From the NCBI RefSeq assembly GCF_965208475.1, contig NZ_OZ242338.1, positions 978,782-1,042,781 on the forward strand: 64,000 nucleotides of DNA, given 5' to 3'. Below, piece after piece: positions 1-64,000 of the stretch. The notes beneath the pieces were generated by a model. It made no database searches. It saw only the letters and a list, made by a program, of their open reading frames with translations, and was not told the origin of the DNA. Every line of letters begins with the position of its first letter. Position 1 is the stretch's first letter. Source of the DNA: Candidatus Poriferisocius sp. GTDB lineage: Bacteria; Actinomycetota; Acidimicrobiia; Acidimicrobiales; Bin134. The translations under genes were made by a program, and so were the position numbers.

Positions 1-115
1 CGCCCACCTCGGTGACCCGCCCCACCTGGGCCAACTCGACCTCGGGCTGGAATCCCTCCAGGTTTCGGCGGATGGCCTCGGCGATAGCGCCAGTGTCGAT
101 GGTCAGCTCTGCCAT
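1..115 (-). CDS. atpA: F1 ATP synthase alpha subunit, first 38 codons only (gene continues past window start)
   Basis: Minus-strand ATG at 115..113 reads MAELTIDTGAIAEAIRRNLEGFQPEVELAQVGRVTEV, a canonical AtpA N-terminus. It follows atpH in operon order. Confidence 0.8.
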   Translation of the reverse strand, partial: MAELTIDTGAIAEAIRRNLEGFQPEVELAQVGRVTEVG

Positions 116-159
116 TGCTCTCCTCGGTAAGAAACGTTCATCAAATCAATCGCATCGGG

Positions 160-684
160 CTAGAAGGTGTCCCGAAGCTGGCTCAGGCGGTGGCGCACCG
201 ATCCGTCGATCACCTCGTCGCCGATGGTGGCCACCACGCCGCCCATGATGCTGGGATCGACGACCACCTTGATATCCACCTGATGGCCGGTGGCTGCGCT
301 CAGCGCGGCCGACAGCCTTCCAGCCTGGTCGTCGGTCAGCGCTACCGCAGTGCGCACCTCGGCCACCGAGCGGCCCCGGTCGCGGGCGTTGATCTCCACT
401 GCCTCTCGGGCGATGCCGATCAGATCGGAAGACCGCCCCGCGGCCACGATCATCGACACCACCGCGGTGGTGGTCTCCAACGCCTGGCCGCCCAGCAGGT
501 CTTCCACGATCTGCTGACGGCGCGCCGCGGGGACTTGCCGATCGGACAGCGTCATCCGCAGCTCATCGGAGCCCTCCAGCGCCCGAGCAACGCGGAAAAG
601 CTCGTCAGACACCACGTCGAGGTTGCCCTCGGCCCGGGCCACTGCGGCCACGGCGTCGGCGTAGCTGGCTGACCGTTCGGCCAT
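160..684 (-). CDS. atpH: ATP synthase delta (OSCP) subunit
   Basis: 174-aa ORF with an OSCP-like sequence (VVDPSIMGGVVATIGDEVIDGSVRHRL), located between atpF and atpA. Confidence 0.9.
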   Translation of the reverse strand: MAERSASYADAVAAVARAEGNLDVVSDELFRVARALEGSDELRMTLSDRQVPAARRQQIVEDLLGGQALETTTAVVSMIVAAGRSSDLIGIAREAVEINARDRGRSVAEVRTAVALTDDQAGRLSAALSAATGHQVDIKVVVDPSIMGGVVATIGDEVIDGSVRHRLSQLRDTF

Positions 685-688
685 GGCC

Positions 689-1743
<1,055 letters not shown>

Positions 1744-2508
1744 CTAGTGCTCGGGGTGTAGGGATCCGCCGATGTACACGGCGGTGAGAATGGTGAAGAT
1801 AAAGGCCTGAAGGGCCGAGACGAAGATCTCGAAGGCGGTGAGCAGGATCAGCGCGGCAAACGGCAGCACTGCGGGCACATACAGGGTTCCCCACAAAGCG
1901 GCCGACAGCACCGCGAAGGTCACCAGCAGCAAGTGGCCGGCCACCATGTTGGCCCAGAGCCGGATGGCCAGTGACAGCGGGCGGATCAACAGGATCTGGA
2001 GCAGCTCGATGGGCGCCACCAAGATGTACAGCGCCTTGGGCACCCCCGGCGGGAACAGCGCTCCCTTGAAATAGTGGTAGAAACCCTGAGCCCGGATACC
2101 GACGACGTGGTAGATGACCCACACCACCAGCGCCAGAGCCAGCGGAATGGCCATCTTCGAGTTGGCCGGGAACTGGATGAACGGGACGACCTCGAAGATG
2201 TTGCTGAAGAAGACGAAGAAGAACAGCGTGGTCAAAAAGGGCAGATACCGGCGGCCGTCGGGGCCGATGGTCTGCATGATGATGCTGTTCTCAACGAACT
2301 CGATCCCCGCTTCGGCCACCGTCTGCGCTCCGGTGGGCACCAGCGCCCGCCGTCGTCCCGCAGCCCAGAACAACCCGGCGGTAAGCAACGTCGCGACGAT
2401 GTAGATAAGCCCTGTCTTGTTGAGGGCCACCGGCGTGTCGGTGAACAAGAAGTCGGGCCATACGAACAGGTGCGAGACCGGGGGAAAATCCAGGGCAAAC
2501 ACGTTCAC
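1744..2508 (-). CDS. atpB: ATP synthase a subunit
   Basis: The C-terminal 254 codons of the 364-aa ORF are a-subunit-like (LSLAIRLWANMVAGHLLL). The GTG start at 2508 overlaps the atpI stop (GTGA). The upstream part of the ORF is overlapped by atpI in another frame. Confidence 0.88.
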   Translation of the reverse strand: MNVFALDFPPVSHLFVWPDFLFTDTPVALNKTGLIYIVATLLTAGLFWAAGRRRALVPTGAQTVAEAGIEFVENSIIMQTIGPDGRRYLPFLTTLFFFVFFSNIFEVVPFIQFPANSKMAIPLALALVVWVIYHVVGIRAQGFYHYFKGALFPPGVPKALYILVAPIELLQILLIRPLSLAIRLWANMVAGHLLLVTFAVLSAALWGTLYVPAVLPFAALILLTAFEIFVSALQAFIFTILTAVYIGGSLHPEH

Positions 2509-2951
2509 TGAGTGGCTCCTTGCGGCTTCAAGCCGGGATAGGCGAGGGACATGGAGACGTATCGGATCTCCCAAACCAGTGGAACAATATGGGCCGCGAC
2601 CAGCGTGATGGCAAACGGCAGCACCTCGAACCAGCCGGTATTCCGAACCAGGAAGTAGGCCCCGGTGATAATTCCCAGGCGGATGAAGTAGCCGCCCATC
2701 ACCCCGGCCATGAGCATGGTGGGCGAAATCCGCGTCGACCAGGTGATGAGCGAGGCGGCCAACCAGAAGTTGACCATGATCAGCCCGAAGATATAGCCGC
2801 TCGACCACAGGCCATCGAATCCCCACACCCCGGCGCACACTCCCACCAGCACCGGGCCGCCGATCAACCCCCGGCGAACTATGTCCTGGGCCAAGGCCCG
2901 CTCTGGGGCCTCCTCGCCTATTGCCGGAGTCTGAGCGGTCTGCTCAGCCAT
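2505..2951 (-). CDS. atpI: ATP synthase protein I
   Basis: 148-aa protein with 4 TM helices immediately upstream of atpB, the usual AtpI position. Confidence 0.7.
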   Translation of the reverse strand: MAEQTAQTPAIGEEAPERALAQDIVRRGLIGGPVLVGVCAGVWGFDGLWSSGYIFGLIMVNFWLAASLITWSTRISPTMLMAGVMGGYFIRLGIITGAYFLVRNTGWFEVLPFAITLVAAHIVPLVWEIRYVSMSLAYPGLKPQGATQ

Positions 2952-3222
2952 CGGCGGACTCCGGCTGAGACTCGGCCCGTCGACTGGGCAGATCGCGGTC
3001 GTAGGCCTCCATGCGCTCGCTATAGGCCCTCATGGCCTTCCACGAGGTGTAGGAAGCAGTTAACAGGCACAAGACCAGCGTGAAAATCGGCTGGGTGCCG
3101 AGGGCACGGTCGATGAGCCAGCCGAAGAAGGCGAACACCGCTGGCGTGGCCACCAACTCAAAGGCGATGGAAAGGGCATCTCCCGCGCTCTGGCGGTTGT
3201 GAAACTGGCGATTCTGCGTCAT
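2944..3222 (-). CDS. AtpZ/AtpR-like small membrane protein of the atp operon
   Basis: ATG at 3222 gives a 92-aa protein (MTQNRQFHNRQSAGDALSIAFELVATPAVFAFFGWLIDR...) with 2 TM helices. It overlaps the atpI start by 8 nt. The rest of the 345-aa ORF upstream is a GC-driven artefact overlapping wecA. Confidence 0.6.
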   Translation of the reverse strand: MTQNRQFHNRQSAGDALSIAFELVATPAVFAFFGWLIDRALGTQPIFTLVLCLLTASYTSWKAMRAYSERMEAYDRDLPSRRAESQPESADG

Positions 3223-3332
3223 TGCAGTTGGCACGGGTTGGACCCCTATGGCGAATGGATTGGCCTCGCCGAAATGGTTTCGCGAACCACGCTGCGGGGC
3301 CAAATCATCAGCCTGGCTGCCCGAAAAGCCGA

Positions 3333-4439
3333 TCAGGGGGTGCGGCGGCGCAGGATGGGGTGGAAGACGGTGTAGAGCAGCAACACCAGCGCCGCGGCGA
3401 CCGGGACAATGATCACCTCTCCCTCCCCGGTGTAGGTGGGGTACAGCACCAGCGTGGACATAAGGGCGGTAAACAGCCATAGGATCAGCACACTGCGGCG
3501 GTGGCCGTGGCCCAGGCTCATCAGGCGATGGTGCAGGTGCTCTTTGTCGGGGGCGGTGATGCTGGTGCGGGCCCGGGTGCGGCGCAGCACCGCCCACAGC
3601 ACGTCCACCACCGGCACGGCCAGGATGATCAGCGGTATGAGCATGGGGGCGAACAGGAAATAGGTCTGGCCGGCAAACGGCTCGCTGCTGCGCCCCCCCA
3701 CCGAAACCGTGGAAGCGGCCAAGAGCGTGCCCAGGAAATACGCCCCACCGTCGCCCATGAAGATGCGGGCCCGATGGAAGTTCTGGGGCAGAAAGCCCAC
3801 CGCCACCCCGCTGGCCACGATGGCCACCAGCGGCCCGATGTTGTTGGGCAAGAGCACCTCTTCGTCGGTGAGCTTGATGGAGTACACGAAGAACGTGAGC
3901 CCGGCGATGGCCACGATGCCCGCAGCCAGCCCGTCGAGGCCGTCGATCAGGTTGATGGCGTTGGCGATGGCCACCAGCCACAGCACCGTGACCACGAAGG
4001 CCAAGTCTTGGGAAAGAATCAGCGCATCCAACACCGGCAGCCTCAGGTTCAGCACCGTCACTCCGGCAAACGACAGGATGCTGCCGGCCAGCACCATCGA
4101 CGCCACTTTGGCCGGGGCCGACATCTCCCTCACGTCGTCATAGGTGCCGAACGCGATCATCACCAGCCCAGCGATCACGATGCCCACGGCCTCTGATGGG
4201 GTGGCGAACACCACGTCGAAATCGCTCAGCAGCCAGGCTGTGCCCATGGCCGACAGAAAGCCGAGGAACATGGCCACGCCGCCAAGCACCGCGGTGGATC
4301 GCTCGTGGACCCGACGGGCATCGGGCTCCACCATGAAACCCAAGCGCTCGCTGATCCCGCGGAACACCGGGGTGGCCACCAGCGTGACCCCCGCGGCTAC
4401 GACGAAGACAATGACGTAGCTGTCAAAACCGGGGGCCAT
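3333..4439 (-). CDS. wecA: Glycosyltransferase family 4 (undecaprenyl-phosphate GlcNAc-1-phosphate transferase, WecA/Rfe type)
   Basis: 368-aa polytopic protein with DDxxE-like (YDDVREM) and NLIDGLDGLA motifs. Its position upstream of the atp operon matches the mycobacterial rfe. Confidence 0.85.
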   Translation of the reverse strand: MAPGFDSYVIVFVVAAGVTLVATPVFRGISERLGFMVEPDARRVHERSTAVLGGVAMFLGFLSAMGTAWLLSDFDVVFATPSEAVGIVIAGLVMIAFGTYDDVREMSAPAKVASMVLAGSILSFAGVTVLNLRLPVLDALILSQDLAFVVTVLWLVAIANAINLIDGLDGLAAGIVAIAGLTFFVYSIKLTDEEVLLPNNIGPLVAIVASGVAVGFLPQNFHRARIFMGDGGAYFLGTLLAASTVSVGGRSSEPFAGQTYFLFAPMLIPLIILAVPVVDVLWAVLRRTRARTSITAPDKEHLHHRLMSLGHGHRRSVLILWLFTALMSTLVLYPTYTGEGEVIIVPVAAALVLLLYTVFHPILRRRTP

Positions 4440-4466
4440 GGCGTTGGCAGCCGCCCTTTTCGGCGC

Positions 4467-5714
4467 CTATCCGGCCAGTGAATAGGGGGTGAACCGCCGG
4501 CAGAGGTCGGCAACATCGGATCGGACGTCGGCCACTGTGCCCTCGTCGTCGCGCTGGCGCAGGGTCCGGCCGATCATGGCCGCGATGAGGCCCATCTCCG
4601 CTGGGCCCATGCCCTGTGTGGTGGTGGCCGGCGTGCCGATCCGCACGCCGCTGGTCACGAACGGGGAGCGGGGGTCGTCGGGCACGGTGTTCTTGTTGAG
4701 GGTGATGCCCGCCCGGTCGAGCACCTCTTGGGCCACCTTGCCGGTTAGCTCCTCGTCGAAGGCCCGCAGATCCACCAGTAGAAGGTGGTTGTCGCTGCCC
4801 CCCGATACCAGGCGGAATCCCTCTTCGGCCAGACCCTTCACCAGTGCCCCGCTGTTGCGCACGATGCGGGCTGCGTAGTCGGCGAACTCGGGGCTGGCCG
4901 CCTCGCTGAAGGCCACCGCCTTGGCTGCGATCACATGCTCCAGGGGCCCGCCTTGGAGCCCGGGGAACAGGGCTTTGTCGATGGCCGGAGCCAGATCTTG
5001 CGTACACAGGATGGCCCCACCCCGGGGGCCGCGCAGCGTTTTGTGGGTGGTGAAGGTGACGATGTCTGAATGGGGCACTGGATTGGGGTGGGCGCCGCCG
5101 GCGATGAGCCCTGCGATGTGGGCCGCGTCGAACATGAACAGGGCACCCACTTCGTCGGCGATTGAGCGGAACGGGGCCGGATCGATGATGCGGGGATAGG
5201 CGGTGGCGCCGGCCACGATGAGCTTGGGCCGGTGCTCGATGGCCAGATCCCGCACTTGGTCGTAGTCGATGCGCTCATCGCTAGGGGTGACTCCGTAGGC
5301 CACAAACCGGTAGGTGCGACCGCTGATGTTCACCGGGGAGCCGTGGGTGAGGTGGCCACCGTGGTCCAGGCTCATGCCCAGCACGGTGTCGCCTGCCTCC
5401 AGCACGGCCAGGTACGCCGCCACGTTGGCGTTGGCCCCCGAATGGGGCTGCACATTGGCGTGGTCGGCCCCGAACAGGGCGGTGGCCCGCTCTCGGGCGA
5501 TGGACTCCACCTCGTCGATCACCATGTTGCCGCCGTAGTAGCGACGTCCGGGATACCCCTCGCTGTACTTGTTGGTGAGCACCGACCCGGTAGCGCTCAG
5601 CACCGCGGGTGAGGTGAAGTTCTCCGAAGCGATGAGCTGCACGGTGGTGTTCTGGCGCTCCTCCTCCCGGCGGACCATGTCGAACACCGGGTCGCCGCTG
5701 CTGTCTGGCCACAT
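4467..5714 (-). CDS. glyA: Serine hydroxymethyltransferase
   Basis: [25 protein letters not shown] and [12 protein letters not shown] motifs. ATG at 5714 (GTG at 5717 is the alternative), preceded by GAAGAGG. Confidence 0.95.
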
Positions 5715-5721
5715 CACTGCG

Positions 5722-5772
5722 CTACCTCTTCCTTGGGCTACTGGGCGTGGATTCGCTGCTGTCTGGCCACAT
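5722..5772 (-). other. 16-codon upstream ORF ([16 protein letters not shown]) created by duplication of the glyA start region
   Basis: Its ATG overlaps the rpiB stop (TGATG). The first 6 codons are identical to glyA. Its TAG stop lies 7 nt before the glyA ATG, inside the glyA Shine-Dalgarno region. Confidence 0.5.
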
Positions 5773-6239
5773 CAAAGTGCTACCCCTCTTGTGGGCAACA
5801 GGGCGTCGATCTTGGCTACCCGCGCAACGTGGCGGCCCTGCTCGAAGGAGGCCCCAAGAAATGCGTCCAGGGCCTCCCGGGCCGCTTCCGGGCCGATCAG
5901 CCTCTCTCCCAGACAGATCACGTTGGCGTCGTTGTGCTCGCGGGTCAGCCGGGCTGAGGTCACATCGTGAGCGGTGCCCGCACGCACGCCGGGCACCTTG
6001 TTGGCCGCCATGGCGATGCCTATGCCGGTGCCGCAGACGCACAGGCCCAGCTCGACCTCGCCGGCGGCCACCTTGCGGGCTACTGCCTCGCCGTAGTCGG
6101 GATAGTCCACCCGGTCGGTGCCGTGGGTGCCGCAGTCCAACACCTCGTGTCCCGTGTCCCGCAAGTGGGCCACCAGCACATCTTTCAACTGCACGCCAGC
6201 GTGGTCGGCTCCGGCGGCGATTCGAGCCATGGGCCTCAA
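5772..6239 (-). CDS. rpiB: Ribose-5-phosphate isomerase B
   Basis: 155-aa ORF with IAAGADHAG and CGTGIGIAMAANK motifs typical of RpiB/LacAB. Confidence 0.9.
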   Translation of the reverse strand: MRPMARIAAGADHAGVQLKDVLVAHLRDTGHEVLDCGTHGTDRVDYPDYGEAVARKVAAGEVELGLCVCGTGIGIAMAANKVPGVRAGTAHDVTSARLTREHNDANVICLGERLIGPEAAREALDAFLGASFEQGRHVARVAKIDALLPTRGVAL

Positions 6240-6324
6240 TCTACCCAGCCCGCGGTCTGATTGATGACTCTTTGCCGCGATCTTCCTGCCCCATCGTTCT
6301 GCCCTTGTTCTTGCCTGATGCCGC

Positions 6325-7377
6325 TCAGGTGAATGAGATCGGCGATTGCAACCACCAAGGCCAGTCGCTGGTCCTTACCTCGGTCACCCACTTCACCCAC
6401 CAGAGCCCCCTCCGACCGGGGGCCACCAGCCGGACCGGGGCGCCGTGGCCCCGCGACAGGGGTTTTCCGCCCAGCTTGTGGGCCAACATCATCTTGTCGG
6501 CGTCGCCGAGGGGGAAGCGGCGGGTGTACCCGGTAGCCGAGCGCACCTCCAGGCTGCGGCCAGCGGCCCCCGGACCGAGAAGGTCGGACAGCATGACGCC
6601 GGTCCAGTCCTGCGTGCTGTACCACCCGTTGGTGCAGTCCAGCGTTGCCTCCCTGGTAGTGGTGTGGGCAGCAAGCTCCTCATAGTCCACATCTCGCTCA
6701 ACCGATCCCCGCAGGCGGAGCACCCAGTCGGCCGGGTCGATGCGAGGGGGCGAGTCGTTGAACCATTGCACCACCGGCATCTCCCCAGGCTGGCCCGAGC
6801 CCACTTCATGCGAGCCGGTGAAGCGCCGGTCGGCTGCGGCCCATCGGTCGAAGACCGAGTGAAGCCCGAAGGCGATCCCGGCCACTCCCAGCGCTTGCAG
6901 CCATGTGCGCCGGGAGAGGTCCACCGGGCGGACCCGTTGAGGACGGGTCACGACGTGCAGCATCGCCAGGGGCGCGGCGCCGATGGCGAACACGACGTGC
7001 AGGCCGATAGGCGACCACAAGCCGAACGGGGCCCAAACATTCAGCGTGTGGATCAACCCGGTGATCAGCGCGCCGGTGACCATCGCGGCCAGCGCAACGG
7101 AGGCCAAGCGGTTGGGACGGCGGCGACTGAGGCCGCGTTGCACAACCGGCGACTTGGGACGGGCCAAAACCAGAACGACGAATCCAAGCACGCCATGGAG
7201 GGTCACGAGCCACGCGGAGGCGGAGCTCCCGAGCAAGAATGAGGCCCCACCGGTTACCAAGATCAATGTCAGCGTTATCAGCAGTGCCAAGTTGGTTTTG
7301 CGACCTGATGCATTGGACCTGCGGTCTCGCGGATTGGTCTTGCGACCTCGGGAAGCGGGGCTTCCGGGCCGGTTCAT
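6325..7377 (-). CDS. Membrane-anchored molybdopterin-dependent oxidoreductase (sulfite-oxidase/YedY fold)
   Basis: The N-terminal ~170 aa contain several TM helices. The C-terminal domain has CTNGWYSTQDWTGV and GAPVRLVAPGRRGLWWVKWV, characteristic of the Mo-co binding domain. Confidence 0.75.
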   Translation of the reverse strand: MNRPGSPASRGRKTNPRDRRSNASGRKTNLALLITLTLILVTGGASFLLGSSASAWLVTLHGVLGFVVLVLARPKSPVVQRGLSRRRPNRLASVALAAMVTGALITGLIHTLNVWAPFGLWSPIGLHVVFAIGAAPLAMLHVVTRPQRVRPVDLSRRTWLQALGVAGIAFGLHSVFDRWAAADRRFTGSHEVGSGQPGEMPVVQWFNDSPPRIDPADWVLRLRGSVERDVDYEELAAHTTTREATLDCTNGWYSTQDWTGVMLSDLLGPGAAGRSLEVRSATGYTRRFPLGDADKMMLAHKLGGKPLSRGHGAPVRLVAPGRRGLWWVKWVTEVRTSDWPWWLQSPISFT

Positions 7378-7913
7378 TAGACGATCCCATTCACGTCAAC
7401 GGCCCCCTGGCGAAGGATGGAGAGCCCAGTTTCGGTGACCTCTACGACGGTAGAGGGCGGGGATTGGAGCCTGCCGCCGTCGATCACCAGTTGCACGGTA
7501 GGAAATGCGGCGGCGGCCTCGGTTGCGGTATGGGGGGTGGGGTGGCCGCTCAGGTTGGCGCTGGTGGTGGCGATCGGGCCGACCGCGGAGGCCAAAGCCT
7601 GTACCAGCGGGTGGTCGGGGCAGCGCACCCCCCAGCCGTCTTGGACGATGGTGAGCGCTCCCGGCCAGCACTCATCCATGAGCCGACTGGTGGCGGGAAG
7701 CGGATCGAAAAGGCTCTCGGCGTCGGCCGGGCGGGCCACAAGGATGGCCACGGCTTTGTGGGAAGGGCGCTGTTTGAGCTCGAACAGCAGGTCGACATTC
7801 TCCGGCAGGGCAGCCAGCCCGTACACCGTGTCGGTGGGGATTATCACGGCCCGGCCCGCCCTCAACTCGGCTGTGGCCATCTCCACCAACTCGGCCGGGC
7901 TGCCCGCGCTCAT
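7377..7913 (-). CDS. tsaC: L-threonylcarbamoyladenylate synthase (TsaC/YwlC/Sua5 domain)
   Basis: TDTVYGLAA, KQRPSHKAVAILV and TSANLSGHP motifs. Same position as Rv1301 after prmC. Confidence 0.88.
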   Translation of the reverse strand: MSAGSPAELVEMATAELRAGRAVIIPTDTVYGLAALPENVDLLFELKQRPSHKAVAILVARPADAESLFDPLPATSRLMDECWPGALTIVQDGWGVRCPDHPLVQALASAVGPIATTSANLSGHPTPHTATEAAAAFPTVQLVIDGGRLQSPPSTVVEVTETGLSILRQGAVDVNGIV

Positions 7914-7959
7914 CGGGTTCCGCCCGCGCTCATCGGGTTCCGCCCGCGCTCATCGGTTC
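7901..7959. repeat. Three tandem copies of a 20-bp unit (cgcccgcgctcatcgggttc) spanning the prmC stop and tsaC start
   Basis: Copies at 7901-7920 and 7921-7940 differ only at the first base. The copy at 7941-7959 lacks one g. Each copy contains a minus-strand ATGA stop/start overlap. Confidence 0.9.
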
Positions 7960-8828
7960 CGGCATTGCAGCACCCGGTTTCTGCCGGCCAAATCAGCGTG
8001 GACTGCCTCTACGGCCAGCCCGCCGGCGCCCGCGATGGCCGCGGCCCCGTCCATCTGATCGGGCGACAATTCCAACAGCACTGCTCCCCCGGGACTCAGC
8101 CATCTGCCGGCGTCGGCCAGAATGTGGCGGGCGCCGTCGAGACCGTCGGGTCCGCCCCGCAGTGCCAGTGCGGGCTCCCAATCGGCCACGTCGGCAGGAA
8201 GCGCCTCATCGTCTCGAATGTATGGCGGGTTGCTCACCACCACATCTACCGACCCAACCAAAGACTCGGGCAAAGCCTCGTACCATGATCCTTGGAAAGC
8301 CGACACCCGTACCGCGGCCCGTCCCAGTCCGGCCAGGTTGGCGCGGGCCACGGCCAGCGCGTCGGGCGATGCGTCGGTCAGCACCACTTGTGCAGTGTCG
8401 CACTCCACAGCCACCGCCAGGCCCACAGCCCCGCTGCCCGTGCCGAGGTCCACCACCACGCCGCCGGGCGGGTCGCGGCGGGCGAGGTCGGCGATGGCCA
8501 ATCCGGCTAACGTCTCCGTCTCGGGACGGGGAATGAGCACCGCGGGGCTGACCATTAGATCCAAGCCTCGAAACCCCCAGCGGCCAAGCACATACTGCAA
8601 CGGCTCCCCCGCCATTCGGCGGGCCAGCATCGAGTCGAGATAGGCCATCTGCGGTTGGGTTGGCGCCTTGGTCAGCCCTGCGTAGTACTCGCCACCCTCG
8701 TACCCCGAGGCCTGCTCTGTCATTCGGCGGGCCTGCGCCTCGGCATCGGCCACACCAGCCTGGCCCAGGCGCCGGGTGGCGTCGGCCACCACATCGCCCC
8801 AGACAACATGCTGGGCCGCCAAGCTCAC
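7950..8828 (-). CDS. prmC: Release-factor glutamine N5-methyltransferase
   Basis: VDLGTGSGAVG SAM motif and VVSNPPYI catalytic NPPY motif. Overlaps the prfA stop. Confidence 0.9.
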   Translation of the reverse strand: MSLAAQHVVWGDVVADATRRLGQAGVADAEAQARRMTEQASGYEGGEYYAGLTKAPTQPQMAYLDSMLARRMAGEPLQYVLGRWGFRGLDLMVSPAVLIPRPETETLAGLAIADLARRDPPGGVVVDLGTGSGAVGLAVAVECDTAQVVLTDASPDALAVARANLAGLGRAAVRVSAFQGSWYEALPESLVGSVDVVVSNPPYIRDDEALPADVADWEPALALRGGPDGLDGARHILADAGRWLSPGGAVLLELSPDQMDGAAAIAGAGGLAVEAVHADLAGRNRVLQCRNR

Positions 8829-9892
8829 GACCCGGCCAGGTTTTCCTGGCGTTCGGCCTCGGCTAGGGCGGCCACCACCTGGTCCATGTCACCAGCCAGG
8901 ATGCGATCCAGCTTGTACAGGGTGAGGCCGATGCGATGGTCGGAGACCCGGTTCTCCTTGAAGTTGTAGGTGCGAATCTTCTCTGACCGGCCCCCGCCTC
9001 CCACTTGGCCCCGGCGCCGCTCCGACAACTCGTCTTGGCGGCGCTGCTGCTCAGCTTGGAGCAGCCGGGCCCGCAGCACGGCCATGGCCTTGTTGCGGTT
9101 CTGGAGCTGGCTCTTCTCATCCTGCATGGACACCACCATCCCGGTGGGCTTGTGGGTGATGCGTACTGCGGAGTCGGTGGTGTTCACCGACTGCCCCCCC
9201 GGCCCCGATGATCGGTAGACGTCGACCTGGAGGTCTTTCTCATCGATTTGGACCTCCACTTCCTCGGCTTCGGGCAGCACCGCCACGGTGGCCGATGATG
9301 TGTGTACCCGGCCCTGCGATTCGGTGACCGGCACCCGCTGCACCCGGTGGGGGCCGCCTTCGAACTTCATCTTGCGCCACACCTCCTCGCCCCGAAGCAT
9401 GAACACCACATCGGTGTATCCCCCCATGTCGGAGTTCTGGGCGCTCATCATCTCCACTTCCCAGCGGTTCTGCCCGGCGAAGGCCTGGTACATGTCGAAC
9501 AGGTCGCGGGCGAATAGGTTGGCCTCCTCACCCCCCTCGGCCCCCTTGATCTCCACTATCACGTTCTTGCCGTCGTTGGGATCTTTCGGGGCCATCAGTT
9601 CAGCTAGCTCGGCCGTTAGCCCGTCAGAGGCGGCGGCCGCCTCTTCGATCTCGGCTTCCAGGAGTTCCCGCTCGTCGGCATCGGCCTCGGCCAGCATCTC
9701 GTTAGCCGCCTCTATGTCTTCCCGATGACCCCGCAGCTCTCGAATGCGGGCAGCCTTGGCCTCCAGTTCCTTGTAGCGCCGAGCCACGGCGGCATAGCCG
9801 TCTCGATCGGCCAGCAGCTCCGGGTCGGCTAGCTGCTTCTCGAGCGCGTTGAACTCCGCCTCAATCTCCTCGTAGGCAGAGTTTCGGTCCAT
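8825..9892 (-). CDS. prfA: Peptide chain release factor 1
   Basis: [19 protein letters not shown] (GGQ motif) and a PVT tripeptide ([13 protein letters not shown], the RF1 PxT position). Confidence 0.95.
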
Positions 9893-9961
9893 GCCTTCAA
9901 GCTACCCTCAGGCAGGCTTGGGGAGGGTACAGAAAAGGGAGGGCAGCGCGCGGACTCGGCC

Positions 9962-10222
9962 CTATTTGGACGAGCGCTTGCGGTGGCCGTAGCGGCGCTC
10001 GAAGCGCTCCACCCGTCCAGCGGTGTCCACGATGGTCATCTGGCCGGTGAAAAACGGGTGGCTGGCGCTGGAGATCCCCACTTTGGCCAATGGGTACTCG
10101 TTGCCGTCCTCCCATACCACAGTCTCGGAGGTATCGATGGTGGAGCGGGTCAGAAAGGACGTGCCCGCGGAGGTGTCCTGGAACACCACCAAGCGGTACT
10201 CGGGATGGATATCGGGCTTCAT
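9962..10222 (-). CDS. rpmE: 50S ribosomal protein L31, type B (no CxxC zinc motif)
   Basis: MKPDIHPEY start and HPFFTG motif. There are no cysteines in the ORF. Confidence 0.9.
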
Positions 10223-10235
10223 GGGTCTCCTAGCC

Positions 10236-12149
10236 TCACACCCCGGCGGGGCCCTTCGCTACTTCCTCGAGGAATGCGGCATTGTTCGGGAAGGTCCGCA
10301 GGCGATCCATCAACAGCTCCAAGCCCGCTGCCCCACCCCCGTTTCCGTCGCTGGACAGGCCGTTGAGCACCCGGCGCAGCTTCCACACCTGCTGAAGCTG
10401 GCGGCGCTCGAACAGCAACTCCTCGTGGCGGGTGGATGAGGCGTCCACGTTGATGGCCGGATAGATGCGTCGCTCGGCGATATGCCGGTCGAGGCGCAGC
10501 TCCATGTTTCCGGTTCCCTTGAACTCCTCGAAGATCACCTCGTCCATACGGGATCCGGTTTCCACCAGCGCGGTGGCCAGAATGGTGAGCGAGCCGCCCT
10601 CCTCCACATTGCGGGCCGCGCCGAAGAACTTCTTGGGCGGGTAAAGGGCGCCAGTGTCGATACCGCCCGACATGATGCGCCCGGTGGCCGGAGCGGCCAG
10701 GTTGTAGGCCCTCGACAACCGGGTGATGCCGTCAAGCATGATCACCACGTCCTCGCCTCGCTCCACCATGCGCTTGGCCCGCTCGATGGTCATCTCCGCC
10801 ACATGGGTGTGCTCATCGGCCGGACGGTCGAAAGTGGACGCCGCCACTTCGCCCCGCAGCAGCCAGCGCCGCATGTCGGTGACCTCTTCAGGCCGCTCGT
10901 CCACCAACAGCACCAGCAGGTGTACTTCGGGGTTGTTGAGCTCGATAGAACGAACGATCTCTTTCAAGATGGTGGTCTTGCCCGCTTTGGGGGGCGACAC
11001 GATCAGGCCGCGCTGGCCCTTGCCGATGGGCGACAAGAGGTCGATGATGCGACAAGTCATGTTGGCCGGGTCGTCGACGCGTTCCAGCCGCAGATTCTCA
11101 TCGGGGAACAGCGGGGTCAGGTCTTCGAATTCAGGGCGCTGCTTGACCGATTCGGGCGGTTGTCCGTTGACGCTGTCGATGTGCAGGATGGCCGGGTTCT
11201 TCTCGTTGCGGGTGGCCGGCCGGCAGCCGCCGGTGACGTAGTCGCCCTTGCGCAATCCGAATTGGCGGACCTGCTTGACCGACACGTAGGCATCTTCCTT
11301 GCTGGGCTGGAAGCCCTTGATCCGCAGGAAGCCGTAACCGTCATCCCTGAGATCCAGATAGCCCGAGATGGCTATGGGATCGCCCTCCCAAGGCTCATCG
11401 GACCGCTCGCGCTCGTTGCGGCCCCGCCGCCGCCGGCGGCGGTTGCCGGCCTCGGGTTGGTCTTCCTGGTGCCGGGGCCGGTCTTGGCGCTCTCCGCGGC
11501 CTTGGCCGTCTCGGCTCTGGCGCTCTCGGTCTTGGCGCTCTCCGCGGCCTTGGCCGTCTCGGCTCTGGCGCTCTCGGTCTTGGCGCTCTCCGCGGCCTTG
11601 GCCGTCTCGGTCTTGGCGTTCCCCGCGGCCTTGGCCGTCTCGGCTCTGGCGCTCTCGGTCTTGGCGTTCCCCGCGGCCTTGGCCGTCTCGGCTCTGGCGC
11701 TCTCGGTCTTGGCGTTCCCCGCGGCCTTGGCGATCTCCGCGGTCCTCATCGGTGTGGCCGCGGTCGGCCTTCTTCTCAGGGGCAGTGTCCTCGGCCGATT
11801 CCTCTTGGCGGGCTTGTCCTTCATCGGAGCTTGAGGAGTCGGCTTCTTCGGCGCGGCGCGCTTCAACCAGATCAGCCTTGCCCTCGGTCTCATCGCTCGG
11901 CTCTGCACCGCCGCCGTCTTCGGCGCTAGCCGCCTGGGCGGGGGCGGCCCCGTTGCCATTCGGGTCGGGTGCGGCTTGGCCATCGCCGTCGGCACCGATG
12001 CCGGCAAGCTCGAGGATCAAGTCCACGATGTCTGCTTTACGGGCCTTGGCGTCTGGCCGCCCGCCCATGGCCCTAGCAATGATCTGAAGCTGCGCCCGAT
12101 CTTTGCGTTGAAGTTTGGACTGAGATAGCTCAGTGGTCTCTACGCTCAC
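10236..12149 (-). CDS. rho: Transcription termination factor Rho with a long Arg/Asp/Gln-rich repeat insertion in the N-terminal region
   Basis: The C-terminal ~400 aa are canonical Rho ([28 protein letters not shown]). The N-terminal ~230 aa are low complexity with [16 protein letters not shown] repeats. Confidence 0.95.
11479..11745. repeat. In-frame 48-nt tandem repeats (about 5-6 copies, one shortened to 33 nt) inside rho
   Basis: Near-identical ...ggccttggccgtctcggctctggcgctctcggtcttggcg... units encode [16 protein letters not shown]. Confidence 0.9.
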
Positions 12150-12424
12150 ACTGCTCCCTTGAAGTGCCGCAACTCATGGGCACTCGTTTCTCTTTTGAGA
12201 TGCCACACCTGTGATGGCACTTCGTTTTGATAGGCACACCGACCGCGAATTCGGAGGGCATGATTCGAGCAGCCGTTAACCACCGGGACGCTGACAAGCA
12301 AATGCCGAAATCGACCGAGCGGTCAGAAGGCTTCCCGTAGGACCGCAAGCAATACCGCAGTCCTAACGCCGGGAATGATAGCCCAAGCCTCGACCGCTGG
12401 CAACATTCCCGCCATTTTGGTCAG
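12150..12424 (-). promoter_or_regulatory. Long rho leader / intergenic region
   Basis: 275 nt without a convincing ORF between the ApgM-like gene stop and the rho start, visibly less GC-rich. Long leaders are typical for autoregulated rho. No specific element recognised. Confidence 0.35.
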
Positions 12425-13570
12425 TCAGGTCTCAGCCAGCAGGTTTGCCATCAAGTGGTGGCCAGGCACTACCTCAGCCGAGGCTGCTCCCTGTTCGGTG
12501 TAGACGCCGCCGGGGCCGTTGACCCGCGAGTCCACCAGCAAGTAGGGAACTGGATCGCCGGTGTGGCCCCGCAATGTCAGTGGCGTGGCATGGTCGGGCA
12601 GCAGCAGCAACCGCCACGGACCAGTCTGGTCGAGGCCGTCTATCAGGCTGGCCAGTATGCGCCGATCCCAATTCTCCAGACACCTCACTTTCTCCGCCAC
12701 GTTGCCCTCGTGTCCGGCCTCGTCGCTGGCCTCCACATGGATCACATACAAGTCGGCCCCGGAGGCCAGCCCGGCCAGGGCCGCATCCCGCTTGCCCTCG
12801 TAGTTGGTGTCGTACCACGCGGTGGCCCCGGGGACGTCGGCCACCGTCATTCCGGTGAGCGCCCCGATCCCCCGCACCAAGTCCACCGCGCTGACCAGTC
12901 CGGCCTCCACGCCGTGCATTTCCCGAAATGAGGGCATCTTCGGCTGGAAACCCTGCCCCCACAGCCATATCCGGTTGGCCTTGAGCCCGAACTCGGACAC
13001 CACTGATCGAGAAGCCTCCTCCAGGGCGGCCAGCTTGGGGCCAGCCGGGCCTCGGGGGCCCACCACCATCTGATCGGAGAGATCGTGGGGCGGCGTACAA
13101 TCGGCGTCGGCCCAATCGGCGGGGGCGATCATGGTGTGGCGGTACTGAACGCCAGCGTGGAAGCTGACCTCGCCGCCCAACTCGGCATCCAAAGCGGCAA
13201 TCACCTCGCCAGCCTGCTCCGAGTCGGGATGTCCGCCGGAGAAGTCGGCCATGATCCCGTCGTCGGTCACGGTAACCAGATTGCATCGGTAGGCAACCTG
13301 ATCGGGAGTGAGGTCGAGACCTAGGGCTGCGGCCTCTATGGGTGAGCGCCCCGTGTGGTAGCGGGTGGGGTCATAGCCGAATATAGACATGTTCCCCACA
13401 TCGCTGCCTGCCGGCATCCCCGGAGGAATTACCTGGGCCAGCCCAACCTGTCCTCGGCTGGCCAGCGCATCCAAAACCGGGGTGTGGGCGGCTTCCAACG
13501 GGGTGGCCCCGCCTAGTTCGGGTACCGGCAAATCAGCACACCCATCAGGGATGCACACCACGTACTTCAC
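12425..13570 (-). CDS. ApgM-family (cofactor-independent phosphoglycerate-mutase-like) protein in the thrB position; proposed alternative homoserine kinase
   Basis: (V)KYVVCIPDGCADLP...TPLEAAHTPVLDALA N-terminus and a DEAGHEG metal-site motif of the alkaline-phosphatase/ApgM superfamily. GTG at 13570 gives the canonical N-terminus. The ORF is open to ATG at 13621. Confidence 0.75.
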   Translation of the reverse strand: MKYVVCIPDGCADLPVPELGGATPLEAAHTPVLDALASRGQVGLAQVIPPGMPAGSDVGNMSIFGYDPTRYHTGRSPIEAAALGLDLTPDQVAYRCNLVTVTDDGIMADFSGGHPDSEQAGEVIAALDAELGGEVSFHAGVQYRHTMIAPADWADADCTPPHDLSDQMVVGPRGPAGPKLAALEEASRSVVSEFGLKANRIWLWGQGFQPKMPSFREMHGVEAGLVSAVDLVRGIGALTGMTVADVPGATAWYDTNYEGKRDAALAGLASGADLYVIHVEASDEAGHEGNVAEKVRCLENWDRRILASLIDGLDQTGPWRLLLLPDHATPLTLRGHTGDPVPYLLVDSRVNGPGGVYTEQGAASAEVVPGHHLMANLLAET

Positions 13571-13671
13571 GAAAAACGACTCTCTCGCTTCAACCGACAG
13601 CGCCGGAGGCGGGACAAGCACACCACGTTCTTCACGACGCCCGATTCTGCCAGATCACCTTGGGCTTGGCG

Positions 13672-15072
13672 CTATCCGGCGCCACGACCCGAGCATCGGG
13701 CAACATGGGCCTTCACCGCCGCGAGGTCGTTGGCCAGGCGGGTGCAGCGCTCAGGGCGGTCGGCCAGTTCGGCCAGGGTTTGCGGCATTGGAGGCTTCAC
13801 CCCGATGGCCGCTTCCACCGCATCCCCGAACTTGGCCGGATGGGCGGTGGCCAGCACCACGATCGGGCCCTCTGAACTGGTCCGGCAGCGCCGCGCCGCG
13901 GTCAGGCCGACCGCGGTGTGGGGGTCGATGATCATGCCGGTGTCGCGGTAGAGCTCGGCGATGGTGGCGGTGGTCTCCCGGTCATCTACCCGGATCCCCG
14001 ACCAGCCCCGCTCGAGGTCGGCGGCGATGCGGGCGTCGATCCGCATCTCTCCGGTGGCCCGGAAGTCCTCTAGTTCTTGGGCGGTGCGAATCCCATCCCG
14101 GTCGAAGAGCTCAAACAGCAGGCGCTCGAGGTTGGACGACACCTGTATGTCCATGCTCGGCGATAACGTCGGGCGCACCTGGGAGATGGCCATCGACCCG
14201 GTGGTGAAGAACTGGGTCAAGATGTCGTTGCGGTTGCTGGCCACCATGAATCGGTCGATTGCCAGGCCCATCTGGCGGGCCACATGGCCAGCCAGCACAT
14301 TGCCGAAGTTGCCGGTGGGCACCGAGAACGACACCCGCTCCAGGCCGTATCGGGTTGCGGCCGCCACGTAGTACACGGTTTGGGCCATAACTCGGGCCCA
14401 GTTGATGGAGTTGACCGCCGACAGCCGCTGCTCGGCCCGAAAGGCGGCATCGGCGAACATGGCTTTCACCAGATCTTGGCAGTCGTCAAACGTCCCCTCG
14501 ATGGCCACGTTGTGGACGTTGGCACTGTCCACCGTGGTCATCTGCCGCCGCTGCACGTCCGAGACCCGCCCCTTGGGGTGCAGGATCACGACCTGGATGT
14601 TCTCCCGGTCGCGCACCGCCTCGATGGCCGCCGACCCGGTGTCGCCTGAAGTGGCGCCCACGATGGTCACCCTCTCACCTCTACGGGCCAGCTCCTCGTC
14701 GAACAGGCGCCCCACCAGTTGAAGGGCGATGTCCTTGAAAGCCAGCGTCGGGCCATGGAACAGCTCCATGAGCCACAGCCCGCGGCCCAGTTCCACCATC
14801 GGCACCACCTCGGGATGGGCGAACCCCGCGTAGGCGTCCCGCACCAACTTGTCGAAGCGGGCCCGGGGGTAGGCCCCGTCCACGAACGGCCACATCACCT
14901 CCGAGGCCAGATCGGAGTAGTCCCCTGTTCCAACGTTCCCGGTCAGCGCCTCGGGCGACAGCTCCGGCCAGTGGTCGGGCACATAGAGCCCGCCGTCCGC
15001 GGCCATCCCGGCCAACAGCACATCGCCGAAACCCAGAACCGGGGCCCGGCCCCGGGTGCTGATGTACTTCAC
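13672..15072 (-). CDS. thrC: Threonine synthase
   Basis: 466-aa ORF with FHGPTLAFKD (PLP lysine) and TSGDTGSA motifs. ATGA overlap with hom. Confidence 0.93.
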   Translation of the reverse strand: MKYISTRGRAPVLGFGDVLLAGMAADGGLYVPDHWPELSPEALTGNVGTGDYSDLASEVMWPFVDGAYPRARFDKLVRDAYAGFAHPEVVPMVELGRGLWLMELFHGPTLAFKDIALQLVGRLFDEELARRGERVTIVGATSGDTGSAAIEAVRDRENIQVVILHPKGRVSDVQRRQMTTVDSANVHNVAIEGTFDDCQDLVKAMFADAAFRAEQRLSAVNSINWARVMAQTVYYVAAATRYGLERVSFSVPTGNFGNVLAGHVARQMGLAIDRFMVASNRNDILTQFFTTGSMAISQVRPTLSPSMDIQVSSNLERLLFELFDRDGIRTAQELEDFRATGEMRIDARIAADLERGWSGIRVDDRETTATIAELYRDTGMIIDPHTAVGLTAARRCRTSSEGPIVVLATAHPAKFGDAVEAAIGVKPPMPQTLAELADRPERCTRLANDLAAVKAHVARCSGRGAG

Positions 15073-16415
15073 CGGCTGACGACTCGCAACAGCGCGGGCA
15101 CGCCCCGTACCGAATCCAGCTCTCGGAGATCGCCCAGGGTGGCCTGCACGTCCCGCTCGGCCGCCTCATGGGTGATGAACACCAGACGGGCCTGATCGCC
15201 CAGGCCCTCCTGCTCCATCGAGCGGATGCTCACCCCATGGCGGCCAAACACCCCGGCCACCGCGGCCAGCACGCCCGGCCGGTCCAAGACCTCCATGTTG
15301 ATGTAGAACTCCGACTCCAGATCGTCGATGGAGCAGATGACCGCCTCACCCCGATCGCCGATGGGCGTCCACGTGCCCCGACCCCAATTGCCGGCCGCGT
15401 CGATCAGGTCCCCCAGCACGGCGCTGGCTGTCGGCCGCCCGCCCGCGCCCCGCCCATACAGCATGAGCTCTCCCACCGCGTCGCCCTCTATGAAGACTGC
15501 ATTGAAGGAGTCCCGAACCGCGGCCAGCGGATGGTCGGCAGGCACCATCGCCGGGTGGACTCGAACCGCCAGTTCGGGCTGGCCGCCGATATGGCCCACC
15601 CGCTCGGCGATGGCCAAGAGCTTTATCGCGTAGCCCAGCCTTCGGGCGAAGGCGATGTCGGCAGGACCGACGCTGGAGATGCCTTCTCGGTAGACGCTGC
15701 CCGCCGGCACCCGAGCCCCGAAGGCCACAGTGGCGATGATGGAGGCCTTGGAGGCGGCGTCGAACCCCTCTACGTCGGCGGTCGGATCCTGCTCGGCGTA
15801 CCCCAGCGACTGAGCATCGGCCAGAGCGTCTTGGTAGCTGGTTCCGTGCTCGGTCATCTGGCTGAGGATGTAGTTGGTGGTGCCGTTGACAATGCCCATA
15901 ACCCGACGGACCGGCTCGGCCGCCAGCGACTCGCTCAGCGGGCGGATTAGGGGTATGCCCCCTCCGACTGCCGCCTCGAACAGCAGATCCACCTGGGCGG
16001 CGTCAGCGGCGGCAAACAGTTCGGCGCCGTAGTTGGCCAGCAGTTCTTTGTTCCCGGTAACCACAGGCTTGCCGAGCTCTAGGGCGTTCGACACCAGTTC
16101 GCGGGCCGGCTCGATCCCCCCGATCAACTCCACCACTATGTCCACTCTGGGGTCATTCACCACCGCGGCGGCATCAGCAGTCAGCACTCCATCGGCCAGA
16201 GCCACGGAGCGGTCGCGTGCCGCGTTGCGCACCGCCACCCGAACCACGTCCAGCTTCAATCCGGTGCGCTGGGCGATCGCCGTCTGCCGCTCTTGAAGCA
16301 GGGCAATCAACGCCGATCCCACGTTTCCACAGCCCAGAACGCCAACGCCGATTCGCTTTTGAGGGGAGTCGCTCACCATCCCCACCGTACCGGCTGGTGT
16401 CCGGCGGTCGGGCAA
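15069..16415 (-). CDS. hom: Homoserine dehydrogenase with C-terminal ACT domain
   Basis: GVLGCGNVGSA Rossmann motif, a central catalytic domain and a C-terminal ACT-like segment (DRPGVLAAVAGVFGRHGVSI). The start may be the internal ATG at 16379. Confidence 0.92.
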   Translation of the reverse strand: MPDRRTPAGTVGMVSDSPQKRIGVGVLGCGNVGSALIALLQERQTAIAQRTGLKLDVVRVAVRNAARDRSVALADGVLTADAAAVVNDPRVDIVVELIGGIEPARELVSNALELGKPVVTGNKELLANYGAELFAAADAAQVDLLFEAAVGGGIPLIRPLSESLAAEPVRRVMGIVNGTTNYILSQMTEHGTSYQDALADAQSLGYAEQDPTADVEGFDAASKASIIATVAFGARVPAGSVYREGISSVGPADIAFARRLGYAIKLLAIAERVGHIGGQPELAVRVHPAMVPADHPLAAVRDSFNAVFIEGDAVGELMLYGRGAGGRPTASAVLGDLIDAAGNWGRGTWTPIGDRGEAVICSIDDLESEFYINMEVLDRPGVLAAVAGVFGRHGVSIRSMEQEGLGDQARLVFITHEAAERDVQATLGDLRELDSVRGVPALLRVVSR

Positions 16416-16477
16416 GATTTCACTCGATTCTAAATCACTATTGCTTTTTGTGATATACGCTCTAGTTTAGACATTCT

Positions 16478-16840
16478 ATGATGTCTTACGAACTATTTTC
16501 ATTGGCCAGCGATCTCCGCCAACAGGCAGTGGCCTGCGAGCGGGTCCGGGGTGACGTAGATCGAATCTGGTATGGCCTCGACAACTTGCTCGACGGGCCG
16601 GTGGCCCGCCATGTCCCCCTCCTGTGGAAGTCTGCGGCCGCCGATGCCAGCCGGTTGCGCCTGCACAACCGGCGGACCCACTTGGCGCGGCTGCGCTACG
16701 AGATTGAGAACACGGCCAATCGTCTGCAAGCCCGAGCCGACGAACTCCATGCCGATGCAGCCCGCGTTGAGCACGCCGCTGAGGCGGCCCGCAGGGAGGA
16801 AGCTCGCGAGCTAGCACTCCAAGCTACTTATTTTCAATAA
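16478..16840 (+). CDS. Helical-hairpin protein, WXG100-like with WKS in place of WXG (putative Esx partner)
   Basis: 120 aa, all-helical by composition. LLWKSAAADASRL sits centrally where WxG is found. It lies directly upstream of a WXG100 gene and is flanked by AT-rich spacers. Confidence 0.5.
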   Translation: MMSYELFSLASDLRQQAVACERVRGDVDRIWYGLDNLLDGPVARHVPLLWKSAAADASRLRLHNRRTHLARLRYEIENTANRLQARADELHADAARVEHAAEAARREEARELALQATYFQ

Positions 16841-16924
16841 TCTTCTTGCTATTCCAGTGCAGTTAGATTATCAAAGAGGATAACTTGATCTGCCTGAGAG
16901 ATCACCCGAGAGAAAGGCCCTGCC

Positions 16925-17194
16925 ATGTCTGTTTTGACCATGAACACCGAGGAGATGGACCATCTCCAGCAGCAGCTCACTGCTTTTGCCGGCCAGGTGG
17001 AAGACCTCCGCACCCGCCTCACCGCCGCTTTGGAGGGAACCACTTGGACGGGTAGCCGCTCCGAGCGGTTCAGGGGAACGTGGCATGAGCAATGGTCGCC
17101 CTCGCTGGGGCAGTTGCAAGAGGCGCTCACCGAACTTGCCACCGCGGTGGGCCTCGAGCGCCAGAACACCGTCGCGGCCCTCGACTCGGTCTAG
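16925..17194 (+). CDS. WXG100 family type VII secretion substrate (EsxA-like)
   Basis: 89 aa with a central TWTGSRSERFRGTW (W-x-G), helix-turn-helix proportions, and a GAGAAAGG ribosome-binding site. Confidence 0.75.
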   Translation: MSVLTMNTEEMDHLQQQLTAFAGQVEDLRTRLTAALEGTTWTGSRSERFRGTWHEQWSPSLGQLQEALTELATAVGLERQNTVAALDSV

Positions 17195-17251
17195 CGGCGT
17201 CGTCCTCCTATGGTCTGAGCCACAGTCCCCGTTGCCTCTTCGGCCGAGCCC

Positions 17252-20200
17252 GTGCGCCTCTTCTACGACGGCCCGGATGGTGGTCGAGAGGTGGGCATCC
17301 AAGGCGAACTGCCTGCCACTGTGGGCGACTTGGCACAGATCCTGGGTTTGTCAGAGCCCGTCGACGGGCTCTGGATTGACGACCGATGGGCGGCCGCCGA
17401 ACGCCAACTCGAAGAAGCCGGGTTGGCCGACGGCGCCCGAGTGGGCTTGCGCTCGGGCCCGGGTCCCGACCCCCCGGGGAGGACACTGGAGGTGGTCGGG
17501 GGACTGTGCGCCGGCGACCGGCGTCTGTTGCCCGCCGAAGGGCTGAGCGTCGGCCGCTCCCCCGGCGCCGACCTGACCCTGCCGAGTGTCGGGCTCCGAC
17601 CGGAGCACGCCCGCTTGGTGTTCCACGACGGAATGGTCGTTGCCCAGTCGGGCGAGGACGAGCCGACTACGGTCGAAATCTCCACGCCGCTTCGGCAAGG
17701 CAGCGCTCTGATACAGGTGTCCGATGCCCCCGACGACCGTCCTGCCCACCTGGCCGGTATTGCGGGGCCCACCACTTGCGGGAAGATCGCCTTCAATCGT
17801 CCTCCCCGACCAGCACTACCGGTGCGGTCAGAACCGCTTCCTGCTCCCTCCCCAGAGCAGCGGCGATCGGCGCGAACCGTGGCATTCGGCTGGGCCGCGC
17901 TGGCTGGACCACTGCTGGTCGGACTGCTGATGGCCGTGCTCTACAGCCCCTACATGGCCTTGTTCGCCCTGTTGAGCCCCTTGATGATGGGGGCCACCTG
18001 GTTCGACAATCGCCGTCGCGATCGCCTCGACCGCCGCCGATCCCGCCGAAGGGCCCAAGCATCGCTCGCCGACTTTCAGAGCGCGGCCGAGGCGGCCCAC
18101 GCCGCTGAAATGCGCCGCAGACGCGATCTGCACCCCCACCTGGCCGAAGCAGTCAGGCGGATTCGCCAGCCCAGCGTTCGACTCTGGGAGCGGAGGCCTG
18201 ACCATGGCGATTTCATGTCGCTAGTGGCGGCCCACGGGTCTCGACCCTTCGCTCCCGACCTGGGCGGCGCCGATGCGGGGGACTTCGAGGAGGCGGCCGC
18301 GGTGATCGAACAGCTTGGGCCCCTGCTCGACGTGCCCATTTCCGTAGATTTAGGGCCGGGCAAGCTCCTCGGCTTGGTGGGTCCCCGCGGCGCAACCACG
18401 GCCATGGCCCGTGGACTGCTGCTCCAGGCAGCCGCCTGTCACGGACCGGCCGACCTGGCGGTTCTGATTGCCGCCGACGAGGTGACCGCGCCGGCTTGGG
18501 CGTGGACCGCCTGGCTCCCTCACACCGTCCACCGGGCCATAGGCCGACCTCATTTGCTGGCCGATTGCCGTGTCGCGGCGGCAGAGATCGCGGCTGAGCT
18601 AGCCCAAGCCTGGGGTCGGAGGGAAGAGGTCCACTGGCCGCAGCTGCTGGTGGTGGTCGACGGAGAGAACTTGGCTACCGGCAGGACGCCGCCGCTTCGT
18701 CCCCTGCTCCAAGGCTTGGCCGGGCCGACCTCGGCAATCGTGCTGGCTTCCAGTGTCGACCAACTCCCAGCCACTGCCACTGCGGTTGTCGAGGCCCGCG
18801 ACACGACTGGCGCTGTCGATGTGTCCGAAGCCGGGGAGACCTTCGGTTCCGTGCTTGCCACCGGCATGAGCTTGGGACTGGCTCGAGCCACGGCCCGCGG
18901 CCTGGCCCGCTATGAGGATCCCGAACAGCCTGGCACTGGTTCGGGTATTCCCGACCGATCATCGCTGTTCGACCTTCTCGGCCTTCCCGTCCTCGACAGT
19001 CCCGCGGGCATTGCGGACCTGCCGTCGCTGGGCGAAGTCGTCGCCGCCCGTTGGCGGCAAACCCAGCACGCCGACAGCTTGGCCTCCCCCATCGGCGCCG
19101 ACGGCCACGGCCCGCTGTTTGCCGACTTGGCCGCCGACGGCCCCCACGCGCTGGTGGGAGGCACCACCGGGTCGGGCAAGAGCGAGCTGCTGCGCACGCT
19201 GGTGGCTTCTCTGGCCTCCACCTGCTCTCCCGAGCAGGTCAACTTCGTGCTGATCGATTACAAGGGAGGCAGCGCATTCGACGCCTGCGCTTCGTTGCCC
19301 CATGTGGTCGGATTGGTCACTGATCTAGATGACCGGCTGGCCGAGCGGGCCCTGCGCTGTCTGGAAGCCGAGCTCCGCCATCGGGAGCAAGTTCTGCGAG
19401 AACGGGGGGCCACCGACTTGAGCCACTATCGGTCGCTGGCCCAGACCGAGGGCGGATCCCGGGGGGCACCGCTGGCCCGGTTGGTGGTAATCATCGACGA
19501 GTTCGCCGCCTTGGTCAACGAGCTGCCCGGCTTCATGGACGCCCTGGTGAATGTGGCCCAACGGGGCCGCAGCCTGGGCATGCACTTGGTGTTGGCCACC
19601 CAGCGACCCGCGGGGGCCGTCAATGCCAACATCCGCACCAACACCGCTCTGCGCATTGCCTTGCGAGTCCTCGACGCCGCCGACTCGGTCGACGTGCTCG
19701 ACAGCCCAGAGGCCGCCACCATCGGCCGGCACCGGCCCGGCCGAGCGTACGCCCGATTCGGCCCTGGCGAGTTGGTTGAGTTCCAGTGCGCCCTGGTCAC
19801 CGGGGTCACTGCCGCCCAGCGAGGTCCCAGGGTCGTCCCCGCCCCCGACGGCATGCCTGAATCCGAGCCGGAGGCCGCTACCGACGATGAGAGTCCTGAC
19901 GACCTGTCCCGGCTGGCCCTTGCGGTGAACACCGCCTGGGACTGCTGGGAAGGTGTCCCACCCCGCCAACCTTGGCCCGACCCCCTGCCGTCGAATGTCT
20001 CGCTCGATGAGCTGACTGCTGACGGCATATCGGTCGCCGGAGTGGCGCTTGCACTGGCCGACGACCCAAACCGGCAGTGCCAGTATCCCCTGACGTGGGA
20101 TCCCACCGAAGGCAATGCCTTGTTCGTGGGCATCCCGGGCAGCGGAACAACAACGGCATTGGGTTCGTTGGCCCTGGCCCTGGCCCGCCGCTACCCGCCC

Positions 20201-21427
20201 GGCGAGTTCCACCTGTACGCCTTGGATTCCGGTACCGGGCAACTGGCCCCGCTGGAGGGTCTGCCCCATTGCGGCGCGGTAGTGAGTCCTGATGAGCGCG
20301 ACCGAATTCGGCGGCTCATCCGACGGTTGGAAGACGAGCTCGACCAGCGGATGGGCCAGGGTCGGACATCCCAGGAGTCCAGCCGCCCGCTCGTGGTGGC
20401 TTTGATCGACAACTGGGGCGGCTTGGCCAAGAGCCTGGACAACGTGTCCGACCTCGCTTTGCTGACTGCGCTGGAGCGGGTGTGGTCTGAGGGTCCCGCC
20501 GTTGGCCTGTATCTGGCCGCGGCCGCCGACCAGCTGTCCAAGGTGAATCGGGCTATCCAGGCGGCCACCCCCCAGACCTTCGTGTTCCGCCTGGGCGATC
20601 CCGCGCTGTACCGCCAGTGGGGTGTGACCGTGGAAGACCCGGCCACGCTTCCGCCCGGCCGGGGTTTCACCATCCCATCGGGCATCGAGTTCCAAGTGGC
20701 GGTGCCTGAAGGCGGTCTGGCCCGCGCCGTTGTCGAAGTGGCTGCCGAACACCCCCGGACTCACGGCCCGCCGCCGGTTGAGACTCTGTCCGCGGTGGTC
20801 GACCCAGCCCGCTTGGACCCAGCCTGCCTGAAGGGTTCCCCGGCGTATCTACCGCTGGGGCTGAGCGACGACTCCCTGACCCCGGTTGGGCTCACCCTCT
20901 ACCCCAGCGAGCATGCCCTGATCTTGGGACCTGCTCGCTCGGGCCGGTCCTCGGCTCTAGCTCTGTTGGCAGCGTTGGCAGCTGACGGCGGCGGGCAGGT
21001 AGTCGCCTTGGCCAACCAGGAACCGCCGCTGGCCGACAGCCCCAATGTCAATCTTGTGACCGACGTCGGTGAGCTGCTCGCCGCCGTACACGCAGCCGAG
21101 CCCCCAACCCTGGTGCTGATCGACGACGCCGAGACGGTGGGCGACCCCGACGGCGCCCTGAAAGCACTGGCCTCCGATAGCCGCCCCAGCCTGCACATCG
21201 TGGCCGCCGGCCGTGCCGACCGACTCCGCACCGCCTACGGCCACTGGACCGCCGAGATCCGCTTCTCCCGCACCGGAGTCCTGCTGCAACCCACCCCCCT
21301 CGACGGCGACCTGTTCACCATCCAACTCCCCACTCGCCCCACCCTCCCGTCACTACCCGGCCGCGGCTACCTCATCCAAAACGGCCAACCCTCGATCATC
21401 CAGCTCGCAAAGCACAAGGCAACTTGA
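17252..21427 (+). CDS. EssC/EccC-type FtsK/SpoIIIE type VII secretion ATPase with an FHA-like N-terminal region
   Basis: 1391 aa. FHA-like VGRSPGADLTLPSVGLRPEHARLVF; two TM helices (~aa 205-250); three P-loops (GGTTGSGKSELL, GIPGSGTTTAL, GPARSGRSSAL) with Walker B VVIIDEF, VVALIDNW and LVLIDDAE. Confidence 0.88.
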   Translation: MRLFYDGPDGGREVGIQGELPATVGDLAQILGLSEPVDGLWIDDRWAAAERQLEEAGLADGARVGLRSGPGPDPPGRTLEVVGGLCAGDRRLLPAEGLSVGRSPGADLTLPSVGLRPEHARLVFHDGMVVAQSGEDEPTTVEISTPLRQGSALIQVSDAPDDRPAHLAGIAGPTTCGKIAFNRPPRPALPVRSEPLPAPSPEQRRSARTVAFGWAALAGPLLVGLLMAVLYSPYMALFALLSPLMMGATWFDNRRRDRLDRRRSRRRAQASLADFQSAAEAAHAAEMRRRRDLHPHLAEAVRRIRQPSVRLWERRPDHGDFMSLVAAHGSRPFAPDLGGADAGDFEEAAAVIEQLGPLLDVPISVDLGPGKLLGLVGPRGATTAMARGLLLQAAACHGPADLAVLIAADEVTAPAWAWTAWLPHTVHRAIGRPHLLADCRVAAAEIAAELAQAWGRREEVHWPQLLVVVDGENLATGRTPPLRPLLQGLAGPTSAIVLASSVDQLPATATAVVEARDTTGAVDVSEAGETFGSVLATGMSLGLARATARGLARYEDPEQPGTGSGIPDRSSLFDLLGLPVLDSPAGIADLPSLGEVVAARWRQTQHADSLASPIGADGHGPLFADLAADGPHALVGGTTGSGKSELLRTLVASLASTCSPEQVNFVLIDYKGGSAFDACASLPHVVGLVTDLDDRLAERALRCLEAELRHREQVLRERGATDLSHYRSLAQTEGGSRGAPLARLVVIIDEFAALVNELPGFMDALVNVAQRGRSLGMHLVLATQRPAGAVNANIRTNTALRIALRVLDAADSVDVLDSPEAATIGRHRPGRAYARFGPGELVEFQCALVTGVTAAQRGPRVVPAPDGMPESEPEAATDDESPDDLSRLALAVNTAWDCWEGVPPRQPWPDPLPSNVSLDELTADGISVAGVALALADDPNRQCQYPLTWDPTEGNALFVGIPGSGTTTALGSLALALARRYPPGEFHLYALDSGTGQLAPLEGLPHCGAVVSPDERDRIRRLIRRLEDELDQRMGQGRTSQESSRPLVVALIDNWGGLAKSLDNVSDLALLTALERVWSEGPAVGLYLAAAADQLSKVNRAIQAATPQTFVFRLGDPALYRQWGVTVEDPATLPPGRGFTIPSGIEFQVAVPEGGLARAVVEVAAEHPRTHGPPPVETLSAVVDPARLDPACLKGSPAYLPLGLSDDSLTPVGLTLYPSEHALILGPARSGRSSALALLAALAADGGGQVVALANQEPPLADSPNVNLVTDVGELLAAVHAAEPPTLVLIDDAETVGDPDGALKALASDSRPSLHIVAAGRADRLRTAYGHWTAEIRFSRTGVLLQPTPLDGDLFTIQLPTRPTLPSLPGRGYLIQNGQPSIIQLAKHKAT

Positions 21428-21521
21428 TGCCACCACCAATTCGCTTTCGATCACTCAAAGCCGAAGAGCTGCGGTCGATATTGTGAACAACATCTACTCC
21501 CCCGAAAGCGAGGAATCCCCG

Positions 21522-21746
21522 ATGAGGGAAGTGAGGGTCTTCTTCAACTCTGAAGAGGGTGCCGACTGGTGGTGCGAAGATGACGGTGACTTCATGGCGG
21601 TCGCTGATACCCCCGTACAACTTATGGAGTTGATCAGGACGTGGCAAACCAGCCAGGGTATTGCCGACGTGCAACTTATTCCGATGGGCGTAGCCTCAGA
21701 CGTCGTTGCGGAGGAGGTCTTGGTGGGTCTCGCGGCGGACCACTAG
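21522..21746 (+). CDS. Small hypothetical protein, HicB/DUF1902-like by pattern
   Basis: ATG at 21522 preceded by GAGGAA. The 74-aa product MREVRVFFNSEEGADWWCEDDGDFMAVADTPVQLMELIRTW resembles the DUF1902 pattern. The last 51 nt overlap the convergent lysA 3' end. Confidence 0.4.
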   Translation: MREVRVFFNSEEGADWWCEDDGDFMAVADTPVQLMELIRTWQTSQGIADVQLIPMGVASDVVAEEVLVGLAADH

Positions 21747-22964
21747 GCGGGCGTCGCCGTTGCGGGCGAACACCACGGCGGGGCGGAGGATTTTGTTGTA
21801 GTTGGAGCCCATGGAGTGGCCGTAGGCACCGGTCACCGGGGTGGCGAGGATGTCGCCCACCGCGGTATCGCTGGGCACTCGGCCGTCGCGCACCAACAGG
21901 TCGCCCGACTCGCAGTGCTTGCCCACCACCCGCACCGCCTTGTTGCGGTCGCGGTCGGCCGCCCGGGGCAGAAACGTCTCATAGCCGCTGCCATAGAGCA
22001 CCGGGCGGGGGTTGTCGCTCATGCCGCCGTCAACAGAGATGTAGGTGCGGATGCCGGGCAGTTCCTTGATCGTTCCCACCTCATAAAGCGTGACCGCAGC
22101 AGCGGCCACCAGAGCCCGGCCCGGCTCCACGCTCACCGGGGCGGTGAATCCGCCCGACGAGCAGGCTTCGTCGATGGCCGCAGCCCACTGGGCGATGGTG
22201 GGGGCCGACTCCCCCTCCACGTAGGCTACCCCCAACCCACCGCCCAGCGACAGCTCAGGCAGTCCGTAGGGGCGGGCAAACCCGGCGATCACCTCCACCG
22301 CCCGCTGGAAAGAGCGCAGCTCGAACACCTGGCTGCCGATGTGGGCGTGCAGGCCCACGAGCTCCACCGAGTCAGCTTCCGCGGCTCGGCGGATGGCGGC
22401 GTCGGCCAGCCCGGTGGATGCGGTGAAGCCGAACTTGGTGTCGTCCACCCCGGTGGTGACGTACTCGTGGGTGTGGGCTTCCACCCCCGGAGTGACTCTC
22501 AGCAGCACCTTGGGCCGGGCGCCGGTGGTGGCGTGGAGCACGTCAAGGCGGTCGAGCTCGTCGAACGAATCCACCACGATTCGGCCCACTCCGGCCTCGA
22601 CCGCGGCGGCTAGCTCATCGGCCGACTTGTTGTTGCCGTGCATCACCAAACGGTCGCCGGGCAATCCCGCGGCCTTGGCTACGAATAGCTCCCCGCCGGT
22701 GGCCACATCCAGGTCGAGCTCCTCCTCGTGAATCAGACGCGCCATGGCCAGGCACAAGAACGCCTTGGAGGCATAGGCCACCGATCCGGCGAAGGCCGCC
22801 TTGGCTTGGCGGCACCGCGCCCGCACGTGGTCTTCGTCGTACACGAACAGCGGCGTGCCGTACTGCTCGGCCAGCTCCAGCGCATCGCACCCGGCGATGG
22901 ACAGTCGCCCGCCGTCGCCCACTGCGGAGTTGTCGGGCAGAAGGTGCGGGGGAAGCGCCGACAT
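21696..22964 (-). CDS. lysA: Diaminopimelate decarboxylase
   Basis: 422 aa with YASKAF (PLP lysine), HIGSQ, ELSLGGGLGV and CESGD motifs. Confidence 0.95.
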   Translation of the reverse strand: MSALPPHLLPDNSAVGDGGRLSIAGCDALELAEQYGTPLFVYDEDHVRARCRQAKAAFAGSVAYASKAFLCLAMARLIHEEELDLDVATGGELFVAKAAGLPGDRLVMHGNNKSADELAAAVEAGVGRIVVDSFDELDRLDVLHATTGARPKVLLRVTPGVEAHTHEYVTTGVDDTKFGFTASTGLADAAIRRAAEADSVELVGLHAHIGSQVFELRSFQRAVEVIAGFARPYGLPELSLGGGLGVAYVEGESAPTIAQWAAAIDEACSSGGFTAPVSVEPGRALVAAAAVTLYEVGTIKELPGIRTYISVDGGMSDNPRPVLYGSGYETFLPRAADRDRNKAVRVVGKHCESGDLLVRDGRVPSDTAVGDILATPVTGAYGHSMGSNYNKILRPAVVFARNGDARLVVRRETHQDLLRNDV

Positions 22965-22974
22965 TGCCAGCTCC

Positions 22975-24609
22975 CTACATCGCCTCGGGGGCGCTCACGC
23001 CCAAGGTGCCGAGCCCGACGGCTAGGCCCACTCGGGCGGCGTCGATCAGCGCGAGACGGGCCTGGGTCAACTCGGGGGGAATGCCAGTGCCCACCACATA
23101 GCAGTCGTGGTAGAAGCTGTGAACCGCCGCGGCGAAATCCCGCAGCCATGTGGTTACCCGGTGGGGGGCCCGCTCGCTGGCCGCGGCGGCGATCACCTCG
23201 CCCAATGTGGAGAGCTGGCGCATTATCTCCAACTCCCGCTCGTGAACCAGCACGCCCAAGTCCACCTGGTCGGCGCTCTGGCGCACCACCCCATCGGCCC
23301 GGGCCCGGGCCGCTATTGAGCACACCCGGGCGTGGGCCATCTGCACATAGAACACCGGGTTCTCCATCACCTGGGCGGCGGCTCTGGCCAAGTCGAAGGT
23401 CGGAGCGGTATCCATCGACTGGAGCAGGTAGGTGAACCGGGCGGCGTCGGCCCCAACCTCGTCGATCACGTCGCGAAGCTCGATGAGGTCGCCAGTGCGC
23501 TTGGACAGCCGCACCTCTTCGCCGTCGCGCTCTAGGCGCACCAACTGGGTGACCACCACCTCCAAACCCGCTGGGTTACAGCCCAGCGCGGCCATGGCCG
23601 CCTTCATCCGGGCGACATACCCGTGATGGTCGGCCCCCCATACGTTGACCAGCAGACCTTGCGAACCGGCCCGTTCGAGCTTGTCGCGGTGATAGGTGAT
23701 GTCGGGCAGCAGGTAGGTGTACTCCCCGTCGGACTTGATCAGCACCCGGTCTTTGTCGTCACCGTGGTCACTGGAGCGCAGCCACAAAGCACCGTCTGAT
23801 TCGTAGGTTGCTCCGGCGGCGTCGAGCGCGGCCAGCGTGTCTTTGATGGTGCCCGAGTCCACCAGGACCTGCTCGCTGAACCAAGTGTCGAACTCCACCG
23901 CCATCGTGCCCAGTGCTTCCCGTTGATCGGCGAGAGCCCTCTCCCTCCCCCACTGGCGGGGGTCGGCGTCGGCGGGCATATCCGCAGCCCAGTCGACGAT
24001 GTACTGGCCGTTGTAGCCGTCCTCGGGCACCGGCTGCCCCTCCCGGACCGCAGCCAAAGAGGCCGCGTACAGCTCCATCTGAGTGCCTCGGTCGTTGATG
24101 TAGAACTCCCGCTGCACGTCGAAGCCGCACCACTCCAGCAACCGGGCCACCGCGTCGCCGTAGGCCGCTCCCCGACCGTGCCCGGCGTGGACCGGCCCGG
24201 TGGGGTTGGCGCTCACGAACTCCACGATCACCGTGCGACCTTGGCCCAGGTTCTGGCGGCCGTAGCCGTTGACACCGGCGGTCACTGCGTCGGCCACCAC
24301 CCCGTGCAGCCAGCTGGGAGCCAGTTTGAAGTTGATGAACCCAGGGCCGGCCACGCTTACCTCGGACACATGCTCTGGCTGGTTCTCCTCCAGCCAAGCA
24401 GCCAACTCCCCAGCCAACTCCCGAGGGTTGCGCTCTGCTCGCTTGGCTACAGCCAGCGCAGCGTTCGACGCCCAGTCCCCGTGCTCGCGCCGCGCCGGTC
24501 GCTCCAGCCCCACCGAGAAGCCAGCAGGCAGGTCAACGCCCGCGGCCACGAGCGCGGCCCGCAGGGCGTCAGAAAGAGAGGTGCGAATGTCGGCCATGAA
24601 CTGGCACAT
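22975..24609 (-). CDS. argS: Arginine--tRNA ligase
   Basis: Class I signatures SANPTGPVHAGHGR (HIGH region) and a C-terminal anticodon-binding domain. The start may be the second ATG at 24597. Confidence 0.95.
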   Translation of the reverse strand: MCQFMADIRTSLSDALRAALVAAGVDLPAGFSVGLERPARREHGDWASNAALAVAKRAERNPRELAGELAAWLEENQPEHVSEVSVAGPGFINFKLAPSWLHGVVADAVTAGVNGYGRQNLGQGRTVIVEFVSANPTGPVHAGHGRGAAYGDAVARLLEWCGFDVQREFYINDRGTQMELYAASLAAVREGQPVPEDGYNGQYIVDWAADMPADADPRQWGRERALADQREALGTMAVEFDTWFSEQVLVDSGTIKDTLAALDAAGATYESDGALWLRSSDHGDDKDRVLIKSDGEYTYLLPDITYHRDKLERAGSQGLLVNVWGADHHGYVARMKAAMAALGCNPAGLEVVVTQLVRLERDGEEVRLSKRTGDLIELRDVIDEVGADAARFTYLLQSMDTAPTFDLARAAAQVMENPVFYVQMAHARVCSIAARARADGVVRQSADQVDLGVLVHERELEIMRQLSTLGEVIAAAASERAPHRVTTWLRDFAAAVHSFYHDCYVVGTGIPPELTQARLALIDAARVGLAVGLGTLGVSAPEAM

Positions 24610-24647
24610 GGTACCGGCGCCCCGCTGGGTATACTCAGCCAGTTACT

Positions 24648-24720
24648 GCCCACGTAGCTCAGGGGATAGAGCACTTGCCTCCGGAGCAAGGGGCCGCAGG
24701 TTCGAATCCTGCCGTGGGCG
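24648..24720 (+). tRNA. tRNA-Arg (anticodon CCG)
   Basis: Manual cloverleaf: acceptor GCCCACG/CGTGGGC, D arm GCTC/GAGC, anticodon stem CTTGC/GCAAG with loop CUCCGGA, T arm GCAGG-TTCGAAT-CCTGC, discriminator G. 73 nt, no encoded CCA. Confidence 0.9.
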
Positions 24721-24723
24721 CTT
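24700..24723 (+). repeat. attL core (tRNA-Arg 3' end)
   Basis: Identical 24-mer repeated at 30852-30875. Confidence 0.85.
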
Positions 24724-24871
24724 CCGGGTGTTCTCAGTAGTTGCTCGATGGTCCCAGATGGTCCTTGTTTTCCCAGCGTAGCGACCGTTTCTGTCAGTTT
24801 GGGGTGGTAGGCTGTCCTCAGCAATTACCGGGCTACCCCCGAAAAAGTGGGGGATGGATTGGGGGATGGGA

Positions 24872-26024
24872 ATGTCGCTTTTGACCGCTGTGGAAGTCAA
24901 AAATGCCGGTGTGGGAAAGCACCATGAAGGGCGCGGATTATTTTTGCGGGTGTACAAATCGGGGTCCAGGTGCTGGGTTCTACGCCTGACGGTGGACGGG
25001 CGCCGCCGCGAGATCGGCTTGGGCGGCTGGCCCGCGGTGAGCCTGGCCGACGCCCGCCGCAAAGCCCATGAGCACCACGCGGCCGCCGCCGACGGGCGCG
25101 ACCCGCTCGCCGACAGGCGCCGCTGCGACGTGCCGACATTCCGCGAGGCGGCGAGGGTGGTATGGGAGGCGAACAGGGCCCGGTGGTGCAACGAGCGGAC
25201 CGCGGTGCTGTGGTGGGCGTCGCTGGAAAACCACGCCTTTCCGGCCATCGGCGACATGGCCGTGAACCGCATCACCCAGTCCGACGTCTTGGGATGTGTG
25301 GAGCCGATCTGGACGAACCGCACTGAAGCGGCCCGCAAGGTCCGCCAGAGGATCCGCACCGTGCTTCGCTGGTGCCAGGCCCACGGCTACGTCACCGTGA
25401 ACTCGGCCGGCGAGGCCATCGACGGCGCACTGCCGCCCATGCCCCGCGTAAAGGCCCACTTCCGCTCCCTGCCCTATGGCGAGGTGGCCGACGCGCTCGG
25501 CGTTGCGGACCGCACCGGCGCGTCTGCGTCGGCCAAGCTGTGCCTGAGGTTCACGGTGTTGACGGCGGCCCGCTCCGGCGAGGCCCGCAACGCCTCATGG
25601 TCCGAGATCGACTTCGCCGCCCGCGAGTGGCGCATCCCCGCCGACAAGATGAAGGCCGCGACCGAGCACCGGGTGCCCCTCAGCGACGCCGCCCTCAAAG
25701 TTCTCGACGAGGCCAAGGACAACCACGACGGCTCCGATCTGGTGTTCCCGTCCCCCCCTCAGGCCAGGCCGCCCCCTCAGCGACATGACGCTCACGAAAA
25801 TCCTTCGCGACGCAGACCTGGCGGAGCGGGCCACCGTCCACGGATTCAGAGCCAGCTTCCGCACTTGGGCGCTGGAGCAGACCGACACCCCCTGGGCTGT
25901 GTGCGAGGCCGCACTCGCACACAGCCTCGGCGACTCAACCCAACAGGCCTACATCCGAGGCGATGCCTACGCCAAACGCCGCAAGCTCATGGACCGGTGG
26001 GCCGACTACCTGCAGCGGCCATAG
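24872..26024 (+). pseudogene. int: P4-type tyrosine integrase, frameshifted in a C7 run
   Basis: The N-terminal part (MSLLTAVEVKNAGVGKHHEGRGLFLRVYKSGSRCWVLR...) reads through to LVFPSP. The catalytic C-terminus (HGFRASFRTWA...ALAHSLGDSTQQAYIRGD) continues in another frame (ORF 25785-26024). The frames meet at the ccccccc run at 25752-25758. Confidence 0.8.
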
Positions 26025-26177
26025 AAGGGCCCCGGCTGGCTGACCGCCCCAGTGGCGGCGGGAGGAGCTCCGTCGAGCCACGCGGCCGGGGCTCGGGCAA
26101 TTGCGGGCGGGGGCCTAGTGGCCCTTCGCAGGGCGGGTTTCGGGGTTGTCGACTGGCGGCAGCCGCGTTGGCGGTGC

Positions 26178-26654
26178 TCAGTCGCCGATCGCGAGTATGT
26201 CGGCGCCGTCGGCGGGGTCCGTGCCCAGGGCCTGTGGCCAGTACATGTAGCACACCCCGGTCGGAGTGAATGCCACGGCCTGCTCGACTTTGATGCCGTT
26301 GCAGTTCCCCGGCCTGATTCGGGCGAAGCCGGTGCCGTCGAGCCCGGTTGTGACTACGAGCATGTCGTCGGAGAACTGATCCAAGATCGCCCTGAGCCGG
26401 CCGATAGTCAACGCCGGCCCCCACGAGGCGTCGACGCCCGCTTGGAGGCCGACCCTGTTCTCGTCTACGAAATCTCCGCTCAAACACCGACAGCCTCCCA
26501 GCCGCCGAAGCAACGACCGATTGAAACCGCCCACAGGAAATCCGACAGCCCGATCCAAGACAGCCCAACTCACTGGGCACCATCCAAAACCCGCTGTTGC
26601 CAATGCGCCCCACCGCTCACCGATGAAGACCGGCGAGTGAGGCCGTTGTGCCAC
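26178..26654 (-). CDS. Hypothetical protein (island cargo)
   Basis: Only the last ~155 codons of the 377-aa ORF look protein-like (FIGERWGALATAGFGW...TIGRLRAILDQFSDDMLVVTTGLDG...). GTG at 26654 is a possible start. No family recognised. Confidence 0.3.
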   Translation of the reverse strand: MAQRPHSPVFIGERWGALATAGFGWCPVSWAVLDRAVGFPVGGFNRSLLRRLGGCRCLSGDFVDENRVGLQAGVDASWGPALTIGRLRAILDQFSDDMLVVTTGLDGTGFARIRPGNCNGIKVEQAVAFTPTGVCYMYWPQALGTDPADGADILAIGD

Positions 26655-26679
26655 CGAGCTAGCTTGCTGGGCCTTCCAT

Positions 26680-27042
26680 CTAGGCGACCGAGCCAAAGAG
26701 GCTGTCGACCTTGCCACCCGCCAACCAGCGCTTGCGATTGATGGCGAGAGCCAACTGCCCCGAGTGCTGGCCAAAGCAGGCGTCTGGCCGGAGAAAGAAG
26801 GCCCGTCGTCGTGCCCGCCCGAGCAGGCCGCCCGGCTCCTGGCACACATGCTGGCCGGCTTCGGGGATCTCTCCGCACCGGAGACGGCAGGTACCAGACT
26901 GCACCTCGACTTCACCGTCACCAGCCTCTTGGACCACCTCGGTGACAACCCCCACGCTGTCGCCCTGAAAGCGGAGGCGGATCGCAAGGGCGTCCGCACC
27001 GACCGGTACCCATGACAGTGGCCCACTGGTAACAGCGCGCAT
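26680..27042 (-). CDS. Hypothetical protein (island cargo), possibly the front half of a frameshifted gene continuing in 26178-26654
   Basis: ATG at 27042 gives MRAVTSGPLSWVPVGADALAIRLRFQGDSVGVVTEVV... The stop lies 26 nt upstream of the next candidate start, in a different frame. Confidence 0.25.
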   Translation of the reverse strand: MRAVTSGPLSWVPVGADALAIRLRFQGDSVGVVTEVVQEAGDGEVEVQSGTCRLRCGEIPEAGQHVCQEPGGLLGRARRRAFFLRPDACFGQHSGQLALAINRKRWLAGGKVDSLFGSVA

Positions 27043-27291
27043 CTTCGAGAGGCCCACTGTGAAACCCCGCTGTCCTGATCTGCCGCTGTCAGCATCCACC
27101 GCGCCAGCCGAGGCCTCAGAGGAAGCGGGCTGGTCACCAAGAGCCGCAGAAGGGGTGAGGGCGATGTCGGTCTCTCTACCGGATCTGCCCAGTGATCGGA
27201 CGCTCCTTGTCGCTGCATCTGAAGCGCTTGTGCCGTCCATGAATGGAGCGGCCATGGGACGGCATTTTCGAGGTGGGGTTGGCGTGCTTGG

Positions 27292-28365
27292 TTACAGGTC
27301 CAAGCCGACATCGCCGGGGAGGTCGGGGCGCGGGAGGTCGCGTTCGGCGGCCAGCGCGATGTCGGATGCTTCGAGGCCGTCGCGGACTACCCGGACTGTG
27401 TCGGCGAGGTCGTCGGCCAGTGAGCGGGAGTCGTCTGCTGTCTCGAAGTGGCCGGCTAGTGCTGCGGCGGTGTCGCAGGCGATGCGTGCGAGCTCGGCCG
27501 CGGTGGCCTCGATCTGTGCCAGTGTGAGCTGGGGCCGCTGGTCGCTGTAGGGGCCGGCTCGGTGCCACAGCGAGATCTCCTCGGGCGTGGCGCGGTTCGC
27601 GGGGTCCATGGCAGGCCATGTCACATCCCGGTACCGGGCCGGGATCTTGGAGGCGAGCTTGTCGAGGGAGTGGATGCGCTCGGGGCGCCCTCCGACCAGG
27701 CACACCACGGTCTTCAGAGCGCTCTCTACGGTCTTCTGCGAGTGGAAGCAGATGCCGGCCATCCGCTCATAGCGTGCTTTGCGGTAGCGGCGGGCGTCGC
27801 CGGCCGCGGCGGCCCGCTGTTCCCGGGCACCCTCATCCAGCCGCTCCTCCACCTCGCCCAGGGCGTTGATGGTATCTCCCAGCCTGCTCAGCGCCTCGGC
27901 TCTGTTGTCGGGGGGCATCCCGATCTCCTTTCTCCAGTCCACATCGGCTTGCCCGTCCGCTCCAGCGTCGGCCACCACGACCGCGCCACCGGCGATGGCC
28001 GCCTCCAACGACGAGGACACCTGCGTGGTGCGCCGCGCCCACTCGGCCCGGTCGGTGACCCACACATCGACCCCGAACTCGCACAACTCGCCAGCTCTTG
28101 CCACCAAGCGCCGCTGAAGGTCCGGCCGGCACCGGTAATCGCCCAAATCGTCGAACACCGCCACCAGGTCGATGTCGCTGCCATCGACCGCCTCGCCACA
28201 GGCCACAGACCCGAACGCCAACACCTGCGCCGCCCCCAGCGCGACGAAACCCTCGCCCACCACACGGGCGTCTTCCAAACACGGAACTCCCCACAACACC
28301 AAAGACGCCGCACCCGCAGCCTCCGAACCCGGAGCCTCCGACACTCGCGAAGCCACCAAACCCAT
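27292..28365 (-). CDS. Fused minimal nucleotidyltransferase (MNT) - HEPN domain protein
   Basis: The N-terminal FGSVACGEAVDGSDIDLVAVF plus VDVWVTD form a pol-beta NTase signature. The C-terminal helical domain has CFHSQKTVESALK and GGRPERIHSLDKLASKI (R-x4-H, HEPN). Confidence 0.75.
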   Translation of the reverse strand: MGLVASRVSEAPGSEAAGAASLVLWGVPCLEDARVVGEGFVALGAAQVLAFGSVACGEAVDGSDIDLVAVFDDLGDYRCRPDLQRRLVARAGELCEFGVDVWVTDRAEWARRTTQVSSSLEAAIAGGAVVVADAGADGQADVDWRKEIGMPPDNRAEALSRLGDTINALGEVEERLDEGAREQRAAAAGDARRYRKARYERMAGICFHSQKTVESALKTVVCLVGGRPERIHSLDKLASKIPARYRDVTWPAMDPANRATPEEISLWHRAGPYSDQRPQLTLAQIEATAAELARIACDTAAALAGHFETADDSRSLADDLADTVRVVRDGLEASDIALAAERDLPRPDLPGDVGLDL

Positions 28366-28521
28366 CCCCCAATCCTACCTCCAGCCCCCACAACGCCCAA
28401 CACCCGCACCAAGCCGGCCACGGCCCCCACGAGCCTCAAACCGCCCGCGGGCACCGCGCCCGCCAAAAGCCTGCGTCGACGGTCAACAGCTGCGATCACG
28501 CCCGCAATCATGCAACAGCGC

Positions 28522-28583
28522 ACCGGTCGCGACCGGTCACAAACCCCCGAAGCACCGGTCGCAAACCGATACGACCGGTCGCA
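28522..28583. promoter_or_regulatory. Cluster of four ACCGGTC half-sites, including a perfect 16-bp palindrome ACCGGTCGCGACCGGT
   Basis: Palindrome at 28522-28537. Direct copies of accggtcgcaa at 28554-28564 and 28573-28583. Located in the divergent spacer between the MNT-HEPN and protease genes. Confidence 0.4.
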
Positions 28584-28639
28584 ACCCCCATGCGGCGAAA
28601 CTGTCTCAAATCCTTGACGCGGGACACAAGATCTTCAAT

Positions 28640-28673
28640 GTCAAAAGGCGACATAGACTTGTCACCTTTTGAC
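28640..28673. promoter_or_regulatory. 14-bp inverted repeat (gtcaaaaggcgaca / tgtcaccttttgac, 13 of 14 matched) with a 6-nt spacer
   Basis: Seen directly, 100 nt upstream of the protease start. Could be an operator or an RNA hairpin. Confidence 0.35.
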
Positions 28674-28773
28674 GGCCATATTGTCTACATCTTCTTAACC
28701 GAGACGTTATGGTCAACCATGGCTCGCAGATGCGGGAGTGCCTGCCAAGCATGAAGAATGACGGGATCCTTGA

Positions 28774-29427
28774 ATGTCTGTCCCCCTAAACAGGAAGGAT
28801 CAACAAATGCTACCGAGTAGGCAAGAAAGGGGACTATCGATCCGATGGCGCCTTGGTTTCCTCCTCGGCCTTGCAGCCCTTACGGTGTCGGTGCTCGCTT
28901 CACCTGTGGGTGCCGACGTTTGGGGCTCGCAAAGCTCAACCACCGGTGCCCATCCCGATGGCTCAACCCACAACTAGTGCTGGGGCAGCGGATTCGACTC
29001 CAACCTGCGGGACAACGTGGACGAGATGTTCGAATACGCTCTTGATGGCCCAACGGATGCCACGGCAGAGTACAAGTCCACCTGCAAATTCTCGGGCTCT
29101 GGCGAGACCGACGTGGTGTGGTTTGACGCCGACCTCCCGGGTTCGATTCGCGGCAGGGCACCGTGCGAGGCCTATGACGACGGCCGCTGCGATCAGTACT
29201 TCGTGACTCTTGATCCTGCTGAAATCAACAAGGGAACCAACGACGAGGCCGACACAGACAAGACCGTCTGCCACGAACTAGGCCACACCGTCGGACTAAC
29301 CCACGGCTCAGGCGGGGGCGACGGCGGAGCCGATGACTGCATGATCTCAGGCGAACGGCCCAGCACGAACAGTCAATACGAACGCTATTCAGGCCACCAC
29401 AAGGAGCACATCAATGCTTGGTTCTAG
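28774..29427 (+). pseudogene. Secreted metzincin-type zinc metalloprotease interrupted by an in-frame TAG
   Basis: ORF 28774-28977 encodes a signal peptide (LGFLLGLAALTVSVLASPVGA). ORF 29017-29427 is in the same frame and carries HELGHTVGLTH (HExxHxxGxxH) and a CMIS Met-turn. The single TAG at 28975-28977 separates them. Confidence 0.7.
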
Positions 29428-29452
29428 TAACTCCATCTGCTTCCCTCACAGG

Positions 29453-30127
29453 ATGATGATCGCTTTGATCGGTTTGGTCCTGGTCGCCTCCGCCTGCGGC
29501 GAGGGAAGCGACAACTCAGCGGGTTCTTCCCCGGGCCATGCCACCGACTCTGGTGCTCTCGTCTCGGTGATGCGCAGCATTGGCGAGAGCCTCGACTACG
29601 GCCTCCATGACTCGCCCGCCATCCTTGGTGACAAGGCGTCACTGACCGTGATCGGGACTGTCGCAGACGTGGCTGACGGCCGCGTGTTCGGCGTCGGTGA
29701 AACACGGGACACCGAGCCAGCGTTTCTGAACCTGACGCTTACCGTGAAAGTGGAAAGCGTCCTCGGGGGCGACGAGTCGCTGGTTCAGGACGGTCTCGTG
29801 TACATCGAAATCGCCCGTACCAAGGAACTCCCGGTAGAGACCTTTCAAAGAGCTGTGCCTGTGAACCAGCGGCTGGTTCTCTTCCTCGATGACTACACAG
29901 AAGGCCTCACGCCTTTCCGGGTCGTGGAAAAGGCGTCATCGATTCCTGACGGAGCACCCGTGCTCTCGCCCTATGCCGACGGCTTTCTCATTGAGGATGT
30001 GTCCTCAGGTGAGCTGATCGGCGGTTTCGACCATCTCGATGAACTGCCTCCGGCCTGGAAAGAAGGAACGGGGACCGTCGACAGTTTCAAAGCCGAACAT
30101 TTCTCAGGCGGGGAACTGGCTGAGTAG
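29453..30127 (+). CDS. Lipoprotein of unknown function, paired with the protease
   Basis: MMIALIGLVLVASAC lipobox when started at ATG 29453. The longer ORF from 29414 overlaps the protease stop. Confidence 0.6.
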   Translation: MMIALIGLVLVASACGEGSDNSAGSSPGHATDSGALVSVMRSIGESLDYGLHDSPAILGDKASLTVIGTVADVADGRVFGVGETRDTEPAFLNLTLTVKVESVLGGDESLVQDGLVYIEIARTKELPVETFQRAVPVNQRLVLFLDDYTEGLTPFRVVEKASSIPDGAPVLSPYADGFLIEDVSSGELIGGFDHLDELPPAWKEGTGTVDSFKAEHFSGGELAE

Positions 30128-30499
30128 GGCCTCACAGGCGCCCACCCATTCGAACCGCGGCCCGCCCGCTGCGACTTCCCTATAGCGGTCTCCCAGAAAT
30201 TGCCATCACGGTTGAATTGCTCGGTCTTGTCGTATTTGAGGACAGCTGCCACCGGACCGCCCCGCACACATCTTCGCTGTTTCGCGTAGGGCTGATGTTG
30301 GATTCTGGGGTCATGGGCCTTGGGCACAACAACGAGCCTGACCCCAACAGCGCACAGCCCAACCGCTCCCCCAGAAGCCCCCTTTACGGGGTCTTCGCGT
30401 TGAAGTTGGGGCCGGGGTGATTGTAGGGGTCCACCACTGAGTGGGGGACCTCGCCGATTCTTGTGCCTGACACATAGTCGAAGAGTCAGGAGGCCCCTG

Positions 30500-30688
30500 A
30501 TGGTTCAAGATAGTTCAGCGGCGTGGGTCGGCGCGGCCGGTTTCGAGGTGACCGGTGTTGGCGAGGAGGCTGGGGAGGTGGTGGTGAGTGTGCAGACTCC
30601 TGGTGGGCTGCGGGTGTTTTCTGATGGTTGCAGGGGCCGTGCCCGGTCCAAGGGGCGCCGCGAGGTGGTTTTGCGCGATGCACCCTAG
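30500..30688 (+). pseudogene. ISL3-family transposase N-terminal remnant
   Basis: AAGFEVTGVGEEAGEVVVSVQTPGGLRVFSDGCRGRARSKGRREVVLRDAP matches the LLGLxGFxV...V.V.T...CPxCG...RDLP pattern of ISL3 N-termini, with the zinc-finger cysteines eroded. It is truncated by a stop at 30689. Confidence 0.5.
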
Positions 30689-30851
30689 GCTGGCGGGCGA
30701 CCGCTGTGGAGCCGGCCCGATACCACAACTCGGCCTATTGAGCACAAGATCGAAGTACCGGCCCAGCAAGCCCGCCCAAATGTGGGACTGAATGTGGGAC
30801 AGACAGGAAATTCCGACGACAAATGCCCGTTCACCAGGGATAACAATTGGC

Positions 30852-30875
30852 GTTCGAATCCTGCCGTGGGCGCTT
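30852..30875 (+). repeat. attR core (duplicated tRNA-Arg 3' fragment)
   Basis: Only the T-arm and 3' acceptor half of the tRNA are present here. Identical to 24700-24723. Confidence 0.85.
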
Positions 30876-30891
30876 TGTGATGCCGGGGTTT

Positions 30892-30942
30892 CCCGGATGC
30901 TCCCGTTAGTGCCCGGAGTCCCAGCGTATCCGGAGTTTTTTT
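30892..30942 (+). terminator. Weak hairpin plus T7 tract downstream of attR (possible original tRNA-Arg terminator)
   Basis: CCGGATGC ... GCGTATCCGG (8 bp with one G-U pair) but with a 25-nt loop, followed by ttttttt at 30936-30942. Confidence 0.25.
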
Positions 30943-31177
30943 CGCTTCGTGGTGGTCTAATACTGATGGAGGTTGTTGACAGTCGGACCTCAGGCCGTTG
31001 CGTGCGGCGACTGCAGCGTTTGGCGGGGCGGTAGACCTACGACGGGACCGCCATCGACTCCTGATCGCACAGGGCGTGTACTGTTGTCGTTTGATTGGCG
31101 CGTATGTACTCTAGGCAGTTGGCTTGGCAGCCAGCGACGGGCCTGGGCGGCCCTGATCAGCACCGGGAGATTTTGCT

Positions 31178-32146
31178 ATGTCGAAAGTTGTGAGAACGCC
31201 GCCGCCGGCGCCGGTAGGTCTCAGCGAGGAGGCCCAGCAGGTTCTGAATGTCATGTCGGAGTTCGCCGGGGTGTCCGAGTCTCCCAAACACGGTGATGAT
31301 CCGCAGGAATGGGAGAACTGGTCGGCGGCGTGCAACGACATGATCGTCATGGTGCTCGGGGCCCGCGTGCCTGCCGATGCGCCGATTGTGCAGACGGAGT
31401 TTGAGCTTGACGGGGTTCGTACGAACGTGTTCACCCCTGAATCGGTGGAGAAAGATGCATCTGCTCCGTTGTACATCGACATACATGGAGGCGGACTGGT
31501 GAATGGCGCTGGCGAAGCGTGCGTTGCCTTGACCAAAGGGGGTGCAGTTGAGCGGGACATGGTCACCTGGGCGCCGGACTACCGGATGCCGCCGCACCAT
31601 CCCTATCCGGCGGCGTTGGACGACTTGATGGCGGTGTACCTCAGGGCGCTTGGCGAGCGGGATCCGAGCGACATCTTCGTTGGCGGAGGCTCTGCCGGCG
31701 GCAACCTGGCCGCGGCTCTGCTCCTTCGAGCCAAAGACGAAGGGCTGGCCATGCCGGCGGCCCTTGTGCTCTTGACCCCGGAGGTCGACCTCACAGAGTC
31801 GGGCGACAGCTTTCAGACGAACCTCGGGATAGACGGGGTGCTTGGCCTTCTCATGGAGTCCAATCTCCTGTACGCCGACGGCCACGATCTCTCCCACCCG
31901 TATCTGTCACCGCTTTTCGGCGACCTTCGAGGGTTCCCTCCCACGTACTTGCAGACGGGAACGCGTGACCTGTTCCTCTCAAACACGGTCAGGATGCACC
32001 GCAGCCTTCGAAACGCGGGCGTCGAGGCGGAGTTGCACGTAGGCGATGCAATGCCCCACGGTGGTTTTGGCGGCACTACGCCCGAAGACTGCGAGCTTGC
32101 CGAAGAGCAAGACCGCTTCATCGCCCGCCACCGTCGAACGACATAG
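31178..32146 (+). CDS. Alpha/beta hydrolase, hormone-sensitive-lipase-like esterase
   Basis: HGGGLV oxyanion motif and GGGSAGGNLAA nucleophile elbow (GxSxG). Confidence 0.85.
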   Translation: MSKVVRTPPPAPVGLSEEAQQVLNVMSEFAGVSESPKHGDDPQEWENWSAACNDMIVMVLGARVPADAPIVQTEFELDGVRTNVFTPESVEKDASAPLYIDIHGGGLVNGAGEACVALTKGGAVERDMVTWAPDYRMPPHHPYPAALDDLMAVYLRALGERDPSDIFVGGGSAGGNLAAALLLRAKDEGLAMPAALVLLTPEVDLTESGDSFQTNLGIDGVLGLLMESNLLYADGHDLSHPYLSPLFGDLRGFPPTYLQTGTRDLFLSNTVRMHRSLRNAGVEAELHVGDAMPHGGFGGTTPEDCELAEEQDRFIARHRRTT

Positions 32147-32199
32147 CGGCCCTGACCAGGACACGAGCGCTTGAAAACCTCGCCGAGGAGGCGCCCAAA

Positions 32200-32892
32200 C
32201 TAGCTGCCTGGTGTGCGGTTGGGTGCCGGTGAAGCGTCCTCAGCGCTGCCATCGACGAGGTTTATTGCCGCGACAGAGCGTATGAGTACGCCGGTGAACG
32301 CCTCGCGCTCTGCCTCGGTGGCGTCGGGGCGCCGTTGGGCGAAGTCGGCCAGTCCGTGCAGCAACAGCACCGCCGTGAGCGTCAGCCGGTGTCCGAGGTC
32401 GGCCATCTGCTCGTTGCCCACCAGGTCGACGAGGGCTAGAGCCACGCGCCGAATGCCGGGCCTCGGCTCGGCGGAGAGCTTGCCTCCGCCTGCGCCCGCG
32501 ACCACATCTCGCATCAGGTCGGAGTCGCTGGGAAGCCTTGCTGCACTGACGAGCTGTGCCCGAATCCTGATGTAGCAGCGGCCCGACTCGTCGTCGAGAA
32601 GGGAGGCGAGGGGCCGAACCAGCACCTCGATGAGGGCGTCTAGCCCCGGCCCCTCGCCGAGTTCGTCGAGCATCTCGGCTCGTCGAGCGTCGAGGCGGGC
32701 CAGGTGGGGATCCAGGATCGCCTTCAAGAGCCCGGCCTTGTTGCCGAAATGGTATTGAACAGCCGAGCTGTTGCGTTGCCCGGCTGCTTTCACGACGTCG
32801 CCCACCGGCACGGCGTCGACGCCTCGCTCGGCGAATAGGCGCTCGGCGACGGCAATGAGCGCTTCACGGGCGGGTTCGGGCGACCGGGGCAT
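32200..32892 (-). CDS. TetR family transcriptional regulator
   Basis: N-terminal HTH: AVAERLFAERGVDAVPVGDVVKAAGQRNSSAVQYHFGNKAGLL. Confidence 0.88.
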   Translation of the reverse strand: MPRSPEPAREALIAVAERLFAERGVDAVPVGDVVKAAGQRNSSAVQYHFGNKAGLLKAILDPHLARLDARRAEMLDELGEGPGLDALIEVLVRPLASLLDDESGRCYIRIRAQLVSAARLPSDSDLMRDVVAGAGGGKLSAEPRPGIRRVALALVDLVGNEQMADLGHRLTLTAVLLLHGLADFAQRRPDATEAEREAFTGVLIRSVAAINLVDGSAEDASPAPNRTPGS

Positions 32893-32973
32893 CAGCCGAG
32901 AGGATAACCAGCCGAAGCCGTCCCTCTCACCACGGCGGGCCCGCCGCGAGGAGTCGTGATCGTGCCCTCGCTC

Positions 32974-34011
32974 CTACGAGTCGAGTCCTGAGTAGAACTG
33001 GAGCGCCCATTGTCGACCGACGCGGACGTTTCGCTCGACGGCGGTCAGGAGCGGCTTGGGCTGGTAGCGCTTGTTCTCCCAGATGACGATGTCCTGGCTG
33101 ATGCCGTCGGCGAAGCTGGCGACGAGGCCCTTCAGTGCTGGCTCCCCCAGCGAGCGGGGCATGGTGAACCACCATGTCATCTTCACGTTCTCCTCGTCGG
33201 TCGGCAGAAGCGACTGGCCGATGCGCACCGAGTCGCCGATCGAGATGAGAGTGCAGCCGAGGCCGAAGTTCTCGATCGTGAAGCTGCCGTTGCTGTTGTG
33301 TCGGTAGGTCCCTTCGACGACCATGTCTGTGCTGGGCAGCGGGGGTGCGCCGTGCACGTATTTGAAGTGATGAACATCGAACTCGCCCTCCGAGAACTCT
33401 TGGACAATGGTGGCCACCTCGAAGTTGAGGACCTGGTAGGGCTGCCAGTCTGGGTCCTCGAACTCGGGGAAGAAGGGCACGTCGTAGAACGGATCCCCGC
33501 CCTCGATATGGTGCCACGCCCAGATCATCTGGTCGCGCTCGATGATCGGATATGTGCGCACCCTCGCCTTCGCTGGGATGGCCTTGCCCTCGGCGTAGGG
33601 GATGTCGATGCAACGACCGCCACCGTCGAAGTGCCAGCCATGGAACGGGCACCGCATGCCGTCGCCGTCGACCTTGCCGCCCACACCAATGTGGGCGCCC
33701 ATGTGGGGGCAATAGGCGTCCATGAGCCGGGCTTCGCCGCTCTCGGCGCGGAACAGGACGAGGTCTTTGCCAAAGGCGAAGAGGCACTTGTGTTCACCAG
33801 GTGCGAGCTCGCGGCACTCGTCGACGACGAACCAGCCATTGGGGATCGGGAACGGATAGCGCTTCTCTCCAGCACCTTCCCGTCGGATCCGAACGCGTCG
33901 GCTCAGGTCGGACACGGCTGCCGGGTCGGGCCGCATCGGCCCAACTTCGAACAGGGCCTCCTCCATGCCAGCTCGGACCCCGCTGCCGGGATCGTTAGCG
34001 GTAGTGCTCAT
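32974..34011 (-). CDS. Rieske [2Fe-2S] non-heme-iron oxygenase (KshA-like alpha subunit)
   Basis: CPHMGAHIGVGGKVDGDGMRCPFHGWHF = C-x-H-x17-C-x-x-H. A HHFKYVHG mononuclear-iron region follows. Confidence 0.85.
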   Translation of the reverse strand: MSTTANDPGSGVRAGMEEALFEVGPMRPDPAAVSDLSRRVRIRREGAGEKRYPFPIPNGWFVVDECRELAPGEHKCLFAFGKDLVLFRAESGEARLMDAYCPHMGAHIGVGGKVDGDGMRCPFHGWHFDGGGRCIDIPYAEGKAIPAKARVRTYPIIERDQMIWAWHHIEGGDPFYDVPFFPEFEDPDWQPYQVLNFEVATIVQEFSEGEFDVHHFKYVHGAPPLPSTDMVVEGTYRHNSNGSFTIENFGLGCTLISIGDSVRIGQSLLPTDEENVKMTWWFTMPRSLGEPALKGLVASFADGISQDIVIWENKRYQPKPLLTAVERNVRVGRQWALQFYSGLDS

Positions 34012-34121
34012 CGGTCGACCTCCTGGAGGTCCGGCATAGGGTGCCTGCGGGCCTGTTCCTTGTCTCGACTCTTGCTAATGTACCAAGATTACTAAGAAGT
34101 TGGCCATGGCGGACGGAGCAT

Positions 34122-35932
<1,811 letters not shown>

Positions 35933-35936
<4 letters not shown>

Positions 35937-36310
35937 CGACCGACCAGGCCAGCATCGAAGCGGTAGCCGATCGGTTCTTTGCCGCCTACTCCGCCGCCGA
36001 TGAAGACGGCATCCGCGAGGTCCTCGCCCTCGACTTCCAGGGATGGACCAGCTCCTTCGGGGGCCGAGAACTCACCGTCGACTCCCTCGTCGAAGGCGCC
36101 AAGTGGGAGGCCGACAACGTTGACATGACGCTCGACGAAGTGCGCTGCCATATCACCGACCGCGGCTTCGTGCGCCAGTTCGTGATCCGCTTGACCAGCG
36201 CCGAGGGTGTTGCGATCGAGATCCCGGGGTGCATGGTGGCTCTGGTGGCGAACGGGCGGATCACCCGGTTCGACGAGTACCTGATTGCGCCGACCACGGG
36301 GCAGGAGTGA
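35933..36310 (+). CDS. SnoaL-like / NTF2-fold protein
   Basis: 125 aa with an IEAVADRFFAAYSAADEDGIREVLALDF opening, typical of SnoaL-like proteins. 4-nt overlap with the BVMO stop. Confidence 0.7.
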
Positions 36311-36352
36311 CCCGCCCAGACCAGCCGTGAGCCTCGGAGAGGAGCCCACCAC

Positions 36353-38206
36353 ATGACCGATCCAGCAAATCCGGACGAGACAGCGCCGGAAAAGAGCCTT
36401 CTGCGCCGCCTGAGTCCATACCTTGCCATAGCGGTGGTAGCCGCCGTAGTGGTCGTCGTGCTGGTCGTGACCGGCGGCGGAAACGGGGACGACGATGGTG
36501 ACGACGCGTCGGTCGACACCGCTCCCCCGGCGGTCGATGAGCCCGCGGGCGACGACTCGGCGGACGACGACACCGACGCCGGTGAAGTTGACACCGCGGC
36601 CCCAGCGGCCGATGAGCCCGCGGGCAACGACTCGACGGACGACGGCGACGTGATGGGCGACGGTGAGGTCGACACCCCCGCCGCCGACGGCGACACTTCC
36701 ACTGCCGATTCACCTGAGCCGGTTGAGCCGGCCGAGCCCGAGTTTCCAGGGATCGGGTCCCGGGCAGCGCTGGCCAACCCGCACTGCGATCCGGAGACCG
36801 GGAAGATACGGGTTCCCCTAGTGGACGCCCCTCCGTGCGTTCTCGAGTGGCCTGCGGGCGCCGACAATGGTGGAAATACGGCCCCGGGCGTCACCGCTGA
36901 TGAGATTGTCATGGCGGTGAGGGTGGACGCCGGCCAGACGGAGTTCGTCAACAACGTCGGCAGCATCCCCCGCGGCTGGCTAGACGGCGCCGACATCTTC
37001 AACCAGAACTACGAATTGTGGGGCCGCCAGGTCCGACTCGAGTTCATCGATGCGAGCGGATCAACTGAGGTCGCCCAGAGGGCCGACGCCACCCGGGCCG
37101 TGAACGACTTCCAGCCCTTCCTCGCCACCGACGCCACCACCACCGGTGAGGGGAAGGCGATCTTCGAGGCCGAGATGGCGGCCCGAGGGGTGGTCGTGTG
37201 GAGTACGGGCGTCTCCTGGCAGGAAACCCAGGATCAGGCCGGCTTCCGCTGGTCGGCCCTGGCCGACGACCGGGTGACGATGCTCCACGTGGCCGAGTAC
37301 ATCGGCAAACGCGTCGCCGATTATCCGGTGCGGTGGGCCGGCGACGACATGATCGGCGAGCCCCGGCGGATCGGGATGATCTACACCGACCGGTGGAGCA
37401 GGGACTTCATGGAAGATCAGGCTGCACAGAACGGCTTCGAGCTCGTGGAGGCGGTGAGCTACGACGAGGGCGCCGAGAACACGCAGCGACAGGAGCGAGC
37501 CCGGGTGATCGCCGCCCGGATGAAGGATGCCGGCGTCACCACGGTGATCGCCGGGACCGACAACTTGTTCACCAGGACAATCACCGCGGCTGCCACCGAC
37601 CAGCAGTGGTTCCCGGAGTGGATCATCACCGGCTACAGCGGCCAGGACACGGCCTTCTTTGCCCGCGGCTACGACCAGGAGCAGTGGGCCCGCGCCTTCG
37701 GGCCGGGTCCGATCGGGTTGAGCGTCGCCGACCAGCCCACCGCGCTTGCAGTGTTTTTCGAATGGCACCACGGCAGAGAGCCGGTCTCGCTGTCCGAGAG
37801 ATTCTCCCTCTCGACCCTGAAGTGGCCCATGGCGTGTCTCCATCTCGCCGGACCAGATCTCACCGCCGAGAGCTTCACCGAGGGCTGCTTCGCGCTGCCC
37901 CCGTCGCTCGGGTCGTACTGCGACTGCGTGACCACCCCAGGCGCAGCCTTTGGCGACGGCCGGCTTCCCTGGACCGATTACACCGGTTTCGACGACATGA
38001 CCGAGAAGTGGTGGGATCCCGCGTTCGAGCGCACAACGGCGACCGGGCGCGTTGTGGTCGGCGAATACATGAAGGTCGACGACGGGCGCCGCTACGCAGT
38101 CGGCGAGTGGCCCGAACAGCAGCCAAGGGTGTTCGATCCGGACGCGGCCCTCGGCATCCTCTACGAATATCCCCCCAACGACACCCCGCCGAGCTACGAG
38201 CGCTAG
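36353..38206 (+). CDS. Membrane-anchored extracellular solute-binding protein (type I periplasmic-binding-protein fold, Liv-like) with an acidic repeat linker
   Basis: N-terminal TM helix (YLAIAVVAAVVVVVLVVTG), then Asp-rich repeats (VDTAPPAVDEPAGDDSADDD / VDTAAPAADEPAGNDSTDDGD), then a ~480-aa globular domain. Family assignment rests on context and general resemblance only. Confidence 0.55.
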   Translation: MTDPANPDETAPEKSLLRRLSPYLAIAVVAAVVVVVLVVTGGGNGDDDGDDASVDTAPPAVDEPAGDDSADDDTDAGEVDTAAPAADEPAGNDSTDDGDVMGDGEVDTPAADGDTSTADSPEPVEPAEPEFPGIGSRAALANPHCDPETGKIRVPLVDAPPCVLEWPAGADNGGNTAPGVTADEIVMAVRVDAGQTEFVNNVGSIPRGWLDGADIFNQNYELWGRQVRLEFIDASGSTEVAQRADATRAVNDFQPFLATDATTTGEGKAIFEAEMAARGVVVWSTGVSWQETQDQAGFRWSALADDRVTMLHVAEYIGKRVADYPVRWAGDDMIGEPRRIGMIYTDRWSRDFMEDQAAQNGFELVEAVSYDEGAENTQRQERARVIAARMKDAGVTTVIAGTDNLFTRTITAAATDQQWFPEWIITGYSGQDTAFFARGYDQEQWARAFGPGPIGLSVADQPTALAVFFEWHHGREPVSLSERFSLSTLKWPMACLHLAGPDLTAESFTEGCFALPPSLGSYCDCVTTPGAAFGDGRLPWTDYTGFDDMTEKWWDPAFERTTATGRVVVGEYMKVDDGRRYAVGEWPEQQPRVFDPDAALGILYEYPPNDTPPSYER

Positions 38207-38224
38207 GCGAGCCGACCGCGGAGC

Positions 38225-41200
38225 TCACGCTCTTTTGGAGACCTCCGTGCTGTCGTCGTCGACCGCAGCCCACAGGCGGTCGTAGGCGCTGCCGGTCCCG
38301 ACCAGCTCGTCCGGTGGGCCGATCTCGACCACCCGGCCAGCCTCGAGCACGATCGCGAGGTCGGAGTGCTGGGCCACGTTTTGGCGGTGGGTGACGGTGA
38401 GGGTGGTGACTCCCAAGGCTCTGATCGCCTCGAGGACCCGATCCTCCATCGGGCCGTCGAGACTGGACGTCGCCTCGTCGAGCACCAAGATGTCGGGCCG
38501 GGCGAGCCACACCCGCGCCAGCGCCACGAGTTGGCGTTGGGCGGCGGTGAGGTTGCGGGCCTCCTCGTCGACGGTGTGCTCGTAGCCGCCGTCGAGGCCG
38601 GTGAGCACGTCGTGGGCGCCGATGGCGCGCACCGCCCGGTCGATCTCATCGAGCGAGGCGTCGGGTCGCGAGTACGCGATGTTGGAGCCGATGGTGCCCT
38701 TGAACAAGAACGCGTCCTGGGGGACGATTCCGAGCCTTTGCCGGTAGGAGCGCGATTCGTGGTCGGCGATATCGACGCCGCCGACGAGGACCCGGCCCGC
38801 AGTCGGGTCGTAGATCCGGGCGAGCAGCTTGGTGATCGACGACTTTCCTGCGCCGGTGAACCCCACAAGGCAGGTCACCGCGCCCGACCGGAGCGTGAAC
38901 GAGATGTCGTCGAGAACGGGACGGGCGGTGTGCGGGTAGGCGAAGGCGACCGCCTCGAAGGCCACGTCGCCATCGAGAGGCCCCGCCTGGGCCGCGCCGA
39001 CCCGCTCGACCGGCAGGATCGGCGTGTCGAACGGCTCTGCGAGGCGGTGCCAGGAGACTCGGGCCTCGAGCAGCTCGGTGTAGATCGAGCTCATGTACGA
39101 CAGGGGCTGAAGGGCCTGCTGGGCCACGAGCCGAGCCGACAGGGCGGTGCCCACCGCGACCGTGCCGGCGAGCACCTCGTGGCCCGCGCCCCACAGGATG
39201 AGCGCCCCGCCCACGTGGGTGATGAACGCCACGAGCTCCGAGTACAGGTTGGCGATCGAGGTCGCCCACCTCCGGCTCTGGCGCAGCTCCCAGGCATCCT
39301 CGACGAACCGGCGATTCGCCTTGTCGATTGCCCCGCAACCCCGCAGCTCGCTGCGCCCGGCGAAGTGCTCCTCGAAGGTGGCAACGGTGCGGCCGAGGTC
39401 GTCGCGCGCCCGATTGAAGGCGCGCATGCCCAGGTAGAGCTGGGCGGCGGTAAGGGCGAGGATCACCGCGATCAGGCCGATGATCGTGGGGGTCAGTTGC
39501 GGGACGAGGACGATCACCACCACAGCTCCCACGGCGAAGCGGCCCAGGCTCGAGATGAATCGGAACAGCTTCTCGCCCACGAATCCGAGGATTGTGTCGA
39601 GGTCGTTGACCACCCGGGTGGCCACCTCGCCCGGCAGCTCGCGGTCGTAGAAGTCGATGCCGAGGTTGGTGAGCCGACAGAAGATGCGACGGCGCAGCAG
39701 GTAGCCGATCGATTGGGCGATCTTCATCGACAGGATCCTCACGAAGTAGCCGCTGACGGCGAAGCCGACCCCGACGGCGACCACTGCGAGCCCGATCCCG
39801 TAGATGGCGCTCGTCTCGCCGTCCACGGCCGACTCGGTGGCCTGGGCGAAGAGAATCTCGGGACCGAGCCCGGCCAGGGAGTTCACCACCAGCAAAATGA
39901 GCACGGCGAAGAGGGTGAACAGGGTGATTCCCGCCAGCCACCGCACCCGGGGCATGGCGTCGACCTGGCATTCGGCGTCGGAGACAATGGGTGCCTCCTC
40001 GCTCACCTCAAGCGAGTGCACGACGTCCATCAGCTCGGACGCAACCTCGCGGTCGCCCTGTTGCCCGGGGGCCGCAATGGGGGCGGGCGGGGCCGTCGCG
40101 CCGGGTCGGCCGAGCTGCACCACGGTGTCGGCCATCGATGCGGGGCCGGGGCGCCGGGTGATCGCCACGATCGCAGCCTCGGGCAGGAACTCGGCCACCC
40201 GGCGGATGATCTCCATCTCGTGGGAGGGGTTGACGGCCGACAGGGCGTCGTCGAGCACGATCACCCGGGGTCGGGCCACCAGCGCTCGGGCGAGGGCCAG
40301 TCGCTGGCGCTGCCCGCCCGATAGCGTGAGGCCCCGGTCGCCCACATGGGTGCTCAGCCCGTCGGGCATCCCGGCTACGATGTCGTCGGCACCCGCCGCG
40401 TAGACCGCGGCGTTGATCTCGTCGTCGGAAACCATCCACACCGCCCCGAGGTCGAGGTTCTGGCGAAGCGATCCAGAGAACAGCACCGGATCCTCGGAGA
40501 CGATGCGCACCATCGTGCGAATGGTGGTGACGTCGAGCTCGCCCAGCGGCCGTCCGTCGAGCAGCACCTCTCCGCTCGTCGGTTCGACCAGACCTCCGAC
40601 CAAGCCGGCCAGTGTGGTTTTACCGGAGCCGGGCGGCCCGTTCACCACCACGATCTGGCCCGGACGAGCCACAAACGACATGCGGTCGATCACCGGGGTG
40701 CAGCCAAAGGAGACTCCTGCGTCGCGAAGCTCGATCGACTCGAAACGGCTGGCGGCGGGCCGGCCCTCGGTGGGTCGGGCGCCCAGCGAGAGCACCTCGG
40801 CTAGCCGACTCTGGGCGGTGCGCAAGAACTGCCAGGAGCTGGCCAGCTCATCGAGCAACTGGGCGATGGCGATGACGTATCCCGCGACCTGGAAGGTGAC
40901 GAGGAACACTCCCACCGACAGCTGATCCGCGGCGATGAGCTGCGCGCCAGCCACCAGTACAAGCGCGTTGACGAGGAGGGGAACGGCCTTGAGCAGAATG
41001 TCGTAGCGGGCCAGCAGCCGGACCCGGGTCATCGAGTAGCGGTAGGCCCGCAAAGCCGTGGCCCCCAGCCGCTCCCGTTCGTGCTCCTCGCGCCCGAACG
41101 CCCGCATGACCCGCACCCCGCGGACGGGCTCGTCGATGGCGGAGGCAACCTCGGCTCGCTCGTTCAGCTCTGCCCAGCTCAACCCCCACAGGCGCACCCG

Positions 41201-41770
41201 GAACTTGGAGAGGACCCACAGGTTGAAGGGAAGCGCCAGCGACGCGATCACCGCCAGCGGGGGGCTGAGATACGCGAGGTATACGAGCAGGGCGATTGTG
41301 GCTGGCGCGAGCGTCACGATGGAGGGGAGGAACTGGATGATGCGCTGCACCATCTTGAGGTCGGTCATCGACCGGGTGACCAGCTGCCCGGTGGCCATCT
41401 GCTTGGGCATGCGGAGGTCGGCCCACTGCACCCGGGTGTAGAGCCAGGCCCGCAGGTCGTACTCCAGCTGATAGCCGATCCGGGCTGTCATCTGGCGGCT
41501 GGCAAAGCCCACTATGAAGGCCAGCAGGGCCAGCTTGGCAATGTGTGCCACATAGGGCCCGATGGGGGCGGCCTGGTCGACGATGCCGTTGTCCACCAGT
41601 TTCACCACCGCCTGGGCGATCATGAGGGTCAAGATGCTGTGCAGGACTATCAAGGCGAGCACGGCGCGCACCGGGCCCCTCTGGCGCGACAGAAGCATCC
41701 ACACCAGCGACCGGCGCGCCGCTGTGGCGGTGGTGGCCGCTCGCTCCCGCATCGACTCGAGCCTGGTCAT
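38225..41770 (-). CDS. Full-length (TMD-NBD-TMD-NBD) ABC exporter in one polypeptide
   Basis: 1181 aa. NBD1: GPPGSGKT, LSGGQRQR, VIVLDDA. NBD2: GFTGAGKS, LTAAQRQL, ILVLDEATS, VTHR. Each NBD is preceded by six TM helices. Same architecture as M. tuberculosis Rv0194. Confidence 0.88.
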   Translation of the reverse strand: MTRLESMRERAATTATAARRSLVWMLLSRQRGPVRAVLALIVLHSILTLMIAQAVVKLVDNGIVDQAAPIGPYVAHIAKLALLAFIVGFASRQMTARIGYQLEYDLRAWLYTRVQWADLRMPKQMATGQLVTRSMTDLKMVQRIIQFLPSIVTLAPATIALLVYLAYLSPPLAVIASLALPFNLWVLSKFRVRLWGLSWAELNERAEVASAIDEPVRGVRVMRAFGREEHERERLGATALRAYRYSMTRVRLLARYDILLKAVPLLVNALVLVAGAQLIAADQLSVGVFLVTFQVAGYVIAIAQLLDELASSWQFLRTAQSRLAEVLSLGARPTEGRPAASRFESIELRDAGVSFGCTPVIDRMSFVARPGQIVVVNGPPGSGKTTLAGLVGGLVEPTSGEVLLDGRPLGELDVTTIRTMVRIVSEDPVLFSGSLRQNLDLGAVWMVSDDEINAAVYAAGADDIVAGMPDGLSTHVGDRGLTLSGGQRQRLALARALVARPRVIVLDDALSAVNPSHEMEIIRRVAEFLPEAAIVAITRRPGPASMADTVVQLGRPGATAPPAPIAAPGQQGDREVASELMDVVHSLEVSEEAPIVSDAECQVDAMPRVRWLAGITLFTLFAVLILLVVNSLAGLGPEILFAQATESAVDGETSAIYGIGLAVVAVGVGFAVSGYFVRILSMKIAQSIGYLLRRRIFCRLTNLGIDFYDRELPGEVATRVVNDLDTILGFVGEKLFRFISSLGRFAVGAVVVIVLVPQLTPTIIGLIAVILALTAAQLYLGMRAFNRARDDLGRTVATFEEHFAGRSELRGCGAIDKANRRFVEDAWELRQSRRWATSIANLYSELVAFITHVGGALILWGAGHEVLAGTVAVGTALSARLVAQQALQPLSYMSSIYTELLEARVSWHRLAEPFDTPILPVERVGAAQAGPLDGDVAFEAVAFAYPHTARPVLDDISFTLRSGAVTCLVGFTGAGKSSITKLLARIYDPTAGRVLVGGVDIADHESRSYRQRLGIVPQDAFLFKGTIGSNIAYSRPDASLDEIDRAVRAIGAHDVLTGLDGGYEHTVDEEARNLTAAQRQLVALARVWLARPDILVLDEATSSLDGPMEDRVLEAIRALGVTTLTVTHRQNVAQHSDLAIVLEAGRVVEIGPPDELVGTGSAYDRLWAAVDDDSTEVSKRA

Positions 41771-42876
41771 GTCGCCCTGCTGGGGTCGGGATCATGCCCC
41801 TCGATCACCCCGCCGGATCGCTTGATGGCAGATCGCTCGATGGCAGAGCGAGACCCACCGAGGTAGGAGGCGATCACCGCGGGATCCTCAAGAACCTCGC
41901 CCACGACGCCGTCAGCCACCTTGGCGCCGAGATTGAGGGCCACCATCCGATCGCAGATCGACGCCAGCACAGCCATGTCGTGATCGATCACGAGGAGACT
42001 CGCGCCGGTGTCGTCGCGGATCTGCTCCAACATCGGCCCGAGTGCCTCCGCCTCACGCTGGGCGATACCCGAGGAGGGCTCGTCGAAGAGGATCACCCGG
42101 GGCGCGCCCACTGATTGACACGCCAGATCGACGATCCGCCGGGTTCCGGTGGACAGCTCAGACACGAACTTCTCCCGGTAGGCGTCGAGCCCGAGCACCC
42201 CGATCAGCTCGTCGACCTGGTGCTGGAGGCGGTTCTCGGCCCTGCGGACTTCGGGGAATCCGAGAGCGGCGGCTACCGGATCGCGGGAGGCCATGGTCTG
42301 GTCGAGGGCCACTTTCAACACATCCTCCACGGTGAGCGATCCAAAAAGCCGGGAGTCCTGGAACGAGTGCCTGAGCCCCAGTAGAGCCCGACGATGGGGC
42401 GAGAGGGGGGTTATGTCGCGCCCATCGAGCAGCACCCTTCCCTCGTCGGGGGTCTGGAGGCCCGAGATCAGCTCGAACACCGTGGTCTTCCCCGCGCCGT
42501 TCGGCCCGATGAGGCCGACTATCTCTCCCTCGCCCACTCGGAGCGAGACCCGATCCACCGCACAGTTTCTGGCGAACGACTTGGACAGTCCCTCGATTTC
42601 GAGCCGCGGCGCGGTGGTGGCCCCGGTGGCGGCGCCCTCCGGCCGTCGCCGCTGCGACGCGTCTGCCGCGGCCCCGCCCAAGAACACCGACCGGAGGACG
42701 TCGTCGCGCTCCAGCAGGTCGCTCGTGGGTCCCCGGAAGCGGACTTCGCCCTTCTCCATGAAGAACGCGGTTTCCGCGATTGCCAGCGCCACGTTCACGG
42801 ATTGCTCGACCACCACGATCGTGACTCCGTCGTCGTTCAAGGCACGCACCACGTCGAGGAGTTGCTCCACCACTAC
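41767..42876 (-). CDS. C-terminal part of the fused branched-chain-type ABC importer: end of the LivF-like NBD plus a complete LivG-like NBD
   Basis: From VVVEQLLDVVRALNDDGVTIVVVEQS onward the 436-aa ORF is protein-like. The second NBD has GPNGAGKTT, LSTGTRR and ILFDEPSSG. The stop overlaps the exporter start (ATGA). Confidence 0.75.
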   Translation of the reverse strand, partial: VVVEQLLDVVRALNDDGVTIVVVEQSVNVALAIAETAFFMEKGEVRFRGPTSDLLERDDVLRSVFLGGAAADASQRRRPEGAATGATTAPRLEIEGLSKSFARNCAVDRVSLRVGEGEIVGLIGPNGAGKTTVFELISGLQTPDEGRVLLDGRDITPLSPHRRALLGLRHSFQDSRLFGSLTVEDVLKVALDQTMASRDPVAAALGFPEVRRAENRLQHQVDELIGVLGLDAYREKFVSELSTGTRRIVDLACQSVGAPRVILFDEPSSGIAQREAEALGPMLEQIRDDTGASLLVIDHDMAVLASICDRMVALNLGAKVADGVVGEVLEDPAVIASYLGGSRSAIERSAIKRSGGVIEGHDPDPSRAT

Positions 42877-45617
42877 GGGGCAAGGCCCAGCGACAGCTCG
42901 TCGATGAGGAGGATCCGGGGCTTGGCCATGAGCGCCATCGCCACGCCGAGCATGTGCTGCTGGCCGCCGGACAGGTTCGCGGCGGGCTCGTTCAGCTTCT
43001 CCCCGAGGCCCGGGAACACTTCGAGCACTCGGGCGGTCTCCCGCTCCATGTGCTGCTTGTCGCGGCGGTGCAGCCATCCGCCCAGGTCGATGTTCTCGGC
43101 GACGGTGAGGGAACCGAACACGCCCCTGCCGCCGGGCATGTGGGCGATCCCCAGCGCGGCGATCCGGTGCGGCGCCATCGTGGTGATGTCGGCCCCCTCG
43201 AACGACACCGACCCGCCGTCTGCTGTCGAAAGCCCGGAGACGGCCCGCAGCACGGTGGATTTTCCCGCGCCGTTGGTTCCCAGCAGCGCCACGAAGTCGC
43301 CTTCAGCAACCTCGATGCTGACGCTGAACAACACCTGCACCGGCCCGTACGACACGTCGATCGACCGCACGCTCAACAGCGAGCCGTCGTGATCGTCGCC
43401 GATGAGGATGTCGGGGAACGAGAAGTAGTCGGTGGGCGGGGCCTGCCTGCTCGGCAGATAGCAGAACACGCCCTCCGCGTCGCGTCGAGGCGACCTCGAC
43501 ACGGCAACCGGCGCCGAGTACCCGAGCCCGGCGGTCTCGCCGTGGTCGTCGATGCGCTGGTCGGCGAAGATATTGGGAACCGGGATCTGGCGGCGGAAGG
43601 CCACGATGGCCAGCAAACGCCGACGGACCTCGTACAGCAGCCCGCCGAGTCCCCCGCGCAGGAACATCAACACCACCAGCAGGCCGACGCCACTGCTGGC
43701 GAACAGCCACAGCGGCCGGATATCGGCAGGGATGTCGTCGCTGAAGAACTCGGTGCCCTGGAGGAACACCGCGCCGAGGATCGCGCCCGGCACCGACCCG
43801 AGACCGCCGATGACCACCATCGTGAGGATCCGGATGCTCTCAGCGGGAGAGAACGAGCCCTGGCCGAGCGCCTGCTGGTGCAGCGTGAACAGCCCCCCGG
43901 CCAAAGAGGCGTAGAAACCTGAGATGGCAAACGCCATCAGCTTGGTCCGGGTCAGGTTCACGCCGAACGCCTGGGCGTTGTCCTCGTTGTCGCGGGCCGC
44001 CCGGAGGACCCGCGCTGTGCGGGTTGCCTCTAGGCGCCCCACGGTCCAGATCACGGCAAGGAGCGCGGCGAGGCACACGTAGTAGAAGGCGTGTTCGCTC
44101 GACACGTCTATCTGCCCCAAAAGAGGCAGCCGGGTGACCCGTTCGCCGATGTTGTCGGGAAGGAACGTGAACCGGTCTTCGTCGAGGAGGAACGACGCGG
44201 TCGCGACCGAGAAGGCGAGTGTGGTCACCGCGAGGAAGAGCCCGCGGATGCGCAGGGCCGGCAGCCCGACGATCACCGACGCGACCGCCCCGACGACCCC
44301 GGCCAGCAGCAGAGTGAGGGTGAGGTCCCACTGGTAGTGCACGTTCACCACCGCCGCGGTGGCTGCGCCGATGGCGGTGAAGCCCATATGGCCGAGGCTG
44401 ATCTCTCCGGACCAGCCGGTGAGGATCACCATGCTCACGGCGATGACCCCGTAGATCATGACTGCCGAAGCGAAGTTGGTGTCGGTGTCGCCGAGCGCGG
44501 TCGGCAGCCACAACAAGACGAGGATCAGCGCCAGCTTGGCCAGCCATCCACCCCAAAACACCTCTGGGAGAGAGGCCAACTTGCGGGGGACTTTCTTCAC
44601 CGACGCGGTCTCCACCTGCGATCCCTCGGCCTGGGCTTCGGCTCGGCCGCGGACCCGCCGCTGGAACAAGAGCACCACGACGACAATCACGAACAGTGCC
44701 GGGTCGATCAGCGCCGCGGTGTCCTCGTTCCAGATGATGGCCGTCTCCAGCACGCCGAGGAACGTGGCGCCGACGAACATCACCGAGTAGTTCTCCATCC
44801 GCCCCATCACTGCCACGGCGAGCGCCCGCAGGAGGATCGCGGGTCCAAAGGCGGGGCCGAGTGGGAGTCCGAACATTCCCGCCCGCAGCACCATGGCCAC
44901 GGCGGCCAGCACCGCGGCGATGATCCACACTACGTTCTGGGTTCCCCGCACGTCGATGCCCACCAGCGAGGCGCGGTCTCGACTCTGGGCACTGGCTCTC
45001 ACCGCGGTGCCCACACCGGTCCGGTTGAGGAACGCAATGAGGCCGAAGATGGTGACGGGCACGATGATCATCGCCAGCAGGTCGTTGACCGTGAAGACAA
45101 TCGGATCGATCTCGAAAGTGAAGTCGATTGGCGGGCTGAATCTCGGGAAGCGCAGGAGCGCCAATCCGTCCTCGTCGCTGAATAGCGTCGGGATGTAGAA
45201 GCCGATGCCGAGCAGCATCTGGGCGAGGCCGATCGTGGCGACGCTGAGGATGATGCGCGGCGCCTTCCAGAACCTGCGGATCACTAGGAACTCCACCGCC
45301 GAGCCCAGTGCCATGGCGACCGCGATCGTGATCGGGAGCACCACGAAGTACGGCCAGTCCCAGTCCCTCAGCAGCGACAGGCCAACCGTGGCCGGCACCA
45401 CTCCCAGGTCGGCCTGGGCGAAGTTGATGATTCCGTTCGTCTTATAGACAAGCGACAGGCCGAACGCCAACAGCGCGGTGAGCGAGCCGACCACCACGCC
45501 CTGAACGATCACGCCCGGCGGCGTGGGCCAGATGAACTGGAGCGCGCCGAGCGCAGCGCCCCAGATCACCGCCTGGCGCCCGTGGCGAACAAGAGCGAGC
45601 GAGCTCAGCTGGCTCAC
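42873..45617 (-). CDS. N-terminal part of the fused importer: LivH-like permease, LivM-like permease and most of a LivF-like NBD
   Basis: 914 aa with about 18 TM segments in two permease blocks, then GTNGAGKST, LSGGQQHML and LLIDELSLGLAP immediately before the stop. The reading frame continues in ORF 41767-43077 after a 1-nt shift. Confidence 0.8.
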   Translation of the reverse strand: MSQLSSLALVRHGRQAVIWGAALGALQFIWPTPPGVIVQGVVVGSLTALLAFGLSLVYKTNGIINFAQADLGVVPATVGLSLLRDWDWPYFVVLPITIAVAMALGSAVEFLVIRRFWKAPRIILSVATIGLAQMLLGIGFYIPTLFSDEDGLALLRFPRFSPPIDFTFEIDPIVFTVNDLLAMIIVPVTIFGLIAFLNRTGVGTAVRASAQSRDRASLVGIDVRGTQNVVWIIAAVLAAVAMVLRAGMFGLPLGPAFGPAILLRALAVAVMGRMENYSVMFVGATFLGVLETAIIWNEDTAALIDPALFVIVVVVLLFQRRVRGRAEAQAEGSQVETASVKKVPRKLASLPEVFWGGWLAKLALILVLLWLPTALGDTDTNFASAVMIYGVIAVSMVILTGWSGEISLGHMGFTAIGAATAAVVNVHYQWDLTLTLLLAGVVGAVASVIVGLPALRIRGLFLAVTTLAFSVATASFLLDEDRFTFLPDNIGERVTRLPLLGQIDVSSEHAFYYVCLAALLAVIWTVGRLEATRTARVLRAARDNEDNAQAFGVNLTRTKLMAFAISGFYASLAGGLFTLHQQALGQGSFSPAESIRILTMVVIGGLGSVPGAILGAVFLQGTEFFSDDIPADIRPLWLFASSGVGLLVVLMFLRGGLGGLLYEVRRRLLAIVAFRRQIPVPNIFADQRIDDHGETAGLGYSAPVAVSRSPRRDAEGVFCYLPSRQAPPTDYFSFPDILIGDDHDGSLLSVRSIDVSYGPVQVLFSVSIEVAEGDFVALLGTNGAGKSTVLRAVSGLSTADGGSVSFEGADITTMAPHRIAALGIAHMPGGRGVFGSLTVAENIDLGGWLHRRDKQHMERETARVLEVFPGLGEKLNEPAANLSGGQQHMLGVAMALMAKPRILLIDELSLGLAP

Positions 45618-45669
45618 AGACGCACTCGAAACGCTCGGCGGCGCGCATGGCGAACAGGAGTGTGCGAGC

Positions 45670-46218
45670 TCAACAGAACTCCTCCCGGCGCTCTTGGCAC
45701 TCGTCGTTTTCCGGCTCGCCGCGAATGGCGAGGACGCATCCGCGGGAGGTGATCGCGCCGTCCTCGCTCACGCCGAAATCGGCTTCTTTCCAGTCCGAAC
45801 GGTCGCGGGCGTGCTCGTCCACCGAGAAGAAGTCAGCCCCCGCGGGATCCTCGGTAAACCAGGTGAGGATGTCGCCGTCGAAGTCGTCGTCCTTGTCGGC
45901 GGGAAGCAGCTCGGCGCTTACGAAGAACTCGCCGTCGGCCCGCTCGTGGGCGCGACCGTGGCGCAGCATCCCGTCCTCGGTAAGGCCCGCGTCCAGCGTC
46001 TCCATGGTGGCGATGAGCGCGACGTCGCATCCCGAGGAGTCGATCGATGGCCCTGCGCATGCGGCGAGGATTGGGGCGGCCAGGGCGACGATCACCGCAA
46101 GGCCGGCGCTCTGGCGCCCAGCGGGAATGGTCGTGGTCGCTTTGGGTGGGCTTGCCGCTGCCTCGGTCATCTCTGCCCGCTCCGATCTCGATGCGTACCG
46201 GGACAGATGCCGCCGCAC
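45670..46218 (-). CDS. Lipoprotein of unknown function
   Basis: LAVIVALAAPILAACAG lipobox. Acidic mature part with 4 Cys. Start uncertain (internal ATG at 46170). Confidence 0.55.
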   Translation of the reverse strand: MRRHLSRYASRSERAEMTEAAASPPKATTTIPAGRQSAGLAVIVALAAPILAACAGPSIDSSGCDVALIATMETLDAGLTEDGMLRHGRAHERADGEFFVSAELLPADKDDDFDGDILTWFTEDPAGADFFSVDEHARDRSDWKEADFGVSEDGAITSRGCVLAIRGEPENDECQERREEFC

Positions 46219-46316
46219 CGGTGCGCCACCCTGTTGTGCAGGGCTATGAGCCGTACTCAGACGTAAACATTACGTCGTCGCGGGCGGCGCCCCGTTGGAC
46301 GCCAACGAGATTTGGG

Positions 46317-47732
46317 CTAGGAGTCGGGAGAGTCGTCGGTGCCGAGTTCGTCGGCGATCTCACGCAGACGCTCGACGGCGGTCTCGTCGTCTAACTCCCC
46401 GAGATAGGCGGGGAGCTTGATCCCCACCTGGGCGGCTAGATCGTGGATGGGGGGCAGGGAGCCGGCTAGGCCGGACAGGAAGTTGGCGGTGCTGTTGCCG
46501 GAATTGCCGTCGCTGCCGCCGGAGTCCCACACCGTGATCTGGTCGATCTTCAGGTTGGAGATGGCCTTGACCTGCTCGGCCACCAGGGTCGGCATCTGCT
46601 CGGCGATCAGCAGCAAAGCAGCTAGCTGGGGATTGCCGCCGGCGTTGTCCACCAGCGCCCCAAGACCCTCGGCCCGTCGGGTGAGTAGGGCCAGCAAGCC
46701 CAGCGCCTCGGCCTCCATGAGCAGGCGCTGGCCGTCGGCTTCGCCGCCCTTGACAAGCCTGATGCGGTCGGCCTCGGCCTCGGCCAGGGTGCGGACCCGC
46801 TCCCTCTCCACCTCGGCGGGCACCACGATGTCGGCTTCCTGCGATGCCTTGTCACGAGAGGCCCTGGCCTGCTCGGCTTGGCCTTCGGCGGCAAACGACT
46901 CCTCAGCGGCTCGGGCCTGGGTGACCCGTTCGGCGGTGACCGCGGCCCGCTCGGCTTCGGCCTCCTGCTGGCGGCGCTCGCCGTCCGACTGGGCGATCAC
47001 CACCTGGGATTCGTTCTCCCCCTCGGTGGCGGTGGCATTGGCCTGGGCTACTTTGATGCGCCGCTCCCTCTGGGCCTCGGCCGCGCCGATGTCGCCGTCG
47101 CGCTCTTGCTCGGCCACCTTTATCTTGGCCTCGTTGATGGCACGGGCGGCCGCTTCCCGGCCCAGGGCATCGATGTAGCCCGACTCGTCGGTGATGTCCT
47201 GGATGTTGACGTTGATGAGCCGCAGGCCCACTTTGCGCAACTCGATCTCCAGCGACTCTGTGATGTTGGTGATCAGCTTCTCCCGATCGGCGTTGATCTC
47301 CTCGATGGGCATGGTGGCGATGACCACCCGCATCTGGCCGAAGATGATGTCCCGGGCCAGGTTCTCGATCTCAACCAGGCTCAGCCCCAATAACCGCTCG
47401 GCGGCGTTTTGCATCACACCGGGCTCGGTGGAGATGCCCACCGTGAAAGTGGCCGGCGTGTTGACCCGAATATTCTGCTGGGACAGGGCGCCTTGGAGCT
47501 TTATCTCGATGGGGATGGGGGTGAGGTCCAAAAAGGCATAGCCCTGGACAACGGGCCACACCAACGCGCCTCCGCCGTGGAGGCATCGGGCCGACTGACC
47601 CTCTCCGCCTATCCGACCGTAGATAACCAGCACGCGGTCGGATGGGCATCGCTTGTAGCGGGAGGAAACCCACAGCAAGGCGATGAGAAGAATGACAATT
47701 AGGCCGGCAACAAGGGCTATAGCAGCCATCAA
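46317..47732 (-). CDS. Flotillin-like SPFH/band-7 protein (YqiK/FloT type)
   Basis: N-terminal TM helix, an SPFH domain, and a long Ala/Glu/Arg repeat coiled coil (EAERAAVTAERVTQARAAEE...). Confidence 0.88.
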   Translation of the reverse strand: MMAAIALVAGLIVILLIALLWVSSRYKRCPSDRVLVIYGRIGGEGQSARCLHGGGALVWPVVQGYAFLDLTPIPIEIKLQGALSQQNIRVNTPATFTVGISTEPGVMQNAAERLLGLSLVEIENLARDIIFGQMRVVIATMPIEEINADREKLITNITESLEIELRKVGLRLINVNIQDITDESGYIDALGREAAARAINEAKIKVAEQERDGDIGAAEAQRERRIKVAQANATATEGENESQVVIAQSDGERRQQEAEAERAAVTAERVTQARAAEESFAAEGQAEQARASRDKASQEADIVVPAEVERERVRTLAEAEADRIRLVKGGEADGQRLLMEAEALGLLALLTRRAEGLGALVDNAGGNPQLAALLLIAEQMPTLVAEQVKAISNLKIDQITVWDSGGSDGNSGNSTANFLSGLAGSLPPIHDLAAQVGIKLPAYLGELDDETAVERLREIADELGTDDSPDS

Positions 47733-47762
47733 CGAGTCCTTTCGGGTTTATCCAGGTATGAG

Positions 47763-48317
47763 TTACAGGGGTTCGACGAGGACGGTGGACTGATCCACCA
47801 CAGAAATCACGGTGACACGGGTCTGAGCCGGGAGATCGCTGTCGGAGTCGGTGTAGGCATCGATCACTCGGAGCCGTCCTTGGATGAGGATTTCGACTTT
47901 GCCAGGCATGGAGCGGTTGGCCGGGATTGGGAGGTACACGGTGCCGACAATGCCGACCGCGCTCTGGTAGTCGACCGAGCCGCTCTCCTCCATCTGGGAG
48001 AACTTCCGCCACATGTAGGCCACGGCGAAGAAGACCGCCAGCCCCACTGCGATGGCCACGATCACCGAGACCTGGGTGGAGCTGTCCGCCTCCTTCATCA
48101 ATACGCCGGTCCAGCCGAAAGCGAAGAAGAACGCCGTTAGGCTCCGCAAGGACAAGAACCCCGTTCCCGCCCCCTCGTCGTCTAGGTCGATATCGAGGTC
48201 GGAACCGACGCCGAAGCCCAATAGGAGAAGCTGGAGAATGAGAAAGACGCCGGCGATGATGCCGATCAGATAGAACACCTGGAGGTCGCCGGTCAGACCT
48301 TCCCACCAGTCACCCAT
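47763..48317 (-). CDS. NfeD-family membrane protein (YqiJ-like flotillin partner)
   Basis: 3-4 TM helices followed by a C-terminal OB-like soluble domain (GKVEILIQGRLRVIDAY). Directly upstream of the flotillin gene. Confidence 0.7.
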   Translation of the reverse strand: MGDWWEGLTGDLQVFYLIGIIAGVFLILQLLLLGFGVGSDLDIDLDDEGAGTGFLSLRSLTAFFFAFGWTGVLMKEADSSTQVSVIVAIAVGLAVFFAVAYMWRKFSQMEESGSVDYQSAVGIVGTVYLPIPANRSMPGKVEILIQGRLRVIDAYTDSDSDLPAQTRVTVISVVDQSTVLVEPL

Positions 48318-48502
48318 CTGTCAGACCTTCCTAACTCGTCGTCCTGTGCGCACTCCGGCATGGGATATGCGCTTCGGGCCTACATGAGGGGCATCCTACC
48401 GGCGTTGCAGTGGATTTACCCCTGCCCCTCCCCCAAAGCCTCTTGCAGGGCAAATGGGCTTTGAATGACCGAATGCCGTGTTCGGCGTGGCAAAGTCTCC
48501 CC

Positions 48503-49633
48503 ATGGCCGAAGCCAAGGTTCGCTGGACCCACCAGTGGAAAGAGCTCTACGAGGAGGTCATCGACTCGGGGCTGTGTACCGGCTGCGCCGGCTGCGTGAT
48601 CGCCTGCCCCCACGACGTGATCGGCTACAAACACGAGCCGGGCCAGTACAAGCCCTTCCATCTCGAAGAAGAGCTTGGCCTGTCCGACTGCATCCATGGC
48701 CAGAAGGGGTGTACTTCCTGCACCCGGGCCTGCCCTCGGTTCCGCACCTGGGAGGCTGAGGCCGATGAACACCTGTTCGGCCGCATCCGCACCGAGGACG
48801 AGGTGTCGGGCATCTACAGCGATATCTTGCTGGTGCGGGCATCGGACGAATATGTGTACGAATTGGGCCAGGATGGCGGGCTGGTGTCGGCCATCTTGAT
48901 CTGGTGCCTGGAAAACGATGTGATCGACGGCGCCCTCACCTCATTTCTGGAGGGAGGCGACGAAGATGGTTGGAAGGCGGTTCCCGGGCTGGCCGTCAAC
49001 CGGGAGGATGTGCTGCGGGGCGCAGGCAGCCGTTACACCTACTCGGCCAACCCGCTGGCCTACCGGGAGGCCAAAGAGCAGGGGCTCCAGAGGCTGGCCT
49101 TGGTGGGCATGAGCTGCCAGAGCTCCATCGGCCCGGTGATGTGGAACCGCAAGGTGGGCAAGGTGGGCCGTCCCATCAAGCTGAACATCGGGCTCTTGTG
49201 CTCCAAGACCTTCGACGACTCAATGTTCGAGGAGCTGTTCTGGGTGAAGTACGGTCTGCCCACCGACCAGATCGCCAAAATGAACGTCAAGGGAGCGTTC
49301 CAGGTGTGGATGAAGAACGGCGACTACCACGAGATCAATCTCAAAGAGTGCCACGCTTGGACTCGGGAGGGATGCAACCTCTGCCCCGACTTCGCCGCAG
49401 AGCACGCAGACATCTCCACCGGCGGCATCGGCGACGCCACCGACTGGACCCTCACTGTGGTCCGCACCGAGCTGGGCCGGGCCGTCATCAACGCCATGCT
49501 GGAACACGGGGTGATCCAGGCTCGGCCGGGAGACGACGACCCGGGAGCGGTGGCCCTCATGCACAAGCTCGCCGCCAAGAGCCGCCAGCGCTGGCCCGGC
49601 TGGGCCGAGAGCGCAGTCCGGTTGGGGGTCTGA
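48503..49633 (+). CDS. Coenzyme F420 hydrogenase/dehydrogenase beta-subunit family (FrhB/FdhB-like) iron-sulfur flavoprotein
   Basis: CTGCAGCVIACP and CTSCTRACP ferredoxin-like motifs, followed by FrhB-like N and C domains (GQDGGLVSAIL, CNLCPDFAAEHADIS). Confidence 0.75.
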   Translation: MAEAKVRWTHQWKELYEEVIDSGLCTGCAGCVIACPHDVIGYKHEPGQYKPFHLEEELGLSDCIHGQKGCTSCTRACPRFRTWEAEADEHLFGRIRTEDEVSGIYSDILLVRASDEYVYELGQDGGLVSAILIWCLENDVIDGALTSFLEGGDEDGWKAVPGLAVNREDVLRGAGSRYTYSANPLAYREAKEQGLQRLALVGMSCQSSIGPVMWNRKVGKVGRPIKLNIGLLCSKTFDDSMFEELFWVKYGLPTDQIAKMNVKGAFQVWMKNGDYHEINLKECHAWTREGCNLCPDFAAEHADISTGGIGDATDWTLTVVRTELGRAVINAMLEHGVIQARPGDDDPGAVALMHKLAAKSRQRWPGWAESAVRLGV

Positions 49634-49667
49634 GCCCCGTCTGGACGCCGGCGTCGCGCCGGGCCGG

Positions 49668-50033
49668 CTAGATCCCGGACTCCTCCAGGATGCACCGGCG
49701 CATGATCAGGTTCACCTGTTCAGTCAGGTCGGCGTTGATGTTGCTGCGGAGGTCGTCGTCAAGCTCCTTGAACTCCTCAAAGGTCAGCGCGTCTCTGATC
49801 TTGTCGAATCCGCACTTGCACACCTCGGCCAGGTTGGCTCTCACCTGCTCGTCTAGATCATTGCGGCCTGCCTCTTCGCAGCCGTCGCGGAAGTTGCGCT
49901 CGGCCTGGCCGACGTCGGGCTCGCCTCGGTAGTCGGCGGGGTTGTCGGCATAAGAGGTGGGGGCGCCGGAATTGCCGCAGGCGGCGGCCACCAGAATCAA
50001 GGCGACCACCACTGCTAGCAAACGGGCTCTCAT
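49668..50033 (-). CDS. Small lipoprotein of unknown function
   Basis: ATG at 50033 gives MRARLLAVVVALILVAAACGN (lipobox). Four further Cys in the mature part. Confidence 0.6.
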   Translation of the reverse strand: MRARLLAVVVALILVAAACGNSGAPTSYADNPADYRGEPDVGQAERNFRDGCEEAGRNDLDEQVRANLAEVCKCGFDKIRDALTFEEFKELDDDLRSNINADLTEQVNLIMRRCILEESGI

Positions 50034-50086
50034 CACGGCCTCAACGGTATCGCCCCATTCCCGGCGGTCGCGAACCAATCCCGGCC

Positions 50087-50755
50087 TTACGCCGAGTCGG
50101 CCATCTCCAACGCCCGAGCGAACACGTCGTCGAGCATGTCGGGGGTGAGCCGACCGGTGAAGGTGTTCTGCTGACTCACGTGGTAAGAGCACACCACGAC
50201 GCGGCCGCCGGGGGCGGCTGCCTCAAGGCCGTGGGCGAACTTGGGCCGAGGCCTCACTCGCAGTTCGGCGGCCACTGCTGCGTAGCCGATGGCCCCCAAG
50301 GCCACGAACACCCGGGCCCGGCTCAACAAGGCCAGCTCGCGAACCAGAAACGGGCGGCATGCGTCCCGCTCGGCCGGGGTCGGTTTGTTCTGGGGAGGCG
50401 CGCACCGCACCGGTGCGGTGATGTACACGTTGTTCAGCTCCAACCCGTCTTCCCTATGGGAGGAGTTGGACTGGTTGGCCAGGCCCATCCGGTGCAGCGA
50501 GGCATAAAGGAAGTCGCCCGACCGGTCGCCGGTGAACATGCGACCGGTGCGGTTGGCCCCATGGGCCGCGGGGGCCAGTCCCACCACCACGATACGGGCC
50601 TCAGGATCGCCGAATCCTGGCACTGGCCGACCCCAGTACGTCCAATCCCGGTATGAGGCCCGCTTGACCTCGGCAACCTCCTCCCGCCAGGCCACCAGCC
50701 GGGGACAGGCCCGGCAGGCGGTCACATCGGTGGCCAACTCGTCAAATGAATCCAT
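50087..50755 (-). CDS. udgB: Uracil-DNA glycosylase, family 4/5 (UdgB-like)
   Basis: CRACPRL Fe-S cysteines and GLAPAAHGANRTGRMFTGDRSGD, the UdgB-type active-site motif. Confidence 0.85.
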   Translation of the reverse strand: MDSFDELATDVTACRACPRLVAWREEVAEVKRASYRDWTYWGRPVPGFGDPEARIVVVGLAPAAHGANRTGRMFTGDRSGDFLYASLHRMGLANQSNSSHREDGLELNNVYITAPVRCAPPQNKPTPAERDACRPFLVRELALLSRARVFVALGAIGYAAVAAELRVRPRPKFAHGLEAAAPGGRVVVCSYHVSQQNTFTGRLTPDMLDDVFARALEMADSA

Positions 50756-50866
50756 TCAAGGCAAGCTAGAGGACGAGCGAATAAGTCACCGGCAATGTGA
50801 GAGAGCAATGGCCGGCGACGCTTGGCGAGCGGCACTTCCCGACAAGGAAGAGAATCCACAAGGCAA

Positions 50867-51511
50867 ATGACCAGCAAGACCGGAAAGCCCACCCTGGTGC
50901 TGTTCGTGCGCCACGGTCAGACCCCCACCACCGGCGCCGTGCTGCCCGGGCGGGCGCCGGGCCTGCACCTCAGCGACCGGGGCCGGGAGCAGGCCGATCA
51001 GGCTGCGGCCCGCATTGCCGCTTTGGGGGCCGAGCGCATCGGGGCGGTGTATGCGTCTCCCATGGAGCGGGCACGTGAGACCGCTGCGCCCATCGCCCGG
51101 GCGGTGGGACGCCGGGTGCGGGTGCTAGACAGCCTCAACGAGTGCGATTTCGGTCGATGGACCGGCCGCCGGCTCGCTGACCTGCGCCGCCGGCGCGATT
51201 GGCGCCAGGTGCAGCACAACCCCAGCGGCTTCCGCTTTCCCGGCGGAGAGTCTTTCGCTGAGATGCAAGCCAGGATCACCGGCGCGGCGCAGTCGCTGGC
51301 CGCACGCCACTCCGGCGCCACCGTGGTGGCGGTGTCGCACGCCGACACCATCAAAGCCGCGGTGTCGCACGCCTCAGGCGCCCACCTGGACATGTTCCAG
51401 AGGATCACAGTGTCCCCCTGCTCGATCACCGCCATTCTCTATGGCGCCGACGGCCCGCTAGTGCTGGCCGTGAACAGCACTGCCGACTTGAAATCGCTGG
51501 TCCCGTCATGA
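50867..51511 (+). CDS. Histidine-phosphatase (phosphoglycerate-mutase-like) superfamily protein, MSMEG_4193-type
   Basis: LVLFVRHGQT RHG motif and VSHAD. An alternative TTG start at 50822 is possible. First gene of a conserved actinobacterial trio. Confidence 0.8.
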   Translation: MTSKTGKPTLVLFVRHGQTPTTGAVLPGRAPGLHLSDRGREQADQAAARIAALGAERIGAVYASPMERARETAAPIARAVGRRVRVLDSLNECDFGRWTGRRLADLRRRRDWRQVQHNPSGFRFPGGESFAEMQARITGAAQSLAARHSGATVVAVSHADTIKAAVSHASGAHLDMFQRITVSPCSITAILYGADGPLVLAVNSTADLKSLVPS

Positions 51512-51999
51512 GTGCCTCTTTCGACCTGGACGGCCTCGAGCACTTCACGGTGGGCACCATCGGCCCTCCCGGCCAGCGGGTTTTCTACCTTCAGGCGGGG
51601 GTCACCGGCACGCTGGTAACGCTGAAGTTGGAGAAACAGCAGGTGGCCGCGTTGGCCGAGTATCTGGCTGGGGCGCTGCGGGAGATCGCCGACGATCCTG
51701 ATGCCATCTTGCCCGAAGCCGATTTAGGCCTGATCGACCCGGTGGAAGCCGAATGGGCCGTGGGCGACATCGGCATCGGCTATGACGCAGACGCCGACCG
51801 CCTGCTGATCATGGCCACCGAGGTGCCGTCCCAAGACGACCCCGGCGAACCGGCCACCGCCCGGTTCCACATCACCCGAGGCCAGGTTGCCGGGTTCGTG
51901 GCCCGCGCCCGAGAGGTGGTGAGCGCCGGTCGGCCCCCCTGCCGCTACTGCGGGGCTCCGCTCAACGACGACGGCGGCTGGTGTGCCTGCTCCAACTAG
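51508..51999 (+). CDS. DUF3090 family protein
   Basis: GPPGQRVFYLQA opening and a C-terminal [17 protein letters not shown] zinc-ribbon-like motif. 4-nt overlap with the upstream gene. Confidence 0.75.
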   Translation: MSASFDLDGLEHFTVGTIGPPGQRVFYLQAGVTGTLVTLKLEKQQVAALAEYLAGALREIADDPDAILPEADLGLIDPVEAEWAVGDIGIGYDADADRLLIMATEVPSQDDPGEPATARFHITRGQVAGFVARAREVVSAGRPPCRYCGAPLNDDGGWCACSN

Positions 52000-52768
52000 C
52001 GGACCATCTCCAGTGAACACCCCTGAACCCCGAACCGAGTCGCCGTTCCGGGAGCGGCCCCCGATTTCCGACGATGCGGCCGTCGACCTGCTGCGTGCCG
52101 GTGAACTAGACGTGCTGGGGCGGATGCCGTGGAGTTCCAACATGACTTTCTTGGTCGACGTTCACGCTCCCGGCGCCCCCGTCGTCCAAGGCGTGTACAA
52201 GCCAGTGCGGGGCGAGCGACCGCTTTGGGATTTCCCCGCCGGACTGCACAAGCGGGAAATCGCCGCCTTCGAACTGTCGCGAGCATTGGGCTGGGGGCTG
52301 ATCCCCCCCACCGTCAGGCGAGATGGACCGCTGGGCGAGGGTTCGGTGCAACTCTACGTGCCCACCGACTACGACGAGCACTACTTCACCCTGCGGGAAG
52401 AGCCCGCTCACCATCGGTGGTTCCAGCGGCTCTGCGCGTTCGACTTCATCATCAACAGCACCGACCGCAAGGGCGGCCACATACTGCTCGGCGACGACGG
52501 GCGTCTCTACGCCGTCGACAACGGACTGTCGTTCCACTGCGAGTTCAAACTGCGCACCGTGATCTGGGAATGGGCCGGCGATCCCCTTCCCGCTGAACTG
52601 GCCGACGACCTGGCCCGCCTGCTCGACGAGGGCCTGCCCACCGAGGTGGCCGGCCTGCTCACTCTGCTGGAGCGAGATGCCCTGCTGACCCGGTGGGGCG
52701 CACTGGTAGGAGAAGCCCGGTTCCCCACCGACCCCAGCGGCCGCCGCCACCCATGGCCTTTGGTTTGA
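51983..52768 (+). CDS. SCO1664-family protein (PI3/PI4-kinase-like fold predicted)
   Basis: 261 aa with [19 protein letters not shown] and AVDNGLSF kinase-like catalytic-loop/DxG motifs. Overlaps the DUF3090 gene end. Confidence 0.7.
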
Positions 52769-52775
52769 GACCGCG

Positions 52776-53738
52776 TCAGGCGCGGGCTTGCAGCGCTTCG
52801 ATCAGCTTGGGCAGCACCTTGTGTACGTCGCCGACAACGCCGAGGTCGGCGATGCCGAAAATGGGGGCCTCGGCGTCCTTGTTGATGGCGATGATGTTCT
52901 TGGAGCCCTTCATTCCCACCATGTGCTGGGTGGCCCCGGAGATACCGCAGGCCACGTAAACGTCGGGCTTGACCACCTTGCCGGTCTGGCCCACCTGATG
53001 GGAGTAGGGCACCCAGCCGGCGTCCACGATGGCACGCGACGCGCCCGCCGCTCCCCCGAGGAGCTTGGCCAGATCCTCGATCATGGCGTACTTCTCGGCC
53101 TCGCCCAACCCCCGTCCGCCGGAGACCACCACGCCGGCCTCGTCCAGCTTGGGCCCGCTGGATTCCTCGGCGAAGCGGTCGACCACCCGGGCTGCCCCGG
53201 TGGCGCCCAGATCGGGTACCGGCAGCGCCGATATCGCCGCTGGGGCTCCTCCGTTCTCCTCTGCGGCGAACGATTTGGGGCGGACTAGGAACAGGCCGAC
53301 GCCCGGCCGGTTGAAACAGGTGCTGACGTTGACCGTGCCGCCGAAAACCGGCTCGGTGCCGACCAATGCTCCGTCGGCTCGTTCCAGCTCGACGATGTTG
53401 GTGATAACCGACGAGCCCAGCTTCACCGAGAGCCGTCCGGCCACGTCTCTGCCGTCGTAAGTTGTGCCGAACAGCACCGCGTCGGGGCCTCCTCCCCCTT
53501 CGATGGCCGCCGCGATGGCCGAAGCCACCGCCGGCCCGGCCAGGCCGTCACCCAGATCGCCGGTGGCGTGCACCGTGGTTGCCCCGTGGGCGCCGAGTTC
53601 GGCAGCCACCGGCTCGCCGGCCGCGCCCACCACTGCTTCCACGGTGTCGGCCAACTCGCGGGCCCTGGTCAACAACTCCAGGCTGATCGAGGCGACCTTG
53701 CCGCCCGAGGCCTCAGCAAACACCCAGATGGTTCCCAT
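52776..53738 (-). CDS. etfA: Electron transfer flavoprotein alpha subunit
   Basis: ATG at 53738 with AGGAGG upstream. MGTIWVFAE start and a C-terminal FAD-binding SRAIVDAGW...[21 protein letters not shown]. Confidence 0.92.
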
Positions 53739-53766
53739 ACTGCCTCCTAGCGTCCTGTCCTGGCTC

Positions 53767-54546
53767 CTAGACGATCCTGAGTTCTTCGAGCAGGGTGATG
53801 ATGCGCTCATGGGCGTCGCCGTCGTCGGTGATGATCTCGCCGGCCTCACGCTCGGGAGCAGGGCTGACATCGGTGATCTCCTGGCCGCCGCCGGCCCAGC
53901 CCACCTGGTCGGCTTCGATGCCGAGGTCGCCGATCCCCACCTGGTCCATCGGCTTGGACTTGGCCGCCATAATGCCCTTGAACGACGGGTACCGGGGCTC
54001 GACCACCCCGGCGGTCACCGAGACCACCGCGGGCAGCGGGCATCGCACCTCGTCGTAGCCGGCCTCGGTCTGGCGCTTCACCACCACCTCGCCGCCATCG
54101 GCTTGGATCTCCTTGGCGAAGGTGACCGACGGCAGGCCCAGCAGCTCGGCCACCTGCTCGGGAACGGTGCCGGTGTAGCCGTCGGACGACTCGGTGGCGG
54201 CCAAAATCAGGTCGGCCTGGGCTCGTCCGATGGCCGCAGCCAGCACTCGGGCTGTGCCGAGTGCATCGGTTCCGGCCAGGGCCTCGTCGCTGACCAGAAT
54301 GGCCTTGTCGGCGCCCATGGCCAATGCCGAGCGCAGCCCGTTGACCTCTTCGTGGGGGGCCATCGACACCAGGGTCACCTCGCCCTCGCCGGCGGCGTCG
54401 CGCAGCTGGAGGGCCATTTCCACGCCGTAGGAGTCCGATTCGTCCATGATGAGCTTCATGTCCCGCTTGAGGGTGTTGGTTGCGGGGTCTAGCTGTCCGG
54501 GATCGGCCGGATCGGGGATTTGCTTTACACAGACGACGATGTCCAT
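53767..54546 (-). CDS. etfB: Electron transfer flavoprotein beta subunit
   Basis: ATG at 54546 gives MDIVVCVKQIPDP, the canonical EtfB N-terminus. Confidence 0.92.
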   Translation of the reverse strand: MDIVVCVKQIPDPADPGQLDPATNTLKRDMKLIMDESDSYGVEMALQLRDAAGEGEVTLVSMAPHEEVNGLRSALAMGADKAILVSDEALAGTDALGTARVLAAAIGRAQADLILAATESSDGYTGTVPEQVAELLGLPSVTFAKEIQADGGEVVVKRQTEAGYDEVRCPLPAVVSVTAGVVEPRYPSFKGIMAAKSKPMDQVGIGDLGIEADQVGWAGGGQEITDVSPAPEREAGEIITDDGDAHERIITLLEELRIV

Positions 54547-54660
54547 AGCGCACAAGTCTCCCACCACACCTCTGGCGCGCAAAACCAAACGCGGGGGAAC
54601 TGGGGCTCTCGCGAGGAGGGCCGCTTTTGACTCTGATGGGCAGGCAGTAGCGTTGACAGC

Positions 54661-55578
54661 CTGAAACTCCTGCTTCTCGTCAACCCCCACGCTTCGTCAG
54701 TCACCGCCCGCACCCAGGTGGTAATCCAAAAGGCACTGGCCGCCGACCATGATGTGACGCTGGCCAAGACCCACCGGCGGGGGCATGCCTCTCGCCTGGC
54801 CCATGGGGCGGTGGCCGACGGGTGCGATGTGGTGGCGGTGCTGGGGGGCGACGGAACCCTGAATGAGGCCATCAACGGTCTGGCCGCCTCCGACGTGGCG
54901 CTGGCCCCCCTGCCGGGTGGATCGACCAACGTTTTCGCCCGCTCCATAGGGCTGCCCGACGACCCGGTGGAGGCTGCCGCCATGCTGTTGGAGACTCTGG
55001 CCGCCGGGCGCATAGAGCGGATAGGACTGGGTCAGGTGAACGGGAGATATTTCCTGTTCCATGCCGGGGTGGGCTACGACGCCGCGGTTGTGCAGCAGGT
55101 CGAGCGCCGGGCCGGGCTGAAGCGTTACGCCAACCACGCACTGTTCGCCTTCGCAGCGGTCGACACCTGGATGCGCCACTACGACCGGTCGCAACCCCGG
55201 TTCACCGTCTACCACGCCGATGGGGAGGCGGTACCCGGCCAGTTCGCCATCTGCCTCAACACCGACCCCTACACCTATCTGGGGTCGCGTCCCTTCAAGG
55301 TGATGCCCGACACCACCCTGGATGCCCCCCTGGCCCTCGTGACCCTGCGCTCGCTGCGTGCCGGCAGGCTTCTCCGTACCGCGGCCAGCGCCCTCGGCTA
55401 CGGCCCTCCGGTCACCGCACATCGCCACGTCCACTCCCGTGCCGATGTGACCAGCGCCGTCGTGGCCAGCGACACCCCGTTCCCCTACCAACTCGACGGC
55501 GACTATCTCGGCGAAACCACCCGCCTGGAGTTCCACCATTCCCCCCAGGCCCTCGCCCTGGCCTTGCCGGTGGGGTGA
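54661..55578 (+). CDS. Diacylglycerol-kinase-family lipid kinase
   Basis: LGGDGTLNEAINGL catalytic motif. The ORF track starts at GTG 54718, but the conserved (L)KLLLLVNPHASS N-terminus lies in frame upstream from CTG 54661. Confidence 0.8.
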   Translation: MKLLLLVNPHASSVTARTQVVIQKALAADHDVTLAKTHRRGHASRLAHGAVADGCDVVAVLGGDGTLNEAINGLAASDVALAPLPGGSTNVFARSIGLPDDPVEAAAMLLETLAAGRIERIGLGQVNGRYFLFHAGVGYDAAVVQQVERRAGLKRYANHALFAFAAVDTWMRHYDRSQPRFTVYHADGEAVPGQFAICLNTDPYTYLGSRPFKVMPDTTLDAPLALVTLRSLRAGRLLRTAASALGYGPPVTAHRHVHSRADVTSAVVASDTPFPYQLDGDYLGETTRLEFHHSPQALALALPVG

Positions 55579-55584
55579 CGGGCA

Positions 55585-56121
55585 TCAGGGAATCAGCCCC
55601 TTCTGATATGCCCAGGCAAAGAACTCCTTTCCGTTTACCGGCAGCCGCATGTCAGTTGCCCGCAAGTCATCAACCAGGTTCTCTGCCTCGGACCTATCGA
55701 GGATTCCTGACTGGACTCCCTGGGCAACCAGCCACATCGAATCTTGAACCAATCTCCCGTCGCGTTGGGCCAAACGGCTGCCAGCACGCTCGTCGATAAC
55801 CGCCACGCCACCATGAACGCTTGTCCAGGCCAACACGGCGGCTTCGCCGGTATTCTCATGCGGCCCTCCGCCAAGTTCTGACTTGTAGCGAGCAAACGCT
55901 GCCAGTTCGCGAAATTCGGCGATCTCTATCGGTTCAAGCCATGGCACTACCAAGGCTTCGGCAATATCCGGGAACGCCACCATACCTTTGACGATTTCCT
56001 CGCGAACTTCTACAGGAACGAAGCACCGATAGCCATGGACCAGTTCCTCCAGCGTATTCAGCTTTCCGGCGCGGGCGAAGTGGCTAAGTGGCGAGTTGTC
56101 GAATACGAGGAACTGTGTCAC
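55585..56121 (-). CDS. PIN-like nuclease of the DUF3368 type (putative toxin)
   Basis: LVFDNSPLSHFARAGKL (first acidic PIN residue) and GEAAVLAWTSVHGGVAVIDERAGSRLAQRDGRLVQDSMWLVAQGVQSGIL, which matches the DUF3368 pattern. The start overlaps the upstream gene by 4 nt. Confidence 0.7.
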   Translation of the reverse strand: MTQFLVFDNSPLSHFARAGKLNTLEELVHGYRCFVPVEVREEIVKGMVAFPDIAEALVVPWLEPIEIAEFRELAAFARYKSELGGGPHENTGEAAVLAWTSVHGGVAVIDERAGSRLAQRDGRLVQDSMWLVAQGVQSGILDRSEAENLVDDLRATDMRLPVNGKEFFAWAYQKGLIP

Positions 56122-57227
56122 GCTTCGAGTTCGAACACATTCCGATAAGCCTCAAGTGGAATGTCGTCTTGAGGTGGCAGCCCTATGCGATCGACGGTTC
56201 CCCACAAAAGCTCGGTAGCGCGAGCAGCGGTGAGTTTTCCCCTTCGGTACGCCGTAAGAACTTTCCTGCCGTACTGGGGGGGTACGGCAGGTGGATCGAG
56301 TTCAGATACCCAATGTTCTCCTAGCTCAATGAAGTCCGCCCCAGACGGTGGTTGACCCGCAAGCTCTTCGCGGATTCCAGCATCGATTACACCGATATTG
56401 CGGAGCTGCGCGCACACCGCCGTCCAACTCAACCGGTAGCGAACCGCGGCCGCAACCGCCGTAAGCCGATAGTTAGTCCTGAACTCTGACCAAAGAGCGT
56501 CGGCATCAAGGCGCGGCAACAACAGGTGGATTGCAAAAGCGTTGATCAGCCTCTCCTGCTCGTCTTGAGGTGATAGTCCAATCTCCGGTGCATAGGCGTC
56601 CATGAAAACATGGTGGCCGAGTTCATGCGCGAGGTTGAATCTGCGTCGCCCCGGCTCAGACGCGCCATTTATTACTGCGACCCCAACTTCTCCAACCTCC
56701 ACATATGCGGCATCTCCTCCGTTCCTGCCGAGGTCAAGGGAAAATGTGAATAGCCCCACTTGTTCCGCCTGTGCCTGAAGTTCCAACAATGGGCCACTTG
56801 GCATCCCAAGGTGTTGACGCAACTTGATCGCTGCCTGTTCGGCACTCTGGATCGTGGACGGCGGGTCGAGTTCGAACCTCGTCAGGAGAGGTAGTTCTCC
56901 CTCGCTCGCGAGAAAATCTATGTCGCGGGCGATCCGCTCTACTCTTGTGTCGAGAATTCTCGACTGGCCGCCGACCAGTGGATCAGATCGTCGGCTGACC
57001 ACTGCTGGCGGCGAGGGAACAAAGAACCAATCAACCGGTCGGTCAAGTGCTTCAGCAAGCGCCACAAGCTCTGTCGCTCCCAGCTTGCGCGTTCCTTTCT
57101 CAATCTTCGCGATTACCGTTCGGCCCAAGCCCGTTTTCGAAGCAACCTGCTCTTGGGTCAGCCCCACGAGATCACGGGCCTCAGCAATACGAGCACTTAA
57201 CTGGACTTCCTCGGCCATTTCCTCCAT
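56118..57227 (-). CDS. XRE-family HTH fused to an ImmA/IrrE (COG2856) zinc metallopeptidase, with a C-terminal UPF0175-like segment
   Basis: HTH: LTQEQVASKTGLGRTVIAKIEKGTRK. HEXXH: FNLAHELGHHVF. C-terminus: KVLTAYRRGKLTAARATELLWGTV. Confidence 0.8.
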   Translation of the reverse strand: MEEMAEEVQLSARIAEARDLVGLTQEQVASKTGLGRTVIAKIEKGTRKLGATELVALAEALDRPVDWFFVPSPPAVVSRRSDPLVGGQSRILDTRVERIARDIDFLASEGELPLLTRFELDPPSTIQSAEQAAIKLRQHLGMPSGPLLELQAQAEQVGLFTFSLDLGRNGGDAAYVEVGEVGVAVINGASEPGRRRFNLAHELGHHVFMDAYAPEIGLSPQDEQERLINAFAIHLLLPRLDADALWSEFRTNYRLTAVAAAVRYRLSWTAVCAQLRNIGVIDAGIREELAGQPPSGADFIELGEHWVSELDPPAVPPQYGRKVLTAYRRGKLTAARATELLWGTVDRIGLPPQDDIPLEAYRNVFELEA

Positions 57228-57592
57228 TGTGCGATATTAGCACAATGGAGGGCAATCCGTGGCACCAATGTCCGATACCATGCCCGCTAGCCGGAGATAC
57301 AACAGCGCCTACGAACTCAGACCCCCGCCCAAACCCTACGCCCACCCGCGACCTTGGCAATCCAAACCCGACACGGCCACCCGACACACCGAACCGTTTC
57401 CCACAGCAGGAACCAGCACTGGACGCCCGGTCAACCGCCAACCGGTGCTACTGAGCTGAGGCCGGCATCTAGGGGCAGGGAGCCACGATATGAACGAATC
57501 GGCAACTCAGGGGATGGACTTGCCGGATCCAGGTTCGGCGCTTGGCCTCAAGTTGAAGAGCCTAGCCGTTTGGGATTGCGTAGCTGCTTGCC

Positions 57593-58297
57593 CTAGCTCA
57601 AGACTTCGCGGGCGATGTCGGGCACGTCGGTGATGACGGCGTCGGCGCCCATGGCGGCCAGTTGGGTGATTTGGTCGGGGTCGTTGACGGTCCAGACGTT
57701 GACCTCTAGGCCGGCGGCATGAGCGGCCTCCACCAGGGCCTGGCTGGTGGAGGCCACATAGGGATGAATTGCTGTATGGCCAGCAGAGGCCACCCGGTCG
57801 ACCAACAGGTCGGGAGCCAGTACCTCGAAGGTCAGGTAGGCGGTGGGAATCCCGGGGTCGATGGCCCTGATGCGGTTGAGGGCTTCCATGTCGAACGACG
57901 AGACGATTACCCCGCCGCCGTGGTCGCCGATGCCCCAGCCCAGAACCAATCCGGCCACCGCGGCCGACACCTGGTGCTCAGTGTCATAGTCGGGGTCACC
58001 GGGTGCGCTCTTGATCTCGATGTTGATGACGAACTCCCGCTCGGCGGTCGGATTCCGGCACACTTCCATGACCTCGGCCAGTGTCGGCACCCAGTCGGGC
58101 AATTCATCGTCTTGCAGGTCGATGATGGCCCGGCCGTCGGGCAGATGAGCGTCGTGGTGAGCTACCAGCACCTCGTTGGCCGTCCTCCTGACGTCGAGCT
58201 CCACACCGTCGGCGTTCAGCCGCACTGCGGCCCGAAATGCCTCTAGCGTGTTCTCCCTCTCAGCCGCCGACGCCCCCCGATGGGCGATCACCCTCAC
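57593..58297 (-). CDS. glpQ: Glycerophosphodiester phosphodiesterase
   Basis: VIAHRGASAAERENTLEAF opening and ITDVPD near the C-terminus. Confidence 0.88.
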   Translation of the reverse strand: MRVIAHRGASAAERENTLEAFRAAVRLNADGVELDVRRTANEVLVAHHDAHLPDGRAIIDLQDDELPDWVPTLAEVMEVCRNPTAEREFVINIEIKSAPGDPDYDTEHQVSAAVAGLVLGWGIGDHGGGVIVSSFDMEALNRIRAIDPGIPTAYLTFEVLAPDLLVDRVASAGHTAIHPYVASTSQALVEAAHAAGLEVNVWTVNDPDQITQLAAMGADAVITDVPDIAREVLS

Positions 58298-58424
58298 GGC
58301 AGCAATCTTGCCAACTCGGTGACGAAACCCATATTCACAACACCAACACGGCTACCAGAAGCCAACACATTCCCCAACAGCCCCTCTTGCCACATCAGCA
58401 CACCACCTCTATCCTTATAGCCGC

Positions 58425-58730
58425 GTGATGACCAAGAGTTTGCTTTTCGATTTCTACAACGCGGCTGAAGATTGGCGCTGCCAAGCGGCCTGCCGGGATA
58501 CCGACCCTGATCTGTTCTTTCCCGTGGGCAGCACCGGCCTGGCCCTCGAGCAGATCGAGTCGGCCAAGGTGGTCTGCCAGCAGTGCAACTCCCAAACCGC
58601 CTGTTTGGAGTTCGCTTTGGCCACCAACCAGGACTCTGGCGTCTGGGGCGGCAAGTCTGAGGATGAGCGGCGGCAACTTCGACGACTCAGGGTGGCCGAG
58701 CAGCGCCAAGCCCCCATCTTCTCGGTCTAG
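58425..58730 (+). CDS. whiB: WhiB-family redox-sensing transcription factor (WhiB1-like by context)
   Basis: C-x-(n)-C-x2-C-x5-C (CQAAC...CQQCNSQTAC), GVWGG turn and a basic tail. Adjacent to pdtaS, as whiB1 (Rv3219) is to Rv3220c. Confidence 0.88.
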   Translation: MMTKSLLFDFYNAAEDWRCQAACRDTDPDLFFPVGSTGLALEQIESAKVVCQQCNSQTACLEFALATNQDSGVWGGKSEDERRQLRRLRVAEQRQAPIFSV

Positions 58731-60223
58731 CCGCTAGCCGGGGAGCGGAACCCCAGCAGGGGGATCGCCACCTCCACCACTGTTCCGGGCCGGGGTGGGG
58801 CACTTGGGCCACTGCTCATGGTGATGCTCCCTCGCAGGTCGGTGCTCACCAGGTTTCGCACGATGGCGATCCCCAGCCCTTCGGTGTTGTCCACTTCGAA
58901 ACCAGCCGGGAGCCCCACTCCGTCGTCGGTTACCCGCACCTGCACTCGGTCGCCGTCGTTGTCCAGCTCGATCCGCACTTGCCCGCCGGGCGGCTCGGGG
59001 TAGGCGTGGTCCATCACATTCTGCAAGCACTCGTTGAGCACCACCGCCAGCGGTGTGGCCACATCGGCGGCCAGTTCCCCGGCATCGCCCGTCACCTTGA
59101 ACTCAACCGGCCGGTCGGGACCGGTCAGCCCCTCCTCCACCATGCGCACCAGCGACAGCACGATCTCGACGAAGGGCACGTCGCTGCTGGCATCACGCGA
59201 CAAAATCTCGTGGACGATGGCGATCGCCCGGATGCGCCTCACCGACTCCTCGATGGCATCTCGGGCCTCCGCTGCGGTGACCCGGCGCCCTTGTAGGCGC
59301 AATAGCGAGGACACCGTCTGGAGGTTGTTCTTCACCCGGTGGTGGATCTCGGCGATAGTGGCGTCTTTGGACATCAACAGGCGGTCTCGACGGCGCAACT
59401 CGGAGATGTCCCGCATCAGGACCAATGCCCCGGTCACCTCTCCCCCGCCGATCAGCGGCAGGCAGCGCAGCACCACCGTGCTCTGATCGCCGTGCTGGAT
59501 CTCCTCGGTCTGGGGAAGACGGGAGGCGAATGCAGCTCGGATGGCCCGCTGCTCCAGACCGATCTCCACCAGCCGGCGGCCCTCGACCTCGCTGTGGAGT
59601 CCGATGCGGTGCAAGGCCGAAGCGGCATTGGGCGAGATGAGCAGAACTCGGCCGGAGGCGTCCAGCAGCATCAGGCCGTCGCCCACCCGGGGGGATTCCT
59701 CTGTCTCGATGTCGTCTACCGGGAACGGGTATTCCCCCTCGGCGATCATGGCCGCCAGCCGCCGGAACAGCTTGAAGTAGCTCATCTCCAACTCGCCGGG
59801 ATTCCGCTGGATGTCGGGGTCGAACTCCCGGGCCATCACCGCGATCACCTCGCCGTGGCAGCTCACCGGCACGGTCAGCGTGCGGATGCGGGGCTGGTCG
59901 GCTCGACCGATGCGCCCGCCGTCGGTGATCCTCCCCTCGCGGTAGGCCACGTCCACCAGCGGACGCTGCTCGGGGGCGAAGACAGCCCCCACCAGATCGC
60001 TTCGATGCACCGATCGGGCGGTGGTGGGCCGGATCTGGCCTGCGATGGCATAGCCGTTTGGGCCCTCGGCTGGGCGGTTTTGGGCCACCCGACTAGTGGG
60101 CACGTACAGCAGCAGGTCGGCGAAGGAGATGTCGGCCAGCGGCGCCCATGTCCGCATCAGCCTCTGGAGATGGTTCAGACGCGACTGGGGCAGGCCGGGG
60201 GCCAATTCCTCCAGGCTCGCCAT
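58727..60223 (-). CDS. pdtaS: GAF/PAS sensor histidine kinase, PdtaS type
   Basis: HisKA_2 H-box EIHHRVKNNLQTVSSLL and HATPase motifs (DDGVGLP, EGLGIAIV). Confidence 0.85.
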   Translation of the reverse strand: MASLEELAPGLPQSRLNHLQRLMRTWAPLADISFADLLLYVPTSRVAQNRPAEGPNGYAIAGQIRPTTARSVHRSDLVGAVFAPEQRPLVDVAYREGRITDGGRIGRADQPRIRTLTVPVSCHGEVIAVMAREFDPDIQRNPGELEMSYFKLFRRLAAMIAEGEYPFPVDDIETEESPRVGDGLMLLDASGRVLLISPNAASALHRIGLHSEVEGRRLVEIGLEQRAIRAAFASRLPQTEEIQHGDQSTVVLRCLPLIGGGEVTGALVLMRDISELRRRDRLLMSKDATIAEIHHRVKNNLQTVSSLLRLQGRRVTAAEARDAIEESVRRIRAIAIVHEILSRDASSDVPFVEIVLSLVRMVEEGLTGPDRPVEFKVTGDAGELAADVATPLAVVLNECLQNVMDHAYPEPPGGQVRIELDNDGDRVQVRVTDDGVGLPAGFEVDNTEGLGIAIVRNLVSTDLRGSITMSSGPSAPPRPGTVVEVAIPLLGFRSPASG

Positions 60224-60257
60224 CGGCCAAGCTTATTGTCTGACAACCAGGAGCGGA

Positions 60258-60488
60258 TCAGCTCCCGAAACCGATGGATCGGCCGGCGGCCGAGGGGTCG
60301 AGCTCCACATAGGCCACGCTGGTGGCCGGAACTCCCACCTCGCGGCCCCGATGGTCGGTCAGCCACAGCATCTCGCCGGATGCCAACCCCGAGGTGATGG
60401 CCTCTTTGACCGACTCCACATCGGAGTCGGGATCCAATTCCACCTCGATTTCCTTCTGGCTCCGGATCACGCCGATACGCACATGCAT
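60258..60488 (-). CDS. DUF3107 family small protein
   Basis: ATG at 60488 gives a 76-aa protein, MHVRIGVIRSQKEIEVELD...LWLTDHRGREVGVPATSVAYVELD, matching the DUF3107 pattern. The longer ORF N-terminus looks non-coding. Confidence 0.7.
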   Translation of the reverse strand: MHVRIGVIRSQKEIEVELDPDSDVESVKEAITSGLASGEMLWLTDHRGREVGVPATSVAYVELDPSAAGRSIGFGS

Positions 60489-60516
60489 TGAATGAACTCC
60501 TTGGGATTCGATCCTG

Positions 60517-61359
60517 CTAATTGATCTTGAGCTCTGGGCTGTAGATGCGCCGGGGCGGTGGGTTGTCCACCAAGTGGGCGGCCATTGCCGAGAATGCCCG
60601 GCCGGCCTCAGAGCCAGGGGCCTTGGCCGCGATGGGGCGACCGGCATCAGCACCCTCCCGCAGCGCGGGCAGCAGCGGCACCTGCCCGATCAGGGGCACA
60701 CCGAGTTTTTCGGCCAACTCTTGGCCTCCGCCGGCGCCGAACAGCTCATATCGCTTGCCGTCGTCTCCGGTGAACCAGCTCATGTTCTCGATCACCCCCC
60801 GCACGGTGAGGTTCACCTTCTCGGCCATGAACGCGGCTCGCTGGGCTACCCGCTGGGCCGCGGGCTGGGGGGTGGTCACCACATACACCTCGGAGCGGGG
60901 GAGGAACTGGGCCAGCGAGATGGAGATGTCCCCGGTGCCCGGCGGCAGGTCGACCAGCAGAAAATCGGGGTCGTCCCACGCCACGTCGGTGAGGAACTGC
61001 TCCAGGGCTTTGTGGAGCATGGGCCCCCGCCAGATGACCGCCTGGTCCTCTTCGGCGAAGAACCCCATGGAAATGCACCGCACATTGTGGGCTTGGGGGG
61101 GCACGATCATCTCGCCGGCCATTTCGGGAAGCCGGTCGATTCCCAGCATCTTGGGAACGGAGAAGCCCCACACGTCGGCATCCACCACCGCGGTGCGGTG
61201 CCCGGCCGCAGCCAGGGCCACCCCCAGGTTCACCGTGACCGACGATTTGCCCACACCGCCCTTGCCGGAGGCGATCAGCATCACCCGCGTGGTGGATGCC
61301 GGATCTGCGAAGGGGATGGCCCGGCGCGGCGGGGTGGGGGTGTCGCCGGCGGGAGCCAT
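60517..61359 (-). CDS. mrp: Mrp/ApbC/NBP35-family Fe-S cluster carrier ATPase (no N-terminal DUF59 domain)
   Basis: Deviant Walker A SGKGGVGKSSV, plus DLPPGTGD and an ENMS motif. Confidence 0.88.
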   Translation of the reverse strand: MAPAGDTPTPPRRAIPFADPASTTRVMLIASGKGGVGKSSVTVNLGVALAAAGHRTAVVDADVWGFSVPKMLGIDRLPEMAGEMIVPPQAHNVRCISMGFFAEEDQAVIWRGPMLHKALEQFLTDVAWDDPDFLLVDLPPGTGDISISLAQFLPRSEVYVVTTPQPAAQRVAQRAAFMAEKVNLTVRGVIENMSWFTGDDGKRYELFGAGGGQELAEKLGVPLIGQVPLLPALREGADAGRPIAAKAPGSEAGRAFSAMAAHLVDNPPPRRIYSPELKIN

Positions 61360-61415
61360 GCCGGTAGATTACGGCATCAACCCAGAAATCCCTGTGCCGT
61401 GAGCACTCCATCGCC

Positions 61416-62552
61416 GTGACCAGTCGCCACTACCTCGACCACGCCTCCACCTCGCCCATCAGGCCTGAGGCGGTGGCGGCGATGAACCGCTGGTGGGCCG
61501 CGGGCCATGGCGACCCCTCCCGGATGCACGCTGAGGCGCTGGCCGCCCGATACGAAATCGAGCAGGCCCGCCAGCAGGTAGCCGACTGCTTCGGCGCCCG
61601 ATCCCGAGAGGTGGTCTTCACCAGCGGGGCCACCGAGTCGATCGCGGCCGCAGTGTGGGGGGCATCGCAACGGGGCCCCCATCAAGTGCTGAGCGCGGTG
61701 GAGCACTCCGCGGTGCGGCTGTCGGCGCAACGCCTATCGACCCGAGGACACCGCGCCACCGTGGTCGGGGCCGACGGCACAGGACGGGTGGACCCCGACG
61801 AGATGGCCGCGGCCATTGAGCCGGATACTACGGCGGTCCACTGCCAGTGGGCCAACCACGAGGTGGGGACGGTGCAGCCGGTGGCCGAGGTGGTGGCCGC
61901 TTGTCGAGAGCGGTCCCCCGATGTGCTGGTCCACGTGGACGCCGCCGCCGCCGCGGGGCGGATTCCGGTCGGCTTTGAAGAGGTCGGCGCCGATTTGCTG
62001 TCGATCAGCGCCCACAAGTTCGGGGGCCCGCCAGGGATCGGGGCCTTGCTGGTGCGCCGCGGGCTTCGCCTGGCCCCGCTATTGGAGGGCGGCGAGCAGG
62101 AGCGGGCCCGGCGGGCCGGGCTGGAGAACGGCGCAGCCATCGCCGGCTTTGGAGCAGCGTGCGCCGCTCTCGAGGACGGTGCCTTGGAGCGAGAGGCCTT
62201 CAGGGCTCAAAGTCAAACCGACAGAATCCGAGACAAGGCGCAAGACATCGAAAACGTCGTGTTCTACGGCCATCCCACCCATCGCTTGCCTCACTTGGTG
62301 TGTTTGGGCATCGGCGATGTGGAACCCCAGGCCGTTCTGATCGCCTTGGACCGCGCTGGCGTGGCAGCTCATTCGGGCAGTTCCTGCGCCTCAGAGTCGC
62401 TGGAGCCGTCGCCGGTGCTCGAGGCCATGGGCGTTGACGCCCATCATTCGCTGCGTCTTTCAGTGGGGTGGTCAACCACCGACGCTGATGGGGAAGCGGC
62501 CGTCGAAGCCCTCGAAGAAGCTCTGGCCGAATTGCGCAAGCTGCGCAGCTAG
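61416..62552 (+). CDS. Cysteine desulfurase (class V aminotransferase, NifS/IscS-like)
   Basis: PLP lysine SISAHKFGGPPG and catalytic HSGSSCASE. Confidence 0.88.
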   Translation: MTSRHYLDHASTSPIRPEAVAAMNRWWAAGHGDPSRMHAEALAARYEIEQARQQVADCFGARSREVVFTSGATESIAAAVWGASQRGPHQVLSAVEHSAVRLSAQRLSTRGHRATVVGADGTGRVDPDEMAAAIEPDTTAVHCQWANHEVGTVQPVAEVVAACRERSPDVLVHVDAAAAAGRIPVGFEEVGADLLSISAHKFGGPPGIGALLVRRGLRLAPLLEGGEQERARRAGLENGAAIAGFGAACAALEDGALEREAFRAQSQTDRIRDKAQDIENVVFYGHPTHRLPHLVCLGIGDVEPQAVLIALDRAGVAAHSGSSCASESLEPSPVLEAMGVDAHHSLRLSVGWSTTDADGEAAVEALEEALAELRKLRS

Positions 62553-62925
62553 CCCAGCCAATCGAAGAAGTCAGCGCCGGCCAACGCGCTGGAGACGCCG
62601 TTTAGATCCTCGACGTGCAAGAACTCAAACCCGGCGGCCTCGGCGTAATAGCGGTCGACGTCGGTGTCGCCGATGTGGATGTAGCGGGAGGCCTCAAACT
62701 GGCTGCGCACCTCGTCCAAGCGGTGCTTGCCCCCCACGAAATCAACGTCGATTTGGTGGATATCCCACAGTCGCTGCTGGTCAGAGCGCACCCGGTCGGA
62801 GCCGCTGCCGATCACGTAGCCCCTGGCCTTGGCCTGCCGCATGGCCTCCAGCAAGATAGGCCCCGGCGGATCGCCGCACTCCAGCGTGCCGTCGATGTCG
62901 AACGAGATGAGGATGGAGGCAGCAT
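62549..62925 (-). CDS. Small HAD-superfamily hydrolase; start codon region disturbed
   Basis: HAD motif I ILISFDIDGT (codons at 62914-62885) lies in frame upstream of the first canonical start (TTG 62854). The ATG at 62925 is out of frame by one nucleotide. Confidence 0.6.
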
Positions 62926-62955
62926 ACTGCCCAAACGCGTCGCTAACGTGACGAG

Positions 62956-63636
62956 ATGACTCATCGCCGTCCCACTGATGTGCTCGCAGAAACGGTGGAA
63001 GTCAGCGGCCAGGATGTGCTTGATGTTGGCTGCGGCGAGGGCCAGCTGGTTCGCTGGCTGCGCGGCCATGGCGCCCGTGCCGTCGGCGCTGATTGCGGCG
63101 CCGAGATGCTGAACCGAGCTCTCCAGGCCGATCCCGAACATCCGGAGTGCTATGTGGACGCGCCCGGCCAGGCCCTTCCGTTCGACGACCAGTCTTTTGA
63201 TGTCGTCGTCTTCTCGAACTCCCTTCACCACATCCCGACAGCCGACATGGGCCTAGCCTTGGCTGAGGCGGGTCGCGTGCTCCGCCCCGGTGGCCAGCTC
63301 TATGTGGCCGAGCCTGAAATCGACGGACCTGAGGATTCGGTCGGATACCCGGTTATCGACGAGACCGAGGTTCGAACCGCCGCCCAGCAAGCGCTTGACG
63401 GCCTGGATCAGCGACAGTTCGGCCCGCTGCGCCGATTCAACTACAGCTCGGAGACCGTTTACGAGAGCTTCGACCAATGGTGCGATCTCGTGGTGGGCAT
63501 CGACCCCGGCCGAGCCAGTGCGCTTGATGTCCACAAGGACGACCTTGATGAGCGATTCCATCGTCTCGGAGAGCGTCGATCCGATGGCTGGGTCTTCACC
63601 AATCACAGCCTGGTCAGCGTCGCTACCAGGAGCTGA
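62956..63636 (+). CDS. Class I SAM-dependent methyltransferase
   Basis: VLDVGCGEGQL motif I and FDVVVFSNSLHH motif. Confidence 0.85.
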   Translation: MTHRRPTDVLAETVEVSGQDVLDVGCGEGQLVRWLRGHGARAVGADCGAEMLNRALQADPEHPECYVDAPGQALPFDDQSFDVVVFSNSLHHIPTADMGLALAEAGRVLRPGGQLYVAEPEIDGPEDSVGYPVIDETEVRTAAQQALDGLDQRQFGPLRRFNYSSETVYESFDQWCDLVVGIDPGRASALDVHKDDLDERFHRLGERRSDGWVFTNHSLVSVATRS

Positions 63637-63693
63637 ACCAGCGAGGCAGAAGTTCAGCCCAGTGATGTCTGCGGCTGCTGTGATGTGCTCCTT

Positions 63694-64000
63694 TCAGCGG
63701 TTGGCGACGTCACCAAGCGGATCGAAGGTGACCAGCAGCGTTGTGCGGCCTCGCAGGATGTAGCTGTCCATGAAGGCGTCGGTGTGATCGTCGGCCAGGG
63801 CCAGGTTGGGAAGGTCCAACATGGCGTTGGTGCCCACCTTGGCCTCTAAGCGGGCCAAACCTTGGCCGATGCAATAGTGCTCGCCGTATCCGAAGGCCAC
63901 ATGGTCGTTGGATTCCCGGTCGATGTTGAAAGCGTCAGGCATCGGGCATGCTTCAGGATCTCGGTTGGCGGCCGCGAATGCCAGCCACGCGAACTCTCCC
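63694..64000 (-). CDS. Cytochrome P450, C-terminal part (gene continues past window end)
   Basis: Heme-binding loop FGYGEHYCIGQGLAR. The frame stays open to position 64000. Confidence 0.88.
   Translation of the reverse strand, partial: GEFAWLAFAAANRDPEACPMPDAFNIDRESNDHVAFGYGEHYCIGQGLARLEAKVGTNAMLDLPNLALADDHTDAFMDSYILRGRTTLLVTFDPLGDVANR

What the first reader, a model, noticed from the sequence alone, without database searches (positions are those of the whole stretch)
16416..21746. Stripped-down type VII secretion cassette inserted into the lysA-hom housekeeping junction
lysA and hom are neighbours in the conserved actinobacterial argS-lysA-hom-thrC order. Here they are separated by a 5.3-kb cassette on the opposite strand. 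Its spacers (16416-16477 and 16841-16924) are strikingly AT-rich for this genome. The cassette encodes a 120-aa helical protein with WKS at the WXG position, an 89-aa WXG100 protein (TWTGS), a 1391-aa EssC/EccC-type triple-P-loop ATPase, and a 74-aa ORF. No EccB/EccD/EccE/MycP (ESX) or EsaA/EssA/EssB (firmicute) genes accompany it within the cassette. So it is either a truly minimal secretion machine, or it depends on unlinked components, or it does something else, such as DNA or effector translocation.
Basis: partly seen in the sequence, partly recalled or inferred. Interest (0 to 1): 0.75.

Follow-up and report, generated by a model that had tools for sequence, protein, structure and literature searches.

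The report
Old three-gene type VII secretion module
Between two amino-acid biosynthesis genes, this sponge-associated actinobacterium carries a small, old and well-conserved protein-export module: one motor ATPase and two small helical proteins, with none of the usual accessory membrane parts nearby. This makes it a natural candidate for asking how few parts a type VII secretion system needs.

Summary
On the + strand between hom (15069-16415, -) and lysA (21696-22964, -) lie four ORFs:
- a 120-aa helical protein
- an 89-aa WXG100 protein (Pfam PF06013, above its cutoff)
- a 1391-aa EssC/EccC-type ATPase
- a 74-aa ORF

The two spacers are the most AT-rich stretches of the 64-kb window.

1. The 74-aa ORF is not part of the system. 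It is the HicB-like half of a decayed hicAB toxin-antitoxin pair.
2. The cassette is not a recent insertion. All 25 species representatives of the 'Candidatus Poriferisocius' clade carry the trio beside hom. Homologous trios also sit beside hom in more distant Acidimicrobiia, where the ATPase is only 45% identical. Many other Acidimicrobiales have lysA abutting hom.
3. The ATPase is a fusion: ubiquitin-like domain, FHA domain, two membrane helices, then the ATPase domains. In this clade the FHA domain has lost its phosphothreonine-binding Ser and Asn.

All three genes are under purifying selection. I found no other known T7SS component in the window or in any syntenic locus.

Best reading: a vertically inherited, minimal T7SS variant, nearest to the T7SSb and T7SSd types. 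Whether unlinked partners exist could not be tested.

The parts
16380..16477 (.). Divergent promoter region between hom and the 120-aa gene. It is the most AT-rich stretch of the window.
   Evidence: GC is 0.32 for 16416-16477. A -35-like TTGCTT and a -10-like TAGTTT/TATTTT lie 9-12 nt upstream of the ATG and are conserved in 11 species. Promoter-like hits on the - strand point towards hom. Promoter function is inferred. The true hom start is probably at MVSDS (about 16379), because homologues align only from residues 8-14 onwards.
16478..16840 (+). p120: a 120-aa WXG100-like helical hairpin carrying the motif H45..W50-x-S52..A55..S58-R59. It is a lineage-restricted family with no Pfam model. 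Candidate partner, co-substrate or targeting factor.
   Evidence: - No Pfam or NCBIfam hit.
- 52 clusters, all in the Poriferisocius clade.
- A profile search of 1.8 billion representatives gave only 16 hits. The remote 112-144-aa members keep the H..TW.S..A..SR motif.
- dN/dS is 0.07-0.32.
- AF2 model with pLDDT 89: helix 3-39, a loop containing W50, helix 53-119.
- 28 of the 30 best Foldseek matches are WXG100 proteins (EsxA 3zbh, E 0.025, TM 0.6/0.8), but none reaches E <= 0.001.
- hhalign against the WXG100 alignment is not significant.
16841..16924 (+). AT-rich spacer upstream of the WXG100 gene, probably a second promoter. In 17 related species a 443-aa Amidohydro_2 gene occupies this position.
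   Evidence: GC is 0.46, with a 62-nt minimum of 0.29 at 16828. Read directly from the sequence: TTGCTA, 17 nt, TATCAA, and further downstream a purine-rich stretch before the ATG; promoter function is inferred. Amidohydrolase inserts.
16925..17194 (+). 89-aa WXG100 protein (an EsxA/TsxA equivalent) with W41-T-G43.
   Evidence: - PF06013 at E 4.8e-8, above the cutoff. TIGR03930 scores 36 bits, below its 44.85 cutoff.
- W, G, F49, R50 and W53 are invariant across 17 sequences.
- A profile hits solved firmicute EsxA/EsxB structures (3zbh at 4.9e-5, 2vs0).
- dN/dS is 0.05-0.10, and identity is 83-96% across the clade.
- NCBI names orthologues 'WXG100 family type VII secretion target'.
17252..17455 (+). 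ATPase residues 1-68: a ubiquitin-like beta-grasp domain, equivalent to EsaB/YukD/TsxB but fused to the ATPase.
   Evidence: - The AF2 model shows a beta-beta-alpha-beta-beta...beta topology, pLDDT about 90.
- A profile of this domain hits SAMP2 (4hrs, E 0.0016), designed ubiquitins, and the EccD1 ubiquitin-like domain (E 0.33).
- Family members hit Pfam SAMP2 (1e-7), YukD (0.0057), ubiquitin and ThiS.
- The window's own sequence hits none of these on its own.
17483..17722 (+). ATPase residues about 78-157: an FHA-fold domain, degenerate in this clade.
   Evidence: - The Pfam FHA hit is weak (E 0.04).
- The AF2 model matches FHA domains of OdhI and GarA (E 2.4e-5, TM about 0.73).
- In the family alignment, the conserved TVS-xx-H serine is replaced and a 12-residue deletion removes the S-x-N-G-T motif in all Poriferisocius-clade sequences. 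Relatives at 45% identity or less keep both.
17876..18037 (+). ATPase residues about 209-262: two predicted transmembrane helices.
   Evidence: The hydropathy scan flags about 209-244; the second helix, to about 262, is read from the sequence and from alignment to EccC3/EccC5.
18038..21427 (+). Cytoplasmic motor: a D0-like region followed by three P-loop domains.
- D1: Walker A GGTTGSGKS at aa 637, Walker B VVIIDEF at aa 745.
- D2: GIPGSGTTT and ALIDN.
- D3: GPARSGRSS and LIDDAE.

Only D1 has canonical catalytic motifs.
   Evidence: - Motif scan.
- FtsK_SpoIIIE at 4e-53; EssC, EccCa and EccCb models.
- Best solved relatives: T. curvata EccC 4nh0 (3e-86), EccC5 7np7, B. subtilis YukB 9qks.
- dN/dS is 0.24-0.26 overall and 0.14-0.16 for D1.
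21427..21483 (+). Remnant of hicA: only the first 19 codons remain. Not part of the secretion module.
   Evidence: tblastn with the L001 HicA (PF07927) matches only residues 1-19 here. A 186-nt gap relative to L001 lies inside a tract that is otherwise 99% identical.
21522..21746 (+). The 74-aa ORF: an orphan HicB-like antitoxin gene. Not part of the secretion module.
   Evidence: - It is 97% identical to the gene directly downstream of hicA in L001.
- In the loci screened it is complete only in L001, L014, L020 and L022 and partial in L026; most cassettes lack it.
- Its antitoxin role is inferred from its position only. It has no Pfam or NCBIfam hit.

Best explanation
This is a vertically inherited, functional, minimal variant of the type VII (WXG100) secretion system.

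**Parts.** One polypeptide combines three of the parts that are nearly universal in T7SS:
- a ubiquitin-like domain, equivalent to EsaB/YukD
- an FHA domain
- the membrane-anchored multi-domain EssC/EccC ATPase

Two small helical-hairpin proteins are encoded upstream: a true WXG100 protein, and a clade-specific W-x-S hairpin (p120).

**Inferred mechanism.**
1. The ATPase forms hexamers in the single membrane of this monoderm actinobacterium. Its paired membrane helices line the channel, as the EccC helices do in solved ESX complexes.
2. The WXG100 protein docks on the degenerate, non-catalytic D2/D3 domains. It does so either as a homodimer, like firmicute EsxA, or paired with p120.
3. ATP hydrolysis at the one canonical site, D1, drives export.

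The two AT-rich spacers are promoters, the first shared divergently with hom.

In this clade the FHA domain has lost its phosphothreonine-binding residues, and no kinase gene is linked. Relatives with an intact FHA domain do have kinase genes beside the ATPase. The kinase-dependent control seen there appears to have been dropped here.

**Shown:** gene content, domain architecture, motif state, conservation, synteny and purifying selection.
**Inferred:** secretion itself, oligomeric state, which proteins are exported, and whether unlinked membrane partners are needed.
For: **Defining pair in one cluster.** A WXG100 protein (PF06013 above cutoff) lies beside an EssC/EccC-type ATPase with two membrane helices and several P-loop domains. 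Garrett et al. 2024 (PMC11217815) list the ATPase, the WXG100 protein and a ubiquitin-like protein as the nearly universal components.

**N-terminal domains.** The ubiquitin-like and FHA domains are supported by the AF2 model, Foldseek, and profile hits.

**p120.** It is a confident helical hairpin whose best structural matches are almost all WXG100 proteins.

**Purifying selection on all three genes.** dN/dS is 0.05-0.10 for WXG100, 0.07-0.32 for p120 and about 0.25 for the ATPase (0.15 for D1). For comparison, hom and lysA give 0.12.

**Conservation.**
- The trio is present in 25 of 25 Poriferisocius-clade species representatives.
- It also sits beside hom in L003, L088, L085, L089 and L091, with ATPase identity down to 45%.
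- Only these three genes are constant. The amidohydrolase, hicAB and a 687-aa gene come and go.

**Loss of kinase control.** The FHA phosphothreonine-binding Ser and Asn are lost only in the clade without a linked kinase. Kinase genes lie beside the ATPase in L004, L086 and L041.

**Promoters.** Promoter-like motifs are conserved in the AT-rich spacer.
Against: - No experiment or expression data are available.
- In every T7SS studied, further membrane proteins are needed: EccB/D/E and MycP, or EsaA/EssA/EssB. None is in the 64-kb window, and I could not scan the rest of the 3.9-Mb genome.
- D2 and D3 lack the Walker A lysine, and the FHA domain is degenerate. Both could be read as decay.
- p120 has no significant sequence similarity to WXG100, and its Foldseek E-values are weak (0.025 at best).
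- p120 is separated from the WXG100 gene by a promoter-like spacer, and in 17 species by a whole gene. A heterodimer is therefore not implied by operon structure.
- The WXG100 C-terminus does not strictly fit the published HxxxD/ExxhxxxH pattern.
- The ATPase scores below the NCBIfam cutoffs for EssC, EccCa and EccCb.
Confidence: 0.62

Rival explanations
1. The three genes are only the visible core. The working machine needs additional membrane proteins encoded elsewhere in the genome, such as an EssB- or TsdD-like kinase or pseudokinase, or an EsaA- or TsdI-like envelope-spanning protein. On this reading it is an ordinary multi-component T7SS with a split gene arrangement.
For: - All characterised T7SS need extra membrane components (Garrett et al. 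2024).
- Relatives of the ATPase at 38-44% identity have membrane-anchored Ser/Thr kinase genes directly adjacent: L004 (427 aa with one membrane helix), L086 (603 aa), and a kinase fragment in L041.
- The ATPase keeps an FHA-fold domain that could still bind a protein partner. T7SSb EssC does this with the EssB pseudokinase without using phosphothreonine.
Against: - No such gene is linked in about 30 independent syntenic loci spanning ATPase identities from 45% to 84%.
- The FHA phosphothreonine-binding residues are lost exactly in this clade.
- Nothing of the kind is present in the 64-kb window.
- Absence from the rest of the genome was not tested.
Confidence: 0.4
2. The cassette is a decaying relic of a fuller ancestral T7SS and no longer secretes anything.
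For: - The FHA domain is degenerate.
- D2 and D3 lack the canonical Walker A lysine.
- The adjacent hicAB pair is visibly decaying.
- L085 carries an extra 687-aa gene inside the cassette, and Microthrixaceae carry a conserved 610-aa gene beside theirs. Either could be a lost component.
Against: - All three genes are intact in every locus examined in which they lie fully within the contig, and they are under purifying selection. The WXG100 protein is one of the most conserved proteins in the region, at 83-96% identity and dN/dS 0.05-0.10.
- The D1 catalytic motifs are canonical.
- Degenerate D2/D3 sites are usual in EssC-type ATPases (established knowledge, not tested here).
- The 687-aa gene is present in only one lineage. 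L089 and L091 have the bare trio.
Confidence: 0.1
3. It is a recently acquired mobile island inserted into the lysA-hom junction.
For: - The cassette interrupts an otherwise common argS-lysA-hom-thrC order.
- It lies on the opposite strand.
- It has AT-rich borders.
- The junction is variable across Acidimicrobiales: 22 loci carry inserts of 0.8-8.5 kb (one of them, L042, an EssC-like cassette).
Against: - It is present in 25 of 25 species of the clade and beside hom in deeper lineages.
- GC3 is 0.78-0.81, like its neighbours.
- There are no flanking direct or inverted repeats, and no integrase or tRNA at the borders.
- In a distance tree, the Poriferisocius ATPases and the L003, P0057 and P0059 ATPases form one group, consistent with descent within the lineage (a neighbour-joining tree without support values).
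Confidence: 0.03
4. The ATPase is a DNA or other non-T7 translocase of the FtsK/TraB type, and the small proteins are unrelated.
For: The FtsK_SpoIIIE domain is shared with DNA pumps, and there are weak hits to FtsK, TraB and TrwB models.
Against: - The EssC and EccC models score 290-445 bits, against 72 for FtsK and 22 for TraB.
- The layout of three tandem P-loop domains plus a D0-like region aligns along EccC and YukB structures.
- The ATPase is constantly linked to a WXG100 gene across all lineages.
Confidence: 0.03

Closest known systems
T7SSd of Actinomycetota such as Olsenella and Bifidobacterium (Garrett, Higginson and Palmer 2024, PMC11217815)
   Same: - Same phylum.
- An ATPase with an N-terminal FHA domain.
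- A single WXG100 gene.
- Few components.
- More distant relatives of this ATPase (L004, L086) have a membrane-anchored Ser/Thr kinase gene beside it, like TsdD.
   Different: - T7SSd has TsdD (a kinase), TsdH and the large TsdI. None is present here.
- T7SSd keeps the FHA phosphothreonine-binding site. This clade has lost it.
- T7SSd is reported to lack any ubiquitin-like component. This ATPase carries one fused at its N-terminus.
- An extra W-x-S hairpin gene is present here.
- I did not compare this ATPase directly with TsdC sequences.
T7SSb of Bacillota (S. aureus Ess, B. subtilis Yuk)
   Same: - The ATPase has an FHA domain, two membrane helices and degenerate distal ATPase sites.
- The WXG100 protein is most similar to the homodimeric firmicute EsxA/EsxB (3zbh, 2vs0, 4j42).
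- A ubiquitin-like module (EsaB/YukD) belongs to the system.
- The EssC FHA domains also lack phosphothreonine-binding residues.
   Different: - No EsaA, EssA or EssB genes.
- One FHA domain rather than two.
- The ubiquitin-like module is fused rather than free-standing.
- The EssC equivalog model is not reached (444 of 778 bits).
- No LXG or other toxin genes in the locus.
T7SSa / ESX of Mycobacteriales and Streptomyces
   Same: Same phylum. The best solved sequence relative of the motor is T. curvata EccC (4nh0, 3e-86). A ubiquitin-like domain is part of the machine; in ESX it sits on EccD.
   Different: - No EccB, EccD, EccE or MycP.
- The ATPase has FHA and ubiquitin-like domains that EccC lacks.
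- There is no bicistronic CFP-10/ESAT-6 pair.
- The EccCa and EccCb models are not reached.
The generic pairing of a WXG100 gene with an FtsK/SpoIIIE ATPase gene. This pairing defined the system originally (Pallen 2002, from memory; restated in PMC4010439 and PMC3935865).
   Same: This is exactly that pairing, and little else.
   Different: Here the bare pairing is shown to be stable over long evolutionary time at one chromosomal site. It also comes with a fused ubiquitin-like domain and a dedicated third hairpin protein.

Membership tests
Type VII secretion system (any subtype) | A membrane-bound EccC/EssC-type FtsK/SpoIIIE ATPase with several NTPase domains | tested here: met
   FtsK_SpoIIIE at 4e-53. 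EssC, EccCa and EccCb models score 292-445 bits. Two membrane helices and three P-loops plus a D0-like region. Aligns to EccC 4nh0, EccC5 and YukB.
Type VII secretion system (any subtype) | A WXG100-family protein encoded in the same cluster | tested here: met
   PF06013 scores 33.6 bits against a 27.3 cutoff. W-x-G is invariant. The profile hits solved EsxA structures.
Type VII secretion system (any subtype) | A ubiquitin-like EsaB/YukD/TsxB component (nearly universal) | tested here: met
   Present as a fused N-terminal domain. Support: AF2 beta-grasp topology; profile hits to SAMP2 (E 0.0016) and the EccD1 ubiquitin-like domain (E 0.33); family members hit Pfam SAMP2 (1e-7) and YukD (0.0057). 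Support is moderate, because the window's own sequence alone gives no hit.
Type VII secretion system (any subtype) | Actual export of the WXG100 protein | not testable with these tools
   Needs experiment.
T7SSa (ESX) | EccB, EccD, EccE and MycP genes in the locus | tested here: not met
   None in the cassette, the 64-kb window or the syntenic loci. The rest of the genome was not scanned.
T7SSa (ESX) | The NCBIfam EccCa and EccCb equivalog cutoffs | tested here: not met
   357 of 509.15 bits and 292 of 346.55 bits.
T7SSb (Ess/Yuk) | EsaA, EssA and EssB genes in the locus | tested here: not met
   No such Pfam hits in the window or the syntenic loci.
T7SSb (Ess/Yuk) | The EssC equivalog model TIGR03928 | tested here: not met
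   444.5 bits against a cutoff of 778.4. The match covers residues 244-1154 only.
T7SSd | A TsdD membrane Ser/Thr kinase, TsdH and TsdI encoded with the ATPase | tested here: not met
   No Pkinase hit among the window ORFs scanned, and none in the Poriferisocius-type loci. Kinase genes appear only beside distant relatives (L004, L086, L041).
T7SSd | An FHA domain with a conserved phosphothreonine-binding site | tested here: not met
   The FHA fold is retained. The conserved Ser is replaced and the S-x-N-G-T segment is deleted in this clade.
T7SSd | The ATPase groups phylogenetically with TsdC | not tested
WXG100 (PF06013), for the 120-aa protein | Sequence match to the family model and a W-x-G loop | tested here: not met
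   No Pfam or NCBIfam hit. hhalign probability is 0.3%. The loop motif is W-x-S, and the serine is invariant.
WXG100 (PF06013), for the 120-aa protein | A helix-turn-helix hairpin of about 100 residues with the aromatic residue in the loop | tested here: met
   AF2 pLDDT is 89, with W50 in the loop. 28 of the top 30 Foldseek hits are WXG100 proteins, at weak E-values of 0.025-0.4.
HicAB toxin-antitoxin, for the 74-aa ORF | Encoded directly downstream of a HicA toxin gene | tested here: met
   In L001, L020 and L022 the orthologue follows an 81-aa HicA gene (PF07927). The window keeps only 19 hicA codons. A HicB fold or family hit was not obtained.

The most novel reading that the evidence does not exclude
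The three genes make a self-sufficient secretion machine. A single fusion protein (ubiquitin-like domain, FHA domain, EssC motor) forms the whole membrane translocon without any EssB-, EccB/D- or TsdD-type partner, and it exports a WXG100 protein together with a clade-specific W-x-S hairpin. This would be the smallest natural T7SS. Held at one chromosomal site beside hom across a wide span of Acidimicrobiia, it would also define a subtype outside the published T7SSa-j scheme.
Probability: 0.25. Interest if true: 0.75.

Novelty: new variant of a known kind. Interest (0 to 1): 0.45.

Why it matters
T7SS research still lacks a clear answer on which parts are needed for translocation itself. Every studied system carries several lineage-specific membrane proteins whose roles are debated.

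Here is a natural three-gene module that keeps only the universal parts: the ATPase, a ubiquitin-like module and a WXG100 protein. It has stayed intact and under selection across many species, which makes it a compact test case. Express three genes, ask whether the hairpins are exported, and mutate one Walker site.

It also:
- extends the catalogue of T7SS variants to Acidimicrobiia, including abundant sponge symbionts where secretion systems may shape host association
- shows that the ubiquitin-like component can be fused to the ATPase
- shows loss of the FHA phosphothreonine site in the clade that lacks a linked kinase gene

If unlinked components turn out to exist, the finding reduces to a split-locus T7SS of modest interest.

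Tried and rejected
**Sequence link between p120 and WXG100.** hhalign of the two family alignments was not significant. A PDB profile search gave only coiled-coil noise. A profile search of 1.8 billion representatives found only 16 relatives, none with a Pfam domain.

**Mobile-element signatures.** No flanking repeats, no tRNA or integrase at the cassette borders, and no Rfam element in the spacers.

**The 74-aa ORF as a secretion component.** Rejected. It is the partner of a HicA gene in relatives, and most cassettes lack it.

**The antisense ORF 16499-16774 as the real gene.** My GC3-based gene caller preferred it. Rejected because pN > pS and relatives have stop codons in it.

**The extra genes seen in relatives as lost core components.** These are the 443-aa amidohydrolase, the 687-aa gene of L085, and the 610-aa gene of Microthrixaceae.
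- They share no similarity with each other.
- None is constant across lineages.
- None has a T7SS-related Pfam hit.
- They are left as variable passengers or possible cargo.

**The published WXG100 C-terminal pattern HxxxD/ExxhxxxH.** Not strictly present in the 89-aa protein.

**Literature.** 'Poriferisocius' occurs in one study (held as a preprint and its journal version), which is not about this. A search combining type VII secretion with sponge symbionts and Acidimicrobiia found nothing.

It was rebuilt from database hits.
- One context look-up (P0120, Streptomyces) was not on record.
- I could not scan the rest of the genome for unlinked T7SS genes.
- I could not model the WXG100-p120 pair.

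Full report
**1. What is there**

The + strand between hom and lysA carries four ORFs at the stated coordinates:
- 16478-16840, 120 aa
- 16925-17194, 89 aa
- 17252-21427, 1391 aa
- 21522-21746, 74 aa

The flanking - strand genes are an apgM-like metalloenzyme, thrC, hom, lysA and argS.

The 89-aa product is a WXG100 protein: PF06013 at E 4.8e-8, 33.6 bits against a 27.3-bit cutoff.

The 1391-aa product is an FtsK/SpoIIIE-family ATPase (4e-53). It matches the EssC, EccCa and EccCb models at 292-445 bits. That is far above FtsK (72 bits) or TraB (22 bits), but below each equivalog cutoff.

The two spacers have GC 0.32 and 0.46 in a 0.658-GC window. They are the two most AT-rich stretches in 64 kb.

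The 120-aa frame is the coding one. Its dN/dS is 0.07-0.32 against seven orthologues. The overlapping antisense ORF has pN > pS and stop codons in relatives.

**2. The organism and the age of the arrangement**

The ATPase has 60-84% identical orthologues in 'Candidatus Poriferisocius' and other Acidimicrobiia genomes from metagenomes. It also has a large family of about 42% identical FHA-containing relatives in Acidimicrobiia, Chloroflexota, Streptomyces and Actinoplanes.

I scanned one genome per species with hom and screened the 80 best loci:

| State of the junction | Loci |
|---|---|
| Trio present upstream of hom; these are all the loci with hom at 80% identity or more, and lysA follows wherever the contig reaches that far | 25 |
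| A different EssC-like ATPase between lysA and hom (L037, L041 and L042 from Microthrixaceae, plus L045) | 4 |
| lysA within 200 bp of hom | 19 |
| Other inserts of 0.8-8 kb | 21 |
| Undetermined | 11 |

Context look-ups added deeper cases.
- L003 and L088 (ATPase 50-52% identical) keep the trio divergent from hom, although lysA has moved away.
- L089 and L091 (ATPase about 45% identical, with a clear FHA domain) have hom facing a 133/134-aa gene, an 88-aa gene and the ATPase.
- L085 has hom, then a 140-aa, a 687-aa and an 88-aa gene, the ATPase, and then lysA and argS.
- The 140-aa protein of L085 is 37% identical to p120 and keeps the W-x-S motif. Its 88-aa protein is 43% identical to the WXG100 protein.

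GC3 of the cassette (0.78-0.81) matches its neighbours. No repeats, tRNA or integrase mark its borders.

So the cassette does interrupt the common argS-lysA-hom-thrC order. But it is an old, fixed resident of this lineage, not a recent insertion. Whether there was one ancient gain followed by losses, or several gains, is not settled. My neighbour-joining tree has no support values.

**3. The fourth ORF is something else**

In L001 the ATPase is followed by an 81-aa HicA toxin gene (PF07927) and an 87-aa gene that is 97% identical to the window's 74-aa ORF.

tblastn shows that the window keeps only the first 19 hicA codons (21427-21483), running straight into the hicB-like gene. Relative to L001 this is a clean 186-nt deletion inside a tract that is 99% identical.

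Most cassettes have no hic genes at all. The 74-aa ORF is therefore an orphan antitoxin-like gene, and not a secretion component.

**4. Anatomy of the ATPase**

- **Residues 1-66.** AF2, using 37 family sequences (mean pLDDT 81, about 90 in the folded domains), gives a beta-beta-alpha-beta-beta...beta unit.
  - A profile of this segment hits the ubiquitin-like SAMP2 (E 0.0016), designed ubiquitins, and the ubiquitin-like domain of EccD1 (E 0.33).
  - Family members hit Pfam SAMP2 (1e-7), YukD (0.0057), ubiquitin and ThiS.
  - I read this as a fused EsaB/YukD-type module.
- **Residues 78-157.** AF2 gives a beta-sandwich whose best matches are the FHA domains of OdhI and GarA (E 2.4e-5).
  - Relatives at 45% identity or less carry the canonical G-R ... 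T-V-S-x-x-H ... S-x-N-G-T motifs.
  - Every Poriferisocius-clade sequence has the serine replaced and a 12-residue deletion that removes S-x-N-G-T.
- **Residues about 209-262.** Two hydrophobic helices.
- **The motor.** It aligns along T. curvata EccC (3e-86), EccC5 and B. subtilis YukB.
  - D1 has canonical motifs: GGTTGSGKS and VVIIDEF.
  - D2 (GIPGSGTTT, ALIDN) and D3 (GPARSGRSS, LIDDAE) do not.
- **Selection.** dN/dS is about 0.25 overall and about 0.15 for D1.

**5. The small proteins**

*The WXG100 protein.*
- It is 83-96% identical across the clade, with dN/dS 0.05-0.10.
- W41, G43, F49, R50 and W53 are invariant, even against the Microthrixaceae and L004 homologues.
- Its profile matches the homodimeric firmicute EsxA/EsxB structures best.

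*p120.*
- It is restricted to this lineage: 52 clusters, and only 16 representatives in 1.8 billion. The remote 112-144-aa members share the H..TW.S..A..SR motif and have no Pfam domain.
- AF2 models it with confidence (pLDDT 89) as a hairpin: helix 3-39, a loop holding W50, and helix 53-119.
- Twenty-eight of the thirty best Foldseek matches are WXG100 proteins, but at E 0.025-0.4.
- Profile comparison with WXG100 is not significant.
- It works like a WXG100 hairpin. By sequence criteria it is not a member of PF06013.
- In 17 species a 443-aa Amidohydro_2 gene lies between p120 and the WXG100 gene. The two hairpin genes are therefore not an obligate bicistron.

**6. The rest of the window and the wider family**

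Pfam scans of essentially all ORFs of 100 aa or more in the window found only housekeeping and island genes. There is no EccB/D/E, MycP, EsaA, EssA or EssB, and no protein kinase.

Among distant relatives with an intact FHA domain, membrane-anchored Ser/Thr kinase genes sit next to the ATPase in L004 and L086, and a fragment does so in L041. RHS-repeat genes flank the Actinoplanes locus.

This matches the picture in Garrett, Higginson and Palmer 2024 (PMC11217815).
- All T7SS share the ATPase, a WXG100 protein and, almost always, a ubiquitin-like protein.
- Kinases, phosphatases and FHA proteins are frequent extras.
- The actinobacterial T7SSd has an FHA-bearing ATPase, a kinase (TsdD), TsdH and TsdI, and no ubiquitin-like part.

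**7. Interpretation**

The module keeps exactly the universal parts, two of them fused into one protein, plus one lineage-specific hairpin.

The best-supported mechanism is ATP-driven export of the hairpin proteins through a hexamer of the fusion ATPase. D1 would act as the engine, and D2/D3 as docking or regulatory sites.

The clade has lost both the linked kinase gene and the phosphothreonine-binding residues of the FHA domain. This suggests that an ancestral phospho-regulated system was simplified.

The AT-rich spacers carry conserved -35-like and -10-like elements close to the start codons, and promoter-like sites facing hom. I take them to be promoters.

Secretion itself, the oligomeric state, the identity of the exported species, and independence from unlinked genes are all inferences. 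The main open rival is that membrane partners are encoded elsewhere, and I could not test that.

**8. Novelty and score**

The WXG100-ATPase pairing is the textbook core of T7SS, and NCBI already names the small protein as a type VII target. The kind is therefore known.

What is new:
- the composition: a fusion of ubiquitin-like domain, FHA domain and EssC motor, a W-x-S hairpin family, and no other linked part
- its stability beside hom across a wide span of Acidimicrobiia
- the loss of the FHA phosphothreonine site in the clade that has no linked kinase gene

It meets none of the tested locus-level criteria for T7SSa, T7SSb or T7SSd. I class it as a new variant of a known kind, with interest 0.45. 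The score would rise sharply if the three genes prove self-sufficient.

Noticed in passing
window 19660-21870, compared with L001 12400-14800: Identity to the closest relative (L001) is mosaic. It is 65-81% across p120 and the 5' half of the ATPase gene (16366-19060). It jumps to 96-99% across D2, D3, the hic region and the 3' end of lysA (pS 0.03-0.04 against about 0.5). This looks like a recent recombination tract with a breakpoint inside the ATPase gene, reminiscent of the modular 3' variation of essC in firmicutes.
   Followed up: partly
window 21427-21746: The hicAB module is decayed. A clean 186-nt deletion removed hicA codons 20-81 and left an orphan hicB-like ORF. That ORF overlaps the lysA stop region by 51 nt on the opposite strand.
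   Followed up: yes
L005 8191-9522, and the same position in 16 other loci (L006-L012, L014, L015, L017-L021, L024, L027): A 443-aa Amidohydro_2 gene (83-89% identical among species) sits on the cassette strand between p120 and the WXG100 gene in 17 Poriferisocius-clade species. It is absent from the window. Whether it is a passenger or cargo is unknown.
   Followed up: partly
L085 7421-9484; L037 6159-7991; L041 4986-6815; L042 6262-8091; L045 8356-9882: Other Acidimicrobiales carry large genes with no Pfam domain inside or beside their EssC-like cassettes at the same lysA-hom junction. L085 has a 687-aa gene between the p120-like and WXG100 genes. Microthrixaceae have a conserved gene of about 610 aa divergent from the WXG100 gene. 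L045 has a 508-aa hydrophobic protein. They are unrelated to each other and could be substrates or unrecognised machine parts.
   Followed up: partly
window 24648-26269, and on to about 31000: A tRNA-Arg(CCG) gene lies directly after argS. It is followed by a tyrosine integrase (Arm-DNA-bind_3, Phage_int_M and Phage_integrase domains), a HEPN/nucleotidyltransferase gene and small ORFs, and includes the only other very AT-rich spot of the window (28637-28698). This is probably an integrated island. L002 lacks it.
   Followed up: partly
window 12425-13621, and the same position in L001-L003, L085, L089 and L091: A cofactor-independent phosphoglycerate-mutase-like gene (PhosphMutase and Metalloenzyme domains) follows hom-thrC, where thrB usually lies. 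It may be a non-canonical homoserine kinase. The block rho-L31-prfA-prmC-sua5 lies beyond it.
   Followed up: no
L004 8737-10020 and 15721-20530; L086 7872-9683; L041 351-878: Relatives of the ATPase that have an intact FHA domain are flanked by membrane-anchored Ser/Thr kinase genes. In Actinoplanes they are also flanked by RHS-repeat toxin-like genes. This fits phospho-regulated T7SS variants with RHS cargo.
   Followed up: partly
the hom upstream region in all trio-bearing loci (window 16380-16477): The secretion trio has stayed head-to-head with hom even where lysA has moved away (L003, L088). The two share a bidirectional promoter region of about 100 bp. I have no explanation for this persistent pairing with a threonine and methionine pathway gene.
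   Followed up: no

Follow-up and report, generated by a model that had tools for sequence, protein, structure and literature searches.

How is a PIN nuclease kept in check when the gene in front of it encodes a large DNA-binding protease? This question is raised by a two-gene cassette on the minus strand of the 64-kb stretch of DNA analysed here (the window). Gene A (56118..57227, minus strand) and gene B (55585..56121, minus strand) are open reading frames for proteins of 369 aa and 178 aa, and with the promoter/operator the whole cassette occupies 55585..57271 (minus strand), a low-GC block ending at a synteny edge. With a probability of about 0.7, it represents a horizontally acquired, autoregulated bicistronic TA-type cassette of the Xre-COG2856 (RosmerTA-like) class, in which gene A acts as a switch for a divergent COG2405/DUF3368-type PIN toxin. 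Reading the sequence directly, the two genes overlap by 4 nt, GTGA (56118..56121, minus strand), with the GTG start of gene B lying upon the TGA stop of gene A in a geometry of translational coupling, and an NTGA overlap is kept in 23 of 24 loci. Gene B ends 6 nt, stop to stop, from a convergent DAGK_cat gene (54718..55578, plus strand), while on the other side a non-coding spacer of 365 nt (57228..57592, no strand assigned) separates gene A from a GDPD gene (57593..58297, minus strand). The GC content is 0.555-0.583 over 55600..57400 versus 0.65-0.71 (about 0.68) in the flanks, and a GC dip at the cassette was observed in the relative L017 as well. On all these points the layout agrees with the sequence-only reading, which had described a coupled two-gene module, less GC-rich than its surroundings, between a lipid kinase and glpQ, with the same gap between the convergent stops and the same length of non-coding DNA upstream.

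The relatives L009, L017 and L002 are syntenic with the window from positions 57245-57271 onwards, through gene A, gene B, DAGK and ETF. Apart from the operator/promoter, the 365-nt spacer appears to be an insertion-prone junction; its segment 57291-57460 shares 77% identity with L009:152-321, a stretch located beyond a 6.5-kb insert carrying methyltransferase and UPF0150 genes. Rfam and tRNA searches of the spacer gave no match, and a search for mobile-element signs at the cassette found no tRNA, meaningful flanking direct repeats or Rfam family. In 26 of 32 species-level loci, gene B immediately follows a full-length gene A, so that the fused architecture, whose recurrence next to DUF3368 genes and in defence islands the sequence-only reading had proposed to survey, does recur, including in RM/TA islands. 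Even a Tsukamurella plasmid pair of only 32-34% identity is built alike, with the tail and an HELAH motif. The neighbours in some loci are Type III RM, RES, AbiEii, HepT/MNT, Fic and PIN genes, and others are UPF0150 with a methyltransferase, or an AICE-like element; some loci have a context without obvious defence character. The phyletic distribution is patchy, with gene decay in the lineages L026, L036 and L038, and no relatives were found in the viral contigs scanned. The setting is accessory, and the cassette is horizontally acquired.

Gene B codes for a putative toxin, a divergent PIN nuclease of the COG2405/DUF3368 type. Its AF2 model is confident (pLDDT 93.9), and the best Foldseek matches are VapC/PIN proteins with probability 1.00 and target-normalised TM-scores of 0.6-0.71, which bears out the PIN nuclease that had been read from the sequence. 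The acidic residues on which that assignment depended are all present, namely D8 (56098-56100), E42 (55996-55998), E93 (55843-55845) and D110 (55792-55794, all minus strand), which are invariant in 36 sequences and have D, E, D and D as their aligned counterparts in a canonical DUF3368 protein. In the Pfam search, DUF3368 (PF11848) gave the window PIN 13.2 bits (E 0.087), short of the gathering cutoff of 27.3 bits, and the model matches 29 of 36 family members at sub-threshold to weak levels (best E 8e-6). Because of this score, the affiliation rests on profile-profile evidence: hhalign aligned gene B with a canonical DUF3368 protein at 98.2% (E 4.7e-14, 144 columns). Furthermore, annotated DUF3368 proteins were matched by tblastn along 80-85% of the length at an identity of 24-27% (best E 1e-5). 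Fold, acidic site and full-length homology thus correspond to a COG2405/DUF3368 PIN, whereas the small UPF0175 partner usual for that group is replaced by the 369-aa HTH-M78 protein. In PADLOC the sole match was PDC-S70 (E 4e-10); the RmrT models did not match gene B, which is not a recognised RmrT-family toxin.

The product of gene A is an RmrA-like putative antitoxin and autorepressor, composed of an XRE-HTH, an M78 (ImmA/IrrE) zinc peptidase and a family-specific C-terminal module. The HTH covers residues 14-68 (57024..57188, minus strand; Pfam HTH_3, E 1e-14), and its Foldseek matches are C.AhdI and C.BclI with an rmsd of about 1 Å. Peptidase_M78 covers residues 154-275 (56403..56768, minus strand; PF06114, E 7e-15), with the HEXXH motif (H201, E202, H205; 56613-56627, minus strand) in the sequence FNLAHELGHH and E225 (56553-56555, minus strand) as the third zinc ligand. 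H201, E202, H205, H206 and E225 are invariant among 38 homologues, and the XRE HTH with an intact HEXXH peptidase of ImmA/IrrE type was therefore correctly recognised from the letters alone. The AF2 model (pLDDT 87.4, pTM 0.84) has IrrE/PprI, including an ssDNA complex, as its best Foldseek matches. Profile matches were RmrA (E 1.2e-22, residues 12-281), capP (6e-12) and capH (2e-7) in PADLOC and phrog_2439 (E 3e-32, residues 11-282); the NCBIfam spr1629 repressor/antitoxin family matched weakly, at E 2.3e-5 and 23.7 bits versus a cutoff of 335 bits. Altogether 546 homologues of gene A were found, with more than 100 for each of the two genes. The HTH-M78 fusion, the intact HEXXH with its downstream Glu and the conserved two-gene operon are those of the RosmerTA/Xre-COG2856 class.

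The part of gene A that sets this clade apart is its tail, residues 291-369 (79 aa; 56121..56357, minus strand), a conserved, family-specific module with 14 invariant alignment columns. The AF2 model places helices at 296-302, 317-328, 334-340 and 358-368; residues 291-350 are modelled confidently in the monomer (pLDDT 88-96), and the last helix, PLExxRRxF with an invariant R362, is of low confidence. Such a confident monomer fold would suit a role in structure or sensing no less than one in toxin binding. Neither the RmrA models nor phrog_2439 extend beyond residues ~11-289. The tail itself matched nothing in Pfam, NCBIfam or PHROG, and Foldseek searches with the gene A model found PDB and BFVD matches for its HTH and IrrE-type domains but none for the tail. 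Against 1.84 billion representatives, the tail profile retrieved only 170 matches, of which the full-length ones are about 370 aa and match at their C-terminus; the search for stand-alone relatives in that set returned small matches that belong to the same long family, as fragments or wrongly called ORFs. By its profile, which retrieves only the HTH-M78-tail architecture, the tail seems to be the clade-specific part, and 25 of the 26 loci with the gene pair have a significant match to it. Distances of tail and PIN were correlated in a mirror-tree analysis with partial Mantel tests (partial r 0.63 and 0.46, p ~5e-4). After removal of outliers the HTH reaches a comparable partial correlation with the PIN, and the co-evolution signal is therefore not specific to the tail. 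Rather unlikely is a stronger reading, that the tail is a degenerate UPF0175 descendant or an independent PIN-binding element mounted on an Xre-COG2856 sensor-protease, which would make gene A a single-chain repressor, sensor-protease and antitoxin whose triggered self-cleavage both derepresses a leaderless operon and releases the DUF3368-type PIN nuclease.

A more specific proposal came from the sequence-only reading, in which the last ~50 residues of gene A were taken for UPF0175-like. If so, a UPF0175 (COG2886) antitoxin domain would be fused behind an HTH-ImmA sensor, and the cassette would be a UPF0175-DUF3368 pair with a protease gate. The proposal has a basis in the toxin, since gene B shares homology with DUF3368 PINs, whose canonical partners are stand-alone UPF0175 proteins, and UPF0175 has been described as occurring exclusively with COG2405 (PMC5499597). 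In addition, the hhalign register is constant, with the tail 'AYRRGKLTAARATELL' set against UPF0175 'aaG.IS..KAAELAG', and a score of 18.4 compares with a maximum of 14.3 in 30 column-shuffled controls. Because it tops all of these controls, there is a faint local resemblance, by which homology is not established. The profile searches of the C-terminus argue against the fusion: Pfam UPF0175 gave 0 matches for the window tail and one among 24 diverse tails, at E 0.19, a noise level also reached by eight unrelated families, and hhalign gave probabilities of 1.2%, 5.6% and 6.3% over the 20-25 columns of a hairpin. As the UPF0175 alignment was shallow (82-95% identity), the UPF0175-like ORFs of L037 and L040 were added, and this enlarged set with a 67-sequence tail profile still gave hhalign probabilities of at most 6.3%. 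Designed HEAT-like alphaRep repeats match the hairpin motif equally well, which indicates that the motif is generic; alphaRep/HEAT proteins themselves, which emerged from a PDB sequence search as possible tail homologues, were rejected as spurious multi-repeat matches. The UPF0175 core is a classical three-helix HTH (Makarova 2009, PMC2701414), and in the AF2 model the aligned stretch of the tail consists of two helices (317-328, 334-340) followed by a non-helical segment, 341-357, so that the third helix seems to lack a counterpart in this model. The tail profile also returned no recognisable UPF0175 protein from the 1.84 billion representatives. Identification of the tail as a UPF0175 domain is thus not supported by these sequence comparisons, and the fusion proposal is quite improbable.

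A candidate control region for the RosmerTA-like cassette was found at the start of gene A. A perfect palindrome, CCTCCATTGTGC-N7-GCACAATGGAGG (57221..57251, no strand assigned), has arms of 12 nt that are 100% complementary and a spacer of 7 nt, and is the putative operator to which the gene A protein would bind with its XRE HTH. In the 64-kb window its 16-base core is found a single time, the expectation being 0.03 occurrences. GTGC-N7-GCAC directly adjoins the gene A start codon in 22 of 26 loci and turns up 12 more times in 353 kb. The spacer of the operator holds a -10-like hexamer, TAATAT (57234..57239, minus strand), which precedes the ATG by 6 nt; in relatives the matching spacers contain TAGAAT, CAGAAT, GATAAT or GAAAAT, and there the start codon comes 1-3 nt past the right arm. 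No complete -35/-10 promoter emerged from a sigma-70 consensus scan, and the promoter is therefore deduced from the conserved -10-like spacer; the same scan gave one weak terminator-like site, inside gene A. Since the operator encloses the -10-like box and abuts the start codon, a leaderless, autorepressed operon is implied, with gene A presumably translated from a leaderless mRNA. The palindrome is accordingly predicted to be an autoregulatory operator, placed at the promoter as in type II TA systems. The geometry of operator and -10-like box, together with its conservation, is a detail new here.

The architecture itself has already been described. Xre-COG2856 fusions were reported in operons with PIN toxins (Makarova 2009, PMC2701414), and COG2405/DUF3368 PINs co-transcribed with HTH and DUF955/COG2856 were listed explicitly, an example being the HTH-DUF955 gene upstream of the COG2405 gene GYMC61_2169 in Geobacillus sp. 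Y412MC61 (Matelska 2017, PMC5499597); such combinations are known as 'three-component' TA systems. The present pair likewise has a fused HTH and COG2856 protein upstream of a COG2405 PIN, but those accounts were purely computational and included neither a C-terminal module nor an operator; moreover, the clade here is specific to Actinomycetota/Acidimicrobiia, with a PIN so diverged that DUF3368 scores 13 bits. RosmerTA, with the antitoxin RmrA and the toxin RmrT, was described by Millman 2022, where an rmrA deletion was unobtainable (10.1101/2022.05.11.491447). RmrA is given as a confirmed antitoxin in Ernits 2023, and ImmA/Rosmer antitoxins (NetFlax node D25) were linked there to PIN-like toxins (PMC10440598). 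The cassette shares with RosmerTA/NetFlax D25 an antitoxin of ~360-400 aa with XRE HTH and M78/ImmA domains, a two-gene operon and a swappable toxin, and the PADLOC RmrA models cover residues 12-289 of gene A. It differs in having a COG2405/DUF3368-type PIN as the toxin, and in the last ~80 residues of gene A, which align to no RmrA model. RipB, the XRE and ImmA antitoxin of RipAB (Spr1630/Spr1629, Streptococcus pneumoniae), neutralises its own toxin in trans and was assigned to the Rosmer family (PMC12795458). RipA, unlike gene B, is no PIN and targets the DnaN sliding clamp, RipB action is ClpX-dependent, and the sequence similarity to gene A is weak, as the spr1629 score indicates. That a protease-gated antitoxin releases a nuclease is thus a published hypothesis for the class, and the cassette is a well-preserved member of it and no new kind of system.

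Other families resemble the cassette in single components. VapBC type II TA systems have a PIN-fold toxin, an upstream overlapping antitoxin gene and a palindromic operator (here predicted), but the antitoxin here contains a catalytic protease domain and is no small RHH, AbrB or Phd protein. In UPF0175 (COG2886)-DUF3368 pairs the toxin is homologous and the antitoxin gene likewise lies upstream and overlaps it, whereas the partner is a protein of 83-96 aa to which the tail of gene A is not detectably related. ImmR/ImmA, DdrO/IrrE(PprI) and CapH/CapP combine the M78 protease fold with an XRE repressor partner and set the precedent for cutting an HTH repressor in response to a signal. In these systems repressor and protease are separate and control large regulons, mobile elements or CBASS; in gene A they share one chain beside a translationally coupled nuclease.

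A mechanism can be proposed for the RosmerTA-like cassette. The HTH of protein A, probably as a dimer, would bind the palindrome and repress its own operon, while protein A would neutralise the PIN nuclease, for which direct contact by way of the C-terminal module is the most plausible means. The last helix, with R362, could occlude the acidic pocket of the PIN in the manner of VapB and FitA tails. By analogy with ImmA, IrrE and CapP, the M78 protease would be the switch: a phage- or damage-derived cue may lead it to cut protein A, either in cis or in trans, so that the operon is derepressed and the PIN nuclease is freed. The freed nuclease would then cleave RNA and cause growth arrest or abortive infection. 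An invariant segment, SPPAVVSRRSDP, at residues 72-83 of gene A is a candidate for the cleavage site.

Repression might suffice without any binding of the toxin, in a fused version of the CapH/CapP or ImmR/ImmA design in which protein A only represses and, when DNA damage or a phage gives the signal, cuts itself, leaving the PIN nuclease controlled by expression level without protein-protein neutralisation. Such a transcription-only switch would fit the capP and capH matches, the closeness of the fold to IrrE/PprI and its ssDNA complex and the strong conserved predicted operator over the promoter, and ImmA, IrrE and CapP all cleave an XRE repressor (PMC2701414, PMC10440598). It is unlikely in view of the coupling of A and B in nearly all loci, since basal expression would always make PIN together with A and so call for stoichiometric neutralisation; RmrA and RipB, furthermore, are true antitoxins (10.1101/2022.05.11.491447, PMC12795458), and the clade-specific tail is exclusive to the clade of the gene B PIN. 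It is also conceivable that there is no toxin system at all, and that a regulator and a housekeeping RNA-processing PIN nuclease are co-transcribed by happenstance. In the window, as in its close relatives, the pair does adjoin the core metabolic genes DAGK, ETF and GDPD. The patchy distribution with decay in three lineages, the low GC content, the recurrence in RM/TA islands and an AICE-like element and the homology to TA and defence families make this reading highly improbable.

For Rosmer-type (Xre-COG2856) antitoxins, this clade could address what the protease targets, what triggers it and which part neutralises the toxin. It is useful for such study by its enzymatic toxin with a predictable active site, by the sharply delimited clade-specific C-terminal module in the antitoxin, and by the strongly conserved predicted operator over the promoter with an apparently leaderless start. 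If the single-chain reading were true, a compact, highly conserved Acidimicrobiia family would serve as a tractable model for Rosmer trigger sensing and toxin release. Beyond these points, this is an ordinary accessory cassette of an uncultured Acidimicrobiia genome. The comparison also shows that the PIN family has swapped its partner, which illustrates the modular "hyperpromiscuity" of TA systems: UPF0175 is the partner in archaea, cyanobacteria and Chloroflexota and HTH-M78 in Actinomycetota. Among the loci compared, stand-alone UPF0175 partners, which the sequence-only reading had rightly given as the normal companions of DUF3368 PINs, were found only beside canonical or distant DUF3368 PINs (L006, L007, L037 and L040), and the Actinomycetota clade has the HTH-M78-tail protein in their place.

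The putative toxin-antitoxin cassette consists of two overlapping genes on the minus strand. Gene A, a 369-aa ORF for the putative antitoxin (56118-57227), is followed by gene B, a 178-aa ORF for the PIN nuclease (55585-56121). The junction reads ...GAA GCG TGA CAC..., with the GTG start of gene B on the TGA stop of gene A in a 4-nt overlap, so that this conserved pair has the geometry of translational coupling. Only 6 nt separate the gene B stop from that of a convergent DAGK_cat gene (54718-55578, plus strand), and a 365-nt gap lies between gene A and a GDPD (glpQ-like) gene upstream (57593-58297, minus strand). The GC content of the cassette is 0.555-0.583 versus 0.65-0.71 on either flank, and it is also low in a related locus, L017. 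The ORFs, the translational coupling, both gaps and the lower GC had all been described in the sequence-only reading, and the ORF list, junction sequence and GC values agreed with it. Just past the GDPD gene lies a WhiB-family ORF with a CxxC...C motif (58425-58730, plus strand), adjoined by a 498-aa sensor histidine kinase-like ORF (58727-60223, minus strand); together with ETF alpha/beta at 52776-54690, these indicate a high-GC Actinomycetota (Acidimicrobiia) host.

In gene A, Pfam places HTH_3 on residues 14-68 (E 1e-14) and Peptidase_M78 on residues 154-275 (E 7e-15), while residues 276-369 have no Pfam match. Across 38 aligned homologues, H201, E202, H205, H206 and E225 never vary. The third zinc ligand of M78 enzymes is the Glu of an 'ExxxNxFA' segment; E225 is that residue, and the peptidase site is thus complete. 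The AlphaFold2 model is confident (pLDDT 87.4, pTM 0.84), and Foldseek groups its protease part with IrrE/PprI (3dti, 8sln, E ~4e-4) and its N-terminus with XRE-type controller proteins. Among defence profiles in PADLOC, RmrA, the RosmerTA antitoxin, matches residues 12-289 (best E 1.2e-22), with CapP and CapH as weaker matches; phrog_2439 of PHROGs matches residues 11-282 (E 3e-32), and the spr1629 repressor/antitoxin family of NCBIfam matches weakly. All of these profile matches end at about residue 282-289, and the homologues are conserved over their full length, including the C-terminal tail (residues 291-369), with a mean column identity of 66%. By these comparisons, the last ~80 residues are what sets the gene A clade apart. 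Between the HTH and the protease, residues 72-83 (SPPAVVSRRSDP, 56980-57015) hardly vary and fall in the lowest-confidence region of the N-terminal half of the model (pLDDT ~71-77); they may form a flexible linker or contain a cleavage site.

The tail had been proposed to be a UPF0175 domain, the usual partner of DUF3368 nucleases. Neither Pfam nor NCBIfam matched it to any family, and when 24 diverse tails were compared with Pfam, one reached UPF0175 at E 0.19, the same level as eight unrelated families. Genuine UPF0175-DUF3368 pairs were retrieved from haloarchaeal plasmids for comparison; hhalign gave 1.2% for the tail profile against one UPF0175 sequence, 5.6% against the haloarchaeal family alignment, and 6.3% when a tail profile of 67 sequences was set against a UPF0175 alignment drawn from three lineages. 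It always aligned one hairpin of 20-25 residues, tail 'AYRRGKLTAARATELL' against UPF0175 'aaG.IS..KAAELAG'. The score of 18.4 exceeded all 30 column-shuffled controls (maximum 14.3), so the resemblance is real, though local. Against the PDB, the tail profile gave multi-repeat matches (E 2e-6 summed) to designed HEAT-like alphaRep proteins, as good as those to UPF0175, owing to a generic 'AAYxxGKIGDERAVEPL'-like helix hairpin at residues 319-345 (56193-56273), and these matches warn against reading homology into the hairpin motif. Moreover, the model has no third helix where the HTH of UPF0175 would go on. With such low hhalign values, a generic hairpin and a missing helix, the UPF0175 assignment was not sustained, and homology is quite improbable. 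Searched against 1.84 billion representatives, the tail profile retrieved 170 proteins only, of which the full-length ones measure ~365-390 aa and match at their C-terminal end, and the short ones are fragments of the gene A family. The tail is best described as a clade-specific C-terminal module.

Gene B scores below the Pfam cutoff for DUF3368 (13.2 bits, E 0.087, against 27.3 bits). In Foldseek, its AlphaFold2 model (pLDDT 93.9) matches PIN domains, VapC toxins among them, at probability 1.00, and D8, E42, E93 and D110 are invariant among 36 homologues, with no loss of the conserved acidic residues. Furthermore, the family profile aligns with an annotated haloarchaeal DUF3368 protein over 144 columns (hhalign probability 98.2%, E 4.7e-14), the acidic residues in register, and at least weak DUF3368 matches occur in 29 of the 36 family members. 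The PIN-like model, the acidic residues and this alignment settle that gene B is a divergent PIN nuclease of the COG2405/DUF3368 type whose active site is intact; the sequence-only reading had called it a DUF3368 PIN nuclease. The defence candidate PDC-S70 of PADLOC also matches it (E 4e-10).

When one genome per GTDB species was scanned, 32 loci emerged, almost all of them in MAGs of Acidimicrobiia or other Actinomycetota, sponge-associated lineages among them. In 26 of the 32, the gene immediately upstream of the PIN gene is a full-length homologue of gene A, with a significant tail match in 25 of those 26; of 24 loci examined for the NTGA overlap of start and stop, 23 have it. Even a Tsukamurella plasmid pair of only 32-34% identity keeps the architecture, with the tail and an HELAH motif. 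The three most distant PINs (28-34% identity) have no gene A; two of them have instead an overlapping upstream ORF of 83 aa that is UPF0175-like, in an Anaerolineales MAG (L037:7742-7993) and in Microseira wollei (L040:7721-7972). Within one PIN family the partner has thus been exchanged, being UPF0175 outside Actinomycetota and HTH-M78-tail inside. In three loci (L026:8001-8330, L036:8001-8297, L038:7732-8093) the cassette is reduced to the 3' two-thirds of the PIN gene, a 5' stub of it or a piece of the gene A tail, that of L026 adjoining the same DAGK gene as in the window, so in some lineages the cassette has decayed.

A perfect palindrome, CCTCCATTGTGC-TAATATC-GCACAATGGAGG, spans the start of gene A (57221-57251); the window has a single copy of its 16-base core, where 0.03 would be expected. 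GTGC-N7-GCAC lies directly against the start codon of gene A at 22 of 26 loci (L009:6877-6899, L017:6877-6899, L029:6859-6881 and 19 others), two more missing it by one base, and occurs elsewhere only 12 times in 353 kb. The spacer is always -10-like (TAATAT, TAGAAT, CAGAAT, GATAAT or GAAAAT), and an ATG or GTG follows 1-3 nt past the right arm, about 6-8 nt past the hexamer. The conserved putative operator thus overlaps a predicted promoter. On the simplest reading, the transcript would be leaderless and binding of the XRE domain to the palindrome would block its promoter, which is how type II TA modules classically regulate themselves.

Fusions of COG2856 and Xre in operons with PIN and RelE toxins were reported by Makarova et al. 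2009, who proposed a protease-controlled 'three-component' TA circuit (PMC2701414). COG2405 (= DUF3368) was listed among PIN families co-transcribed with HTH + DUF955/COG2856, with a Geobacillus example, and UPF0175 was found only with COG2405 (Matelska et al. 2017, PMC5499597). The A-B pair has the same Xre-COG2856 + PIN architecture as these systems. RosmerTA, with a Zn-peptidase antitoxin, defends against phage (Millman et al. 2022, 10.1101/2022.05.11.491447); gene A is like RmrA over residues 12-289 but differs in the last ~80. The ImmA/Rosmer antitoxin hub was mapped, and its association with PIN-like toxins noted, by Ernits et al. 2023 (PMC10440598). Both the architecture and the idea of a protease-gated release of the nuclease were therefore already published. 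Of the sequence-only interpretation, the module, its domains, the PIN and a defence-like logic are supported; the UPF0175 fusion is not. What this locus adds is a well-sampled Actinomycetota clade, the operator/leaderless design and a C-terminal module specific to the clade. It might be used as a model of M78-protease antitoxin action, though a specialist would not be surprised by it.

By analogy with characterised relatives, A would repress its own operon and neutralise B, and its M78 domain would be a trigger-responsive switch as in ImmA, IrrE/PprI and CapP, whose activation would inactivate A and free the PIN to cleave RNA; both active sites are complete. The main rival is a transcription-only switch like CapH/CapP, in which B would not be neutralised directly; two things count against it, the translational coupling of A and B and the fact that RmrA and RipB behave as antitoxins (PMC12795458, 10.1101/2022.05.11.491447). 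For direct neutralisation, the tail is the best candidate for a toxin-specific element, because it is the sole part not common with other RmrA-like proteins, is seen only with this PIN clade and diverges along with the PIN (partial r 0.63 and 0.46, p ~5e-4, a signal common to the HTH too and only suggestive). Speculatively, the final helix, in which R362 is invariant and the model less confident, could block the acidic pocket of the PIN, as VapB and FitA tails do.

The context of the cassette is accessory. Homologous pairs adjoin a type III RM system, RES, AbiEii, HepT/MNT, Fic and another PIN, or a UPF0150 gene and a 903-aa methyltransferase, or share a variable region with Fic and Arr. Searches for a tRNA, flanking repeats, an Rfam family and viral relatives of the cassette gave nothing. 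The context as a whole fits a mobile accessory cassette in defence/TA islets, by itself no discrete integrative element. One pair (L042:5403-9424) has a serine recombinase, RepSA and an FtsK/SpoIIIE-like gene as neighbours; this combination is typical of actinomycete integrative and conjugative elements and suggests one route of spread. Synteny with the closest relatives of the window starts exactly at the operator and takes in A, B, DAGK and ETF. The relative L009 carries a 6.5-kb insert (L009:321-6851) just upstream of the operator, with a 599-aa gene, a 903-aa N6 methyltransferase and a UPF0150/HicB-like gene; across it, a 171-nt piece of the spacer (57291-57460) is 77% identical to L009:152-321, and the spacer upstream of gene A looks like an insertion hot spot. 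On Tsukamurella tyrosinosolvens plasmid 5, the distant A-B pair is followed by one more overlapping ORF, whose annotation is VbhA-family antitoxin (L008:4546-4734) and which may be an orphan or an extra component.
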